Shown: positions 1-64,000, numbered from the stretch's first letter. The stretch is DNA of 64,000 nt from Bradymonadia bacterium (GCA_046290225.1 JBKAGE010000053.1:1-64000); one strand, 5' to 3'. Made by a program: numbers and translations. Notes: generated from the letters alone by a model not told the origin.

Positions 1-215
1 GAAAAAATCCTCATGTTCGAGCTGGGCTGGCTCGCCGCTAACCAATCCACCACTACACCAAAAGATGTGTAGGACGATCAGAGCCAGCGGCTACGGCGAG
101 CATTTGTGTGGCCTGCCTGTGCGTGAAATCGCGGCGCAGATGCCCGCTCACAGGGCCGGAGCGCCGGAGCAAAGAATGACCCAGTTTTTAAGGACACATT
201 CAGGCATGCCGTTGC

Positions 216-809
216 ATGAGCACAGCGCTCACACGACAGTTGGAGGCGGTCTTGACTGAAGAGCAGCAGCAACGTGCCAGGCTCGATACGTACCGGAAGG
301 TGTTCACCATTCTGCGTGACAGCACCCAGGGCTTGTATGCCGCCTATGGCGTCGAGTTGGGGAAGCCTCAGAATCGGGTGCCCAACCATCGAGACAAGAT
401 GGGGTTGTCTGCCGTCGTCGGGTTCACGTGCGACAATGTGCAGGGCAACATGTCACTGCTCACCTGCACCTCGGCCTTGATGGCCACGCGGCCCGTCGAA
501 CAGATCGAGGTCGAAGATTGGATCGGCGAGCTGGCCAACCAGCTCAGTGGGCGGATCAAGAACCAGATGTTGCGATATGGCGTCACGCTGCAACTCGCGC
601 CGCCCATCATCTTCTATGGTGATCGGTTGCGGGTGTGGTCCCCACCCGAAGAGATCTCGTTGCGGATGATGTTCGGATCCGACGCTGGTGAGATCGCCGT
701 CACCTTCAGCGCCAGGGCCGTCAGGGGGCAGACCATCGTGCTCGCCGACACGCAGAGCCACATCCAGCGAGAGGGGGAGATCGTCCTCTTCGACCAGCAG
801 GCGATGTAA
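216..809 (+). CDS. cheX: CheX-family chemotaxis phosphatase-like protein
   Basis: SAVVGF..G..SL and DWIGELANQLSGRIKN (ExxN catalytic motif), followed by LAPPIIFYG. Confidence 0.75.
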   Translation: MSTALTRQLEAVLTEEQQQRARLDTYRKVFTILRDSTQGLYAAYGVELGKPQNRVPNHRDKMGLSAVVGFTCDNVQGNMSLLTCTSALMATRPVEQIEVEDWIGELANQLSGRIKNQMLRYGVTLQLAPPIIFYGDRLRVWSPPEEISLRMMFGSDAGEIAVTFSARAVRGQTIVLADTQSHIQREGEIVLFDQQAM

Positions 810-837
810 GAGATCCTCACCCACAAGAGCGCTCAGC

Positions 838-1443
838 TCAGCGGCGCTCGATCTCCTCCGCCGGAGGCAGCTCGTCCATCAAATCTGCGTCGATCGACTC
901 CAGGGGGGCGTCCGTCGCCAGATCCCGGCCGACGCGATCCGCCATCTCGTCCGTCACCCGCATCAGCCAGCGTTTTGGCAGCAGAAAATGGATCGCCAGC
1001 GTGATCGCCGAGGCGAGGTGGAGCACCGCCGCCGTGAGATAGCCTGGCGCCTCTGGCAGCGTGATGATCGTCTCCCGGATGATTTGATACGACGGGGCGC
1101 GATCCATCCAGAGCAGGCCCGAGAGCAGGAGCCCTCCCGTGAGGACCAGCAGGCAGACCGTCAGCATCAGGCGGCGGCCGTGGTAGTAGACGAAAAAATA
1201 CCCCCGTAGAAATGCCGCCAAAAAGAGGTACAACAGGACCCCCATCAGGACATCCGGGCTTTGCCGGCTACGCATCGCCAGCACCACCAGGATCGCGGAG
1301 ATGAGCAGCAGCGTGACACAGACCAGGTTGGCAGGATCGAAGAAGGTCCAGCCCAACACCCCGCTGCCCCCTCGAGGGCGGAGCGCCTCGGCGGTCTCTG
1401 GCGCAGGGGCCGGTGGGGGTGTCTCTTCCGGGGGCAGGGTCAC
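838..1443 (-). CDS. Hypothetical membrane protein with about 4 TM segments
   Basis: C-terminal part of ORF 838..1851; GTG at 1443 preceded by GGGAGA; four hydrophobic stretches. Confidence 0.6.
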   Translation of the reverse strand: MTLPPEETPPPAPAPETAEALRPRGGSGVLGWTFFDPANLVCVTLLLISAILVVLAMRSRQSPDVLMGVLLYLFLAAFLRGYFFVYYHGRRLMLTVCLLVLTGGLLLSGLLWMDRAPSYQIIRETIITLPEAPGYLTAAVLHLASAITLAIHFLLPKRWLMRVTDEMADRVGRDLATDAPLESIDADLMDELPPAEEIERR

Positions 1444-1476
1444 AGCGATCTCCCGGCCATCGAGCAGGGGGTGGGG

Positions 1477-2784
1477 ATGAGCCAGCGACACTCGGGAGGT
1501 CCCGAGCAGGGAGAGGAGCCTAAGACCTCTCCAGCGGCAGTTCAACCGCGCCCTGTCGTCAGCCAGCACGCCGCTGCCTATGCTCAGGCCGAGCACCCGG
1601 AAATGCTCAGCGAAGATCCCGCCGAGGGGACCCGGTACCAGTGGGTCGAGGCCTTCACCGTCTCCACGTGGCCCGTCTGGGTGGCCGTGGTGATGTTGAT
1701 CGTGGTGTGGGCCCTCGCCGTGGTGCTCAGCGAAGGGGTCGATCCGCTCTATCGGGCGTGGCTGTGGGGCGCCAAGGTGCCCGCCCTTGTCGCCGAGGGT
1801 CAGTGGTGGCGTCTGAGCGCCGCCTCGATGTTGCACCTCGAGGTGCAACACCTCGCCCTCAACCTCGTGGGTGTATATGCCCTCGGGCGCCTCGCCGTGG
1901 TGCTCTTCGGGGGCCAGCGGATGTGGGCCGTGCTCATCATCACCGCCGTGGCCGGCACCGTGAGCAGCTGGCTCATCTCGCCAGAGTGGTCTCTCGGGGC
2001 CTCAGGGGGCGTCTTCGGGCTGCTCGGCGCTGTGGGGGCGGCCTTGATTCGCCATCGGCAGCGTGTGCCCGCCGACTTGCGCCCCATGCTGCGGTGGCGG
2101 GTGGTGCCATGGGTGATCCTCGGCTGCGCCGTGATGATCACCCATGGGGGCAACATCGACCATGCCGCCCACCTCGGAGCCCTCGCCGTCGGGGCTCTCG
2201 CCGGGCTCGTGATGCCTGTGATCCCTCTGGGGGCGGCGCGGCAGACGCCGGTGACCCGAGGCGCCCTCGCTGTAGCCGTGGTGATCGTCCTCTATGGTGC
2301 GCTGGGCGCGTGGCTACACCGACAGTCCGTCCTTGAGACCCCCACCTGGTCTCTGAGAGGCAACGGTGGTGCCCCCGCAGCCCAGATCGACATCCCTGAG
2401 CACTGGCTGTCCGGCGAAGCCCTCGACCCGTCGATCTGTGCGCAGGGCTGGACCGATGGCCTGCTCACCCTGTGCGCCGGCCGACTGCCCAGCGTGTCGG
2501 GCATCGCCGAAGCCCGGGGGCGGCTGGTGGCCTACGCTCGCAGCCATGGGCTCAAGCTCGTGCCCGAGGGGGAGAAGGCCACCGCTGGCAGAGGCGGCGG
2601 GTGGGTGCTCGACCTCGAGTTTGCCCCTGCTCAGGGGCAAGGGCGTATTCGGGCGTGGTTGAGGGCTGATCCCCAGGGCGTCGATGTGGTGATGGCGGCC
2701 TTGATCAGCCCCGAGGCCGGCGCTCGGTGGCAGGGCGTGATTCTGGAGCGGGCGAGGACGAGCTTCAGGGCTGACACACCGTGA
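1477..2784 (+). CDS. Rhomboid-family intramembrane serine protease with C-terminal soluble extension
   Basis: QWWRL, HLALN, GASGGVFG (catalytic Ser) and HAAHLG (catalytic His); start uncertain. Confidence 0.85.
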   Translation: MSQRHSGGPEQGEEPKTSPAAVQPRPVVSQHAAAYAQAEHPEMLSEDPAEGTRYQWVEAFTVSTWPVWVAVVMLIVVWALAVVLSEGVDPLYRAWLWGAKVPALVAEGQWWRLSAASMLHLEVQHLALNLVGVYALGRLAVVLFGGQRMWAVLIITAVAGTVSSWLISPEWSLGASGGVFGLLGAVGAALIRHRQRVPADLRPMLRWRVVPWVILGCAVMITHGGNIDHAAHLGALAVGALAGLVMPVIPLGAARQTPVTRGALAVAVVIVLYGALGAWLHRQSVLETPTWSLRGNGGAPAAQIDIPEHWLSGEALDPSICAQGWTDGLLTLCAGRLPSVSGIAEARGRLVAYARSHGLKLVPEGEKATAGRGGGWVLDLEFAPAQGQGRIRAWLRADPQGVDVVMAALISPEAGARWQGVILERARTSFRADTP

Positions 2785-2820
2785 CTTGATCCCTGTGGCC
2801 GCGCGGTGCTACCTCCCCTG

Positions 2821-2863
2821 ATCGTGTACTGCATTCAGACTCAATCCGAATGCAGTACACGAT
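2821..2863. repeat. Perfect 16-bp inverted repeat with an 11-nt loop
   Basis: ATCGTGTACTGCATTC (2821-2836) / GAATGCAGTACACGAT (2848-2863). Confidence 0.9.
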
Positions 2864-2898
2864 GAGTTGCCGATCCGGGCATCCGCCGAAGGCCCTTC

Positions 2899-3669
2899 AT
2901 GTACCGAGACCACCACATCGCTGTCGTCGTCCCTGCGTACCGTGAGGCTCGCCTTCTGCCCGGCACCCTGAGAGGCGTGCCCCACTTCGTCGATCACATC
3001 ATCGTCATCGATGATGGCAGTGACGACGAGACCGCCTCGGTCGGCCATGCCGCGCGACCCGAGGCGGAGACCATCCGTCATGGCGAGAACCAGGGGGTCG
3101 GGGCGGCCATCACCACGGGCTATCTGCGGTCTCTCGAGCTCGGCGCCGACATCGCCGTGGTCATCGGCGCCGACGGGCAGATGGATCCAGCGGAGATGAC
3201 TGCGCTGCTCGACCCGATCGTGGAAGGCCGGGCCGACTACACCAAAGGAGATCGCCTCGGTCATCCGCTGTTGTGGCGGCGTATGCCCTGGCGGCGGATC
3301 TTCGGCAGCTGGGTGCTCACGTGGATGACCCGGGCCGCAAGCGGCCATTGGCAAGTGCGGGACAGTCAGTGTGGCTACACCGCGATCCGCAATCAGACGT
3401 TGGCGGCTTTGCCCCTGCGCTCATTGTACCCACGATATGGGTATCCCAACGACATGCTGATCCGCCTCGGAGAGCTCGGCGCGCGGGTACTCGATCGACC
3501 CATCACCCCCATCTATGGCACCGAAGCCTCGGGGCTGAAGATCCATCGCGTGATGGGCCCCATCGCGTGGCTGATTTGCAAAGGCGGCACCCGTCGGATG
3601 GTGGGCCGACTGAAGCGGCGTCCCCTCGAAGCCCCCCACCCACTGCCCGTGATCCGCGAAGACGCGTGA
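2899..3669 (+). CDS. Glycosyltransferase family 2 (polyprenol-phosphate glycosyltransferase-like)
   Basis: VVVPAYRE, IDDGSDD, NQGVGAA, ADGQMDP, DSQCGY. Confidence 0.9.
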   Translation: MYRDHHIAVVVPAYREARLLPGTLRGVPHFVDHIIVIDDGSDDETASVGHAARPEAETIRHGENQGVGAAITTGYLRSLELGADIAVVIGADGQMDPAEMTALLDPIVEGRADYTKGDRLGHPLLWRRMPWRRIFGSWVLTWMTRAASGHWQVRDSQCGYTAIRNQTLAALPLRSLYPRYGYPNDMLIRLGELGARVLDRPITPIYGTEASGLKIHRVMGPIAWLICKGGTRRMVGRLKRRPLEAPHPLPVIREDA

Positions 3670-4793
3670 AGTCTACCTTGATGATCACCACGGGCTGGCC
3701 GCGCTGGCTCGGTGATTATGCGGGTCACTTCGTCGCCGAGATGGCCTGCGCCCTCGGTGATACCGGAGCACCGGTACATGTGCTGGCCCCGCATGGATCG
3801 TCGCGACATCCGAACGTGCACGTGCAGACGTACGCTGGTGGCCCCTTGCTCGATGGCCAGGGGGCTCCTGAACGCCTCTGGAGCCGTCCCTGGTCGAGTG
3901 TGCCCGCCGCAGGGTGGGCTTCGATACAGCTGGCTCGAGCCAGCCTTAAGTACAGCGCCCAGTGCGAGCGCATCGTCGCTCACTGGCTGGTGCCCTCAGG
4001 GGTGGCTGCTGCCCTCGCTGCGGAGCGGTGGGGCGCGCCAGCCCACGTATATGCCCACGGCAGCGACATGGCGCTCTTGGAGCGCTTACCTGTCGGGCGC
4101 GCTTTGGCGCGTTGGATCGACGGACGGGTGAGCAGCGTCATCTGTGTGAGCGCAGATTTACAACAGCGATGGCGGGCGCTGCTCGGTCGAGCGCCGCGGG
4201 CTGCATGTGGGGTGATCCCCATGGGCGTCACCGTGGGCCCCCGCGGTGATCGTGACCATGTGCGTCGAGCTTTGGGCTTGGGCGATGGTCCTGTCGTGGC
4301 CACTGTGGGGCGTCATGTGCCGCTGAAGGGCTTGAGCGTGCTCATCGACGCCCTCCGCGACACCGACATCGGGTGGCTGGCCATCGGTGATGGCCCGGAG
4401 AAGCTTGCACTTCAGCGCGTTGCCCGTGAGGCAGACGTTGACGTACGGTGGGTGGGGCAGGTGACCCCGGTGGTGAGAGACACGTTGCTCGGGGCTGCAG
4501 ATGTACTGGCGCACCCGACTGTGCCTTCAGCCGGACGCAGCGAAGGGGCCCCTCTGGCGGTGATGGAAGCTTTGACCCTCGGCCTGCCCGTCGTGGCCAG
4601 CGCTGTTGGTGGCATCCCTGAGTGGGCTCGACACGGGGTGGTGACTGTGCCGCCGGATGAGCCCTCAGCACTGAGGCAGGGCCTGAGGTCGGCGATGTCT
4701 GTGTCCGTGTGTCCGGATCCGCGTTGGCGGTGGTCGGAGGTGATCGAGCAACATCGCGCGATGTGGCTCAGCGCCGAGAGACCTCGACGATGA
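3666..4793 (+). CDS. Glycosyltransferase family 4
   Basis: AHGSD, VGRHVPLKG, GDGPE, EGAPLAVMEALTLGLPVVAS (Ex7E); GTG start overlaps the GT2 stop. Confidence 0.85.
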   Translation: MKSTLMITTGWPRWLGDYAGHFVAEMACALGDTGAPVHVLAPHGSSRHPNVHVQTYAGGPLLDGQGAPERLWSRPWSSVPAAGWASIQLARASLKYSAQCERIVAHWLVPSGVAAALAAERWGAPAHVYAHGSDMALLERLPVGRALARWIDGRVSSVICVSADLQQRWRALLGRAPRAACGVIPMGVTVGPRGDRDHVRRALGLGDGPVVATVGRHVPLKGLSVLIDALRDTDIGWLAIGDGPEKLALQRVAREADVDVRWVGQVTPVVRDTLLGAADVLAHPTVPSAGRSEGAPLAVMEALTLGLPVVASAVGGIPEWARHGVVTVPPDEPSALRQGLRSAMSVSVCPDPRWRWSEVIEQHRAMWLSAERPRR

Positions 4794-5478
4794 GGAAGCC
4801 ACCGAAGCGGGCGAGCAGGGTGTGATCCCGGGCGGCGCGCTCGGCGAAGGCGAAGGCCTGCCGGACCACGGGGATGGTGTGTACCTGCGCCACTGGGGTG
4901 AAGACGCGTACACCGTGCAGAGCCTCGATGTTCAGATCGCCGGGCAAGTAGCGTCGCACGTCGCCGAGGCTGTCGTAGCGGGTGTACACCTGATCGTCGG
5001 TGGTGGTCTCGCTCACCTTCTGGGCAGGCTTCAGGCGCTTGATCAAGTAGCGGAGGGAGGCCTTGTTGTAGAACTCCAACAAGGCGCGCCCACCAGGGCG
5101 CAGCACCCGGGCCACCTCGGCCATGGCCTGCTCGATGTCTTCCACGTGGGCGAGCACCTTGAAGCTGAAGACCAGGTCGAAGGACGCGTCGTCGAAGGGC
5201 AGGGCTGTGGCCGAGCCTTCCACCACGTCGAGACCTCTGGCCCGGGCCTGCTCCAGCATGCCCGGGCTTAAATCGAGGCCCACGGCGGAGCGGGCCACCG
5301 GGGCCACCGACTTCAAGATCAGCCCCGTGCCGCAGCCCACCTCGAGCACGTCTCGATCTCGGGCCAGGGGGATCGTCAGATCGCTCTGCAGATGGTCGAG
5401 CAGAGCGTGATAGCCTCGATCGCGTCCACGTTCGTACCAATCAGCAAAGTCGTTGTAGTAGGATCGATTGTCTTTCAT
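4768..5478 (-). CDS. Class I SAM-dependent methyltransferase
   Basis: VLEVGCGTG, GLDLSPGML, LPFDDASFD, LRPGG; ATG at 5478. Confidence 0.9.
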   Translation of the reverse strand: MKDNRSYYNDFADWYERGRDRGYHALLDHLQSDLTIPLARDRDVLEVGCGTGLILKSVAPVARSAVGLDLSPGMLEQARARGLDVVEGSATALPFDDASFDLVFSFKVLAHVEDIEQAMAEVARVLRPGGRALLEFYNKASLRYLIKRLKPAQKVSETTTDDQVYTRYDSLGDVRRYLPGDLNIEALHGVRVFTPVAQVHTIPVVRQAFAFAERAARDHTLLARFGGFLIVEVSRR

Positions 5479-5525
5479 GCGCGTTTCTGTACCTGCGCGC
5501 CGCCCAACCGTCAACGAGGCCCCCT

Positions 5526-7574
5526 GTGTCTGACCAGAGAAAGCCCACTCACCCTCCAGCGCCGCCTGCTGCGGCTTTCACCCCTGCCCCTGCGGGGGCA
5601 GGCGAGGTGACGCGGGTGCAAGGCAACGAGAACGCCACCCTCGTGCATGGCGAAGAGGGCAACCCGGAGCAGGGGAACGACGACAAGACCATCGCTGGTG
5701 GCCCGCCGAGCCACGACGAGCACCTCAAGGGCGAGAATTACGGCAAGTGGGCCGAGCCCACGATCAAGAAGAAGAAAAAAGCCGATCCGATGCTCGGCCG
5801 GACCATCGCCGGCCGCTATGAGGTGCTCGGGATCCTGGGCAAGGGCGGTATGGGGGCGGTCTACAAGGCGCGTCAGCCCTCGGTGCAGCGTCTCATCGCC
5901 CTCAAGGTCTTGCTCAAGGAGTACGCCGAGAACGAGACCATCATCAAACGGTTCCACCAGGAAGCCCTGGCGGCGAGCCGTCTGACGCACCCGAACACCA
6001 TCTCGGTCTACGACTTCGGTCAGACAGAGGACAACATCCTCTACATGGCCATGGAGCTGCTCCGGGGTGAGAGCCTCGCCCGGACCATCGCCCGTGAAGG
6101 GGCCATGGCGCCGAAGCGGGCGATCCACATCATGCGGCAGTGCTGCAAGAGCCTCGCCGAAGCCCACAAGGCGGGGATCATCCACCGCGATCTCAAGCCC
6201 GACAACATCATGCTCACCGAGATCGAAGGGGAGCGGGACTTCGTGAAGGTCCTCGACTTCGGGGTGGCCAAGCTCAAGGAGTACGAGGGCAAAGAGGGCA
6301 CGCTCACTCAGGCGGGCATGATCTTCGGTACGCCGAAGTACATGTCACCAGAGCAGGCCCGGTCCGGTGATCTCGACTCACGGTCCGACGTCTACGCGCT
6401 GGGCATCATGCTCTACGAGATGCTCATGGGGAAGCCGCCTTTCGTCGGTGACAACCCCCTCTCGATCTTGATCGCCCACGTGAACGAGAACCCGCAGTCG
6501 TTCGCCCGGTTCAACCCCGAGGTCTCGGTGCCTGAGCCCCTTGAGCGGGTGGTGCAGAAGGCCATCACCAAGGCGCGCGAGAGCCGGCACCAGTCCGTAG
6601 AGGAGATGCTCCGCGAGCTCGACGCTGTAGACGAGCTGCTCGATGGGGCGACGTACGATGCCGTGGCCTCTCGGCTGCCGGCGAGCGTGCCCGGCGCCGA
6701 TGGCTCACCCTCACTGGCAGGCCCGGCCATCGTGGCACCCATGTCGGACGGTACGGCCCCTGGCCCTGCCCTGGGGCCAGAGCGCGGGGGCACGCTGTTG
6801 CTCGATGACCAGGGCAACGTCATCGATCAGAACCCTATGGAGATCGGCAGCCACACTCAATCGCTCGAAGCTTACGAAGAGCCGGAGCAGCGCGGTGGCC
6901 GTATCGGCTTCCTGGTGGCTGCGGGCCTGGGCTTGCCCGCTGTGGCCTTCGGGGCCTGGCTCTTCACGCAGGGCCCCAGTGACGATCCCGAGAAGCCGCC
7001 CAAGGCCATCGGCCCGGTGGTGGGCGAGGTGCTCGACGCATCGGTGGCCAAGGTGACACCTGACGCAGCCGTGGCTGTCGTTGCGAAGCCCGACGCCGCT
7101 GTCGCTGTGGTTGCGTCGCCTGACGCTGCGGTGGCCAAGGCTGTGCCTGACGCTGCGGTGAAGGTGGCGGCAGAGCCCAAAAAGCCCCGCCCGCCGAAGA
7201 AGGCGACAGAGAAGAAGGCCACCATCAGGGTCACGGGTGGCACGATGGGCGTCACTGTGAAGACGCTCGGCGGCCCCAAGGTGGGTGTCGCGAGCCCGTC
7301 TCTGGGCGTCACGGTGAAGAAGAAGACTCGGTATGTGCTCTCCAAGCCGGGCTACATCGACGCCATCGTCACTGTAGATCCCAAGAAGTCCAAGAGTCTC
7401 TATGAGGTGCGGCTCAAGCCCAAATCAGGCGGCGCACCCATCACCTCCGGGCGTCGGACGTCCGGCCGGCGTGGAGGCACGACGGCCACCACGAACCCCA
7501 TCCGCACGGGGCCGAACCAGACCGACATCGGCCGTGATGGCCGATCGAATCGAGACAATCCTGAAATGCAGTAA
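5526..7574 (+). CDS. Membrane-anchored Hanks-type Ser/Thr protein kinase
   Basis: LGKGGMGAVY, ALKVL, HRDLKPDN, DFG, GTPKYMSPEQ, DVYALG; one TM; PDAAV repeats in the extracellular part. Confidence 0.95.
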   Translation: MSDQRKPTHPPAPPAAAFTPAPAGAGEVTRVQGNENATLVHGEEGNPEQGNDDKTIAGGPPSHDEHLKGENYGKWAEPTIKKKKKADPMLGRTIAGRYEVLGILGKGGMGAVYKARQPSVQRLIALKVLLKEYAENETIIKRFHQEALAASRLTHPNTISVYDFGQTEDNILYMAMELLRGESLARTIAREGAMAPKRAIHIMRQCCKSLAEAHKAGIIHRDLKPDNIMLTEIEGERDFVKVLDFGVAKLKEYEGKEGTLTQAGMIFGTPKYMSPEQARSGDLDSRSDVYALGIMLYEMLMGKPPFVGDNPLSILIAHVNENPQSFARFNPEVSVPEPLERVVQKAITKARESRHQSVEEMLRELDAVDELLDGATYDAVASRLPASVPGADGSPSLAGPAIVAPMSDGTAPGPALGPERGGTLLLDDQGNVIDQNPMEIGSHTQSLEAYEEPEQRGGRIGFLVAAGLGLPAVAFGAWLFTQGPSDDPEKPPKAIGPVVGEVLDASVAKVTPDAAVAVVAKPDAAVAVVASPDAAVAKAVPDAAVKVAAEPKKPRPPKKATEKKATIRVTGGTMGVTVKTLGGPKVGVASPSLGVTVKKKTRYVLSKPGYIDAIVTVDPKKSKSLYEVRLKPKSGGAPITSGRRTSGRRGGTTATTNPIRTGPNQTDIGRDGRSNRDNPEMQ

Positions 7575-7592
7575 GGGGCCGCTGATGGGTGT

Positions 7593-9131
7593 TCAGCGGC
7601 TGCAGGCGGGGGCGCTCACGTTGTAAGCACAACGGAACCCGATGTTCTGCGAGTGCACGTTGAAGCTGTGGCGGGTCGTCGTGCGCAGCTCGCAGGCTTT
7701 CTCCCGGGTGTCCTGGAACTGGCCGCCGCGGAAGCTGAAGTAACCATCGAGCACATCTTCGCGGGCCTCGGTCAGCTTCGGATCCTGCGCCGGTGAGTCG
7801 GCCGTACCGCTCGCCCGGCAGACCCCGGTGAAGAGCGGGCTGCCGCCGTTGTTCACGCAAGCCACTCGGGCCTCGGGCTCCAGGCAGGCGGCGTCGCCGG
7901 TGGTGATGCAGCTGCGCATCGTCTCGTAGCAGCTCTGCAGACACGTGGTCTTGTTGTTTGCCAGATCAGCAAGCTCAGTGACGCACTCGCACAGGCCGAA
8001 GTCGGCGCAGGGCACCGGCGTCATCGGCTCGTCGGGGTTGGCGCAGAAGTTGTCAGCGTCTTCAGCAGAGCAGGGGTCACCCGTCACCGCTACTGGCAGG
8101 CTGTTGGCGCAGGTCTCTTTCGGATCGCGCTCGTCCGAGTCGATCTTGCACTCGTTCTGGCAGACACCGAAGCGATCGAGGCAGCCACCATCGAACTGGT
8201 TGTGACCCGTCTCGCCGCTGGGCACGTCGACGCAGGTCGCGGCGCTTGAGAGTCGCGGCGAGTCACCGGCCATGTCGGCGATGAGCGCGTCCACCTTGGG
8301 CACCGGGAAGCTGCCCTGGTTGCCTTGAGTCTCGTAGAAGTCACCGCGGTTCGCCTCTGCCTGATCAGGATCGCAGTAGGCGAGGAAGTCGAAGCTGTCG
8401 GCCACCCACTCTGCGGCGTTGGAGCCCATCCCGATCACACCCTGCTCGGTGCGATCGTCCGTGGGCGACAGCGCCGGCAGGGGCTCATTGCCCGAGCAGT
8501 TGCCGTAAGCGATGCGGGCCTGGCCGTCGCCAGAGGGGCCACAGCGATCGAGGGCGAGATCAGGGTTCTCCCAGACCGTCGTCCTTGAGGCGTCTCCCCG
8601 GCTGCGAGCGGCGAACTCCCACTCTGCCTCGGTGGGCAGGCGGCCACCGCGGAAGCGACAGTAGGCCTCTGCCTGCTCATGGGTCACCCCGAGCACCGGG
8701 AAGGCGTCATAGGCGTCGTCATCGTTGGAGTAGTACTTCGAGATCGCCCCGGGGCTGCCCGGCTGCCCGGCGCCGGTGGCCTTGGGCTTGGAGCACTCTT
8801 CACGGGCCACGCAGTGACGGTACTGCAGCACCGTCACCTCGTGCTGATCGATGCAGAAGTCGGAGACCGCCACCTCGGTGGTCAGGGTCTCTGACTGCTC
8901 GAAGGCATCGCAGCTCAGGGTGAGGCTGCCGTTGCTGGCCACCGCGGTAACGTCACAGGGATCCGCGTCGGTGGACCCCATGGTGAACTGACCACCCTCG
9001 ATGAAGATGGCGGTGGTGGCCGCTGGTGGATCCTGACCCGCTGCGCAGCCCCCGATGGCGACGCCGGAGAGGGCGAGCAATGCCGCTGGGGTGAGGGAGC
9101 GGGTGGCGAAGCGCTTGATGTGAGTACGCAT
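7593..9131 (-). CDS. FGE/sulfatase-modifying-factor (SUMF1)-family lipoprotein with Cys-rich insert
   Basis: Lipobox AIGGC; GGQFTMGS, IDQHEVT, RLPTEAEWEFAAR, NAAEWVAD, RGG..., IGFRCA. Confidence 0.85.
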   Translation of the reverse strand: MRTHIKRFATRSLTPAALLALSGVAIGGCAAGQDPPAATTAIFIEGGQFTMGSTDADPCDVTAVASNGSLTLSCDAFEQSETLTTEVAVSDFCIDQHEVTVLQYRHCVAREECSKPKATGAGQPGSPGAISKYYSNDDDAYDAFPVLGVTHEQAEAYCRFRGGRLPTEAEWEFAARSRGDASRTTVWENPDLALDRCGPSGDGQARIAYGNCSGNEPLPALSPTDDRTEQGVIGMGSNAAEWVADSFDFLAYCDPDQAEANRGDFYETQGNQGSFPVPKVDALIADMAGDSPRLSSAATCVDVPSGETGHNQFDGGCLDRFGVCQNECKIDSDERDPKETCANSLPVAVTGDPCSAEDADNFCANPDEPMTPVPCADFGLCECVTELADLANNKTTCLQSCYETMRSCITTGDAACLEPEARVACVNNGGSPLFTGVCRASGTADSPAQDPKLTEAREDVLDGYFSFRGGQFQDTREKACELRTTTRHSFNVHSQNIGFRCAYNVSAPACSR

Positions 9132-9143
9132 GATGTCTCCCAC

Positions 9144-10451
9144 TCAGAAAGTGAAGCCCAGGCCGGGGAAGGGTGCCCGGCGCGGCGCTGAGCCGATGCC
9201 CGAGGTCCCGCCGGGGGCCGTCACTGGCTGCTCGTAGTAGGGGTTCTTGTCCTTGTCGAGGATCACGTCGCGGTTGGCGTCCCAGATGAGCAGGCCGATG
9301 CCGATGGCCAGCAGGCCGCCGCCAACGCCGTAGCCGATGTTCTGGTAGCCCACCAGCTCGTCATAGCGTGCCGTGTCGTTGAACTCCTGGTCGGCGAAGT
9401 AGTAGGCCACCCCACCGCCGGCGAGGGCCAGCACGCCCAGTACGTTCGAAGTCCAGCCCAGGCCCGATCGCCACGAGCTCACCGTTTCGGTGCGCACGAG
9501 GTAGGCGTTCACCCGGGTGGTGGCGCCCTTCTCCACGCTCACGTGCTCGTCGAAGCGGGTGTAGCCGTCTCGGGTCACCACCACCTGGTGGCGGCCCGCG
9601 GAGTAGGGCAGGGGCTCCTTGAAGGGGCTCAGGCCGACGTTCTTGCCGTCGATGTAGACCTGGGCGTCGATGACCGTGCAGTCCACGTGCAGCCAGCCGA
9701 GGTTCTGCACCTTGCGCAGGGCGAGGTTGAGGCGGAAGGGCTCCTTCACCTGCACCTCGATCTCCTGGCGGATCGGCTCGTAGCCCTCAAGCTCGATCCA
9801 GACGATGTGAGCCCCGGGGTTCACGTAGTTGCTGTAGGGGGTGGTGCCCACCACGCCGCGGCGGCGGTCGTCCACGTACACCTTTGCCCCAGGCGGATCG
9901 GAGTCGATGATCAGCTGCTGATCACGGACGATGCGCGCCTTGCAGTTGCGCCGCTGGGTGATGGCGCGATCTTTCTTGGGGCTCAGGGGCGCCTTCTCGA
10001 TGAAGCGGTCCATGTAGTTCACACACTCGGACCAGCTCTCGAGCTGCTGATAGGCGATGGCGGTGCTGTAGAGCAGGTTCACGTCCCGCAGGATCTCGTA
10101 GGCCTGCTGGAACCGATCGATGGCCTCTTTGTAGCGACCCTGACCGTAGAGGGCCTGGCCCTCGTCCCACAGCGCGTTGGCCCGCTGCTTGTCGGCGTCG
10201 GAGATGTTCGACGCTGGCGGAGCAGCTGCGGGCGGCGGCGCAGCCGGTGGAGGCGCCGTAACTGCAGGGGCGGCGGGCGCCGGGGTGGCCGGCGGCGGTG
10301 CCGCTGCTGGGGCCGGGGCGGGCGCCGCCGGCGGGGGCTCTGCTGCAGGGGCAGCCGGTGGAGGGGTCTCTCCCCCTTCCTGCGCCGATGCCGGCAGGCA
10401 GAAGAGCACGATGCCAAGCCCCATCAAGAGGCGGAGAGCTGTGTGTGCCAT
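9144..10451 (-). CDS. Secreted TPR + tandem PEGA domain protein with hydrophobic C-terminus
   Basis: Signal peptide ASA-Q; Pro/Ala linker; TPR helices; DSDPPGAKVYVD and AQVYIDG PEGA motifs. Confidence 0.85.
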   Translation of the reverse strand: MAHTALRLLMGLGIVLFCLPASAQEGGETPPPAAPAAEPPPAAPAPAPAAAPPPATPAPAAPAVTAPPPAAPPPAAAPPASNISDADKQRANALWDEGQALYGQGRYKEAIDRFQQAYEILRDVNLLYSTAIAYQQLESWSECVNYMDRFIEKAPLSPKKDRAITQRRNCKARIVRDQQLIIDSDPPGAKVYVDDRRRGVVGTTPYSNYVNPGAHIVWIELEGYEPIRQEIEVQVKEPFRLNLALRKVQNLGWLHVDCTVIDAQVYIDGKNVGLSPFKEPLPYSAGRHQVVVTRDGYTRFDEHVSVEKGATTRVNAYLVRTETVSSWRSGLGWTSNVLGVLALAGGGVAYYFADQEFNDTARYDELVGYQNIGYGVGGGLLAIGIGLLIWDANRDVILDKDKNPYYEQPVTAPGGTSGIGSAPRRAPFPGLGFTF

Positions 10452-10607
10452 ACGGCGAAAGCTCCTTTTCTGATCACCGGTTCGACCACAGAGCGGTGCG
10501 GCCTACCGGGGGGCACGATATGTCAGGTGCGTTCAGTGGGGCAAGGTCACGTTCGAGGGCTCCAAATCTGTGTCACGACTTGGCACACAGACGCCTCATT
10601 AAGTGGC

Positions 10608-11066
10608 TCAGTCATCACCATCATCGTAGTCGGCACCACCCCCACCTCCGCTGAAGCTCGACGGGGTGTGCACGTGGATGCTGCGGTGCCGGGCTCCCGG
10701 GCCCACGGGCTTCCCCTGTTTGACGTCGCGGAACACGAAGAAGGCGAAGACGGGCACTGCGATGACAGGCATGGCGAAGATGATCGACGCGATGGGCAGA
10801 TCGTCCCACATCGACCACGCGCCCACTGCGAACATGCCCAGGAGGGCGATGCCCGCCAGGCTGACGAAGCCGATCATGATCCAGGTCACCGCGTTCGCGC
10901 CTTTTTGCTTGCGGGCTGCACGCCGGGCCCGGGCCTCGCGTCGTGCGCGACGCTGCGACAACTTCTCTGCCCGTCGAGGCTCGGCGTCGGCCTGCTCGCG
11001 GGCGATGCGGGCTTCAGCGGCTTTGAGGCCCTTCATGCCCTGTTGTTTTTTACTGGACCGTGCCAT
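10608..11066 (-). CDS. Hypothetical 2-TM membrane protein with basic N-terminus
   Basis: ATG at 11066 with AGGAGA RBS; two hydrophobic helices. Confidence 0.6.
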   Translation of the reverse strand: MARSSKKQQGMKGLKAAEARIAREQADAEPRRAEKLSQRRARREARARRAARKQKGANAVTWIMIGFVSLAGIALLGMFAVGAWSMWDDLPIASIIFAMPVIAVPVFAFFVFRDVKQGKPVGPGARHRSIHVHTPSSFSGGGGGADYDDGDD

Positions 11067-11258
11067 CGACTCTCCTGCGTGAGGGTTGAACAACCCCCTT
11101 GTGCCTCGGCGCCTGTGGTGGCACCAACTAGGCCCTCATCCACCGCAACTCGCCAGGGCCGAACCCCTCATTTCTGCCCGGTCGACGGCGGCTGACGGCG
11201 GCTTCCCAGGATGAGGGGGCCGCCCCGACACCCCATCGGCAATGGGGCACAGGCTGAC

Positions 11259-11906
11259 ATGGGCGCGTTCAACGGTTCCCTCACCTATCGACAGTATTAC
11301 ATCAAAGACGCTCTCCCCGAGGGTTGGCAGGACGCCTTCCAGGAGAAGATCACCAAGCATCTGTGCACGCCGGTCACTGCAGAGACCGAAGAGGAGCGCA
11401 GCATCGGGTGGTGCAACGCCGCTTTCTTGCTCGACCTCGATCTGACGTCGGACAAGTGGCACTTCAACGAGTACATCGTGCTCGGCCTGCGCATCGACAC
11501 CATCGCCGTGCCGGGGCCGCTGCTGAAGCTCTACACCGAGAAGGAGATCCGTCGGCTGCAGGCCGAGCAGGGCCGCGAGGAGATCAACCGCTACGAGAAG
11601 GCGGAGATCAAAGAGCGGGTGAAGATCGACCTCAAGCGCAAGGTGTTCCCCAGCTACAAGACGGTGGACATGGTCTGGAACCTTGAGCAGGGGATCATGC
11701 GCTTCTGGAGCACCAACGAGAAGCTGAACCTCGAGTTCTGCGAGCTCTTCGAAGAGACCTTCGACGTAGAGCCGATCCTTGACACTGCTTACACCGCAGC
11801 CCTGCACGCCGATCTCGATCTGCCCGAGGAGCTGATCGCCCAGCTCCCCGATCTCGAGCCCTCGCTCTTCGCCGAGCTGCCCACCTTCAACCCCGGCCAG
11901 GAGTGA
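11259..11906 (+). CDS. RdgC-family protein (N-terminal portion)
   Basis: GSLTYRQY, SIGWC, LRIDTIAVP..LL, EKAEIKERVKIDL..KVFP, FEETF resemble RdgC. Confidence 0.7.
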   Translation: MGAFNGSLTYRQYYIKDALPEGWQDAFQEKITKHLCTPVTAETEEERSIGWCNAAFLLDLDLTSDKWHFNEYIVLGLRIDTIAVPGPLLKLYTEKEIRRLQAEQGREEINRYEKAEIKERVKIDLKRKVFPSYKTVDMVWNLEQGIMRFWSTNEKLNLEFCELFEETFDVEPILDTAYTAALHADLDLPEELIAQLPDLEPSLFAELPTFNPGQE

Positions 11907-11910
11907 ATCG

Positions 11911-12438
11911 ATGAACCTGCTCGATTTGATCCATCGCACCGCCTTCCTCGGCGGCGAGTTCCTCACCTGGCTGTGGTACCGCAGCGATCAGCAGGGGGGC
12001 GTGTTCCACCTCGGCGGCGAGATCGGCGAGATCGAACTCTGGTTCGACGATCGCCTCGTGGTCTCGTCGCTCTCCGTCGACGCCATGGAGAACCTCTTCA
12101 AGGGCGGCCACCCCACCAGCAGCGCTGAAGCCATGGCGGCCCTCAAGAAGGGCAAGAAGGCCAGCGAGGCCAAGCTGCGGGCCATCAAGGGGGCCAAGGA
12201 GTGGTCCTTCATCTTGAAGGCTGAGGGGCTCACCATCGGCAGCGTGAAGATCCCCGCGGTGTTGTCGAAGGAATACGACGACAAATTCTACGAGCGCATG
12301 ATGCTCCTTGAAGAGCTCGATCAGATGGTCAAGGCTCTCTACCGACAGTTCCTGGTGTTGCGGGTCTCCCCCGAATGGGAAGACAAGGAGATCCCCGCGA
12401 TCCAGAAGTGGGTGGCCGAAGGGGCCGAGTCCGCATAA
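11911..12438 (+). CDS. Conserved protein resembling the RdgC C-terminal portion
   Basis: FLGGEFLTWLW, ALKKGKK, WSFIL, ERMMLL; own AGGAG RBS. Confidence 0.55.
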   Translation: MNLLDLIHRTAFLGGEFLTWLWYRSDQQGGVFHLGGEIGEIELWFDDRLVVSSLSVDAMENLFKGGHPTSSAEAMAALKKGKKASEAKLRAIKGAKEWSFILKAEGLTIGSVKIPAVLSKEYDDKFYERMMLLEELDQMVKALYRQFLVLRVSPEWEDKEIPAIQKWVAEGAESA

Positions 12439-12458
12439 GCATTCGCAGGAGAGAGATC

Positions 12459-13547
12459 ATGCCCATGCACGCCGTCATCATGGCCGGAGGCTCTGGCACC
12501 CGCTTCTGGCCGCGCTCGCGAAAGGCGCGGCCGAAGCAGTTCTTGTCCATCGGCACCGAGCGGGCCCTGCTCGCGGAGACCGTGGCCCGTTTGAGCCCGG
12601 TCATCGAGGCCGATCAGGTCATGGTGGTGGCGGGCACCCGCCACGCCCCCCTCGTGGGCGAGGTGCTGCCCGAGCTCTCCGCTGAGGGCCTGGTCATCGA
12701 GCCTGCTGCCCGGAACACGGCGCCCTGTGTGGGCCTCGCGGCGATTCACATCGCCCGCAAAGATCCGAACACGGTGATGGCGGTGCTCCCTGCTGATCAC
12801 CACATCCTCGACGAGAAGGGCTTCCGCCGTCTGCTGCTCGCCGCAGAGCAGCGGGCCGCCGCCGGGGAGATCGTCACCCTGGGCATCCGGCCCACCCGGC
12901 CCGAGACTGGGTATGGCTACATCCACTACGACGGCGCCGACGCCATCGCCACCGATCAGCGCGTTGACGCTTATCGGGTGCACCGTTTCGTGGAGAAGCC
13001 CCAGAAGGCCGTCGCCGAGCGTTACCTCGCCGAGGGCCACTACCTCTGGAACAGCGGCATGTTCTTCTTCACCGCCGCCCGCATCCTCGACGACATTCGC
13101 CGGTGCCTGCCCACCCTGCACCAGGCCCTCGAGCGCATCGGCGCCGCCCTCGACGAGGGCCCAGAGCGCTACAACGCGGTGCTGCAGGCCGAGTTCGAGG
13201 CCATCGAAGGCATCAGCATCGATTACGGCGTCATGGAGCACGCCGAGAACGTCAGGGTGATCCCCGCGGACATCGGCTGGAACGACGTGGGGCACTGGGC
13301 CGCACTGGGTGACTTCGCCCCAGCGGACAAGCGGGGGAACATCGTGCAGGGCGACGCGGTGTTGATCGAGGCAGAGCGCAATGTCGTGCAGAGCGGCGCC
13401 GGTCGCCTCGTGGCCCTCGTGGGTGTGGAAGATCTCGTGGTGGTCGACACCGAAGACGCGCTGCTCGTCTGCCCGAGAGATCGCGCCCAGGATGTCCGCA
13501 AGGTGGTGGACCGCCTCAAGGCCGACAAGAAGGAAGAGTTGCTATGA
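12459..13547 (+). CDS. manC: Mannose-1-phosphate guanylyltransferase
   Basis: MAGGSGTRFWPRSR..PKQFL, EPAARNTAP, PADH, ETGYGYI, FVEKP, WNSGMF, SIDYGVME, WNDVG. Confidence 0.95.
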   Translation: MPMHAVIMAGGSGTRFWPRSRKARPKQFLSIGTERALLAETVARLSPVIEADQVMVVAGTRHAPLVGEVLPELSAEGLVIEPAARNTAPCVGLAAIHIARKDPNTVMAVLPADHHILDEKGFRRLLLAAEQRAAAGEIVTLGIRPTRPETGYGYIHYDGADAIATDQRVDAYRVHRFVEKPQKAVAERYLAEGHYLWNSGMFFFTAARILDDIRRCLPTLHQALERIGAALDEGPERYNAVLQAEFEAIEGISIDYGVMEHAENVRVIPADIGWNDVGHWAALGDFAPADKRGNIVQGDAVLIEAERNVVQSGAGRLVALVGVEDLVVVDTEDALLVCPRDRAQDVRKVVDRLKADKKEELL

Positions 13548-14002
13548 GCACACAGCGAAGGTCGATGCTGCGATGGTCCACATTGGGGGCGGTGGTGTTG
13601 ATGCTGGCCCTCGTGGGCGCTGGGTGTGGTGGTGCCAAGGGACCGCCCCCCGATGACGACTCGCGTCGTGATCTGGCCAAGCCCATGCCCATGAACAAGG
13701 TGTTCACCGACTCGCTCACCTTCTCGGGCAAAGACAAGAACGACTGGAAGCTCATCAACGTAGAAGAGCCGGGGCTCTTGTACGTCACCGTGCGCTTCGA
13801 CGAGATCAACGCCGCATGCCGTGTGCACCTCGCCGACAAGTACGGTGCCAAGATCGCCCGTGAGGACAACGCCGGCCAGCCCCGCATCGAGATGGTGCGG
13901 GAGGTGAATCCCGGACGGTTCTTCATCTGGTTGGAGGCGGTAGACAACAGCTGTTCGAGTCAGTACTCCATAGAGGCGCGGCTCGATCCGTCGATCAGAT
14001 GA
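13544..14002 (+). CDS. Hypothetical lipoprotein, beta-rich (PPC-like)
   Basis: Signal peptide with GAGC lipobox; ATGA overlap with manC. Confidence 0.7.
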   Translation: MSTQRRSMLRWSTLGAVVLMLALVGAGCGGAKGPPPDDDSRRDLAKPMPMNKVFTDSLTFSGKDKNDWKLINVEEPGLLYVTVRFDEINAACRVHLADKYGAKIAREDNAGQPRIEMVREVNPGRFFIWLEAVDNSCSSQYSIEARLDPSIR

Positions 14003-14059
14003 TCCGATACATGTCGAGCACCGCCCATCGATCTCAGTGCGAAGGAGTGTAGGCCCCAG

Positions 14060-14842
14060 ATGCCGCCTCAGAAGCCCATGCGATTCACCGCCGCCGGCGT
14101 CACCGACGTGGGTCAGGTGCGACAAGCCAACGAAGATGGCTACTCCATCGTGCCCCGCGAGAACCTCTGGATCCTCGCCGACGGCATGGGGGGTCACGCC
14201 TCGGGACAGGTGGCCAGCGCCATCGCCGTCGAGGCCATCGAAGATTTCATGACGCGCTGGCGTCACGAGCCCGACTTCCAGTGGCCCTTCGAGGTCATGG
14301 AGAGCCGTAGCCCCCACGAGAACGCCCTGGTGAACGCCGTGCGGGTCTGCAACGTGCGGGTCTACAACCGGGCCCAGGTCGATCCGAGCTGCGAGGGCAT
14401 GGGCACCACCATCGTGGTGATGCACCATCACCCCGACGTGGGCATGATCATGGCCCACCTCGGTGACAGTCGGGTCTATCGGTTGCGGGACGGCCAGCTG
14501 GTGCAGATCACCGAAGATCACTCTTTGGTGAACCACCTGCGCAAGACCTACCACCTCTCCCTGGAAGAGGCCCGATCACGGGCGGGCAAGAACGTCATCG
14601 TGCGGGCCGTGGGCCTCGAAGACGACGTCGATCCGGAGCTGACCCTCGATCAGCCCATGAAGGGTGATCTCTACATGATGTGCTCCGATGGGCTCACCGA
14701 TCTCGTGGACGACTGGATCGTACAGCAGATCCTCGCGGGCCTCGCCGACGAGCCTCAGGAGGCCTCTGAAGCGCTGGTGCGCGCCGCGAACCACGCCGGG
14801 GGCACCGACAACATCACCGTCATTGTGGTGCGCATCACCTGA
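14060..14842 (+). CDS. PP2C-family Ser/Thr protein phosphatase
   Basis: TDVGQVRQANED, ADGMGGH, GMGTT, HLGDSRVY, CSDGLTD, GGTDNITV. Confidence 0.95.
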   Translation: MPPQKPMRFTAAGVTDVGQVRQANEDGYSIVPRENLWILADGMGGHASGQVASAIAVEAIEDFMTRWRHEPDFQWPFEVMESRSPHENALVNAVRVCNVRVYNRAQVDPSCEGMGTTIVVMHHHPDVGMIMAHLGDSRVYRLRDGQLVQITEDHSLVNHLRKTYHLSLEEARSRAGKNVIVRAVGLEDDVDPELTLDQPMKGDLYMMCSDGLTDLVDDWIVQQILAGLADEPQEASEALVRAANHAGGTDNITVIVVRIT

Positions 14843-14851
14843 GCGTCTCCC

Positions 14852-15304
14852 TCAATCGAGGGCAGCGCCTCCGATCTCCATCGCCTCCAGAAGCGCCATC
14901 ACCCCACCCTGTAAATCACCATTTGTCAGCCGCTCGTGGGCTTCGAATTGAAGGTGCCGGCGCCAGGGCAGCCCTGCGAGGGCCTTCGCCGCCGCCATCG
15001 GGTCCCCGAGGGCGTGCCGAGCGGCGGCGCAGAGCCATTGGTGATAGCGCTGCAGGCGGGCTGGGGGTGGGTTCAGGCACGGCGAGCTCTCCAAGATCAC
15101 CACCGCGTGCTGAGGATCCCCCAGCTTGAGCCAGCAGATGGCCAGCGCCAGCGCCGGGCGCGGATCAACAGGATCATCGTCGAAGGCTGCCTGGAAGGAT
15201 TCCCGGGCAGAGGGCCAGAGTCCTCGCGCCGCTTCGTCGAGGCCGTCGCAGAAGGCGGCGTTGACTGTGGCGGGTGCTGGCCCGTGCGCCGAAGAGGAGG
15301 TCAA
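14852..15304 (-). CDS. Small TPR-like helical protein
   Basis: Ala/Leu helical pattern; start overlaps the stop of the pentapeptide gene. Confidence 0.55.
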   Translation of the reverse strand: MTSSSAHGPAPATVNAAFCDGLDEAARGLWPSARESFQAAFDDDPVDPRPALALAICWLKLGDPQHAVVILESSPCLNPPPARLQRYHQWLCAAARHALGDPMAAAKALAGLPWRRHLQFEAHERLTNGDLQGGVMALLEAMEIGGAALD

Positions 15305-16500
15305 TCGAACTCCAGGTTGTGGAAGCGGCGGCTCAGAGGGCGATCGGACTTCTTGTCGTCCTTGCTCTCGGCCGCGGCGGGGGCCGCCGGCTGAGCGGAG
15401 GCTGCCGGCGCTGCGGGGGCACGGGCAGGGGCCCGGGCCGGGGTCGCCGGCGCCGCGCGGGGCGGTGTCGATGGGCGGGGTGGCTCGGAGGCGCGGTCCA
15501 TGCTCACCTCGCGGGGGCCATCAGCGTCGACGTAGACTTTCTGGCCATCGACCTGAAACAGATCGAGCTCAGGGATGGTGAGGGTGCGCTTGAGGTGCGC
15601 CATGAGCCCGGGGAAGTCGAGGCCCGCGAGATCACCGCCGAGGGCCTGATCAGGTGTGCCTGTGGGCAGGCCCTGCCCCAGCACGTACTCTTCGATGAGG
15701 GTGCGCAGCACCCGGCGCAGACGCTCGGGGGTCCACCCCTGATCTGCGCCGAGATCTTCGTAGATGCGCTCCCAGTCCTGCTCCGACATCGATGGACTCC
15801 CAGGGCCTCGGGTGCGGGGGAACAACCCCTCCGGCGGGGCGTCGCCCCAGTCTACCCGTGCCGTCTGACATTGGATCAAGGCTGCACCTTCCAGGGCCAC
15901 ATCGTCAAAATGAGCGCCGGAGAGATCACACCCCACCAGCAACGCGCCGGTGAGATCAGCCCCATAGAGATTGGCCGATTTGAGGTTGCACCCCACCAGC
16001 AGCGCCCCGCGAAGGTCGATGCGGGTGAGGGAGCTGCCCCCCAGCATGGGGTTGGCGAAGGACACGCCCACGAGGGTGGCGTCCTGCAACTCGAGGCCGT
16101 CGGTGTGGCCGCCCTTCACGTCTACCCTGGACCAGCGTGCCCCGGGCATGTGGGCCCCGGTGAGGTTGCAGTCTTCCACGGTGACCTGACGCAGGGTGAT
16201 CTCGGCGGCGTTGATCTTGAACAGCGTGCAGTGACTCAGGCCCGAGCGAGTGATCTCCGCAGACATCAAATCAGCGCGGCCGAGGTCGCAGCGGTGCAGC
16301 TGTGCGCCCCCTTCGATGCGGGCGTGATTGAGGCGCGCTTCCGCGAGACCCACCTGGCTCAGGGTGCACGCTTGCAGTACGACACCCTCGAGGGCGCGGC
16401 CCCGAAGATCTTGTTCTTGGATCCGGCCCCCGGCCACGATGGCACCGGGACCACTCAAGCGTCGATCAGAACCCATAGACACAGCGTGTGACATCCTCAT
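15301..16500 (-). CDS. Pentapeptide-repeat protein with unknown C-terminal domain and RFHNLEFD tail
   Basis: About 200 aa of A(D/N)Lxx-type repeats (ANLYGADLTGALLVGCDLSGAHF); exact start uncertain. Confidence 0.85.
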   Translation of the reverse strand: MRMSHAVSMGSDRRLSGPGAIVAGGRIQEQDLRGRALEGVVLQACTLSQVGLAEARLNHARIEGGAQLHRCDLGRADLMSAEITRSGLSHCTLFKINAAEITLRQVTVEDCNLTGAHMPGARWSRVDVKGGHTDGLELQDATLVGVSFANPMLGGSSLTRIDLRGALLVGCNLKSANLYGADLTGALLVGCDLSGAHFDDVALEGAALIQCQTARVDWGDAPPEGLFPRTRGPGSPSMSEQDWERIYEDLGADQGWTPERLRRVLRTLIEEYVLGQGLPTGTPDQALGGDLAGLDFPGLMAHLKRTLTIPELDLFQVDGQKVYVDADGPREVSMDRASEPPRPSTPPRAAPATPARAPARAPAAPAASAQPAAPAAAESKDDKKSDRPLSRRFHNLEFD

Positions 16501-16521
16501 GGTGCAAATCGCGAGATCCGC

Positions 16522-16573
16522 AAGATAGCGGAAGGATCCGCGGGTTGTAAGGGCACTGGGGCACAGCTATAGT
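16522..16573. promoter_or_regulatory. Back-to-back sigma70-type promoters sharing one -35 hexamer
   Basis: Plus strand TTGTAA(16545)-17-TATAGT(16568); minus strand TTACAA (same bases)-17-TATCTT(16527-16522). Confidence 0.5.
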
Positions 16574-16602
16574 CTGCCGGTTCGTATTGCTGGGAAGAGA
16601 GG

Positions 16603-18698
16603 ATGCCGAGTCAGGCGAAGCTGATTTACGTGGACGATGGGGGTCGCTCCCAAGAGATCGTCATCACCCCTGGTGGCGAGATCACCATTGGCCGCCACCC
16701 CGCGTGCGACATCACTGTCTCGCACTCTGCGGTCTCCCGGAAGCACGCGCGGTTTGCCTTCCAGGGCGACACCGTCGTGGTTCAGGATTTGGGCAGCTCG
16801 AATGGCACCTTCGTCAACGAGCAGAAGATCACCACCCATTATCTGAGCCACAACGACAAGGTGCGGTGTGGCAACTTCCCCCTCGATTTTCTGCTGCTCC
16901 AGGGCGGCGGAGGGGTGAAGCCCATCGGGCCCATGAAGCCCGCGGGGCAGGTGAAGCCCGTGGGGCCCATCAAGCCCTTGAGCATCAAGCCCAAGCGGTC
17001 GAGCGTGCGGCCCACTGGCGGCCGGCCCACAGTGAACTCCCTGCCGCCTGATCGACCGACGGCCCCTCCGGGGATTGGCCCGATGTCGCCCACTCCGGCC
17101 ATGCCCGGGGGTCCCAGCGTCGCCGAGGTCTCGGCCCTCAGAGGTCAGCTCAGAGACGCTGAGGGCGCGCGCCTCGACCTCGAGCGGCAGGTGGCTTCGC
17201 TCAAGGCTCAACTCGCCGACACGCAGGGTGGGCGCGCCGACACTGATCGCGAGCTGGCTGACCTGAGGCAAGACGTCGAGGGCCGCACCCGCAAGGTGAA
17301 AGAGCTCGAGAGCGAGCTGGCCCGACGGGCGCAGCAGGCCGACATGGCCACCCAGCGCACCATCGATCTTGAGCAACAGGTGAGTGAGCTTCGGGGCAAC
17401 CTCGAGGTGGTCCGGGGCGAGCGCGAAGATCTCGAAGTCGAGCTCGCACGGGCCCACGCTCGGGCGGATGATCTCGCTCAGGGCAACGAGCTGACCAGCC
17501 AGCGCGAGAGTGAGCTCGCCGAAGACGTGAACCGCCTCAAGCGGGAGATCCGGCAGAAAGACAAAGAGCGCCTCGAGGTCCAGAACCAGCTCGGCGCTGT
17601 GGAATACGATCTCTCTGCAGCCCATCAGAAGATCGAGCAGCTCGAGCTGGCCATGCAGGACACCGACAGCCAGCGCGGTCGCCTCAACGAGCAGCTCGAA
17701 GCCTTCAAGCAGATCCTCACCGAGAAAGAGGACATGATCGAGCACCTGCAGGGGGAGCTGAGCCGGACCGAGTCCTGGCTCGCTCAGGCCCAGGCAGAGG
17801 CCGAGCGCCCCGGCGAGATGCTCGCCCAGGCTCGCCAGGAGCTCGAGCGCTTGCGCAACGACCTCGCAGAGGTGCAGCTCAGCCGCGAGGCCCTGCTGCA
17901 CAAGATCGAGCGGTACGAAGACGAGGTGCAGGCCTACAAGCGCGAAGCCACCGAGCTCGACCAGGCCCTCAGGCAAAATCAGGTCGAGCTGCAACAGGCC
18001 CGCGCCGAGATGGAGCAGGCCCAGAAGCAGGCTCAACAGGCCCTGCGTCAGAGCACAGGCCCCAAGAACTCACGTGATCTCATGGAGCAGCTCAACGAGC
18101 TGCGCCGGGCCAACCGCGATCTCAAGCGAGAGGTGGCGGAACTGCAGGAGAGCGGCGGTGGGGGCGGCGAGGACGACTCCGCGGTCCAGGCTTCCATGGA
18201 AGCCGCCGATGCCGCCCGTCGGGCCGCAGAGCGGGCCCGCGATTCTGCAGAAGAGGGCCGCCGCCTCGCTGAAGAGCAGGTGTCCAGCCTGCGCCGTCGG
18301 GTGCAGGTGCTCCAGCAACGGGCCGGGGCCATTGAAGAGGCCGCCGCGAAGGCACCAGCACCTGCGCCTCAGGCCTCCGGTGACTTCGACGCCTTCCGCC
18401 GGGAGGCCGTGGCCCTCTACGAGCAGATCAACGACATGGTGAGCAACCTGCGTAACAACGTGGATGTGGTCGCCGACGGCATCGATGATCTCAAACCCCT
18501 CGATGGGGCCCTCGGCGAGCAGGCCGGGGAAGATGATGCTGGCTGGGGGCGACGCATCAAGGCCTTGTCCCAGAAAGCAGATCTCGAATACTTCATTGAG
18601 TCCACCCCGGAGATGATGACCGAGGTGCGCGAAACCGTAGACCAGTTCAAGCAAGTCCTGCGCAAGTTCAGGGACGTGCTCAAAAAACACGGATACGA

Positions 18699-18702
<4 letters not shown>
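16603..18702 (+). CDS. FHA domain + long coiled-coil protein
   Basis: IGRHP, VSRKHA, DLGSSNGTFVN (FHA); Pro-rich linker; about 450 aa of heptad-like E/Q/R/L sequence. Confidence 0.85.
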
Positions 18703-20284
<1,582 letters not shown>

Positions 20285-20285
<1 letters not shown>

Positions 20286-20680
20286 TGTCGCACTTCACCA
20301 CCGTAGAGACCAAGATCAAAGACCTGGTGGCCCTCAAGGCCGCCCTCAAAGATCTGGGCTACGAGTTCAGCGAAGCCGAGCAGGGGGTCGAGGTCAACGG
20401 GTACCTCGGCCAGAAGGAGCTGGCGGAAATTTCGATACACGCCAGCCGAACCTATGATATCGGCGTAAAGGCGACAGACAGTGGCTATGAGTTCGTCGCC
20501 GACTGGTGGGGCGTGGAGACCACCAGAGGCGTCACTCAAGAAGAGTTCGTCAAAACGGTGACCCGGCGCTACGCCTATCACAAGGTCATGAGCGCCGTGG
20601 CAGCCCAGGGCTACACCATCGAGACGGACGAGGTGAAAGAGGACCAGACCATCTCCATCACGGTGCGCAAATGGCAGTGA
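20285..20680 (+). CDS. DUF1257 (Ycf35)-like protein
   Basis: MSHFTTVETKIKD..ALKAALKDLG, VNGYLG, DIG, ADWWG, RYAY. Confidence 0.8.
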
Positions 20681-20877
20681 GGCACGAGATCGAGTTCGAG
20701 ATCACCCCCGATGGCGAGATCAAGCTGACGGTGAAGGGGGCCTCCGGTGGAGAGTGCCTCGAGATCACCAAGGCCCTCGAGGAAGAGCTGGGTTTGGTGG
20801 TCGATCGCCAGATGACCTCCGAGTACTACAAGGAAGAGGTCAACGTGGAAGACACCGTCCAGATCGGAGAGGATTGA
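20677..20877 (+). CDS. DUF2997-like small protein
   Basis: IEFEITPDGEIKLTVKG..G.ECLEITKALEEELG...TSEYY; GTGA overlap with the upstream stop. Confidence 0.8.
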   Translation: MRHEIEFEITPDGEIKLTVKGASGGECLEITKALEEELGLVVDRQMTSEYYKEEVNVEDTVQIGED

Positions 20878-20881
20878 GCCT

Positions 20882-23515
20882 GTGTGGCAGAGCATCGTGA
20901 ACTTCTTCCGTCGTATCTTCGGCGGTGGTCCCCAGCAAGTCGAACAGCAAGTCGAGCAACAGGCCCAGTCCGCGGAAACGCCTGCTGAGCCCGCCGTCGA
21001 GGCTGCCCCTGAGCCCGTCGTCGAGGCCGCGCCAGCCACTCGAGAGCCCGCTGTCGAGGCAGCCTCCGAGCCTGCTGTTGAAGAACCAGCAGAGCCCGCA
21101 ACAGAAGATGCTGCTGCAGAAGATGCCGGAGCAGATGCTGCCCCCGCAGAAGGTGCAGCCGCAGAAGATTCTGCTGAGCCCGCTGTCGAGGCGACACGCT
21201 CTCAAGAGCCCGCTGTCGAGGCAGCCTCCGAGTCTGCTGCCGAGGCGCCTGCTGAGGCAGAAGAGTCCGAGGCGGCTCAGGCCTCTGCAGAAGCGACCGA
21301 GGACGCCTCTGAGGACGACGAGGACGACGAAGAAGACGATGAGTCGTTGGAGGCGACCTCTGACGATCCCGAGGTCGAGGCTCGGAAGGCCGAGGCCCGC
21401 AAGGCTCGCCGCCAGCGCCGCAAGGCCCGCAAGCGCGAGAAGCGCAAGGCCCGTAAGAAGGGCGAGGCCGAGCAGAAGCGTGACCAGGCCCTCGCTGCAG
21501 AGGCTGAGGCCGAGCGCCGCCGTCAAGAAGAAGCTGAAGCCCTCAAGAAGGCTGAGGAAGAGGCGAAGGCTGCTGCCGAAGCTGCTGCGAAGGCCGCTGC
21601 AGAGGCTGCCGAAGCGGAGGCGAAGGCTGCCGCCGAGGCCGCTGCTGAAGCCGCAGCGAAGGCTGCTGAAGCCGCGGCGAAGGCTGCCGAAGAGGCGAAG
21701 GCCGCCACTGAGGCTGCAGAAGCCGAGGCCGCCGCAGCACAGCAGGAGGCTGAGGCTGCAGAGGCTGCAGCGAACGCCAGCGACGAGTCGGTGGACACTG
21801 AGGCTGCAGAGGTTGAGGCACCTTCTGTAGATGCTGCGCCGGAAGAGGTTGCAGAGGCATCTGCCGAGCCCGAGCAGGCCGCCGAAGATGCCCCTGCTGA
21901 GGACTCTGCTTCCGAGGAGTCAGTCGAGGCCGCACCCGAGGCCGAAGCCACTCAGACAGAAGCTGCCGAGACCGAAGCAGCTGAGGCTGAAGCAGTTGAG
22001 GCCGCAGCTGAAGAGGCCGCATCTGAAGAGGCTGCATCTGAAGAGGCTGCCGAGCAGGCTGCTGATGAGGCGCCCGCTGAAGAGGCTGCAGTTGAAGCTG
22101 CGTCGCCCGAAGAGACGACTGAAGAGGCTACATCCGAGGCGCCTGCTGAAGAGGCTGCCAGCGAAGAAGCTGCCAGCGAAGACACTGCTGACACCTCCGC
22201 TGAAGACGAAGCGGCCGCAGCTGCTGCGGCCGCCGCAGAGGCTGCTCGCGTTGCTGAAGAGGCAGCAGCAGCTGCTGCACAAGCTGCTTTGGACGCACAA
22301 GCTGAAGAAGAAGCTGCTGCTGTCGCCGCGGCCGAAGCTGCCGCCGCAGCTGCCATGGAGGCCATGTCTGGTGGGACCGTCGAGGTCAGCGCCATCGTCT
22401 CCGAAGAAGAGGCTCAGGAGCTCGACGCCATCAAGGACGAGATTCAGTCCGAGGTGGTCGAGGAGAGCGCCTCTGCAGATCCGGTGGAGATCGCAGCCAC
22501 TGTGGCGGTCATGCCCGCGCTGAACTTCGCAGCAGAGCAAACCAGCGATGCGGCTGAGTCCTCAGCTGAGGAGGCGGTTGAAGAAGCTGCCGAGCAGGCT
22601 GAAGACGGCGTCAACTCCGACACGCAGATGATGGACGCCATCGACCTGCCAGAGGACGATGACCTTGATGCACCTGCGGAAGCAGCTGCAGAAGAGACGG
22701 CGTCAGAAGAAGAGGTCGCTGCCGAGGCAGAGCCTGCTGCTGAGGAGGCCGCAGCTGAAGAGGCTTCTGAGGCAGAGGTCTTAGAAGAGGCTGCTGGCGC
22801 CTCTGAAGACGCCGCAGCCGAAGCGCCCGCTGCTGAAGCTGCGACCGAGGCATCAGAAGAGGCCGTTGCTGAAGAAGCTGCCGAGGCCACAGAAGAGGCT
22901 ACTGCGGCAGACTCAGAGCCTGCTGACGAGGCGCCTGCTGCCGAAGCTGCCGAGGCGGAAGAGGCCCCTGCTCAGGAAGCTGTTGCCGCAGACGCTGCCG
23001 AGGCCACGCCCGAGCACGCTGATGAGGGCGAGGCTGCTGAGAGCGAGGCTGCTTCTGAAGCCCCTGAGAGTGAGGCTGCCGAAGCTGAAAGTGCCGAAGC
23101 AGAGAGTGTTGAAGCCACCAGCAAGCCCGTGGGCCTGCCTCCTCTCAGTAGCACCCCCAAGACCAGCCCGCTCAGCAAGAGTGGCGGTGGCCTCGGTGGT
23201 GTGCTCACCCCCAACCTCACCGGCGGCCGCAAGGGTAGCCTGCTCGGGGGTCAGAAGAAGAAAGAAGGCGGGAGCCTCTGGGGCGACGTCAACGAAGGCT
23301 GGAGCAGCCTCGGTGGCCCCTCCAAGACCCCCGGTACCGGCGGTGGCCTGAAGTTGGGCAGCCTCGGTAAGGGTCGGACACCCGCCCCGGGCCGTAGCCC
23401 CCTCGCCGGACTCTCCGCCTCGCTCTCCAAGAGTAAGACTGGTGCCGAGAAGCCCAAGGTGGAAGAGGCCGAGCAGGCCGACGACACCAAAGACGGCGAC
23501 CAGCCCGCCCAGTGA
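20882..23515 (+). CDS. Large Ala/Glu-rich intrinsically disordered acidic protein
   Basis: GTG with GGAGAGG RBS 4 nt after the previous stop; 877 aa dominated by E/A/P. Confidence 0.7.
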   Translation: MWQSIVNFFRRIFGGGPQQVEQQVEQQAQSAETPAEPAVEAAPEPVVEAAPATREPAVEAASEPAVEEPAEPATEDAAAEDAGADAAPAEGAAAEDSAEPAVEATRSQEPAVEAASESAAEAPAEAEESEAAQASAEATEDASEDDEDDEEDDESLEATSDDPEVEARKAEARKARRQRRKARKREKRKARKKGEAEQKRDQALAAEAEAERRRQEEAEALKKAEEEAKAAAEAAAKAAAEAAEAEAKAAAEAAAEAAAKAAEAAAKAAEEAKAATEAAEAEAAAAQQEAEAAEAAANASDESVDTEAAEVEAPSVDAAPEEVAEASAEPEQAAEDAPAEDSASEESVEAAPEAEATQTEAAETEAAEAEAVEAAAEEAASEEAASEEAAEQAADEAPAEEAAVEAASPEETTEEATSEAPAEEAASEEAASEDTADTSAEDEAAAAAAAAAEAARVAEEAAAAAAQAALDAQAEEEAAAVAAAEAAAAAAMEAMSGGTVEVSAIVSEEEAQELDAIKDEIQSEVVEESASADPVEIAATVAVMPALNFAAEQTSDAAESSAEEAVEEAAEQAEDGVNSDTQMMDAIDLPEDDDLDAPAEAAAEETASEEEVAAEAEPAAEEAAAEEASEAEVLEEAAGASEDAAAEAPAAEAATEASEEAVAEEAAEATEEATAADSEPADEAPAAEAAEAEEAPAQEAVAADAAEATPEHADEGEAAESEAASEAPESEAAEAESAEAESVEATSKPVGLPPLSSTPKTSPLSKSGGGLGGVLTPNLTGGRKGSLLGGQKKKEGGSLWGDVNEGWSSLGGPSKTPGTGGGLKLGSLGKGRTPAPGRSPLAGLSASLSKSKTGAEKPKVEEAEQADDTKDGDQPAQ

Positions 23516-24081
23516 GTGACGACGCCACCAGGGGCCCCACATCAGGGGGCTCCGCTGGCCTCGAGATCTCCCCACTCTCAGCCCGCATTCAAGCCGAAGC
23601 CGAGCATCGGTGGTTTCGACGACCCCATCTGGTGTCGATGTGGACCCCCTCTGGCGTCGAGGGTTTGATCCGAGGCATCAGCAGGCCCATTCAGGATCTC
23701 GCTCAGGTGGAGCCTGATCCCGAGGGCATGACCATGCTCAAGGGCATCGACGAGCCTCGAGATCTCGAGCGCCCTTACGAGACCAATGAGCACCTGGAGA
23801 CGATCACCCCGCAGTTCTTTTTGCGGAACACCCATCGGGTGGAGCGCTTCGCCGATCCGTTGCAGCTCGATTTCTATGGCTACATGGAGCTCGGTGAGCG
23901 GGAAGACCCGTGGATCGACATCGAGGTGGCCCGAGTGTGTGGTGAAGGTCATGTGGAGATGGGCCTCGACATCGTCGAGCTGAGCAGTCAATTGGTCACC
24001 GCTCAGGTGGCGGACAAACATCGTCTTGTGGTAGAGACCGCGTGGGCCGATACCTTTGGCCGGGCAGACGAGGAGGACTGA
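23512..24081 (+). CDS. Hypothetical protein
   Basis: GTGA overlap with the upstream stop; host-like codon usage. Confidence 0.65.
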   Translation: MSDDATRGPTSGGSAGLEISPLSARIQAEAEHRWFRRPHLVSMWTPSGVEGLIRGISRPIQDLAQVEPDPEGMTMLKGIDEPRDLERPYETNEHLETITPQFFLRNTHRVERFADPLQLDFYGYMELGEREDPWIDIEVARVCGEGHVEMGLDIVELSSQLVTAQVADKHRLVVETAWADTFGRADEED

Positions 24082-24544
24082 GCTCGACAGACCGAGCACC
24101 CTCCCCGAGCCCCCAAGGTGCAGATCAGCCTTCGAAACTGCAGGTAACCACCCCGCGGCGATGATGCCGACACACCTGCAGCGCGACGTACGACGTCGTG
24201 AAGGGGTGGGGAAGATTCCAAGCCTGCCCGGCCATTTCGTGGAGCATGCTCCACAACCCACCGGGGTCGTCAGCGACGGGCAGGCCTCTCCAGACGACCC
24301 CGAGGAGCGTACAGGGCACTGTACTCGGGCACTGTCAAAGGTCGCCAGGTACACCCCCGGCTGACATCAGCCACATCAGGCCCCCCAGATCCCCCTCGTG
24401 AAGGGTGAGCCTGGGGAAGTTCACACACGGTCATCCGCAGTCGAGAAGTCCCCTCGCACCGCTCCCCCCTGTGCCCCAATGAGGCAGCACAGGCCAGATG
24501 GAGAGGTCGAGGGTGGACCCGACCGCAAAGGAGTACACAGCGCC
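24082..24544 (+). promoter_or_regulatory. Long structured intergenic region, putative rne 5' leader
   Basis: Stems 24138-45/24174-81 and 24262-71/24293-302, palindrome 24239-54, pairing 24222-30/24277-85. Confidence 0.5.
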
Positions 24545-27500
24545 ATGACCAAGCGCATGCTCGTCAACGCCGCCCAGGCCGGAGAGGTCCGGGTGGCCAT
24601 CGTCCAGGACTCCACCCTGGAAGATCTCAACGTCGCCACCGAGAACAACACCCAGATTCAGGGCAACATCTACCGTGCGAAGGTGGTGAGCGTCGAAAGC
24701 GGCCTGCAGGCCGCTTTCGTCGATTACGGGGCCGAGCGAAACGGCTTCATCACCTTCAACGATATCCATGAGCGGTATTACAGCCGGCCCGCGAAGAAGG
24801 GGACCAGGGCGCGCATCCAGGACTGCCTGGACAAGGGCGCCGAGATCATGGTGCAGGCCTACAAGGAGGAGATCGGCAACAAGGGTGCCGCCTTCACCTC
24901 CGACATCACCATCCCTGGCCGGTACCTCGTGCTCATGCCCTTCGCCGGTGGCGGCGGCGTCAGCCGCAAGATCTCCGACGAGAAGACCCGCAAGCGGCTC
25001 AAGGATCTCATCAAGAAGCTCGACCCGCCAGAGGGCATGGGCATCATCGTGCGCACCGCCGGCGTGGGCCGCACCAAGTCGGAGCTCGAGCACGACTACG
25101 AGCAGCTGATCCGCACCTGGGGCCATATTCAGGCAGGCTTCGAGCGCCGCCGCGAGCCCGGCATCGTGCACCAGGAGCAAGACGTCGTCATCCGGTCGGT
25201 CCGCGACTACTTCACCGATGACATCGACGAGGTGGTCATCGACGCCGAGAGCTTGCACACCAAGGTGGTCGAGTTCTTCGAGCGTCACATGCCCGACAAC
25301 CTCGACAAGGTGCGCCACTACACCGGCAAGATGCCCATCTTCAGCAACTTCGGCCTCGAGCGGCAGCTGGAGAACATCGTCAGCCAGCAGGTGCCCCTCG
25401 AGAGCGGCGGCAGCATCGTCATCAACCCCACCGAGGCCCTCACCGCCATCGACGTGAACTCCGGCAAGTCTAAGGGGCAGGCGAGCCAGGAGCAGATGGC
25501 CTACGAGACCAACCTCGAGGCCGCCGCAGCCGTGGCGCGCCAGCTGCGCCTGCGCGATCTCGGCGGGCTCGTGGTGGTGGACTTCATCGACATGATGGAG
25601 AACAAGCACCGCAAGGCCGTGGAGAAGGCCCTGAAGCAGGCCCTCAAGCAGGACAAGGCCCGCACCGAGGTCGGTCGCATCAGTCGCTTCGGTTTGCTCG
25701 AGATGAGCCGTCAGCGTCTGCGCGGCCGTCTGCTCTCGAGCACCCACAAGACCTGCCCGATGTGCAACGGCTCCGGCTTCGTGCTGAGCACCGACACTTC
25801 GGCCCTCACCATGCTCCGCCGTCTGCAGGAGCTCGCGGTGAGCGCCCCCCGGCAGGCCACCATCCGCGGCCGCCTGCCACTCGATGTGGCTCTCTACCTG
25901 CTCAACACCTGCAGGCAGGCCATCGCCAGCCTCGAGGAGCAGTTCGAGGTCACCATCGAGATCATCCCCGACGCCACTCAGCTCGGCGCCACTCGTGAGT
26001 CCTTCGAGATCGTCACCCCCGGTGGCGAGGAGAAGCGCAAGAGCGAGCGCCCCAGCCGTGATCGGGGTCGCAGCCGTGGTCGTGGTGATCGTCGTGACGA
26101 CCGTCGCGGTCGAGGCCGTGATCGAGATGACCGCCGTCGCAAGAGCGAGCGGCCCGCCGAGACCGAAGAGGTGGCCGCGAAGGGCGCCGAGGACGAGCCG
26201 TACTCCCCGCCGAAGATCCTCGGCTTCATCTCTCCCGATCGTCTCGCCAGCCAGACGGACGATGAGGAAGAGAGCGCCGAAGCTTCCGAGGCCCCCGAGG
26301 CAGCCGCCGAGGCCGCCGAAGGTGAGGGCGAAGGTCGCCGTCGTCGCCGGCGCCGTCGTCGTGGCGGGCGTCGTGACGAGGCAGCTGCCGAGGCCACAGT
26401 GGAGGCCACTGAGGCCGAGACCAGCGCCGAGGGAGACGACGCCGAGATCGTCGCCGAGGCCAGCGAAGACGACGAGAACCGTGGCCGCCGACGTCGTCGG
26501 CGCCGCCGTCGCGGTGGTCGCCGTGACGAGGCCACCGCTGAGGTGACCACCGAAGCCGCCGAGGCGGAAGAGGATGCTGTCGAGGGTGATGATGCCGCAC
26601 CGGCAGCAGATCCCCGCGCACGCCTCAAGGCTGCCATGCGCAACCGCAAGCGCGGTCGTGGTGCCGTGCCCGAGCAGGTGGCCGACGCCTACACCGGCGA
26701 GACCGAGACCGCCGACGTCGTCGAAGAGGCTGAGGCTGCCCCTGAGGGTGGTGAGGCCACACCAGCAGACGACGCCGCCCGTCGTCGCGCCGAGGCCCGT
26801 GCCCGTAACCGGGAGCGTCGCGCTGCTCGTCGTGCTCAGAAGGAGGGCCGCAAGACTGCCGCGGGGCAGGTTGCCGGCGATGATGCCGTCGCGGTGCCCG
26901 AGCAGGTGGCTGATGCCTACACTGGCCTCGCAGAGGCCAAGGCTGATGAGAGTGAAGAGGCCACCGAGGGCCGCCGTGGTCGCGCCCGCATCAAGGAGCG
27001 CCTGCGCAACCGTCGTGGCCGTCGTGGCAGCGAGACCCTGCCCACTGAGGTGAGCGAGGCTTACGCCGGTGACAAGGCCGAGGCCAAGGCCGAAGCCCCT
27101 GCTGAAGAGGCACCTCGGGGCCGGTCCCGTGATCGCATCAAGGAGCGTCTGCGCCATCGGCGTGGCGCCCAGAGCGATTACGAGGCCCCCGTCGAAGAGA
27201 AGGAAGAGGCGGTCATCGAGGCTGTTGCCGAAGCTGAGGTGGCGGCGAGCGAGCCCGAGGCTGATCCCATCAGCGCCGATGTGATCTCCGCCTACACCGC
27301 CAAGACGGAAGAGGTCGACGAAGGCCTCGACCTCGACGCCTATGTGCAGGACCCGCCCTCCGAGCCCATCGTGATCAGCCCCGAGCGTCGCGCCGAGACC
27401 CTGGCCAAGGCCATGGATCGGCTCCGCGCCCGGGTGGCGTCACAGGCAGAGGCTGCTGCCAAGGCTGCGGCGAAGCCGGTGAAGGCCCCCAAGGCCCCGC

Positions 27501-28309
27501 CCCGGCGCGTCAAGGCCCGTAGGGCGGCGCAGAAGGCCATGGAGAAGCTCCGGGTCAAGCTCGACGTCATCGAGCCCCCTGCCGAGGTGGAAGCCCCCGT
27601 GGTGAAGGCCCCGCCCCGTCGGGTGAAGGCCCGGGCCACGGCGAAGAAGGCCGCTGCGAAGATGCGTGCCCGTCTGGGCATCGAGGTCGCTGCGCCGGCG
27701 AAGCCCACCCGGGCCCGTCGTCCGCGGAAGACTGCTGCGCAGAAGGCCGCTGAAGCTGCTGCTGAGACCACTACGGTCGAGGCAACAGCAGAGGCGCCTG
27801 CGGCACCTGCTGCGGAGGCACCTGCGGAGAAGCCCAAGCGTCCTCGCCGTACGCGGAAGACCGCGGCGCAGAGGGCCGCCGAGGCCGCTGAGGCTGCAGC
27901 TGAGGCGCCTGCCGAGGTCGCACCTGAGGCACCTGCGAAGCCTGCGCGTACCCGTCGCACTCGGAAGACAGCTGCAGCAGAAGCGCCCGCCGAAGCTACC
28001 GCTGAGGCACCTGCGAAGCCTGCGCGTACTCGTCGTACGCGGAAGACGGCAGCGCAGAAGGCCGCTGAGGCTGCAGCTGAGGCGCCTGCCGAGGCCGCAC
28101 CTGAGGCACCTGCGAAGCCTGCGCGTACCCGTCGTCCTCGGAAGACGGCAGCGCAGAAGGCCGCCGAGGCTTCAGCTGCAGCAGAAGCGCCCGCAGAGGA
28201 GAAGCCCAAGCGGACGCGCCGCACGCGCAAGACCCCTGCCAAGCCTGCCGCAAAGAAAGACACGGCCAAAGACGCCGCCGAGGCGATCTTCTCCACCATC
28301 AGCGACTGA
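24545..28309 (+). CDS. rne: Ribonuclease E with very long disordered C-terminal half
   Basis: GNIYRAKV, QAAFVDYG, VQAYKEEIGNKGA, TEALTAIDVNSG, RLRDLGGLVVVDFIDM, GLLEMSRQR, CPMC Zn-link; AAGGAG RBS. Confidence 0.93.
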   Translation: MTKRMLVNAAQAGEVRVAIVQDSTLEDLNVATENNTQIQGNIYRAKVVSVESGLQAAFVDYGAERNGFITFNDIHERYYSRPAKKGTRARIQDCLDKGAEIMVQAYKEEIGNKGAAFTSDITIPGRYLVLMPFAGGGGVSRKISDEKTRKRLKDLIKKLDPPEGMGIIVRTAGVGRTKSELEHDYEQLIRTWGHIQAGFERRREPGIVHQEQDVVIRSVRDYFTDDIDEVVIDAESLHTKVVEFFERHMPDNLDKVRHYTGKMPIFSNFGLERQLENIVSQQVPLESGGSIVINPTEALTAIDVNSGKSKGQASQEQMAYETNLEAAAAVARQLRLRDLGGLVVVDFIDMMENKHRKAVEKALKQALKQDKARTEVGRISRFGLLEMSRQRLRGRLLSSTHKTCPMCNGSGFVLSTDTSALTMLRRLQELAVSAPRQATIRGRLPLDVALYLLNTCRQAIASLEEQFEVTIEIIPDATQLGATRESFEIVTPGGEEKRKSERPSRDRGRSRGRGDRRDDRRGRGRDRDDRRRKSERPAETEEVAAKGAEDEPYSPPKILGFISPDRLASQTDDEEESAEASEAPEAAAEAAEGEGEGRRRRRRRRRGGRRDEAAAEATVEATEAETSAEGDDAEIVAEASEDDENRGRRRRRRRRRGGRRDEATAEVTTEAAEAEEDAVEGDDAAPAADPRARLKAAMRNRKRGRGAVPEQVADAYTGETETADVVEEAEAAPEGGEATPADDAARRRAEARARNRERRAARRAQKEGRKTAAGQVAGDDAVAVPEQVADAYTGLAEAKADESEEATEGRRGRARIKERLRNRRGRRGSETLPTEVSEAYAGDKAEAKAEAPAEEAPRGRSRDRIKERLRHRRGAQSDYEAPVEEKEEAVIEAVAEAEVAASEPEADPISADVISAYTAKTEEVDEGLDLDAYVQDPPSEPIVISPERRAETLAKAMDRLRARVASQAEAAAKAAAKPVKAPKAPPRRVKARRAAQKAMEKLRVKLDVIEPPAEVEAPVVKAPPRRVKARATAKKAAAKMRARLGIEVAAPAKPTRARRPRKTAAQKAAEAAAETTTVEATAEAPAAPAAEAPAEKPKRPRRTRKTAAQRAAEAAEAAAEAPAEVAPEAPAKPARTRRTRKTAAAEAPAEATAEAPAKPARTRRTRKTAAQKAAEAAAEAPAEAAPEAPAKPARTRRPRKTAAQKAAEASAAAEAPAEEKPKRTRRTRKTPAKPAAKKDTAKDAAEAIFSTISD
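27700..28235 (+). repeat. Coding tandem repeats in the rne 3' end (APAKPARTRRxRKTAA units)
   Basis: Near-identical DNA blocks at about 27884-27957 and 28061-28134; about 6 peptide copies. Confidence 0.85.
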
Positions 28310-28323
28310 GCGCGCTCGCCCTT

Positions 28324-28355
28324 CCGGCATCAGGGGCGTACGTCCCTGATGCCGG
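28324..28355. terminator. Hairpin between convergent rne and prfA
   Basis: CCGGCATCAGGG / CCCTGATGCCGG 12-bp stem; no strong U-tract. Confidence 0.6.
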
Positions 28356-28408
28356 CCCCTTCCATCTGCATATCTCTGTGAGTTGCCCGGCCTCGGAAAG
28401 AGGTTGGG

Positions 28409-29488
28409 TTACAGCAGCCCTTCTTGCTGGGCCTTGAGCTGCTCCGCCTGTAGGTGGGTGCGCAAGGGATCCACCACCATCTCCAGGCTGCCTTCCATCA
28501 CCTGATCCAGGCTGTAGAGCGTCAGGTTGATGCGGTGATCGCTCACGCGGTTCTGCGGGAAGTTGTAGGTCCGGATGCGCTCTGAGCGATCGCCTGAGCC
28601 CACCATCGCCTTGCGGGCCCCTGCCCGCTCCGCATCCTGATCCGCCTGCATCTTCTCGAGCAGGCGGGCGCGCAACACCTGAAGCGCCTTCGCTTTGTTC
28701 TTATGCTGACTGCGCTCGTCCTGGCAGGTCACCACCAGACCCGTCGGTTTATGCGTGATGCGCACCGCAGAGTCAGTGGTGTTCACGTGCTGACCACCAG
28801 CGCCTTGAGCGCGATAGGTGTCGATCTCCAGATCTCGATCCGGCACGTCGATCTCCACCACGTCGGCCTCGGGCAACACCGCCACCGTACACGCCGACGT
28901 ATGGATGCGGCCCTGGCTCTCGGTGACCGGCACACGCTGCACACGGTGCACACCACTCTCGAACTTGAGCACGCTGAAGACGTCTTCCCCCGAGATTGAG
29001 AGGATGACCTCTTTGTAGCCCCCCGAGTCGCTCATCGAGCTGCCCATCGTCTGCACTTTCCATCCACGGCGCTCGGCGAAGCGGGTGTACATGCGACAGA
29101 GATCTGCAGAGAACAGCGTGGCCTCTTCACCCCCGGTCCCGGCGCGAATCTCCAGGAGGGCGTCTCGGCCGTCGTTGGGATCCCGTGGGAGCAACAGCAG
29201 CTTCACCTGCTCTCGCAGCTCTTCGAGTTGAGCCTCGAGGGTGTTCACCTCTTCGCGGGCCATCTCCTTCATCTCGGCGTCGTCCGCCTCGTTGAAGAGC
29301 ATGCGGGCCCCTTCGAGCTCTTCTTCCACCTTTTGCTGAGCGCGCCAGGACTTCACCAGGGGTTCGAGGTGGGCCACCTCACGGGCCACCTCGCGGTAGG
29401 CCTTGGGATCACTGTAGAGATCCGGATCAGCCATACGGGCGGCGAGCTCGTCGTACTGACGACAGACCTCTTCGAGACGGGCTTCCAT
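28409..29488 (-). CDS. prfA: Peptide chain release factor 1
   Basis: [19 protein letters not shown] (PxT motif), [25 protein letters not shown]. Confidence 0.97.
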
Positions 29489-29593
29489 GGGAAACGCTCC
29501 AGGTTGGCAACGGCAGCATGATGAAGGAAGAAGGGGGGTGCAGGCCAGAGTCTGCGTTGTGGGGTGACTCTGACCTGTGGGCGTCGAGCCGGC

Positions 29594-30841
29594 TCAGCCG
29601 CCCATCGACTCCAGGAACTCACCGTTGTCGGCGGTCTTGGAGATCTTGCCCAGCATGAACTCCATCGAGTCCACCACGTTGAGGGGGTGGAGCAGCTGAC
29701 GGAGGATCCAGATGCGGTTGAGGGCCGTGGGCTCGAGGAGCAGCTCTTCCTTACGGGTGCCCGACTTGTTGATGTCGAGGCAGGGGAAGATGCGCTTCTC
29801 CATGAGCTTGCGGTCGAGGTGCAGCTCGGCGTTACCGGTGCCCTTGAACTCCTCGAAGATCACCTCGTCCATGCGGGAGCCGGTGTCGATGAGGGCCGTG
29901 GCGATGATGGTCAGGCTGCCGCCCTCTTCGATGTTGCGGGCCGCACCGAAGAAGCGCTTGGGCTTGTGCAGAGCGTTGGAGTCGACACCACCGGAGAGGA
30001 TCTTGCCTGAGGGGGGCACCACGGTGTTGTAGGCGCGGGCCAGGCGGGTGATCGAGTCGAGCAGGATCACCACGTCGCGCTTGTGCTCCACGAGGCGCTT
30101 GGCCTTCTCGATGACCATCTCGGCCACCTGCACGTGACGCTGGGCGGGCTCGTCGAAGGTCGACGAGACCACCTCGCCCTCGACCGAACGCTCCATGTCG
30201 GTCACCTCTTCCGGGCGCTCGTCGATGAGCAGCACGATGAGGTACACCTCGGGGTGGTTCTCCACGATGGCGTTGGCGATGTTCTGCATCAGCACCGTCT
30301 TACCGGCACGGGGGGGCGACACGATGAGCGCGCGCTGGCCCTTGCCGATGGGGCAGAGCAGATCGACGATGCGGGTGCTGAAGTTCCGGGGGTGGTACTC
30401 CAGCTTCAGGCGCTCGTCGGGGTAGAGGGGGGTGAGGTTGTCGAAGAGGATCTTCGACTTGGTGGCCTCGGGGGGCTGGAAGTTGATCTGCTCCACCTTG
30501 AGCAGCGCGAAGTAGCGCTCGGACTCTTTGGGGGGGCGGATCTGCCCGGCGATGGTGTCGCCGGTGCGCAGGCCGAAGCGGCGGATCTGAGACGGCGACA
30601 CGTAGATGTCGTCGGGTCCGGGCAGGTAGTTGTAATCGGGTGCCCGGAGGAAGCCGAAGCCGTCAGGCAGGATCTCGAGGACCCCTTCACCGAAGATGGG
30701 CTCGTTCTTTTTGGTCTGGGCGTTGAGGATCGAGAAGATCAGCTCCTGCTTGCGCAGGCCCGAGGAGTTCTCGACGCCCATGTTGCGCGCCATGGCGGCG
30801 AGCTCGGCGATCTTCAGCTGCTTCAGCTCTCTGAGGTTCAT
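29594..30841 (-). CDS. rho: Transcription termination factor Rho
   Basis: [54 protein letters not shown]. Confidence 0.98.
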
Positions 30842-31046
30842 GATTTCCCCTCTAGGGGGCCGTCCGCTTCCGGGATCGGGTGATATCGGTTCATCGGGAT
30901 ATCATCTGAGTTGACGCCGGAAAATGGGTAGGTTGGGTGTGGTGGGGACGGCCGGGTCGTTTGTGGAGTCGTACCCTGCTTAAGGCGCGCACGCCTCATT
31001 GCAAGGTAGCGGTCTATAGCCATCAGAATACATCAAGCCGGGGCGG

Positions 31047-31075
31047 ACCCTAGCGATGAGGTTCAACCCTGTCAA
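31047..31075 (-). promoter_or_regulatory. sigma70-type promoter for rho
   Basis: Minus strand TTGACA-17 nt-TAGGGT. Confidence 0.65.
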
Positions 31076-31334
31076 GTGGCTTGTGCGGATGAGTCGTAGA
31101 GATGTCGAGCGTGACGGGAAAATCGAGTCTACACGGCGCACCAGAATTGCGAATAGACTCCGCCAGAAGAGCTTTTCTGATCATTTCGTCGTTTTTTATG
31201 CGTGATGGTGCCTCAGATTTTCGAATCCAGTGAGGTAAGTGTTTTCAGGGCTTTACGGTGAGTTGTCATAGAAGAAAACCACTTCTTGTAAACAAAAACA
31301 CAAAATTCCGACCGAAATGTGGTTAATTAAAGCC

Positions 31335-31363
31335 TTGCCATGAACCGACCCTCTCCTTAACGT
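31335..31363 (+). promoter_or_regulatory. sigma70-type promoter for the cys operon with AT-rich upstream tract
   Basis: TTGCCA-17 nt-TAACGT; A-rich run at about 31270-31330. Confidence 0.55.
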
Positions 31364-31402
31364 CCGACTCATTGTCGATGCGTTCGAGAAGAGGTCATAG
31401 TC

Positions 31403-33604
31403 ATGAACACCCCCCCGAGACGCTCTGGTGAGTACGTACCTCAGCTGCGCCCTTCCATTGCAGGGGAGCGGCAAGAGGTACACGCCGAGCTCGATGCCTT
31501 CGAGACGTCGATCGATCGATTCCTCGATGGCAAGGTCCCCGAAGCCAGCTTTTTGGAATTCCGACTGCGTCATGGGGTTTATGGTCAGCGGCAAGATGGC
31601 GTGCACATGATGCGGTCGAAGTTGCCCCTGGGCTTGCTGGCCCCGGAGCAGCTCGAGTCGTTCGCCGATCTCACCGAGGCGTACACCGCTGGCGTGGCGC
31701 ACCTGACCACCCGCCAGGACATTCAGGTGCACTTCATCCCCTTGAAGAAGACTCCTGATTTGATGCGGGTGCTCGCCGAGGCGGAGATGACCAGCCGCGA
31801 GGCCTGCGGGAACGTAGTGCGCAACGTCTGCGCCTCTGAGGCTGCCGGCGTCGAGCCTGGTGAGGCCTTCGACGTGACCCCCTATGGCATGGCCCTCGCC
31901 CGGTTCCTGCTGCGCCATCCCTCGGGCCAGAGCCTCGGTCGCAAGTTCAAGATCACCCTCGCGGGATCCTTCGATCCCTACTTCAACACCGGACCGATCC
32001 ACGACATCGGCGCCACTGCGGTGATCCGTGACGGCGTGCGCGGGTTCCACGTGGTGGTGGGCGGTGGCCTCGGTGCAGTGCCTCACGAAGCGCAGTTGCT
32101 CACCGACTTCATGCCCGTGGCGGAGCTGTTCCCCACGGCGGTGGCCATGCTCCGCATCTTCGCCCGGCACGGTGAGAAGAAGAAGCGTGCTCGGGCCCGG
32201 ATGAAGTTCCTCGTGGCCAAATGGGGCATCGAGAAGTTCCGCGAAGAGGTGGCCAGGGAGCGGGCCCTGCTCCGCAACGACGAGCTGGGCACAGAGTTCC
32301 TGGAGAACCTCGGCCAGTGGGACGATCAGCCGATCCATCCGCCCGCCGAGCAGTTCCCCGTGGGGGCCACCCCTGAAGAGACCACCTGGCTGCGGACCAA
32401 CGTGTTCCGCCAGAAGCAGGCGGGCTATGCCGCTGTTCGGGTCCGGGTGCCTCGCGGTGATCTGGTGCCCGACCAGCTGCGGGGGCTGGCGAACCTTCTG
32501 CGGGCCCACAGCGGTGACACCATGCGCATCGCCGCTGATCAGTCCCTGTTCATCCGCTGGGTGCCCTTCGATCACTTGCTCGAGCTCAAGGCTGGCCTCG
32601 AGGCCCTGGGCCTCGGTCAGGCCCGGGCGGGTGGCCTCGGCGATACGGTGACCTGCCCAGGGTCCGACTCGTGCAAGCTGGGCATCACCTCGCCCCGCTC
32701 TGTGGCCCGCCACATCGAGGCGCGCATCGACGCCCTCGCAGAAGACACGCGCCTTGAGCGTCTGCGCATCAAGATCTCGGGTTGCCCGAACTCCTGTGCT
32801 CAGCATCAGACTGCCGACATCGGCTTGTACGGCGCCACCCGGACCATCGCCGGCCGCGCCGCGCCTCACTACATGCTCTACCTCGGCGGTCGCCCTGGTG
32901 GCATGCGCCTCAACGCGGAGATCGGCGGCTTCGGCCTGCACGTGGGCCGCGTGCCCGCGCTTCGAGTGGGCGAGGTGGTGGAGCTGCTGCTGAAGACCTT
33001 CATCGAAGAGTCAGATGCTGGCGAAGAGTTCGCCCTCTGGGTGTACCGCACGGGCCGCGTGGCGATTCAGAACCTCATCCGCCCCCTGACGGTGCTGCCG
33101 AAGCCCGACGAAGACGGCCGCTTCTACAGCGAGGTGGGTGAGAGCGAGCCCTTCTCCATCGTCCGTGGGGTGGGGGAGTGCGCCGGCGAAGTGGTCCTCG
33201 CTGCAGATCTGCTGATGGTGGAGGCCGACACCCAGACGGAGCGCGCTACGCAAGGCTTCGACGAAGAGGCGGATCGCGATTTGATCATCACCTCGGCCCG
33301 AGAGGCCATGGTCTATGCCGCCCGGGCCCTCATGGCCACTCAGGGGGTGAACGAGGCGGATCCGGCCCACGTGGTGGAGGCCTTCAAGGGGGCCTTCTAC
33401 GACACCGGCCGCATCTACGAGGGCGTGGGCCACTACTTCCTGCAGAGTCAGGCTGAAGCCCGCGACACCGTGGTGGGCGATCGCCTGCGTCGTCTGGTGG
33501 CGGAGTCGGCCCTCTTCGTGGAAGAGGCCCACACGATCCTGGCCAAGATGCGGGCGACCTCTGTCCTCGACGATCTCGCGGCCTTTGGCGGGCCGGCATC
33601 ATGA
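31403..33604 (+). CDS. Assimilatory sulfite (or nitrite) reductase hemoprotein with C-terminal HEPN-like extension
   Basis: RLRHGVYGQRQ, HLTTRQDIQ, ACGNVVRN, RKFKI, CPGSDSCKLG and SGCPNSCAQH siroheme/[4Fe-4S] ligands; cys operon context. Confidence 0.88.
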   Translation: MNTPPRRSGEYVPQLRPSIAGERQEVHAELDAFETSIDRFLDGKVPEASFLEFRLRHGVYGQRQDGVHMMRSKLPLGLLAPEQLESFADLTEAYTAGVAHLTTRQDIQVHFIPLKKTPDLMRVLAEAEMTSREACGNVVRNVCASEAAGVEPGEAFDVTPYGMALARFLLRHPSGQSLGRKFKITLAGSFDPYFNTGPIHDIGATAVIRDGVRGFHVVVGGGLGAVPHEAQLLTDFMPVAELFPTAVAMLRIFARHGEKKKRARARMKFLVAKWGIEKFREEVARERALLRNDELGTEFLENLGQWDDQPIHPPAEQFPVGATPEETTWLRTNVFRQKQAGYAAVRVRVPRGDLVPDQLRGLANLLRAHSGDTMRIAADQSLFIRWVPFDHLLELKAGLEALGLGQARAGGLGDTVTCPGSDSCKLGITSPRSVARHIEARIDALAEDTRLERLRIKISGCPNSCAQHQTADIGLYGATRTIAGRAAPHYMLYLGGRPGGMRLNAEIGGFGLHVGRVPALRVGEVVELLLKTFIEESDAGEEFALWVYRTGRVAIQNLIRPLTVLPKPDEDGRFYSEVGESEPFSIVRGVGECAGEVVLAADLLMVEADTQTERATQGFDEEADRDLIITSAREAMVYAARALMATQGVNEADPAHVVEAFKGAFYDTGRIYEGVGHYFLQSQAEARDTVVGDRLRRLVAESALFVEEAHTILAKMRATSVLDDLAAFGGPAS

Positions 33605-35130
33605 GCCGCCCGGCGAACATCGCCCCGGTGCAGGGTGGGGGCTCGCTGCTCCTGGCCTGGCGTCTGAAGGGTCGCACTGCCCTGGTGGTAGGCGGCGGTG
33701 AGGTGGCCGCGGGCCGGGTGGTCCGGGCCCTGGAGGCCGACGCCAGGGTGGTGTTGGTGGCCCCTCGCATCAACGCTGAGCTCACGCGCCGGGTGCAGGC
33801 AGGTGAGATCGAGTGGCGTGAGCGCAAGTGGTGCTTCTGTGATCTGTACGGCGCCGCCATGGTGATGACCGCCATCGATGATCCAGTGGTCTCTCGGCAA
33901 ATCGCCGAGCTCTGCCGAAACCGCGGGATCCCGGTGAACGTCGCCGATGTGCCGCCGCTCTGTGACTTCTGGTTCGCGAGCATGTACCGCGATGGCCCGG
34001 TGCAGATCGCCATCAGCACCAACGGCAAGGGCCCCGCCATCGGCTCTCGCCTGGCGCAGGAGCTGGGCTCGATGTTGCCGGCGGGCCTGGGCCAGCTGGT
34101 CGAGCACTTCGGCACGTTGCGCAAGGCTGTGCGCAAGGTCGACCCGGAGCCTTCTTCGGGGCCGCGGCGCATGTCGTGGCTGGGCCGCCTGGCCCGGACC
34201 TGGCCCTACGAGGCCCTCGGTCGCTTGCAGGTGGAGCCGCTGATCAAGGAATACCGGCGCGGTGGCGAGCCCCCGGAGCCACCCAAGGGTCGACGCCCGG
34301 AGCGTGACGCACCTGTGGCGCACTTCGCCGGCGCAGACGATCTGCCGGTCATCTCATTGGTGGGCGCTGGCCCTGGTGATCCGGGCTTGCTCACTGTGGC
34401 CGGCGCCGAAGCTCTGGCCCAGGCCGACCTCGTGGTGGCCGACCGCCTCATCGCCCCTGAGATCCTCGACCTCGTCACCGGCGAGTTGCGCATCGCCCGC
34501 AAACTGCCCGGTCGCGCTGACGAGGCTCAGCGCGAGCTGGAGGATTGGGTGCTCGAAGGGGCCCGAGCGGGCCGCCACGTGGTGCGACTCAAGGCCGGTG
34601 ATCCCTTCGTCTTCGGCCGGGGCACTGAAGAGATCGAACGCTTTACCGCCGAGGGCTTCGGTGTACGGGTGGTGCCGGGCATCAGCAGCGCCCTCGCAGG
34701 CCCGCTGCTCGGGGGCATGCCTCCTACGGCCCGAGGCGTTGCTGATCGCGTGCAGGTGCTCACCGCTCAGCTCAAGGGCGGCGGCTGGCCCGAGATGCCT
34801 GCCTACGACGCAGGCTGCACGCAGGTGATTTTGATGGGCGTGGGCCGTGCGGCAGAGATCAGCCGCCGCCTCATCGCCGCCGGGCACCCCGCAGATCGCC
34901 CGGTGGCCTTCGTGGAGCGTGCTTCCCAGCCGGGGCAACGCACCACCCTGACCACCCTCGAACAGATGGGCGAGGCGGTTCAACGCCACGGCATCCGGGC
35001 GCCGGCGGTCATCGTCATCGGCGACGTGGTGCAGTTCGCCACCCGCTTCGACAATCGCGCCGACGGTCAGGTCGACCGCGCGTCCGAGTCTCGATTCGAA
35101 CGGCCCCTGCAGGCCGCAGGAGGTACTTGA
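33601..35130 (+). CDS. cysG: Siroheme synthase (dehydrogenase/ferrochelatase + SUMT)
   Basis: LVVGGGEVA, VNVADVP.LCDF, ISTNGKGP; LVGAGPGDPGLLT, RLKAGDPFVFGRG, VPGISS. Confidence 0.92.
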   Translation: MSRPANIAPVQGGGSLLLAWRLKGRTALVVGGGEVAAGRVVRALEADARVVLVAPRINAELTRRVQAGEIEWRERKWCFCDLYGAAMVMTAIDDPVVSRQIAELCRNRGIPVNVADVPPLCDFWFASMYRDGPVQIAISTNGKGPAIGSRLAQELGSMLPAGLGQLVEHFGTLRKAVRKVDPEPSSGPRRMSWLGRLARTWPYEALGRLQVEPLIKEYRRGGEPPEPPKGRRPERDAPVAHFAGADDLPVISLVGAGPGDPGLLTVAGAEALAQADLVVADRLIAPEILDLVTGELRIARKLPGRADEAQRELEDWVLEGARAGRHVVRLKAGDPFVFGRGTEEIERFTAEGFGVRVVPGISSALAGPLLGGMPPTARGVADRVQVLTAQLKGGGWPEMPAYDAGCTQVILMGVGRAAEISRRLIAAGHPADRPVAFVERASQPGQRTTLTTLEQMGEAVQRHGIRAPAVIVIGDVVQFATRFDNRADGQVDRASESRFERPLQAAGGT

Positions 35131-35873
35131 TGAATGCCCCCAACATCACCGTAGAGGGCTGGGCTGGGGTGGACGTCTCCAGCGCCGAGGCCATCATCGC
35201 CCGGGCCATCGATCTGTATCACCCGGCTCTCACCATCGCCTCGAGCTTCAGCCACGAAGACGTGCTGCTCATCGACATGGCGGTGGCCCATCGCGCCGAT
35301 GTGCGGGTCTTTGCCCTCGACACAGGCCGCTTGCCAGAAGAGACCTACGCCTGCGCCGAGGCCGTACGGGCGCGATATGGCCTGGAGATCGAGTGGTACG
35401 CCCCTGATCGCGACGATCTCGAGGCCCTGATTCGCGATCAGGGCCTCTACAGCTTCAAAGAGAGCCTCGACGCCCGCCACGCCTGCTGCGCCGTGCGCAA
35501 GGTGGGCCCTCTGAAGCGGGCCCTCGCCGGCAAGAAGGCCTGGGTGACGGGTCAACGCCGCAGCCAGAGCGTCACCCGCGCGACGTTGTCTCCCGTGGAG
35601 GCGTCAGACTCGGGGCCCATCAAGATCAACCCCCTCGCCGATTGGAGCCTCGAGCAGGTCCAGGCAGAGGTGAAGGCCCGCGGGCTGCCCTACAACGCCC
35701 TCTACGACCAGGGCTACCGCTCCATCGGCTGCGCGCCGTGCACGCGAGCGGTGCTGCCCGGCGAGGACGAGCGGGCGGGCCGCTGGTGGTGGGAGCAGGC
35801 GGAGCACAAAGAGTGCGGGCTCCATGGCCGGCCGGGTTTCGAACATCTTTCTTCTGACACTTCACGAGGGTGA
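35130..35873 (+). CDS. cysH: Adenylyl-sulfate reductase, [4Fe-4S] APS reductase type
   Basis: LDTGRL, CCAVRKV, TGQRRSQS, SIGCAPCT, RAGRWWWE, ECGLH. Confidence 0.92.
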   Translation: MNAPNITVEGWAGVDVSSAEAIIARAIDLYHPALTIASSFSHEDVLLIDMAVAHRADVRVFALDTGRLPEETYACAEAVRARYGLEIEWYAPDRDDLEALIRDQGLYSFKESLDARHACCAVRKVGPLKRALAGKKAWVTGQRRSQSVTRATLSPVEASDSGPIKINPLADWSLEQVQAEVKARGLPYNALYDQGYRSIGCAPCTRAVLPGEDERAGRWWWEQAEHKECGLHGRPGFEHLSSDTSRG

Positions 35874-35877
35874 TCCC

Positions 35878-36801
35878 ATGAACGCAAACCTCAAGCCTCG
35901 GTCGGGGCGCTCACCCACGGCCCTCGACGAGCTCGAGGCCGAGGGGATCCACATCCTGCGGGAGGTGGTGGCCCAGGCCCGAAACCCGGTGATCTTGTTC
36001 TCCGGGGGCAAAGACTCGATCTGTGTGCTGCACCTTGCCCGCAAGGCCTTCTGGCCTGGGAAGTTCCCTTTCCCGCTGCTGCACATCGACACCGGCCACA
36101 ACTTCGACGAGGTGATCGAGTTCCGCGATCGCCGCGCCGCGGAGCTGGGCGCCACGCTGCACGTGCGCACCGTGGAAGACGCCATCGCCAAAGGCATCGC
36201 GGTGCCCACCCCTGGTGTGGTGAGCCGCAACCGCCTGCAGTCGCCAACGCTGCTCTCCGCCCTCGAGGAGTTCGAGTTCGACGCCGCCGTCGGTGGCGCC
36301 CGCCGCGACGAAGAGAAAGCCCGGGCCAAGGAGCGCATCTTCTCGTTCCGCGACGCCTTCGGCCAGTGGGAGCCCCGCAAGCAGCGCCCCGAGCTCTGGA
36401 ACGTCTACAACGCGCGGCTGCACCCCGGCGAGCAGGTCCGGGCGTTCCCCCTGAGCAACTGGACCGAGCTCGACGTCTGGGCCTACATCCGCCGAGAGGG
36501 CCTCGAGGTGCCGTCGATCTACTTCAGCCACACCCGCGAGGCGGTGAAGCGCAGCGGTCAGTGGCTGCCGGTGAACGACATCGAGCCCCTGCAGGCCGGT
36601 GAAGAGACCACCACCCGCCAGTTCCGGGTGCGCACCATCGGCGACATCATCTGCACCGGCCTGGTGGAGTCCCCCGCCGCCGACATCCACGCCATCGTCG
36701 ACGAGGTGGCCCGAGCCCGAGTGACCGAGCGCGATGGCCGCGCCGACGATCAAGGCTCCGAGACCTCGATGGAAGACCGCAAGCGAGAGGGGTACTTCTG
36801 A
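35878..36801 (+). CDS. cysD: Sulfate adenylyltransferase subunit 2
   Basis: FSGGKDS, HIDTGHNF, GGARRDEEKARAKERIFS, QRPELW, SMEDRKREGYF. Confidence 0.96.
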   Translation: MNANLKPRSGRSPTALDELEAEGIHILREVVAQARNPVILFSGGKDSICVLHLARKAFWPGKFPFPLLHIDTGHNFDEVIEFRDRRAAELGATLHVRTVEDAIAKGIAVPTPGVVSRNRLQSPTLLSALEEFEFDAAVGGARRDEEKARAKERIFSFRDAFGQWEPRKQRPELWNVYNARLHPGEQVRAFPLSNWTELDVWAYIRREGLEVPSIYFSHTREAVKRSGQWLPVNDIEPLQAGEETTTRQFRVRTIGDIICTGLVESPAADIHAIVDEVARARVTERDGRADDQGSETSMEDRKREGYF

Positions 36802-38138
36802 TGCACGCCAACGCCTATCACGAGACCTCCGGGCACACCGTACGCGACGCCACAGAGGCCACCCTTGAGGTGACCGCCGAGGCCGGCCCCGATGCCACCG
36901 CAGAGGCGGAGTCCATCTCCCGGCTGCGCTTCATCACCGCCGGCAGCGTCGACGACGGCAAGAGCACCCTCATCGGTCGCTTGCTCTACGACAGCAAGTC
37001 GCTCTTCGACGATCAGGTGGCGGCCCTCGAGAAGCGCTTTGATCTCGCCCGTCTCACCGACGGTCTGCGGGCGGAGCGGGAGCAGGGCATCACCATCGAC
37101 GTGGCCTGGCGTTACTTCGCTACGCCCCATCGTCGCTTCGTCATCGCCGACTGCCCCGGACACGTGCAGTACACCCGGAACATGATCACTGGGGCCTCTC
37201 ACGCCGAGGTGGCGGTGCTGTTGGTCGACGCCCGCCACGGGGTCGTCGAGCAGACCCGGCGGCACGCCTTCATCGCCGCCCGCCTGGGCCTGAGCCACAT
37301 CGTGTTCTGCGTGAACAAGATGGATCTCGTCGACTTCGACGAGGGGCGGTTCGACACCCTCGAGGCAGAGCTTGAGGCCATGGCCACCACCCTCGGTGTG
37401 CCCGCCATCACGGTGCTGCCCATCAGCGCCCTCGAAGGCGACAACGTGGTGAGCCGCAGCCCCCGTACCCCCTGGTACGATGGCCCCGCGCTGCTCGAGC
37501 TGCTCGAGCGCATCGAGGTGGTCCACCGTCCGAACCTGGGCCCCGACGCCCCAGCCCGCTTGCCGGTGCAGGTGGTGATCCGCCCGGAAGAGGACGGCCG
37601 ACCGGAAGATCGCCGTTACGCCGGCACGGTGGCCTCGGGCACCCTCAACGTCGGGGACGAGGTGGTGGTGTTGCCCTCGGGTCAGACCACGCGCATCTCG
37701 GCCATCGACACCTTCGATGGTGGGTTGCAGCAGGCCGTGGCCGGTGAGGCTGTGGCCGTGGGCCTCGCCGACGTGCTCGACGTGGGCCGCGGCGCGGTCA
37801 TCGCCCCCGTGAGCGGCGCGCCCACGGCGACGCAGTCACTGACGGCGACGGTGTGTTGGATGGGCCACCGCCCGCTGACCCCGGGCTCCACCTGGGTGGT
37901 GCAGCATGGCACCACGGAAGCCCGCTGCAAGGTGGCTGCGGTGGACCATCAGATCGATCTGGAGACGCTGCAGCCTGCGGAGGCAAGCCAGCTGGCCCTC
38001 AACGATCTGGGCCGGGTGCGTTTGAAGGTGTCGGTGCCCCTGGCCGCCGACGGTTTCACCGATGTGCAGGCCACAGGGCGCTTCATCATCATCGATCCCT
38101 CGACCCACGAGACCGTGGGCGCGGCCTTGGTGGAATAA
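36801..38138 (+). CDS. cysN: Sulfate adenylyltransferase subunit 1 (no APS kinase domain)
   Basis: GSVDDGKSTLIGRLL, EREQGITID, DCPGH, NKMD, ISALEGDNV. Confidence 0.95.
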   Translation: MHANAYHETSGHTVRDATEATLEVTAEAGPDATAEAESISRLRFITAGSVDDGKSTLIGRLLYDSKSLFDDQVAALEKRFDLARLTDGLRAEREQGITIDVAWRYFATPHRRFVIADCPGHVQYTRNMITGASHAEVAVLLVDARHGVVEQTRRHAFIAARLGLSHIVFCVNKMDLVDFDEGRFDTLEAELEAMATTLGVPAITVLPISALEGDNVVSRSPRTPWYDGPALLELLERIEVVHRPNLGPDAPARLPVQVVIRPEEDGRPEDRRYAGTVASGTLNVGDEVVVLPSGQTTRISAIDTFDGGLQQAVAGEAVAVGLADVLDVGRGAVIAPVSGAPTATQSLTATVCWMGHRPLTPGSTWVVQHGTTEARCKVAAVDHQIDLETLQPAEASQLALNDLGRVRLKVSVPLAADGFTDVQATGRFIIIDPSTHETVGAALVE

Positions 38139-38324
38139 CACCTCCCACCTGCCCCTTCCTCGACGCGGGTCTCTCTGCGTAGATCTCTCCATCACATCAC
38201 GTTGTCTGACGGGCGCTCTTCAGGTCGCCATCACCCCCTCATCTCAGGCCCGAAGGCTTTGTAGGGGATTTCAGGATATTGTAGGATGTTTGGCCTTGCG
38301 CTCGATCATGAAAGGTGAGCAGGC

Positions 38325-40676
38325 ATGGCTCGATATCAATCCCCACGTATTCGGTGGCTGGTGGCCGCTCTTGCCGCAGGGTGTCTGTTTGTGGGCAGTC
38401 AGCTGACGGGCATCGATGCTGCCCATGCCCAGGTGCCCGAGCTGCTCAATCACCAGGGCCGTTTGCTCGACGCCGGGCAGGTGCCCATCACGGGCACTCG
38501 AACCCTGACCTTCGCGGTGTACGACAGCCCTGAAGGTGGAGAGCTGCTCTGGTCAGAGACTCAAGATGAGGTGCTCTTCCAGAACGGCTACTACGCGGTC
38601 ACGTTGGGCCAGCAGGGGGGCTTCCCCACAGAGATCGCTGCGGACTCTGGTCTTTATCTGGAGATCACCGTCGAGGATGAGCACCTCAGCCCGCGCCTGC
38701 CCATGGGCTCGGCGCCTTTTGCCCTGGCGGCTGGCGTCGCGGACGACGTCACTGGAGACATCAACCCCCGCTCGGTGAGCATCGGCGGTCAGCTGGTGAT
38801 CGATGCCGAGGGTCGCTGGGTGGGTGAGGTGATGGGCCTCGAGGGCCCGCAGGGTGAGCCTGGGGCGCAGGGCCCCGCTGGCCCTCAGGGCGAGCAAGGC
38901 CCTGCAGGGCCACAAGGTGAGCCCGGTGAGCCCGGGCCGCAGGGCGAGCAAGGCCCAGTGGGTCCTGCCGGGCCTCAAGGCGAGCGGGGCTTGCAAGGTC
39001 TACCGGGCGCTCTAGGGGCTCAGGGTGATCAGGGCCCCATTGGCCCGGTGGGGCCTTCAGGGCCTCAGGGTGAGCAGGGCCCTCAGGGTTTGCGGGGTGA
39101 GCAGGGGCCTGTTGGCCCTCAAGGTCTTCAGGGTGAGCAGGGGGCCGACGCGGATCCAGAGGTGATCGCCCAGCTCCTTCTCGAAGATGCTGACCTTCGA
39201 ACTGCAGTGACGGAACTGCTCTTCGAGCAATACAGCGCCGAGCTGAGAGGTCCTCAAGGCGAGCAAGGCATCCAGGGCGCTGACGCTGATCCCAACGTGG
39301 TGGCCGGCTTGCTCAGTGAAAACAACGCGTTCTTGGAGCTCGTCGCCTTGGCCCTCGCCATTGACTATGCCGACGAGCTGCGTGGCGCACCGGGCGTCCC
39401 TGGTCCCCAGGGCCCTCAGGGTGAGCAGGGTCTTCAAGGCCCACAGGGCTCAGAAGGCCCTCAAGGCCCCGCGGGATCAGTGGCAGATCCTCAGGACGTG
39501 GCCGACATCCTGGCGGAGGACGAGCAGTTCAACGCGGGGGTGGCCGAGCGCTTCTTCAATGACTTTGGTGACGCCATCCGTGGTGACGAGGGTCCCGAAG
39601 GCCCTCAGGGCCCTGTGGGTCCAGAGGGTCCCCAAGGTGAGCAGGGTGTCCAAGGCCTTCAAGGTGAGCAGGGCGCTCCCGGACCTCAAGGGCCTCAGGG
39701 CGAAGTTGGCCCTGCTGGCTCCGTGGGGCCCGAGGGGCCTCTGGGTCCTCAGGGAGAGCCAGGGCCCGAGGGTCCTGTGGGGCCCGCTGGCCCTCAGGGT
39801 GATCAGGGGCCCCAAGGTGATCAAGGCATTCAAGGTCCCGCAGGCGCACAGGGGGATCAGGGCGAGCAAGGGCCTCAGGGTGAGCAAGGCATTCAGGGCG
39901 AGCAAGGCGTTCAGGGCGAGCAAGGCCCTGCCGGTCCTCAGGGCCCTGCCGGGCCTCAGGGCCCTGCCGGTGACGGGATCCCCGATGGGGTGGTCATGCC
40001 CTTCGCACTGGAGAGCTGCCCCGCAGGCTGGGCACCTGCAGATGGCACCAACGGCACCCCGGATCTCCGTGGGCGCGTACCCATGGGCGTGGGTACTCTG
40101 CCTGGTGCCGAAGCCCCCAACACCATCGCCCTGGGACAGGCTGGTGGCTCCAGCCGCTACCGGGTCTTCGCGCAGCGCAACCTGGTGGCCCTCGGCAACA
40201 ACGATCGCGCCATCCAAGGCACGGGCCTGCGCTGGTTCGGTGACGACGATCAGCAAGAGTCGGTGTCTTTCGCCAACAACGACGCCAACGCCGACAGCGG
40301 CGATCAAGAGGGCGGGATGGCCCGTCACCTGCCGCCGTATGTGGGTCTGCTGTACTGCGTGAAGGGCGTGCAGGCGCCGTCGACGCCCACGTTCGCCGCC
40401 GAGGTGACCGACATCTTCGCGGCCCGGTGCAATGTCTGCCACAACGCGAACTTCTCGTCTGGCGGCCTGGACTTGTCTTCTTACAATGCTGCGCTGAGTG
40501 GTGGGATCTCCGGGCCTCTCGTGGACGCTGGAGGTGATCCAGCGGCGTCGGAGCTGATCCGTCGAGTGCGTGCGCTCGATGGCGCGCCCTTGATGCCTCA
40601 GGGCGGCCCGGCACTGGGTGAGGCCGACATTCTCACGCTGGAGGCGTGGATCAGCGGAGGTGTACCGGAGAACTGA
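38325..40676 (+). CDS. Secreted collagen-like fibre with phage tail-collar domain and C-terminal cytochrome c domain
   Basis: Signal peptide AHA-Q; long Gly-X-Y tracts; [30 protein letters not shown] (40428-40442) and distal LMP. Confidence 0.85.
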
Positions 40677-40784
40677 GGCCGCTGGTCACGATCCATCTGT
40701 CTTTCTCGTGCAGTTCCTCCGCAGGGCGGATACGGCTATAGGACATCGCGTGGTGGGATAAGGGCGACGCCTGTCCTTCGGCCC

Positions 40785-42374
40785 CTACGCCCACAAAACC
40801 TCGACCCGTCGTGCCGAGGTCGTCTCGTGTACTTCGAATCGAGTCTGCGGAACATCCGCCAGCGCTGCCTGCCGTTGGTCGAAAATCACCATCCAGCCAG
40901 AGTCGAGTGACAGTGCCTGCAGATAGCGTTCGATCTGCGTCAGCGCATCTGGCAGCGGGTTGCCCCGGGAGGCCCAACGTTTGATCTCGATGACCTCTTG
41001 TTGCACATGGTGGGCGTCACCATGGATGGGCCAGCGGACATAGACATCCACCGAGCCTCGACCGAGGCCGTATTCTCGATCGATGAACCCCCCGCCGTTC
41101 ACCACTCTCTGCAAAAATGCCATCAAGATGATGTGAGGTGTCGCTTCGGGGTAGGTCACCCCGCGCTGAGTCAGGCCACGGCCGTGTTGGCGCCAAAAAT
41201 CAGCGAAAGCGTCCATCGCTCCGCGCATGTCGAAGCGCCCGTCGGGTAATATGAAGCGTGCCGGCTCCACCGCGATTTGGGGCTCGTAGTTCGCGGTGAG
41301 CCCACGGATGATCACTTCACGATAGATCGGGTTCGCCGGGCGTGCTGGATAGTCTCGGGCGATGAGACCCAGATCCCGCACATAGCTGAAGTCATCGTTG
41401 TAGGTGAAGTCCTGAGTCGCTGTTTGGGCTGATGGTTCCGTGATCAGGGGCGCCAGTACACGCTGGACCGCTGGCTCGTGCAGCCTAGCCACCAGAGAGT
41501 CCAGATGTGTGGCCCGGGCTAGGATCAAACGCTCTTTGGCCCGCTCAATGTCTGCTGCCGTGATCGTCCCTGTGACGCCCATCGCGTAGAGCACCTCGGC
41601 GGCGAGGCTGTTCACCAACCACGGTTGGCCTTGAGTCAGCTCGAAGGCTCGGGCTCTGGCTGCCTCGTCGAATCTCTGACCTGTCTCTTCTGTGTGTTGA
41701 GTGTAAAGGGTGTCGACTTCATCAGCGGTGAAGTTGTCCAACACCAAGGAGGTCACTTTGATGTTGAAAGGACTCGAGGTGCCAAACCGAGAGGTGTCTG
41801 CACCACTCGCGGCTCTATAGTCGCGTACGTCTCGCAGACCACACAAAGCCACCGACCATGGAGCGTGATCTGGTCGGTTGTCGTAGCCCATGCGCAACTG
41901 CCGCAGAACCGAGACGAGGCTTTGACCTCTCAGGGCGTCGATCTCATCGAAGAACAAGGCGAGCGGCTTTGGGCATGCGGCGGCCCAGCGCCTGAGGAAA
42001 GTGAGCAACAAGCTCCCGTCAGGCAGGTTGCCTGCCTCTGTGTCTGGAGGGTGAAGCCTCAAAGGCAGCTGGCTCTCCGCTTCCAGCCTGATGCTTTGGA
42101 TGATGATCTTCTGTGCTTCGGCGTAGTCGTCTGCAGCGGCCTCTCCTGCTTCGCACGAGAAGTAGAGCGCGGCGAACCGCCCCTCCGAGTTGAGCTGTCG
42201 GGCCACATGTTTGAGGGTGGTGGTCTTCCCAGTCTGTCGTGGCGCATGCACGACGAAGTATTTACCGCGCCGGACCAGATCAGGCACCTCTGCCAGTCGG
42301 CTCAGAGCTGGCACCATGTAGTGGTCGCGCCCATTACATGGGCCGGTGGTGTTGAACTCTTTGGGCAGATCCAT
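40785..42374 (-). CDS. AAA-like ATPase with C-terminal PD-(D/E)XK nuclease-like domain
   Basis: FNTTGPC start, APRQTGKTT Walker A, FFDEID Walker B, REYGLGRGSVD...VIEIK. Confidence 0.8.
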   Translation of the reverse strand: MDLPKEFNTTGPCNGRDHYMVPALSRLAEVPDLVRRGKYFVVHAPRQTGKTTTLKHVARQLNSEGRFAALYFSCEAGEAAADDYAEAQKIIIQSIRLEAESQLPLRLHPPDTEAGNLPDGSLLLTFLRRWAAACPKPLALFFDEIDALRGQSLVSVLRQLRMGYDNRPDHAPWSVALCGLRDVRDYRAASGADTSRFGTSSPFNIKVTSLVLDNFTADEVDTLYTQHTEETGQRFDEAARARAFELTQGQPWLVNSLAAEVLYAMGVTGTITAADIERAKERLILARATHLDSLVARLHEPAVQRVLAPLITEPSAQTATQDFTYNDDFSYVRDLGLIARDYPARPANPIYREVIIRGLTANYEPQIAVEPARFILPDGRFDMRGAMDAFADFWRQHGRGLTQRGVTYPEATPHIILMAFLQRVVNGGGFIDREYGLGRGSVDVYVRWPIHGDAHHVQQEVIEIKRWASRGNPLPDALTQIERYLQALSLDSGWMVIFDQRQAALADVPQTRFEVHETTSARRVEVLWA

Positions 42375-42483
42375 GAAGTGGAGTCTACTGGTGCGCGCCT
42401 CGGAGCGTCCAGGCGACTGCGTGTCATTGAACTTTTTCGCCCCTCGTGCGTGAGTACCCGAGCCACCCACTCGGAGTACCTGA

Positions 42484-43374
42484 ATGAAGCACCTGCTCGC
42501 GATCTGCGCCCTCGCCCTCGCTGCCACCACAGGCACCGCCATCGCGTGTTTGCACCCCGGCAACCCCTCGGTCCAGCTCGTCGAGACCGGTCAGAAAGCC
42601 CTCATCATGTATGCCGATGGTCGCGAGGAGCTGATCATCAAGGTCGACTACGCCGGCTATGCTGCGCCTGGGCCCCTTGCTTGGGTCGTGCCTACACCTT
42701 CGGTGCCTGATCATTACGCCGAGACCGATCCGGCGCTCTTCGACGAGCTGCATCGACTCACCCAGCCTCCACAGCCGCGGAGCAAGGGGCTGCGCTCGAA
42801 GTCGAAGTCGGCAGCGCCTGCGATGTTGATCATGCATCAGCCCGTGAATGTAGGGACGTACACCATTCAACCCATCGGCGCCTCGGGGCCGGAGGCTGGC
42901 CCTGCCTTGAACACGTGGCTCAAGTCCAACGGCTTTGGCGAGGTACCCGAGGCCAACATGAAGTGGTACCTCGATAAAGGGTGGACCTTCCTGGCCATCA
43001 AGACCGAAGCCAACGAGCCCAAGGGTGGCCTCAAGCCTCTGCGCATCTCGTTTGCTGCCGATCGGCTGTGGTACCCGCTGAAGTTCAGCAGCCACCAGGG
43101 GGACTTCCCCGTCACCGTGTATACCCTCACCAAGGAGCGGTTGAAGCCTGAGGCAATTGCGGGATTGCCCGGTGGGTTCAAGGCTGTGGGGCAGGCCCGA
43201 ATCGTCGGTGGGGTAGGGACCTCTGCCCTGAAATTGCTCATGGCCGAGATCGCCAAAGAGGGGCGCCTCATGATTGGGCGAGGCCACCTGCGTCGGCTGC
43301 AGTCCAGGCGGGTCAACACTCAGGCAGACCCCGTCGCCAAGTGGCCTGAGGACTTCTCCATCGCAGCGCCCTGA
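42484..43374 (+). CDS. Secreted DUF2330-like protein
   Basis: Signal peptide AIA-C; QKALI, AWVVPTPSVP, LFDEL, VGTY, LNTWLKSNGF, YLDKGWTFLAIK, PLRISF. Confidence 0.7.
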   Translation: MKHLLAICALALAATTGTAIACLHPGNPSVQLVETGQKALIMYADGREELIIKVDYAGYAAPGPLAWVVPTPSVPDHYAETDPALFDELHRLTQPPQPRSKGLRSKSKSAAPAMLIMHQPVNVGTYTIQPIGASGPEAGPALNTWLKSNGFGEVPEANMKWYLDKGWTFLAIKTEANEPKGGLKPLRISFAADRLWYPLKFSSHQGDFPVTVYTLTKERLKPEAIAGLPGGFKAVGQARIVGGVGTSALKLLMAEIAKEGRLMIGRGHLRRLQSRRVNTQADPVAKWPEDFSIAAP

Positions 43375-44031
43375 TCAGAAGCCGTCGCCGAAGCCGGGTG
43401 AACCACCGAAGCCTGGCATGCCTCCCATGCCATCGGGGCCAGGTACGCTGAAGCAGTCCTGAGGATCGTCGATGCAGGCAGCGTTGGGCAAACACGCTGT
43501 ACGGCTCTCGTCTCCCTCGTCGGTGGCGCATTCGAGCAGGCTCACCGAGATCCCACCCACAGAGGGCGGGTTGCACTGACTGTCCATCGTGCAGGGGATC
43601 GTGCAGTCGCGGGCGCCCCTCCATTGGGCACAGATCGCCGTGGGGTCGAGGACCTGACACTCGGCATCGGTTTGACAGGGCAGGCGGGGCTCTTCTTCGG
43701 GCGCAGGTGGGTTCTCCTCGCTGGGCGCCTCTGCAGGGGGCTGGCAGATGTCGACCGAGACGGTGCCTACCCCTTCACAGCCGGCGCTGCCGCTGCACTC
43801 ATTGCCTTCTACACTGCAGTCGAGATGACAGGTCGTGCGATCACCAAGGCGTACACAGACCGCCCCGTCTTCACAGTCCGCCGTTGTGGTGCAGGCCTGC
43901 GCTGTGTCGCCTGAGTATTCGCCGCTGGCTGCGCCGCCACCTGTATCGCCAGAGTCACCATCACCGTCATCGCACCCTATGAGGGTGATCATCAGGGCAG
44001 ACATCGCCAGAGCTGTCAGTCGAGCATGCAT
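43375..44031 (-). CDS. Cys-rich lipoprotein
   Basis: LIGC lipobox; CxTxxDC/CxTDxEC modules; GGAGGA RBS. Confidence 0.75.
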   Translation of the reverse strand: MHARLTALAMSALMITLIGCDDGDGDSGDTGGGAASGEYSGDTAQACTTTADCEDGAVCVRLGDRTTCHLDCSVEGNECSGSAGCEGVGTVSVDICQPPAEAPSEENPPAPEEEPRLPCQTDAECQVLDPTAICAQWRGARDCTIPCTMDSQCNPPSVGGISVSLLECATDEGDESRTACLPNAACIDDPQDCFSVPGPDGMGGMPGFGGSPGFGDGF

Positions 44032-44139
44032 CGTACTTCCTCCGTGTGTGGTAAAGCGTCGAAGACACTGTACGGATCACGTGCGAGGCATCACAGCGAT
44101 CGTCGCTGAACTCGTCTGAACAGAAGTTTGAGTGTGTTT

Positions 44140-46863
44140 TCAGGTGTTTGCTGCCCGACGCCATCCCCATGCGCCTGCCAGCGTGTAGCCCTCGGCTGTG
44201 GTCAGGAGCCATTGGGGACCCGTGTCGCCCAGGGCGTGTCGCAGCTTCTTGATGTTGGCGTGTAGCCGGTTGTCGTGACGCAGAGGGTGATAGTCGGCCT
44301 CGCCCCACACTTGGGTGCAGAGGGCTTCTTTGTCGAGGGCGCCGCCTGCCCGGGCAAGAGAGACCATGATGCGCCAGAGCAGAGGGCTCAGCGCGATCTC
44401 GGCCCCGTGGGGGCGCCAGATACATTGACGGGCTTCGTCCACACCCCATCCTGGGGTCCAGGGAGTGGCGGCGTGGGATTGCCCAGGGCGGGTGGATGAT
44501 CGCGAAAGGCGTTGGCAGATCTGTAGATCGAGCTGATCCAGAGGCGGATCGCCACCGAGCAGCCATTGTGCGCGTCGGGCTGCCGTCGGTGAGACATGGG
44601 GACTGGCGGCGAGCTCTTCCAGTGGACCGAGAGGTCGTGGGGTGGTGTGCGCCATCCACGCCATGAGGCGAGCGCGGTGTGCATATCGAAGGCTGCCCAT
44701 CTCTTGTGCCAGCACATCGAGGGCTTCGCTCTGTGTCTGAACCTGGGCAATGTCACCGGTGAGCAAAGACAGATCACCGAGCGTGCAGCGCAGCTCGGCC
44801 AGCGCCCGCCGATCACCCTGAGCCTCGGCGAGTTCGATGCCCTCTGTTTGCGCGCGGATGCCCTCAGAGAGTTGATCGTTGAGAGCTGCGCGCTCTCCTC
44901 GGAGCACATACGCCAGCAACTGCCCGTGCGGATGCGAGCCCGGGTCGGTGGTGGCCCACAGATCACCATGGCGCAGCGCCCGCCGCGCTCTCAAAATACG
45001 CAAGGGGCCACGAAACGCCGGGGACACGTCGAGCAAGGGCGCATTGGGCGGTCGCCCCTCGACGCGCCCCACCTCCTCTATGGCGGCGCCGACTGCATGG
45101 GCAAAGACATCTGTGCTGTTGATCAGGGTGTCTGCCTGCAGAGTGGTCAGTGTGCTCCAGAGGCCATCGAAGTCTCCTGCCAGAATCGCGTGCTCCACTG
45201 TGAGCAGCTGCACGCTTACGCTGAGCAGCCCACCACAGTGGGTCATCAGACGGAGCGACTCCAACCGCTCACCGCACGCTGTCAGATCGCCCTGAGTCAG
45301 GCTGTGGCCGGCGTCGATGAGCAAAGCTGATGTACGTTGAGGAGAAGGCCTCATTTGAGCGATCAGGGGTCGGGCGAGGGCCATCACCTCTCTGGCGGGC
45401 TCGAGGGCGCCCAGCGTGATCAACGCCCGGGCGAGATCGAGCAGTGGCGTGGGCACCAGCGTGTCAGGGGTGGCAGAGAAGCGCCTTTGTTGCGCCATGG
45501 CCTCACGCAGCGCGTCGTCACGTCGATCCAGGTGAGAGAGGGCAACCACCCGGATGACCGCACCGCGGTAGCCTGCCGAGGCCTGATGCGCAGGAGGCGT
45601 CAGGTGGAGGAGTGCGTCGTCGTAATGCCCCAGGTTCATCAAACACAGGGCTGTGGCCAGCGCCGTGGAGGGCCCCAACCCATCGAGGGCTTCAAGGGCC
45701 CGAGCGGGATCACCGGCGAGCATCACGCCCCGTGCCCAGACCGATCTCAGCTCTGCATCTTCAGGGGGATCTGCAGGCAAGGTGGCGAGGGCTGCCCGTG
45801 AGCCCATGGCGACGGCAGCCCGCATGCGCCACGGCCGTAACGCGGGGGATTCTACCGGGGCCAGCAACGGCCAGAGGCGTCCGCAGTGATCCAGGAGTGT
45901 CTGGCCATGAGCGGTCAATAGCCGACATGCAGCGGCTTCGTCACCGAGCTGAAGCCACAGCCGCAGCGATTCGATGAGGCACTCTGGTGCTGTGCGCTGT
46001 GCCAGAGCAGTGGCGGTCTCACGGCGTCTCGCCAGGGACTCGGGTGTGCCCTGGAGCCCCTCGCGGACTGCCGGGTGAGCGTGCAGCAGGTCACCGTCGA
46101 ACAGCACGAGGCCCCGGCGTCGGAGCATGCTCAGATCTTCAGCGTTGATCAGGTCGTCTTCCGTGGGGATGCCGCGGAGGAGCGCGAGGCGATATAGGGC
46201 GTCTTGAGCGGAGGGCGAGAGGCCTTCGAGCCAGAGACGCTGCGGATCACGGGCGCCAGATAGCAGCTGAATGAAGTGCAGTGGGGAGCCCCCTCCGTGG
46301 GTGTGCGCCTGTGCCCTGAGATCATCAGAGGCGCTCCATGCGTCGGCGATGACGTCGAGTGTCTCTCTGGGCAGCGTTGAGAGCGGGATGTGAGGAATAC
46401 TGGCCAGGCCTTGATGCCGCCAGCTCAGCACCAGCCAGTGGCTGTGCCGGCCATATTGGCTGACAAGGTCGACGAGCGCCCCAGCATCGGGACTGCCAGC
46501 GGCATCGATGACCACCCACCAGCGGTGGACCTCGGCGAGGGCCACGGCCTCACTGAGCGGATCTTCCACGGCCTGCTCGGGGCCGTGGTTGAGGCCCGCG
46601 GCGCGACTGAGGGCGTGGAGCAGCCACTGAGCGAGGGGGGCATGCGCTTCAGGGCTGCTCACCACGAGGGTCTGCTCGACCTTGCGCTTGAAGTGACGAT
46701 GCAGAGTCATTTGGGCCAGGGTGCGTCGGCCGATGCCTGGTGGACCCCAAATCTGCACCACCGGCCCTTGGCGAAGGGCTGCTCTCAGCGCCTCGATCTC
46801 TGCTGTACGACCCGCTGCATGAGGGGGCGGGTTGGGCAGGCGGAATTTGAGAGGCAGGGGCAT
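44140..46863 (-). CDS. Large regulator: degenerate P-loop (STAND-like), helical repeats, C-terminal winged HTH
   Basis: GRTAEI, GPPGIGRRT, VVIDA; KEALCTQVWG...RLHANIKKLR...TTAEGY. Confidence 0.7.
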   Translation of the reverse strand: MPLPLKFRLPNPPPHAAGRTAEIEALRAALRQGPVVQIWGPPGIGRRTLAQMTLHRHFKRKVEQTLVVSSPEAHAPLAQWLLHALSRAAGLNHGPEQAVEDPLSEAVALAEVHRWWVVIDAAGSPDAGALVDLVSQYGRHSHWLVLSWRHQGLASIPHIPLSTLPRETLDVIADAWSASDDLRAQAHTHGGGSPLHFIQLLSGARDPQRLWLEGLSPSAQDALYRLALLRGIPTEDDLINAEDLSMLRRRGLVLFDGDLLHAHPAVREGLQGTPESLARRRETATALAQRTAPECLIESLRLWLQLGDEAAACRLLTAHGQTLLDHCGRLWPLLAPVESPALRPWRMRAAVAMGSRAALATLPADPPEDAELRSVWARGVMLAGDPARALEALDGLGPSTALATALCLMNLGHYDDALLHLTPPAHQASAGYRGAVIRVVALSHLDRRDDALREAMAQQRRFSATPDTLVPTPLLDLARALITLGALEPAREVMALARPLIAQMRPSPQRTSALLIDAGHSLTQGDLTACGERLESLRLMTHCGGLLSVSVQLLTVEHAILAGDFDGLWSTLTTLQADTLINSTDVFAHAVGAAIEEVGRVEGRPPNAPLLDVSPAFRGPLRILRARRALRHGDLWATTDPGSHPHGQLLAYVLRGERAALNDQLSEGIRAQTEGIELAEAQGDRRALAELRCTLGDLSLLTGDIAQVQTQSEALDVLAQEMGSLRYAHRARLMAWMAHTTPRPLGPLEELAASPHVSPTAARRAQWLLGGDPPLDQLDLQICQRLSRSSTRPGQSHAATPWTPGWGVDEARQCIWRPHGAEIALSPLLWRIMVSLARAGGALDKEALCTQVWGEADYHPLRHDNRLHANIKKLRHALGDTGPQWLLTTAEGYTLAGAWGWRRAANT

Positions 46864-46882
46864 ATCCTCAGATAAACACAGA

Positions 46883-48067
46883 TCACCAGCGGGCGCAGAT
46901 CTTCTCTGCGCCGCAGATCGAACGTTGCTCGCACTCGCTGTTCGCAGGGCAGACGGTCACAGTGGCGGTGTCGTCCGGGCACACCGGCTCGGCGTCGCAG
47001 ACCACCTCTGCCACACTGCACAACAACTGCTCGCCACAGATGTCCAGCAGAACACAGGGCCGGTCATCGAGGCAGACCTCCACCTCTTCCCAGCCGTCCA
47101 AGCAGCGAGGGGGCACGTCGCAGTTGGGGATCTGCGTGCACGCCGTCTGACCGCCGCAGGGGCCCATGGCCCGTACACAGGGCACGCCGATGGGGCACAA
47201 GCCATTCTCTGAAGGTACGAAGCCCTCGGGGCAGAGCTCTTCGGGGGTCTCCTCGCGGTCACAGTCGAGTGATGCGAGGCAACTGATCTGCTCGCCACAC
47301 CCCTCGACGCTGAAGCCGACAACGTTGGGATCGAACTCTGCACCGGCCTCCGCCTGCTCGAAGCCTTCAGGGCAGGCCAGCGGGCAGAAGTCCTGGCGCT
47401 CACAGGTGATGGGTCGGTCGCATGCCCTGACGGTGGCGCAGGTGCGGTTGGGGCTGCAAGACTCGACCTCTCGCCAGTCTCGAGGACAGCCCAGAGGTTG
47501 GGGGTCCATTGAGCAGCCTTCGGGATCGACACAGATGACGGGCGCACCAGTGCAGGTGTTGACGCCCTCGGAGCACTCACCTGCGATGGGACAAAAGGGT
47601 GCAGCCTCGGTGCCTTCAGGGCACTGAGGACCACACTGGTTTTCCGGGGGCTCTGCATCAGCAACCTCGGCGTCTATCCCACCTTCGTTGCCCAGCCCGC
47701 CATCCTCCTCGGGTTGGGGCATGGCCACGACCTCGGCGTCAGGATCCTCCGGCGGGGGGGCGGCGAGGCCAGCGTCGGGGTTCGGGCGCTCATTGCCTGG
47801 GAAGGTGGGGGCGCAGATCAGCTGCTCACCACACGCATCTGTCTCCACTACACAGTCAGCGTCTACAGGGCAGGCATCCACCTGGTCGAAGCCCGAGGGG
47901 CAGGCGAGGAAGGCACCAGGACGACAGGGCATTTCTGATTCGCCACCTCCGCCAGAGGCCGTGGTGTTGCCCTCGTCGAGGCGAGAGTCCTGAATGCAAC
48001 CAGAGAGCCCGGTGGCGGAGAGGCCGCACAACAGAGCGAGAGAGAGGGTGAGGTTGAGCGCGCGCAT
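46883..48067 (-). CDS. Cys-rich repeat lipoprotein
   Basis: LSGC lipobox; seven CPxG...C...C...CGxxxxC units. Confidence 0.8.
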   Translation of the reverse strand: MRALNLTLSLALLCGLSATGLSGCIQDSRLDEGNTTASGGGGESEMPCRPGAFLACPSGFDQVDACPVDADCVVETDACGEQLICAPTFPGNERPNPDAGLAAPPPEDPDAEVVAMPQPEEDGGLGNEGGIDAEVADAEPPENQCGPQCPEGTEAAPFCPIAGECSEGVNTCTGAPVICVDPEGCSMDPQPLGCPRDWREVESCSPNRTCATVRACDRPITCERQDFCPLACPEGFEQAEAGAEFDPNVVGFSVEGCGEQISCLASLDCDREETPEELCPEGFVPSENGLCPIGVPCVRAMGPCGGQTACTQIPNCDVPPRCLDGWEEVEVCLDDRPCVLLDICGEQLLCSVAEVVCDAEPVCPDDTATVTVCPANSECEQRSICGAEKICARW

Positions 48068-48218
48068 GGATGGTCCTTCACGGGTCGATGCGCTCTGCCC
48101 TTTTCACACAGCGTACCAACATGAGGTTGCTCGTGATTTCAGCAGGTTGGCGCTGCACACTCCCGACAGGCCTCAGAAAAACGTGGCCTCGGGCACAAAT
48201 GACTGATGACCTGAGCAC

Positions 48219-49733
48219 ATGCGATCCGACGAATACACTGCCCACGACGCCCTCTCCCTCGCCGAGATCATTCGGCAGGGGCAGATCTCGCCCCGAGAAG
48301 CCCTCGACGCCTGCATCGATCAGATCGAGCGGTGGAACCCGAAGCTCAACGCTGTCGTCGACGATCTGCGAGCCCTCGGCGCCGAGATGGCCGGCGCTCT
48401 CTCCGAGAAGAGCGCGCCTTTCTATGGCGTGCCACTTCTGCTCAAAGATCTCATGGCCTGCATCCATGGGCAGGTCACCACGAGCTCATGTGGATTGCTC
48501 ACTGGTCACAGAGCCAGCAATGACACTGAACTCGTGGCGCGATATCGCCGCGGCGGCTTTGTGTTCGCAGGTCGAACCAACACCCCGGAGTTTGGGATCC
48601 TGGGCATCACCGAGCCCCGCCTGAGAGGTCCAGCCCGAAACCCGTGGCATCTCGACCGCAGCACCGGTGGCTCGAGCGGTGGATCAGGCGCCGCCGTCGC
48701 TGCAGGCCTTGTGCCCCTGGCCCATGGTGGAGACGGCGGTGGCTCGATCCGGATCCCCGCCTCTGCCTGCGGGCTCTTCGGCCTCAAGCCTTCCCGAGGC
48801 CGAAACCCCCTGGGCCCCGACATCGGGGAGTCGTGGGGCGGCATCGTGCAGGAGCACGTGCTCACACGCACCGTGCGCGACGCCGCGGCGGCCCTCGATC
48901 TCACCGCAGGGGTTGCCCCAGGTGATCCATATGCCGCCCCTGCGCCAGAGCGGCCGTTCTTGAAAGAGGTTGGCGCTGATCCCGGCGTGTTGCGGGTGGC
49001 GTGGTCCACAGCGTCGCTCTTTGGACGGGAGACACATCCAGAATGTGCTCGGGCGGTGGAGCAAGCGGCCACGCTGCTCACAGAGCTGGGTCACGAGGTG
49101 GAGCAGGTCGACTTGCCTGTGGAGGCGGCGCCCTGGAGCCGCGCCTGGCTCACTCTGGTGGCGGCCTCTGTGGCCTTGGACGTGCAGCGAGCCGCGGCGC
49201 TGGCCGGCAAGAAGCCGCGGCCTGGGGACTTCGAAGCCCCCACATGGTTCATGGGGCAGCTCGGGCGCAAGCTGTCGGCGATGGATCTGGAGCACGCTCG
49301 GGGAGAGATGCATCGAGCGGCCCGCGTCATGGGCAGCTTCTTCGAGCGCTACGATGTCTTCGTGAACCCCACCATGGCGCACTTGCCCGTGACCATCGGC
49401 CACTTCGACCTCAAGTGGTTCGAGCGTGCAGGGCTGGCCTTGATCCGGGCGCTGCCTGCCCGGGCACTCATGGAGGCGGTGTTGAGCAACCTCGCCAGCG
49501 AAGGCCTCGAGATCACGCCCAACACGCAGATCTTCAACCTCACGGGTCAGCCGGCGATGTCGGTGCCGCTGCACGTGACCCCTGAGGGCTTGCCGGTGGG
49601 TGTGCAATGTGCTGCGCGGTATGGCGACGAGGCCACGCTCTTCCGGCTCGCTGGCCAGCTCGAGCAGGCGGCGCCATGGGTCGGGCGCTATTTCGAGCTG
49701 TGGCAGCGGAGCTCTGAAGAGGCCCCTGGCTGA
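48219..49733 (+). CDS. Amidase-signature family amidase
   Basis: GVPLLLKDL, GRTNTPEFG, GGSSGGSGAAVA, DGGGSIRIPAS. Confidence 0.93.
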   Translation: MRSDEYTAHDALSLAEIIRQGQISPREALDACIDQIERWNPKLNAVVDDLRALGAEMAGALSEKSAPFYGVPLLLKDLMACIHGQVTTSSCGLLTGHRASNDTELVARYRRGGFVFAGRTNTPEFGILGITEPRLRGPARNPWHLDRSTGGSSGGSGAAVAAGLVPLAHGGDGGGSIRIPASACGLFGLKPSRGRNPLGPDIGESWGGIVQEHVLTRTVRDAAAALDLTAGVAPGDPYAAPAPERPFLKEVGADPGVLRVAWSTASLFGRETHPECARAVEQAATLLTELGHEVEQVDLPVEAAPWSRAWLTLVAASVALDVQRAAALAGKKPRPGDFEAPTWFMGQLGRKLSAMDLEHARGEMHRAARVMGSFFERYDVFVNPTMAHLPVTIGHFDLKWFERAGLALIRALPARALMEAVLSNLASEGLEITPNTQIFNLTGQPAMSVPLHVTPEGLPVGVQCAARYGDEATLFRLAGQLEQAAPWVGRYFELWQRSSEEAPG

Positions 49734-49806
49734 GCCATCAGCCATCCCATGGGTCATCACACCCCAGCGATGACTGCTTTACCTGACTTTTTCATGGGTC
49801 TTTACA

Positions 49807-49822
49807 TGGCACTTTTCGTGCT
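49807..49822 (+). promoter_or_regulatory. sigma54 -24/-12 promoter
   Basis: TGGCACTTTTCGTGCT (GG-N10-GC), 42 nt before the ATG at 49864. Confidence 0.65.
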
Positions 49823-49863
49823 ATGAACACACCCCAGTCTCGATCTCCAGTCAGGAGCCTCTC

Positions 49864-51585
49864 ATGCGTCGGTTCTCTATCATCACCCTCGCTGCCTGTA
49901 GTTTGACCGCTTGTGGTGACGCTGACACCACGACTGAGGCGCCTGCAGAAGAGGCACCGGCCAAGGCCGACTTCGTGCCTGAGGTCTCGGGGAAGACCGA
50001 CTCGGTGTTCCAGCTGACTGAGGCAGGTCGCCTCGTGCCCGGCGGCACCCTCGAGGGCACCCTCGAAGGGTACAACCTGCCTGTGGTGCGGGTGCTCAGC
50101 CATGGCAACACCGTGCTCGACATTCAGCTCGAGGCCCTCGAGGCCGACACCCTCGACACGTTCCTCCGCGTCGAAGGCCCCCTCGGCGGTGAAGAAGAGC
50201 CCAAGGTGGTGGCCTACAACGACGACCTCCACAGCGAGACCTACGACAGCGGCTTGCAGGTGAAGCTCGAGGCCCCAGGGGCCTACCGGGTGGTGGTGGG
50301 CTCCTTCGGCGCCCTGGCGCTGAACACGCCCGAGACTGGAGACTGGAAGTTGACTGTGCAGTGTGAGTCAGGCTGCGAGATGCCCCAGATGACCATCGAA
50401 GAGGTCCTGGCAGATCTCCGGCAGAAGGTGGGGGAGCAGACGCTGAAGGTGATGCTCGAAGATGGTGCCGAGCGCTGGTTCGAAGATGAGGCCCTCGCCG
50501 CTGTGGTGAAGTCTCAGATCGACCCGCTCCTCGCTGGGGAGCTCACCGACGAGGCGGGCACCACCATCTTCCCCATGGTGCCCCTCGCCGCCGGTGGTGT
50601 GCTGCAGGGTCTCTTCGAGCCCCAGGAGACCCCCGCAGAGATCCCCGGGCCCCGCACCTTCGATCTCGAAGAGCTCAAGGCCGCTGATTGCGTCGTCGAG
50701 CGTCCGAGCCTGGCCTCGGCCTCGCCGGTGGTGCCTGCCCTGAAGCGCGGCGCCATGGACGATCCCACTTGGTCCGACTGCGCGCTCCATCGGGCCCAGG
50801 CCTTCGCCGACGTGCTCAACAACCTCGCCCTCGACAACGGCTCGAAGGTGGTCGCCGGCGATGCCACCTACGCCACGATCGGCGAGGTCTTCGACGCCCT
50901 CGTGGCCAGTGGTCACACCATCGTCGCCGAGAACAACCGCTACATCGCCAACTTCCTCGGCTTCTACTACGAGAAAGAGGGCGTGAACCACACCGTGGTG
51001 GCCCCAGTCTGGATCGACACGGGCCTGCAGTGGCCCGACGACGCCAATGTGGTGATCCCTGCCCCCCACAGCCACTACACCTTCCGGGTCGATGGTCCCC
51101 TGGTCACCGCCACCATCGAGTTCTACATGGGCACCAACGGTGGCACCCGCTTCCGCGCTGCGGCCACCCTCGATCCGGTCTGGGTCGGGGAGCGTACCCA
51201 CTACAGCTACACCAGCAAGGGCGAGCCCGAGGTGGTCCGCGCGCTCATGCAGACTGCCGGGGCGCTGCGCCAGAAGTGGACCAAGGCCGCCGAGAACCTG
51301 TCTTCTGAGGGCTACGCCCAGCTCGGTGTGTGCAATGACTCCACCGCGGTGTTGGAGTACGCCACCGAGGGCACCGTGTCTCTGTTCCCCCTGGCGCAGC
51401 CCGGTGTGACTGAGGCGCAGGATGCCATCGACGAGTGGCTCAAGGCTCTGCCCAGCGATTTGGGCCTGACCCTCAGTGACGACGCGCTCTCCCGCGTGAT
51501 CGCCTCCTGGTCCTTCGAGCCCGGCGAGGCCAACCCCTTCCCCGCCCTGAGCGAGCGCATGAGCGTCCCCACCGCCGCCCCCTGA
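49864..51585 (+). CDS. Lipoprotein with PPC-like domain and unknown C-terminal domain
   Basis: LTAC lipobox; DTFLRV..VAYNDD..PGAYRVVV; AGGAG RBS. Confidence 0.7.
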   Translation: MRRFSIITLAACSLTACGDADTTTEAPAEEAPAKADFVPEVSGKTDSVFQLTEAGRLVPGGTLEGTLEGYNLPVVRVLSHGNTVLDIQLEALEADTLDTFLRVEGPLGGEEEPKVVAYNDDLHSETYDSGLQVKLEAPGAYRVVVGSFGALALNTPETGDWKLTVQCESGCEMPQMTIEEVLADLRQKVGEQTLKVMLEDGAERWFEDEALAAVVKSQIDPLLAGELTDEAGTTIFPMVPLAAGGVLQGLFEPQETPAEIPGPRTFDLEELKAADCVVERPSLASASPVVPALKRGAMDDPTWSDCALHRAQAFADVLNNLALDNGSKVVAGDATYATIGEVFDALVASGHTIVAENNRYIANFLGFYYEKEGVNHTVVAPVWIDTGLQWPDDANVVIPAPHSHYTFRVDGPLVTATIEFYMGTNGGTRFRAAATLDPVWVGERTHYSYTSKGEPEVVRALMQTAGALRQKWTKAAENLSSEGYAQLGVCNDSTAVLEYATEGTVSLFPLAQPGVTEAQDAIDEWLKALPSDLGLTLSDDALSRVIASWSFEPGEANPFPALSERMSVPTAAP

Positions 51586-51589
51586 GGCT

Positions 51590-52309
51590 TCACCACGGGT
51601 GCTCGCTGCCGTCCCATTGCAGGAACTTGCCCGAGTCGTCGAGATCCAAACCCATGAGGGTGTCGAGCATGCCCGACACCGACTCTTCTGCTGACAACTT
51701 CGCCCTCTCACCTCCCATGTCGGTGCGGACCCAACCCGGGTTGAAGTTCACCGAGATCACCCCCCGGACCTTCAGATCGTTCGCCAGGGCTTTGTTCATC
51801 ATGTTGAGCCCCGATTTGCTGGCGCAGTAGCCATAGTTGCCCCCGCTGGTCTTGATGCTCACTGAGCCAAGCCAGGATGACACGTTGAGCACGCGCGTGC
51901 CCTCTCGCAGCTGAGGCAACAGCGCCTGTACCCAGAGCACGGGGCCAATGGTGTTGATGGTGAACTGCTGCAGCAAGCTGCCTTGGGTCAACTCACCAAG
52001 GCGCAACGAGGTGGCGGCTTCGAAGCCAGGGTTGCTCTTCGAGTTCACCCCGGCGTTGTTGACGATCACGTCGACGTGGCCGTGTGCTTCGGCGATGGCC
52101 GCTGCCGCTCGGGTCATCGAGTCGGGGCTGGAGACGTCGAGGGCTTGGAGAGAGGCCTGCCCTGCCTCGGCGAGGGTGGTAAGGGCGTCGTATTTCTCGG
52201 GGCGTCGAGCACACGCGACGACATGAAAGCCCCGGGCGACGAGCTGTCGGGTGAATTCGAGGCCGATGCCTCGCCCGGCGCCGGTGACGATTGCGATCTG
52301 GTCGGACAT
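51590..52309 (-). CDS. Short-chain dehydrogenase/reductase, CsgA (C-factor)-like subfamily
   Basis: TGAGRGIG, NNAG, YCASK, PGWVRTDMGG, FLQWDG..PW. Confidence 0.88.
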   Translation of the reverse strand: MSDQIAIVTGAGRGIGLEFTRQLVARGFHVVACARRPEKYDALTTLAEAGQASLQALDVSSPDSMTRAAAAIAEAHGHVDVIVNNAGVNSKSNPGFEAATSLRLGELTQGSLLQQFTINTIGPVLWVQALLPQLREGTRVLNVSSWLGSVSIKTSGGNYGYCASKSGLNMMNKALANDLKVRGVISVNFNPGWVRTDMGGERAKLSAEESVSGMLDTLMGLDLDDSGKFLQWDGSEHPW

Positions 52310-52420
52310 GGGTACCTCAGGGTGAGGGTGAATGGATCATCGCCCTTCCGTGGATACCCCCACGCGCGGCGATTGAAAACCGCAGGCACGTGCAATGAGT
52401 CTTTCACTTTGATGCAGTCA

Positions 52421-53167
52421 TCAAAGTGGCCGCCTGCAGAGGAAGATCTCCTCGCTGTAGCAGCCCTCTGGCTCGATCTCTTCGAGCGCGCGCTTCATGA
52501 CCTGCACCTCGAATCCCACCGAGGACAGCACCTCGATCCAGGTCTCTTTCGAGAACAGGCCCTCCACGTGCTCGTCATGTACGATTCGCATCGAGTCGCC
52601 TTCGCGGAGCATGAAGACATAGTTCACTGTGTAGGTGGTGTCTGTCGGGTCTGGATCCCACACCCACTCGCTCATCATGAGGGCCCGATTGCCCTCTGAC
52701 ACGGGCTCGGTCATGTCGGCACACTCAGAGAAGCTCTCTCTCAAACAGTCCGGAGCAAAGAGCGCCGCGCCGCCAGGTCGCGTGTGCATAAAAGCGGTCT
52801 CTGCCATGGCGCGGAGATCTGCTTCTGAGGTCATGTAAACCACAGCGTCGTGGACGAGCACTGTGTCGAACTGCGTATCGAGCCTCAGAGTGCGCATGTC
52901 ACCCACGTGGTGGCTGCACTCGGGGTTCTGGGTTTCGCTCAGCCCCAGCATCTCTGGGGAGAGATCGGTGGCGGTGCATTGGAACATCTGTTTGAGATGA
53001 AAGATGTTGTTGCCGGCGCCAGCGCCCAGCTCCAGTAAAGTGCGGGCCTCGAAGGCTGCGGCCTGTTTCAGAGCAGAGGCATAGAGGGCAGCCTCCTCTG
53101 CGTGATCGGCCACAGGGTCGATCAGGTGATACCAGTCGATCAGCTCACCATAGAGTGCGTGTGTCAT
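52421..53167 (-). CDS. Class I SAM-dependent methyltransferase
   Basis: LLELGAGAG, DLSPEML, GDMRTLRL, FDTV, RPGG. Confidence 0.88.
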   Translation of the reverse strand: MTHALYGELIDWYHLIDPVADHAEEAALYASALKQAAAFEARTLLELGAGAGNNIFHLKQMFQCTATDLSPEMLGLSETQNPECSHHVGDMRTLRLDTQFDTVLVHDAVVYMTSEADLRAMAETAFMHTRPGGAALFAPDCLRESFSECADMTEPVSEGNRALMMSEWVWDPDPTDTTYTVNYVFMLREGDSMRIVHDEHVEGLFSKETWIEVLSSVGFEVQVMKRALEEIEPEGCYSEEIFLCRRPL

Positions 53168-53173
53168 AGAGCC

Positions 53174-56100
53174 TCAATCGCAGGGGTTCGCCGCCCCCGG
53201 TGAGATCGCCTCGAGCAGGCGGAAGTCTGCAGAGTTCTCGTTCGTGTCCACGCCATTCGGGCAGCGTGCCAGCGCGCCCTCGCCTGTGTCGGCCTCCTCG
53301 GGTGACATGCCTTCACCAGACTCAGGCAGAGCGCCCTCGTAGGCCAGGGCGTCGAGCACGTCGCCGTCCACCACGATGCGCACCCCATCAGGGGCGCCGT
53401 TCTGAATGCTGCGGCCCAGATCGAGGGCCATGGCACCGTCGGGTAGATCAGCGATGGCCGCACCGTTGCCCACCACCAGGAACTGCCCCGGGCTCAGGCT
53501 GCCTGCGGTGTCGAGCGGAATCGAGCCGTAGGGCTCGCCGTCATTGCCGTTCACCAGCTCCAGCACATGGCCTGCCAGCGGCACCGCCTCGGCGCCAGCG
53601 TTGTAGATCTCCACGAACTCGGCCTCGTCGGCGCCAGGGTTGTCGTAGTCGATCTCGTTGATCACCAGCCCCCCACCAGCGCTCTCCACAACCTCTACGG
53701 TGGCCTGTGACGACAAAATGCCCAACGTGGCCACCAGACGCCCGTTACCGGGCTGGGCCGGCGCCTGCAGCGTAAAGGCCCCTCGAGACGCGCCGGGCTC
53801 GATGGTCACGGTCGCCGGCACCGAGCCGATGTCCGTCTGCAGCCGGACCTCGAAGCCATCGGGTCCTGCAGGCACATCGGCCTCTACCGTCAGGGCCCCC
53901 TGACCACCAGCAGGGACCTCGAGGGTTCGGGGCAGCACCGTCAGGCGGTCTGGCCCTTCGTCTACGCCGAGCACCCGGACTGTAGCCGAGGACATGCCCT
54001 GACCGGGAATGCTCGCCGTCACCGTCACCATGCGGCTCGCGCTCAAACCCTCTGCGGTGATCGCCGCAGTCCGCTCTCCCGCAGGCACCATCACCTGACG
54101 GCCTGTGAGCAGGGCCTGGCCGTCGCTCACTTGCAGATCGACCAGCTGTCCGCCGTCGCCGGCGGGTGACGTCAGCACCACCTCGAGGGCGCGGCCCTCG
54201 GTGTCGGTCGGTATGGCGGACTCGCCCACGCGGATGAAGGTGAGGGCCGGACGCACCGAGGTCACCGCGGGGGCGCCCTGATCGAGATCTTGTGGCCCGG
54301 TGGGTTCGAGCTTGTAGGCGTCGTTGGCGAAGCGCATCACCCCGGTGATGCCTTCGAAGCGCGCGCCGATGTTGGGCAACGGGTCGAGTAGGAACAGGTA
54401 GTCGTCCACAGGCAGCACGTTGTCCACCTGGAACTCGTTGGTGGGATCCCGATCTCCAGGTCCAGGGGGCAGGTTGGTGGCCGTGACCACCACATCGGCC
54501 ACCCTGACGCGGACCCCTTCGAGGGTCTGGGCGCGACCGCCGCCCACGGCCACCTGGGCCGGAGAGACCTCCACAGCGGCCGGCAGCTCGCCGCGGCCTT
54601 CCACCTGCACCCCGCTCACACGGGAGATCTGCTTCTGCCCGAAGAACTCGGAGTGGATGCCATCCACCACCACGGCATCGCCGGCGGAGGGGGTTGGCAC
54701 CCCATCTTCAGCGTTGCCGGTGTAGACGAAGATGCCCGAGTCGTCGGGGCCGCTGTATACGCCGGCGCTCTCGGGCACCTGCAGATAGAAGCCCTGGTCG
54801 TCGGGTACCACGCCCGTCACCACACCCGTGGCTCGCACCGGGATCTCCTGATCCACGGGCACCTCGCCCCGCTTCATCGCGTAGATCGTCACCGGGCAGC
54901 CAGCGCCGTTGGCGTTGGGTGAGTTCGGGCAGAAGTCACACGGATCGCCGATGCCGTCGTTGTCGCTGTCCGTCTGGCTGGGGTTGGCCCGAGCAGGGCA
55001 GTTGTCCTGGGCGTTGGGCACATCGTCGCCGTCGAGATCGTCTGGTGAGGGGCGCTCACAGGGGCAGTCGCGGCCCGCCCAGGGGCACGGATCACACGGA
55101 TCACCCTTGCCGTCGTTGTCGAGATCGGCCTGGGTGGGGTTGAAGACGTTGGGGCAGTTGTCGGCGTCACCGACCAGATCGTCGCCATCGGGATCTTGTG
55201 CGGTGATCTGGCCACTCACTGTGTCGTTCCCCAGGGTGCAGTCGTACACCGGGGCGCACTCGAAGAGGGGAAACACGTTGTAGGCGTATGCGAACTCGCC
55301 GCCGGACCCGGGCTTGGCGCTCACCTCGCGCTCGAGGTAGTCGATGTGCTCCTGATAGGTGAAGCGCTGCCAGTCCTCGTCGCTGCTGGTGTCGGCCTGG
55401 CCTTCGGCCTGTTTCACGCAGATGCGCTTGGCGCCGCCACAGACCTGCACATCTTCACAGAAAGCGTTGAAGGCGATGTTGTCGGTGACCACGTCGGCGT
55501 CACCGTAGTAGGCCACGCCATCGATGAAGACCCCCCGCACATCGGCGGATTCGGCGGCCACCACGCTCTCGTAGGGTCGGGTGCGATCACCATTGAGCAA
55601 CAGTACGTCGGCATAGAGCCCCGGCTGCAGGCGGCCGATCAGGTCGGTGAGGCCCATGCTGTCGGCGGCCATGCTGGTGACCATCTGCACCATCTGCTGA
55701 GCATTGATGGCGCCTCCGAAGTGGGTCTGGTTCACCTCGTCGGCGCACTTGAGCTCCGCGAGCTGGTTCATGGTGCCCGAGGGGGTCCAGTCAGGGCCCA
55801 TCGACACCGTGAGGCCCATGTTCAGGGCGGTGACCACGTCAGTGGTGGTGCCGTAGAGGCCCACGTTCGACTGCGGGGACCACACCAGCTTGGTCTGATT
55901 CACCAGCATCTGGGTCATCTGGCCACCGTCGCAGCTCACACAGTGGATGATGGCGGTCTTCTCACCGAGCTGGCCGCTCTGTACGAACTCGTCGAACTCG
56001 TTGTAGGCGGTGCGATCGTAGCCTTCGCTCACGTGCGCCATGTAGGCGCGGCCGGGGATCTGATCCCCACGGCCATAGTCGGGGGCGTCGCGGCAGCTGG

Positions 56101-56908
56101 ATCGCAGAGGGAACACACACTCGGTGAAGTCGTCGTTGCTGTAGCCGAGATCGTTGGCGTCGGGCCCGCGGTCGAGGTTGCGCACGTGAGCCCAGGAGGC
56201 GTTCGAGCCCTCTGACTTGTGCACCGCCGTGGTGCCCGCCATGAGCAGGCGCAGCTCGTTGTACCGGGCTGAGATCTTGTCGCCATTGTCAGGCCGGGCG
56301 TCGTAGAGGGCCTCGGCGACGTCGCGGTTCCACTGCCCTCGGTTGCTGTAGAGCCGCCCCATGGCGTCGAAGGGGGGCAGCGTGTTGTAGCTCATGTGGT
56401 TGTGGGGATCGATCATACCCGGGGTGATCAGATCTGCGCAGATCACCGTGGCCTGGGCCGCCATCGGATCACCAGAGCAGTCGGCCCCGACGCAGGTGAT
56501 CTGGCGACTGCCCCGATCGAAGAGGACCTGCCCGTTGCACAGCACCTCGTCGGGCGTGATCACCGTGCCCTGTACGAGGGTGGCGCCGTTGGTCCCTTGT
56601 CGTGGGGTGCACGCTGCGAACTGAACCCCCTCGCAGTGAGGGATCGGATCGGGCTCGGGGCACATGTCACCGCCACCCTGACCACCCACACCGCCCTGGC
56701 CACCCTCACCGGCGTTGCCGCCCTGGCCGCCGAAGTTGCCGATGTTGCCCGTGCCACCCTGGCCGCCGGTGATGCCACCCTGGCCACCTCGACCACCCTG
56801 GCCGGCGCTGCCGCCCTGACCGCCCTGTCTATTTTCGACCGGATCGTCTTTGGCGCAGCCGTACGTGATCAGCGCGAGGAGAATCGTAGAGAAGAGAGCC
56901 TGACGCAT
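53174..56908 (-). CDS. Multidomain lipoprotein: amidohydrolase + thrombospondin type-3 repeats + OB-fold + Ig-like + lamin-tail domain
   Basis: TYGC lipobox; PGMIDPHNH, HVSEG, IIHC, GPDW; DNCP..NP.Q.D.DNDG.GD.CD; GVVTG..GFYLQ..SGIFVY; LVINEIDYD...EFVEIYN. Confidence 0.82.
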   Translation of the reverse strand: MRQALFSTILLALITYGCAKDDPVENRQGGQGGSAGQGGRGGQGGITGGQGGTGNIGNFGGQGGNAGEGGQGGVGGQGGGDMCPEPDPIPHCEGVQFAACTPRQGTNGATLVQGTVITPDEVLCNGQVLFDRGSRQITCVGADCSGDPMAAQATVICADLITPGMIDPHNHMSYNTLPPFDAMGRLYSNRGQWNRDVAEALYDARPDNGDKISARYNELRLLMAGTTAVHKSEGSNASWAHVRNLDRGPDANDLGYSNDDFTECVFPLRSSCRDAPDYGRGDQIPGRAYMAHVSEGYDRTAYNEFDEFVQSGQLGEKTAIIHCVSCDGGQMTQMLVNQTKLVWSPQSNVGLYGTTTDVVTALNMGLTVSMGPDWTPSGTMNQLAELKCADEVNQTHFGGAINAQQMVQMVTSMAADSMGLTDLIGRLQPGLYADVLLLNGDRTRPYESVVAAESADVRGVFIDGVAYYGDADVVTDNIAFNAFCEDVQVCGGAKRICVKQAEGQADTSSDEDWQRFTYQEHIDYLEREVSAKPGSGGEFAYAYNVFPLFECAPVYDCTLGNDTVSGQITAQDPDGDDLVGDADNCPNVFNPTQADLDNDGKGDPCDPCPWAGRDCPCERPSPDDLDGDDVPNAQDNCPARANPSQTDSDNDGIGDPCDFCPNSPNANGAGCPVTIYAMKRGEVPVDQEIPVRATGVVTGVVPDDQGFYLQVPESAGVYSGPDDSGIFVYTGNAEDGVPTPSAGDAVVVDGIHSEFFGQKQISRVSGVQVEGRGELPAAVEVSPAQVAVGGGRAQTLEGVRVRVADVVVTATNLPPGPGDRDPTNEFQVDNVLPVDDYLFLLDPLPNIGARFEGITGVMRFANDAYKLEPTGPQDLDQGAPAVTSVRPALTFIRVGESAIPTDTEGRALEVVLTSPAGDGGQLVDLQVSDGQALLTGRQVMVPAGERTAAITAEGLSASRMVTVTASIPGQGMSSATVRVLGVDEGPDRLTVLPRTLEVPAGGQGALTVEADVPAGPDGFEVRLQTDIGSVPATVTIEPGASRGAFTLQAPAQPGNGRLVATLGILSSQATVEVVESAGGGLVINEIDYDNPGADEAEFVEIYNAGAEAVPLAGHVLELVNGNDGEPYGSIPLDTAGSLSPGQFLVVGNGAAIADLPDGAMALDLGRSIQNGAPDGVRIVVDGDVLDALAYEGALPESGEGMSPEEADTGEGALARCPNGVDTNENSADFRLLEAISPGAANPCD

Positions 56909-56992
56909 GGTCCACCTCGAGTCGGGAACGCGTGACGGTAGCACAGAGCGTAAGTTGAAGTGCGACAGGTCGGTGAAATGCGCTGTCGATTT

Positions 56993-57008
56993 TGGCGCGG
57001 CCTTTGCT
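56993..57008 (+). promoter_or_regulatory. sigma54 -24/-12 promoter
   Basis: TGGCGCGGCCTTTGCT (GG-N10-GC). Confidence 0.65.
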
Positions 57009-57056
57009 GGGACTCCCACGCAATACGGAACACCCCCGATTTTGCCCGGAGCCACC

Positions 57057-58235
57057 ATGTTCAGCCGTCAGATTTTCAGGAACGCCCCCCAGATTTTCAC
57101 CTTGCCCGCCATGCTCGCGGCGCTGCCTGCGTTGATGCCCAGTCAGGCCGAGGCGTGCTCGCCCCCACTCCCTGGGCTCACCGGCAGCATCCCCGAGAGC
57201 GGTGACGTGCTGTACGCAAACTCTGCCATCGTGCTGCAGGGTCACGACATCACGCTCGACGATCTCAATGTTCTGGTCGACGGCGAGCCCGCAGAGATCG
57301 TCGAGACCGAAGAAGACTACCCCGGGCTTTCATTCCGCATCTCGCCCGAGCCGATGCCGAACAGCACAGTGACCGTCTTCGGCAACGCCTGTCACCCTGA
57401 GGCGCGAGAGTGGTCTGAAGAGAGCTGCGGCGATGTAGAGCTGACGTTTCTCACGCTCGAAGCCGACGAGGTGGTCCCGAGCCCCGTGGTCGACCTGAGC
57501 TTCAGCATCTACGACCACCCCAACTTCGAGGTGCCCCCTGGGGCATGTTTCGCCGGGGGCGACTACACCACGTACGTCAACGCCACCTTCGACCTTCCCC
57601 CTGGTGAAGAAGGCGCCCCCATCTTCGTGAATCTCTACCGCAAGATCGACGGCGAGGATTGGCGCCCATGGCGTCGCCGACGCATCTCGGGCAACACATA
57701 CGAGGCCGAGATCTATCTCTGGGAGGGTGGCCGTGATCCGGCGAGCATCCCCGGCGGAGAGTGCTGGCGAATGCAACTCGTCGACGCTGCGGGCAATGTC
57801 GGCGAAGCCGCCGAGACCTGCGCGCCGTGTTTTGTGCGCGTCGAGCCTGGCGAAGACGTCGAGTACGAGATCGGTGATTACCCTGAGCAGCCCGAGTGGT
57901 CGGCAGACGATCTCTTCCCAGGTGGCGTATGTGGTGTCGACGACCAAATCATCGATGACGACATCGATGATGATGCAGACGAAGACATCGATGAAGACAC
58001 TGATGAAGACACCGATGAGAACATTGACGAAGACAATCCCGTGGACGAGGGCATGGACGATGTTGACGAGTCAGGGGGCGCACGTGGTGGCGAGGGGCAG
58101 CAAAACAGCGCCGGTGGTGACGAGATCGGCGAGCGCACGCGGAGCAGTGGTGGGTGCAGCTCTGGCGGCGGTGCTCCAGCAAGCGGCATTGTGTGTTTGA
58201 TCTTCGCCCTCATCGGGCTTCGGCGGATGCGCTGA
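57057..58235 (+). CDS. Secreted protein with acidic linker and MYXO-CTERM-type sorting tail
   Basis: Signal peptide AEA-C; D/E tandem linker; GGCSSGG + TM + RRMR; start may be 57111. Confidence 0.78.
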   Translation: MFSRQIFRNAPQIFTLPAMLAALPALMPSQAEACSPPLPGLTGSIPESGDVLYANSAIVLQGHDITLDDLNVLVDGEPAEIVETEEDYPGLSFRISPEPMPNSTVTVFGNACHPEAREWSEESCGDVELTFLTLEADEVVPSPVVDLSFSIYDHPNFEVPPGACFAGGDYTTYVNATFDLPPGEEGAPIFVNLYRKIDGEDWRPWRRRRISGNTYEAEIYLWEGGRDPASIPGGECWRMQLVDAAGNVGEAAETCAPCFVRVEPGEDVEYEIGDYPEQPEWSADDLFPGGVCGVDDQIIDDDIDDDADEDIDEDTDEDTDENIDEDNPVDEGMDDVDESGGARGGEGQQNSAGGDEIGERTRSSGGCSSGGGAPASGIVCLIFALIGLRRMR

Positions 58236-58236
58236 A

Positions 58237-58258
58237 GGCCCCTGGCATCACCAGGGCC
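58237..58258. terminator. Short hairpin between convergent genes
   Basis: GGCCCCTGG-CATCA-CCAGGGCC (one bulge). Confidence 0.4.
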
Positions 58259-58260
58259 GT

Positions 58261-58695
58261 TCAGGCTGAGGCGGGGCTGACCACCAGCTCGAGGTATTGC
58301 TTGATCATCTCTGCCATCTGCTCGAACTGGGCGAAGCGCTGAGATTTGACGATGTACCCTGCCACCTGACGGGCATAGGCCTGCCGAATATCGACCACAT
58401 CTGTCGAGGTGGTCATGAAGAACACCACCAGATGGCTCAGCTGTGGATCGTTGCGGATCGCCTCGAGGCACTCGTGACCATTCATGCGGGGCATGTTGAT
58501 GTCCATGAGCACCACATTGGGCAGCGGGATCGCTGCGTGGCCCTCCTCGCCCTTCAACATGCTCAGGGCTTCTCGCCCGTCTTTGGCGAGGTGGGTGGTG
58601 TATTCCGTGAGCCCGGCGCGCTTGAAGGCGCGCTGGAGCGCGATCACGTCGAGCTCGTCGTCTTCGACCACCAATATGGAAGGCTGCACGATCAT
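58261..58695 (-). CDS. Single-domain response regulator (Rcp1-like)
   Basis: VVEDD, LMDINMPRMNG, MTTS, GYIVK; ATGA overlap with the kinase. Confidence 0.92.
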   Translation of the reverse strand: MIVQPSILVVEDDELDVIALQRAFKRAGLTEYTTHLAKDGREALSMLKGEEGHAAIPLPNVVLMDINMPRMNGHECLEAIRNDPQLSHLVVFFMTTSTDVVDIRQAYARQVAGYIVKSQRFAQFEQMAEMIKQYLELVVSPASA

Positions 58696-60551
58696 GGGCG
58701 CGAGTCCGTAACTGACCCACCCGTATTGGGCCAATACAGAGTAAATCGGGTGCCGCGGCGCCCTGCTGCATCTGTGGGTGCGCCTTGCTGAGTGATCGGC
58801 GCCTCGAGGTGTATGTGGCCCCCATGCAGCTCGATCAGGCGCTTGACGATGGCCAGGCCCATACCGCTGCCTTCTACCTCATCTCTCGACTTGAGCGTGG
58901 TGAAGGGCTCGAAGATGCGGGTGTGGTACTGCTCAGGGATCCCGGGACCGTCGTCTTCCACCAGCAGCTCACATCCACCGTCAGCGGCCTTCACCGTCAC
59001 GATGATGCTGCCTTCACCGCGATCGTGGTGCTTTATGGCGTTGCTCACGAGGTTGCGCAGTGCTGTGGAGAGAGGCGTCGTTTGCGTATTGAGGATCTGC
59101 GTCTCCCCCACCACCTGGACAGTGAAGGCGTCTGGCGGGTCGACGACGTAGACCACCTCCTGGGCGAGCTCAAGGATGTCCACCTCTCTCACTTGATCGA
59201 TCCGTTGCCCCAATCGTGCATAGGCGAGGAGGTCATCGAGCAGAGCGCTGAGGCGACCCACTCGACGCACGAGATGCTCGAAGTGATCTCGAGCTTCACC
59301 CGTGAGCTGCTCACCGAGATCTTCTTCGATCCAGGAGGCGAGGTTCTTGATCCCCCTCAGAGGGGCCTTGAGATCATGGGCCGCTACACGGGTGAACTGT
59401 TCGAGATCGGCGTTGGCTTGAGCCAGCTTCTCGTTGCTCTCTCGCAGTGAGGTCTCCGCGAGCTTGCGCTCAGTGACGTCGCGCCCGATGGACTGAAACT
59501 CCAACACGCGCCCGTCAGTGTCGAAGATCGCCGTGTCGGTCCACTCCTGCCAGACCTCGTGGCCGTGCACGAGGGCACGGTGCTCATACGTCATCGTGCC
59601 CGGCCCTGCAGGATCTCCGAGCAGTTTGAGCTGGTTGAGCGTGCCCGCCTGATCGACCGCAGGGATGAAGTCGAGGAAGGCACGCCCGACGAGCTCGGTG
59701 GGCGTGCTGCCGAAGATCCGAGCATATGCTTCGTTGGTGTAGAGCAGGGTGGTGTCAGGCAGGAACCTGCAAATCATCTCGCTCTGGGCGTTGAGTATGT
59801 CGTGGCTCAGCGCTGCAGACTCGAGCTCGGCCTTGAGCGCCTGCTCTCGCTCTCGGGTCAGGCGTTTGAGGGGGGTGACATCGACAATGATGGCGAGGCT
59901 GCGGTTGACGCGGCCGTCATCGTCGTACTCGCTCGTGGCAGAGAGCAACACGTCGACCAGCTCGCCGCTCTTGGTCACGAATTGATAGGGCACCGACTCG
60001 CATCGCCCCGTGATCATGTACTGGGGCAGTACTTCTTCGATGGCATAACGCCGTGACTCGGGCGTGAGGAGTTCTGTGGAGCGCCTGCCGAGGACCTCAC
60101 CCCGGGTGTAGCCCAGTCGTTGCAGCCACATGTCGGAGATGTGCACGAGGCGACCTTCAGCATCGATGGAGTGCATCATGGCCGGCGCCGACTCGAAGAG
60201 TTCGGTGTAGCGCTGCTGGTAGTCGGTCTCTTCACCGAGGGGCCGCGTCAGCACTGTGACGAGACATCGAGGCACGCCCTCAACACCGTGTAGAGGGCTG
60301 AAGCGGACGTGCATGTGTTGCTCAGTGGCGGGCCAGGGGTACTGGAGATCGCGTCCCTCGACATCTTCGAGCCCTGAACGCCACCGGGTCACCAGGCTGG
60401 GAGACAGCAGGTCACTCAGCGCGCAGGGGGTCTCTGCATCTTCTGCCCGACCCCAGACCTTCTGCCAGTGGGCGTTGGCCTCGTCGATCTGCCAGGATTG
60501 ATCCGGTTGGCGTGTGAGCACGGCTGCGGCGGCGCCCATCATCTTCACCAT
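58692..60551 (-). CDS. Cytoplasmic PAS-domain sensor histidine kinase
   Basis: Two clear PAS/PAC units; AHDLKAPLR H-box, NLVSNAIK, DDGPGI, GMGLAIVK; AGGAGA RBS before 60551. Confidence 0.9.
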   Translation of the reverse strand: MVKMMGAAAAVLTRQPDQSWQIDEANAHWQKVWGRAEDAETPCALSDLLSPSLVTRWRSGLEDVEGRDLQYPWPATEQHMHVRFSPLHGVEGVPRCLVTVLTRPLGEETDYQQRYTELFESAPAMMHSIDAEGRLVHISDMWLQRLGYTRGEVLGRRSTELLTPESRRYAIEEVLPQYMITGRCESVPYQFVTKSGELVDVLLSATSEYDDDGRVNRSLAIIVDVTPLKRLTREREQALKAELESAALSHDILNAQSEMICRFLPDTTLLYTNEAYARIFGSTPTELVGRAFLDFIPAVDQAGTLNQLKLLGDPAGPGTMTYEHRALVHGHEVWQEWTDTAIFDTDGRVLEFQSIGRDVTERKLAETSLRESNEKLAQANADLEQFTRVAAHDLKAPLRGIKNLASWIEEDLGEQLTGEARDHFEHLVRRVGRLSALLDDLLAYARLGQRIDQVREVDILELAQEVVYVVDPPDAFTVQVVGETQILNTQTTPLSTALRNLVSNAIKHHDRGEGSIIVTVKAADGGCELLVEDDGPGIPEQYHTRIFEPFTTLKSRDEVEGSGMGLAIVKRLIELHGGHIHLEAPITQQGAPTDAAGRRGTRFTLYWPNTGGSVTDSRP

Positions 60552-60657
60552 GCTCAAACCAAGCTCTCCTGGTGACTGTGCTATGAACATCATTGCTATT
60601 AGACCTTCATCGGCAGGTCGAGTGAAAACCTGTCGATTCTTGTAAGGGAGCGGCGAG

Positions 60658-61848
60658 ATGCCCCGGCCGGGTGAGCACGAGCGCTGGACAGAAGCCATGC
60701 TGCTGGCCCTGGAGGCCGACGAGCACGACTTCCAGGAGTTCAAGAGCAGCCCCTTCGTCGTGCAAGAGGGGCGCATCGTCTCAGGGTTTCGAGACGCGCT
60801 CTCCCGGCAGATGTCCGCCTTCGCCAATGGGGCAGGCGGGCTGCTCTTCATCGGCCTCGAGGATGATGGCGGCATTGACGGCGGTGTACCTGTCGATCTC
60901 CGTGGAGGCGGGACCCGAGCGTGGCTCGAAGATGTCATCCCCAACCTCGTCGATCCGCCGCTCACGCGCTTCAACGTCTACGAGGTCACCGCCGACGGGC
61001 CCGGATCTGCCATAGATGAAGGGCATGCGGTCTACGTCATCGAAGTCTTCGGCAGCGAAGATGCGCCTCATCAGTCCTCCGACAAACGCTACTACCTGCG
61101 CATCGCCGGCAAATCCCGGCCCATGGGCCATGTGCACATCCAAGATGTGCTGCGCCGCACGCAGCATCCGCTGGTGCAGATCAGCCGGGTCGATCCATAT
61201 GGCGAGACGGTCCACAGCGAGGATGATCCACGCGGCCCCAAGGCGGTGCTCTCGTTTCAGAGTTTCCTGGCCAACACAGGGCGCCCCATGGCCCGCCACG
61301 TGGGGGTGGAGCTGATCTTGCCGCGCCCGCTGGTGAACGGCGAGGTGCGCGCCAGGATGATGGAGAGTGGCACCGACATCCGCCTGACTCAGCGCCCCGG
61401 TGAGCTGGTGTTCTTTCACTATCACCCGCTGCCGCTGTTTCCCGGCCAGGAGATCTTCTTTCAGCGTTTCTGGGTGGTGGTGCACGCTGCCAATCTCGAG
61501 CGCTTCACCAGCGGGCTGGGGGTGATGCGGTGGAGGGTCTACGCCGATGACGCCACCTTCGAGGAGGGCGAGGTCGATCTGAGCCGTTTCGCTCAGGTGC
61601 GTCGGGCGGTCGATTGGGTGCAAGAGCAGACTGGCCAGGGGCCTGTACGTAATCGCACCAAGAACGATCGGCGTCGACGAAAGCGCCGTCGAGATCGACA
61701 ACAAGCCCGCAAGGAAAAGGCCCGCCAGGGCAAGAAGCCGTCCGAGAGCCCTGGCACACCCGCGAAGCGTCGACGCAAGCCCGCACGGAAGCAGACGCCT
61801 CCGCCAGAGCAGACCAGCCTCGATCTCAACTCACCAAGCAGTGAGTGA
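60658..61848 (+). CDS. Schlafen/AlbA_2-domain protein with unknown C-terminal domain and basic tail
   Basis: EHDFQEFKS, SAFANGAGGLLFIG..DDG, PHQ..DKRYYLR. Confidence 0.8.
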   Translation: MPRPGEHERWTEAMLLALEADEHDFQEFKSSPFVVQEGRIVSGFRDALSRQMSAFANGAGGLLFIGLEDDGGIDGGVPVDLRGGGTRAWLEDVIPNLVDPPLTRFNVYEVTADGPGSAIDEGHAVYVIEVFGSEDAPHQSSDKRYYLRIAGKSRPMGHVHIQDVLRRTQHPLVQISRVDPYGETVHSEDDPRGPKAVLSFQSFLANTGRPMARHVGVELILPRPLVNGEVRARMMESGTDIRLTQRPGELVFFHYHPLPLFPGQEIFFQRFWVVVHAANLERFTSGLGVMRWRVYADDATFEEGEVDLSRFAQVRRAVDWVQEQTGQGPVRNRTKNDRRRRKRRRDRQQARKEKARQGKKPSESPGTPAKRRRKPARKQTPPPEQTSLDLNSPSSE

Positions 61849-62475
61849 TCAGCCTGCGAGCAGTTTCTTCAGGTTGGCCTTGAGGGCATCAACACCGAAG
61901 GTGCCCCCCGAGGTGTAGAAGTAGGGGTAGCGGGGGTGACCGCTGGTGAGATCGGCTTTGACCTCTCCGTTGGCGTCGAGCAGGAAGATGCGGGGTACAT
62001 AACCGCCATATTGCTGGAACTTCTCCGAGAGCCACTGGGGGCGCTCGTCGGAGTTCTGCTTGATCATGATCACCTCTTTGCCCATGGCCGCGAGCTCGCT
62101 GTCGTTGCTCAAGATGGGCGCCAGCGATCGGCACTTGGGACACCAGTCGGCGTAGACCACGAGGCACACGGGCTTCTGCTCGGTTTTGGCTTTGGCCATG
62201 CCCGCGTCCCAGCTCTGCCACTCCACGGCGCCGGCCCACTTGGCGGCAGATTTGGCGCTGTGACCTGTAGGCGTCTTGACCTTGGGTGGGGTCACCTTCA
62301 TGGCCTTGGGCAACGTCTTCTCGGCCTTCGCGGCCGGTGGAGCGGCCTTGGAGGTTTGAGAGGTCTTCACTGCCGGTGGGGGGCTCTGAGGGGTCTGTGC
62401 CGCAGGCTTCTCGACAGAGCAACCCAGCAAGCCCGTGAAGGTGAGGGTCCAGAGGGTGAGGGGGCGCAGCGCCAT
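61849..62475 (-). CDS. Thioredoxin-family lipoprotein
   Basis: LLGC lipobox; YADWCPKC; YVPRIF cis-Pro motif. Confidence 0.85.
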   Translation of the reverse strand: MALRPLTLWTLTFTGLLGCSVEKPAAQTPQSPPPAVKTSQTSKAAPPAAKAEKTLPKAMKVTPPKVKTPTGHSAKSAAKWAGAVEWQSWDAGMAKAKTEQKPVCLVVYADWCPKCRSLAPILSNDSELAAMGKEVIMIKQNSDERPQWLSEKFQQYGGYVPRIFLLDANGEVKADLTSGHPRYPYFYTSGGTFGVDALKANLKKLLAG

Positions 62476-62498
62476 GAGGGCTCCTGAAAAGTTGAGGG

Positions 62499-64000
62499 TC
62501 AAGGTTCGTCGTCTTCTTCGGGCACGAAGATCACCACCGCGCCGGGATCAACCACCTCGCCATCGGCGATCTCGACGTTCGGGCCGATGACCGCCCCGGC
62601 GCCGATGACCGCGTCGGTGCCGATCCAGACGTCGTCGCCGATCCAGACATCTTCTGCCACGAGGGCGGTGCGATCGATGCGCACCCGCTCTCCGATGGTG
62701 GTGCGGGCGCCGATGACCACCTCCTCGGCCACCTCGAGGTATCCGCCGGCCCAGACCGTCGAGGCGATCTGTGCCTGATGGTAGATGCGCGCCCGCTGGC
62801 CGAGATAGACCCCCTCGGGGAGATCGGCGCTGATCATGCTGTTGGCGCCGATCTGGCAATCTGCACCGATGCGCCGGCGCTGCACCAGGATGCTGTCGTC
62901 ACCGAGACGTACCCGAGGGCCCACCTTGGCCTCAGGGCCCACCTCGACCCGCTCGCCCACCGTGGCACCTGGGCCTATGGCGCTGTACGAGGCGATACGA
63001 CTGCCAGCACCCACTGCGCTGTCGGAGCCCACTGTGCCGTCGATGGTGGTCGCGGCGCCGACGACGGCGCGGGGGCCGATGGCTGCTCTGCTGAGCACGC
63101 GGGCCTCAGGGCTCACCTGTGCTTCGGGGTGTACCTGGCCATCGACGGACGTGCACTGCGCCGGATCGTCTCCAGCGCAGTCGGGCACCAGCGTGAGGCG
63201 TACCCCATCAGGGCCCACAGGCACTGCGTGCACGGTGAGCAGGTTGTGGGCGTCGGGCAGCACTGTGCCCTCGGAGATGGCGTTGCCCTCGAGATCGGTG
63301 AGGGTCCAGCGGTAGCGCCGGCGGGGCACCACCTGGAACTGCTGAAGACGCCGCGGGGTGATGCCCACAGTCTGCTCGGTGTCGTCTTCGGTGCGGAACG
63401 CCATGGACCAGCGAGCGGGCTCGTCCACGGGAGGACCGGCCCAGTCGAGCCAGCTCGAGGACCAGGTCACCACCTGGTTGTAAAACGAGTCCACGCCGCT
63501 CGGGGGCGGGTAGGGCGAGTTGCCCGATGTGCGCTCAAAGGCGGGGATGCTCTCGTTCTTCACCACCGTGAAGCCGTTGAAGGGGGCGCTCGAGCGGTCG
63601 ACGGAGAGGGGCTCCGGCATCCCACGCCAGCCTTCCCAGCGGTGGTCGAAGCCGTTGATCAGACCACCCCAGGTCACCTTGCTGGCGTCGAAATCGACAT
63701 AAGAGGGCTGGCCCACGTCCCGCCAGGTGATGCTGCGATCGTTGTAGCCGTGGGCGATCCCGAAGGGGGCCACGTCGTCACCGAGGTGAGTGAGCATGTG
63801 GGTGCGGTGGTCCTGCATGTCCCAGACGAGGCGGCCGGAGAAACGATCGGCGAACTGGGTCCAGGGGCCCACGCCACGGAAGATGACCGGGTACTCGTCT
63901 CGTCGACGACCCCAGCGGTATTCGGCGTTGGGCCGCCACCGCTCGTTGGCGGCGTAGTTGGTCTGCCCCTGGCTGGAGTAGAACGCCGCGAAGACCTCCG
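62499..64000 (-). CDS. 5'-truncated protein: alpha/beta-hydrolase-like region + C-terminal hexapeptide left-handed beta-helix
   Basis: Frame stays open to the window edge (EVFAAFYSSQG...); HGYND, DHRW; about 200 aa of [IV]GxxAx repeats. Confidence 0.65.
   Translation of the reverse strand, partial: EVFAAFYSSQGQTNYAANERWRPNAEYRWGRRRDEYPVIFRGVGPWTQFADRFSGRLVWDMQDHRTHMLTHLGDDVAPFGIAHGYNDRSITWRDVGQPSYVDFDASKVTWGGLINGFDHRWEGWRGMPEPLSVDRSSAPFNGFTVVKNESIPAFERTSGNSPYPPPSGVDSFYNQVVTWSSSWLDWAGPPVDEPARWSMAFRTEDDTEQTVGITPRRLQQFQVVPRRRYRWTLTDLEGNAISEGTVLPDAHNLLTVHAVPVGPDGVRLTLVPDCAGDDPAQCTSVDGQVHPEAQVSPEARVLSRAAIGPRAVVGAATTIDGTVGSDSAVGAGSRIASYSAIGPGATVGERVEVGPEAKVGPRVRLGDDSILVQRRRIGADCQIGANSMISADLPEGVYLGQRARIYHQAQIASTVWAGGYLEVAEEVVIGARTTIGERVRIDRTALVAEDVWIGDDVWIGTDAVIGAGAVIGPNVEIADGEVVDPGAVVIFVPEEDDEP

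Follow-up and report, generated by a model that had tools for sequence, protein, structure and literature searches.

A PSCyt1-type cytochrome c domain fused behind the tail-collar domain of a predicted collagen-like fibre in a Bradymonadia bacterium

Locus, signal peptide and N-terminal domain

The window analysed here, a stretch of 64,000 nucleotides, is the first part of contig C53 (71.8 kb) in the genome of a Bradymonadia bacterium (8.58 Mb, 99.4% complete, 2.2% contaminated). One of its genes, P0001, encodes a protein of 783 amino acids in which a signal peptide, an N-terminal domain (N-domain), a Gly-X-Y stalk, a collar, a linker and a cytochrome domain follow one another (Table 1). The frame contains neither a stop codon nor a frameshift, and all motifs quoted in a preliminary description of the gene were recovered in it. 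The domain order, the in-frame fusion and an intact heme-binding motif are evident in the sequence. Named homologues of the fibre and of some lineage-type heme proteins were mostly labelled Myxococcota or Myxococcales.

Directly upstream of P0001 lies a sulfate-assimilation operon (31403-38138) with a sulfite reductase-like gene, cysG, cysH, cysD and cysN, all named from their translations; the cysN product was confirmed as an EF-Tu-type GTPase. Farther upstream, rho (29594-30841) was likewise named from its translation. Downstream, a convergent gene for an AAA ATPase (40785-42563) has a longest frame that ends about 110 nt from the stop of the fibre gene. No sign of a link between the sulfate-assimilation operon and the fibre was found, and no genes for redox, porin or export partners lie beside the fibre gene. 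A scan for promoters and terminators returned no promoter-like site and four terminator-like sites, all of them within the reading frame.

Table 1. Positions of the fibre gene and its features, numbered from the first nucleotide of the window
Feature	Position	Strand	Remarks
Fibre gene P0001	38325..40676	+	whole gene
Predicted Sec signal peptide	38325..38429	+	aa 1-35; basic n-region, hydrophobic core, AHA then Q; read from sequence
MAT-like N-terminal domain	38430..38840	+	aa 36-172; NF053851 match, under cut-off
Collagen-like stalk	38835..39977	+	Gly-X-Y tracts of 35, 4, 11 and 44 triplets
Interrupter 1	39150..39248	+	33 aa, ADPEV...AELR; helical pattern inferred from sequence
Interrupter 2	39285..39383	+	33 aa, ADPNV...DELR
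Interrupter 3	39483..39581	+	33 aa, ADPQD...DAIR
Phage tail-fibre-type collar	39978..40364	+	aa 552-680, opening half to closing strand
Beta-rich insert in collar	40155..40325	+	aa 611-667, 57 aa; AF2 strands, pLDDT ~55-70
Linker GVQAPS	40365..40382	+	six residues, where other collars of the subfamily stop
PSCyt1-type monoheme cytochrome c domain	40383..40673	+	aa 687-783
Heme-binding motif C702-N-V-C705-H706	40428..40442	+	CxxCH, intact
Met757, predicted distal heme ligand	40593..40595	+	same in 20/20 aligned domains

Hydrophobic windows of 19 residues were confined to the predicted signal peptide. A lipoprotein reading of LAAGC was ruled out by eye; a paralogue lacks the Cys. The N-domain had been likened to the N-terminus of phage-fibre-like adhesins of Bdellovibrio. 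Homology to the N-domain of the MAT fibres stood up to the search (E 4e-7 with the NCBIfam model Bdello_MAT_N, NF053851), and membership by score did not: the match reached 24.7-29.9 bits, and the best one in the host genome 30.6, against a cut-off of 60. At E ≤ 0.001 the same model matched 37 of 75 family N-domains (best 6e-9) and none in 14 control genomes. Comparison of the N-domain profile with the PDB gave no meaningful match, and a scan of genome contigs with the N-domain produced a single weak, unrelated one.

The MAT (mosaic adhesive trimer) fibres of Bdellovibrio bacteriovorus are likewise described as beginning with a signal peptide and a homologous domain of ~130-140 amino acids, and as forming sets of many paralogues per genome with a constant base and swappable C-terminal tips (PMC10769870); the supplement of that paper lists homologues in Bradymonadaceae and Myxococcales. 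By analogy with the role inferred there, the N-domain is likely to be a cell-surface anchor. The present fibre differs from MATs in an N-domain score of half the family cut-off and in its stalk, which is collagen here and a beta-helix in MATs. Pfam found no S74 domain in the fibre, and the S74 chaperone is also absent from the MAT subgroup NS74. The fibre would work like a MAT and is not classed as one. The terms collagen and collar do not occur in the main text of PMC10769870 as available, nor do cytochrome, heme, collagen or collar in the two supplement files searched; according to the accessible parts of the paper, none of the 21 HD100 MAT tips is a cofactor-binding domain.

Stalk, collar knob and cytochrome domain

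The stalk was recognised by the Pfam Collagen model above its cut-off (E 7e-40). Its 94 triplets correspond to a length of ~80-81 nm (at 0.286 nm per residue), and it is strongly acidic, with 56 acidic versus 7 basic residues. The three interrupters are each exactly 33 amino acids long and run from ADP to ELR or AIR; Pfam named no family for them. Similar segments occur many times in the host paralogue P0002 and in some relatives. Electron transfer reaches ~1.5-2 nm per hop. Because of this limit, collagen without cofactors cannot carry electrons over 80 nm, and conduction along the stalk is excluded. For the redox sensing proposed in the preliminary description, the insulating 80-nm stalk leaves no visible route by which a signal could pass.

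The assignment of the following region as a tail-collar domain was upheld by several comparisons. The Pfam Collar model (PF07484) scored 22.3 bits, just under its cut-off of 24, and matched with profile positions 1-21 of 57 only. Profile searches recovered 9QGO, a trimeric tail fibre (E 6e-12), and 6OV6 (E 3e-6), both deposited as three chains. Fold comparison gave low Z scores for the collar, 3.8-4.4 overall and 3.8-4.0 for T4 gp12, T4 gp37, Pa223 and C24. The two T4 proteins scored 3.9-4.0, and for gp12 (Z 3.9) 50 residues were aligned with an rmsd of 2.5 and 34% identity. Residues 25-157 of the model aligned with about 50 residues extending from the start of the collar to the chain end in gp37 (811-1026) and gp12 (337-526). 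Collagen and collar together make it likely that the fibre is trimeric.

Phage and eCIS collar fibres (T4 gp12 1OCY, T4 gp37 2XGF, Bizionia C24 6OV6, 9QGO and 8ON5) share the opening motif with the present collar and have, behind an insert, a closing strand of the LPPY type. In contrast to these proteins, the present collar sits on a probably secreted bacterial collagen, contains an unrelated insert and is followed by a cytochrome past the closing strand, where phage and eCIS chains end. An AF2 model of the collar-plus-cytochrome monomer (pLDDT 64.5, pTM 0.38) has the insert between an opening strand at aa 557-560 and a closing strand at aa 675-680; in the alignment behind this model, ~12 residues of 10 rows were misplaced and three fragments of the query were among the rows. 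For neither model did Foldseek return a match at E ≤ 0.001. In the ESM Atlas, collar plus cytochrome gave no feature match, and the structure matches (TM 0.40-0.43) rest on the cytochrome part only.

In the collar-ended tail-fibre trimers T4 gp37, gp12, Pa223 and C24 the chain goes out to the tip and returns, with its C-terminus at the base. Two reviews consulted mention the collar and the needle and give no position for the C-terminus. With such an out-and-back course predicted for the present collar as well, the cytochromes should emerge on the stalk side, with the hemes under the knob. Judged from the low-Z fold matches and this topology, the three hemes are likely to ring the stalk around the last collagen turns rather than to sit at the apex. 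The fibre had been described as tipped with a cytochrome; the domain comes after the closing strand of the collar and is predicted at the stalk-side collar base. The outer end would be formed by the collar insert, which varies between homologues and is the predicted candidate for a binding surface.

By sequence, the C-terminal domain belongs to the cytochromes. Pfam PSCyt1 (PF07635) matched at aa 702-758 with 37-41.8 bits, exceeding the cut-off of 22. C702, C705, H706, G737, M757, P758 and W775 were unchanged in 20 of 20 aligned domains, and the nearest homologues showed 42-52% identity. The AF2 model of the heme domain (pLDDT 93.9) resembled FoxE (5MAB; Z 11.2, rmsd 2.5, 98 aligned residues) and then PccH (4RLR; Z 7.5), with the next match at Z 4.3. 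FoxE has His/Met ligation (PMC10654088). A CxxCH motif, a conserved downstream Met and the FoxE-like fold are common to this domain, the PSCyt1 family, FoxE and PccH. These data bear out the earlier view of a PSCyt1-like cytochrome c with conserved His/Met ligands, and the proposed check on conservation found CxxCH and the distal Met invariant. No tested function of PSCyt1 was found in the accessible part of the literature searched. For heme c maturation the host genome encodes CcmE and three PF01578 proteins, and GspD was also found over its cut-off; gspD is located no more than 30 kb from the ccm genes (C34:259455-285731). The genome further contains 27 reading frames with three or more CxxCH motifs, one of which has 31 (C38:146077-149121).

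Distribution and origin of the fusion

Read coverage over the collar-cytochrome junction had been named as the check for a chimera. A 172-nt contig of run X1 covers positions 40313-40484 with three differences at a depth of 2.7, reaching 52 nt into the collar side and 102 nt into the cytochrome side. This bridging makes a misassembled junction unlikely; it consists of one low-depth contig from one study, which may share a sampling campaign with the assembly. Across the gene, X1 gave only patchy coverage of 2-3x, so that it was probably not the source of the assembly. At 40432 it reads A>C, which converts N703, a free position of CxxCH, to T and at depth 2.7 may be an error. In third-position GC content, the cytochrome part (0.745) differs little from the N-domain and the collar (0.78-0.80). 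An artefact could be suspected from the absence of the exact protein from a collection of 15 billion sequences, in which the paralogue P0002 is present, and from a junction common to no relative. We consider it very improbable in view of the in-frame fusion with a clean linker on a long contig of a largely complete and little contaminated genome, of the bridging X1 contig, and of the heme-part DNA, which has no match elsewhere in the host genome that could have served as the source of a mis-join.

The host genome contains 11 reading frames with the N-domain. Their C-terminal ends are all different, except for the collar common to P0001 and P0002, and CxxCH occurs in P0001 and in none of the ten paralogues. 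P0002 (contig C76) has the same base, a similar interrupted collagen and a collar with 69% identity, and stops three residues after CVK without a heme domain. Across the family, the N-domain gave 269 matches in 26 of 28 genomes, with up to 40 per genome. Of these 269, the 150 matches listed included 145 from outside the host, which yielded 146 reading frames in 23 genomes, 129 of them closed by a stop codon. Among these 146 reading frames from the matches listed, 111 had collagen and 7 a collar; none had a cytochrome module or a canonical CxxCH, and one had a CxxxxCH-like string. In a scan of 137 family C-terminal parts, the tips recognised were mainly Fibrinogen_C (22), RCC1 (14), COLFI (13), LamG (4), P-domain (3) and F5/8 (2), and no cytochrome was found among the 25 families listed. 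By its sequences, the fibre family behaves as a library of adhesins with swappable tips.

A family-wide collar profile matched 11 times, in 8 of 28 genomes. Ten of these matches were strong: one is P0001, and the other nine end no more than three residues past the closing strand. The single weak match runs on for 327 amino acids, and its fetched part contains no CxxCH. A canonical collar also occurs as a protein of its own (PF07484, 107 bits; C77:128183-128719, L168), encoded right after a collagen fibre that has the N-domain and no collar. On the matched strand, no cytochrome module was found in the best 79 of at least 227 confirmed metagenome collar loci or in 80 of 202 viral ones. Two viral collar reading frames with CRPCH were ruled out as cytochromes. 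A junction-spanning query against 113 genomes of the class matched the host genome only. A complete HMMER search of 1.84 billion representatives produced 9053 matches, and each of the 150 listed covers one half of the protein or the other. Among 310 proteins compared, 272 had the heme module, and only P0001 added an N-domain, a collar or collagen. The collagen-collar-cytochrome architecture was not found among the papers listed in literature searches with limited coverage of subscription journals. The architecture, presented earlier as possibly new, is rare: it was absent from the 146 relatives' fibres among the matches listed, from nine other strong collars and from 159 metagenome and viral loci. 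The cytochrome on a collagen-collar fibre is a class of cargo absent from every other member examined.

In the host genome, the heme module itself is a habitual C-terminal add-on. It is C-terminal in 16 of the 18 host reading frames that carry it, on scaffolds of the lamin-tail, DUF1592, Ig-like and sugar-dehydrogenase types. A lamin-tail-domain lipoprotein of 1712 amino acids (C37:163293) bears two copies of a PSCyt1-like module. The fusion partners seen for PSCyt1 were DUF1549/1553, WD40, Ig-like, fn3, PKD and lamin-tail domains. As the module sits elsewhere on strings of Ig-like, fn3 and PKD domains, stalked cytochromes as such are no novelty, and the module's C-terminal position on unrelated scaffolds in most host carriers indicates that a chance fusion is easy.

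Within the family, the closest relatives of the fibre heme domain were the second domains of a conserved diheme lipoprotein, most of which have CxxxxCH. This lipoprotein is encoded upstream of a porin-like gene, and the pair is conserved in the family (C37:359886-362095, L154; also L008, L010, L011 and L014). The porin-like protein has two N-terminal CxxCH motifs on a barrel, no Pfam match and Atlas look-alikes in Myxococcota and Bdellovibrionota; the lipoprotein and the heme-capped porin-like protein are a candidate outer-membrane electron conduit. In a tree of 29 rows (the fibre, 12 lipoprotein-type rows and 16 others chosen mostly by nearness; 62 of 91 rows were dropped), the second domains of the lipoprotein formed a clade with 98/96 support. 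The fibre domain fell outside it, as a sister at 90/82, which is not decisive. A quick tree of all 91 rows, for which the careful search was unfinished, left the fibre heme domain unplaced. A recent copy from the host's own diheme lipoprotein was ruled out by 44% identity and the missing DNA match. Recent local duplication is not supported, since the heme part has no DNA match in the genome and lies outside the 98/96 clade. Most likely the fusion arose once, when the heme module, a habitual addition to secreted proteins in this lineage, took the place of the stop codon in a collar-ended fibre.

As one gene in one genome, the fusion may be an evolutionary accident, and a singleton offers no argument from conservation for a selected function. 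The heme module may have landed in frame on an ordinary collar-ended adhesin and been tolerated there, probably binding heme, with nothing selected. A passenger of this kind would fit the promiscuity of the module, its occurrence in only one of the fibres examined, the heme-less paralogue P0002 and the lack of partner genes nearby, whereas all invariant residues are kept at 42-52% identity, no recent DNA-level source exists in the genome, and the one listed X1 difference inside the domain concerns a free CxxCH position, with the reservation on depth given above. These counter-arguments are moderate, because the motif would be intact as well if the module had been gained recently from a donor that was not sampled. 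We rate a mere passenger as somewhat unlikely.

Possible roles of the fibre and its predicted heme domain

Our preferred reading, held tentatively and at slightly less than an even chance, is an adhesin fibre with a local contact-redox module, in which collar knob and cytochrome are combined and three His/Met hemes would swap electrons with the gripped surface. The chains would be exported by Sec and receive their hemes in the periplasm from the Ccm system. The collar would then nucleate the trimer, and the collagen would zip afterwards. The folded protein would be exported, possibly by type II secretion, and anchored by the N-domain as proposed for MAT fibres. About 80 nm out, the collar insert would bind a particle, a mineral or the surface of prey. 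Arranged as a ring close below the binding end, the hemes would exchange single electrons locally with the gripped object. Their resetting would fall to diffusible partners or to the bound surface, with no electrons conducted by the stalk.

In favour of contact redox we counted the intact and diverged heme domain, the presence of maturation and export machinery, and a link between fibres and DHOR proteins in the family. At C4:32066-37513 (L171) a gene for an N-domain fibre is followed directly by two genes for diheme proteins of the DHOR family (PF06537). The second of these encodes a lipoprotein with a short collagen linker, of 18 triplets in the host and 0-20 in relatives (L344-L361). The DHOR pair occurs in 8 of 27 relatives, with one further partial case, and a homologous fibre gene lies upstream at 6 of the 8 loci. 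This conserved fibre-plus-diheme operon possibly serves oxidative modification of the fibre. Counted against contact redox were the singleton status of the fusion, the paralogue P0002 without heme, the promiscuous module, the lack of adjoining partner genes, and the weak collar-cytochrome model and collar fold scores given above. Contact redox chemistry at the fibre is plausible from its sequence and no more than that, and the passenger is a serious rival, the strongest of the alternatives, because the fusion is a singleton and the module a habitual C-terminal add-on.

If the fibre bent at its three interrupters, the swinging hemes could also act as a tethered shuttle in energy metabolism, carrying electrons between a cytochrome-porin of the outer membrane and the mineral or cell that is bound. 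A precedent is PgcA of Geobacter, for which tethered-diffusion electron transfer over ~18 nm has been described (PMC11520253, PMC10570954). These 'heme-tethered redox strings' likewise have extracellular monoheme domains, low-complexity tethers and three hemes per particle. PgcA is, as described there, a monomeric lipobox-exported chain with three heme domains and Pro-Thr linkers, ~18-20 nm long, whereas the present fibre has one CxxCH per chain, a predicted ~80-nm triple helix and an adjoining adhesin knob, and is not a multi-cytochrome chain. The stalk would exceed the reach of PgcA about fourfold, and one heme per chain provides little capacity. The nearest family homologues are domains of the diheme lipoprotein encoded upstream of the two-heme-capped porin-like gene, which fits a shuttle, against which stands the 90/82 support for this sister relation. 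The many multiheme reading frames of the genome and the closest fold, that of FoxE, a putative iron oxidase, fit as well, whereas the excess of acidic residues would probably lead to repulsion by an anionic cell surface, and a respiratory device should be conserved rather than confined to one gene. A tethered shuttle is distinctly unlikely in our judgement.

The heme domain might, without redox function, aid the folding, stability or export of the fibre end, like the S74 domain of MATs or TfcP. A myxobacterial case of a cytochrome c linked to an adhesin is TfcP of Myxococcus xanthus, which is reported to stabilise the adhesin PilY1.1 without electron transport (PMC8833165), and the C-terminal position of the heme domain corresponds to that of S74 (PMC10769870). 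TfcP differs in being a separate periplasmic protein that acts on PilY1.1, with the heme domain of the fibre placed in cis, and in its His/Cys ligation (PMC8833165), where the fibre domain keeps the Met of its homologues. Furthermore, nine other strong collars of the family manage without a domain of this kind in cis, their chains stopping at the closing strand. A helper of this kind appears improbable.

In the boldest reading, a MAT-like adhesin has become a redox probe or a shuttle with a swinging arm. Its three c-type hemes, positioned ~80 nm out beside the knob, would exchange electrons with gripped minerals or prey and be reset by bending back to a cytochrome-porin. We regard this reading as unlikely. 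If true, it would add a third way of contacting remote electron partners to nanowires and strings of the PgcA type, and the fibre would be the first member of any mosaic adhesin library to carry a cofactor; no covalently bound redox cofactor on a mosaic adhesin fibre was found in any search made here. The host genome provides a built-in control in the close paralogue P0002, which lacks the heme domain only, and the small, well-modelled heme domain is an easy entry to PSCyt1, a widespread heme module. The exchange of binding tips is a known property of mosaic adhesin libraries, and a redox cofactor would extend them from recognition to contact chemistry.
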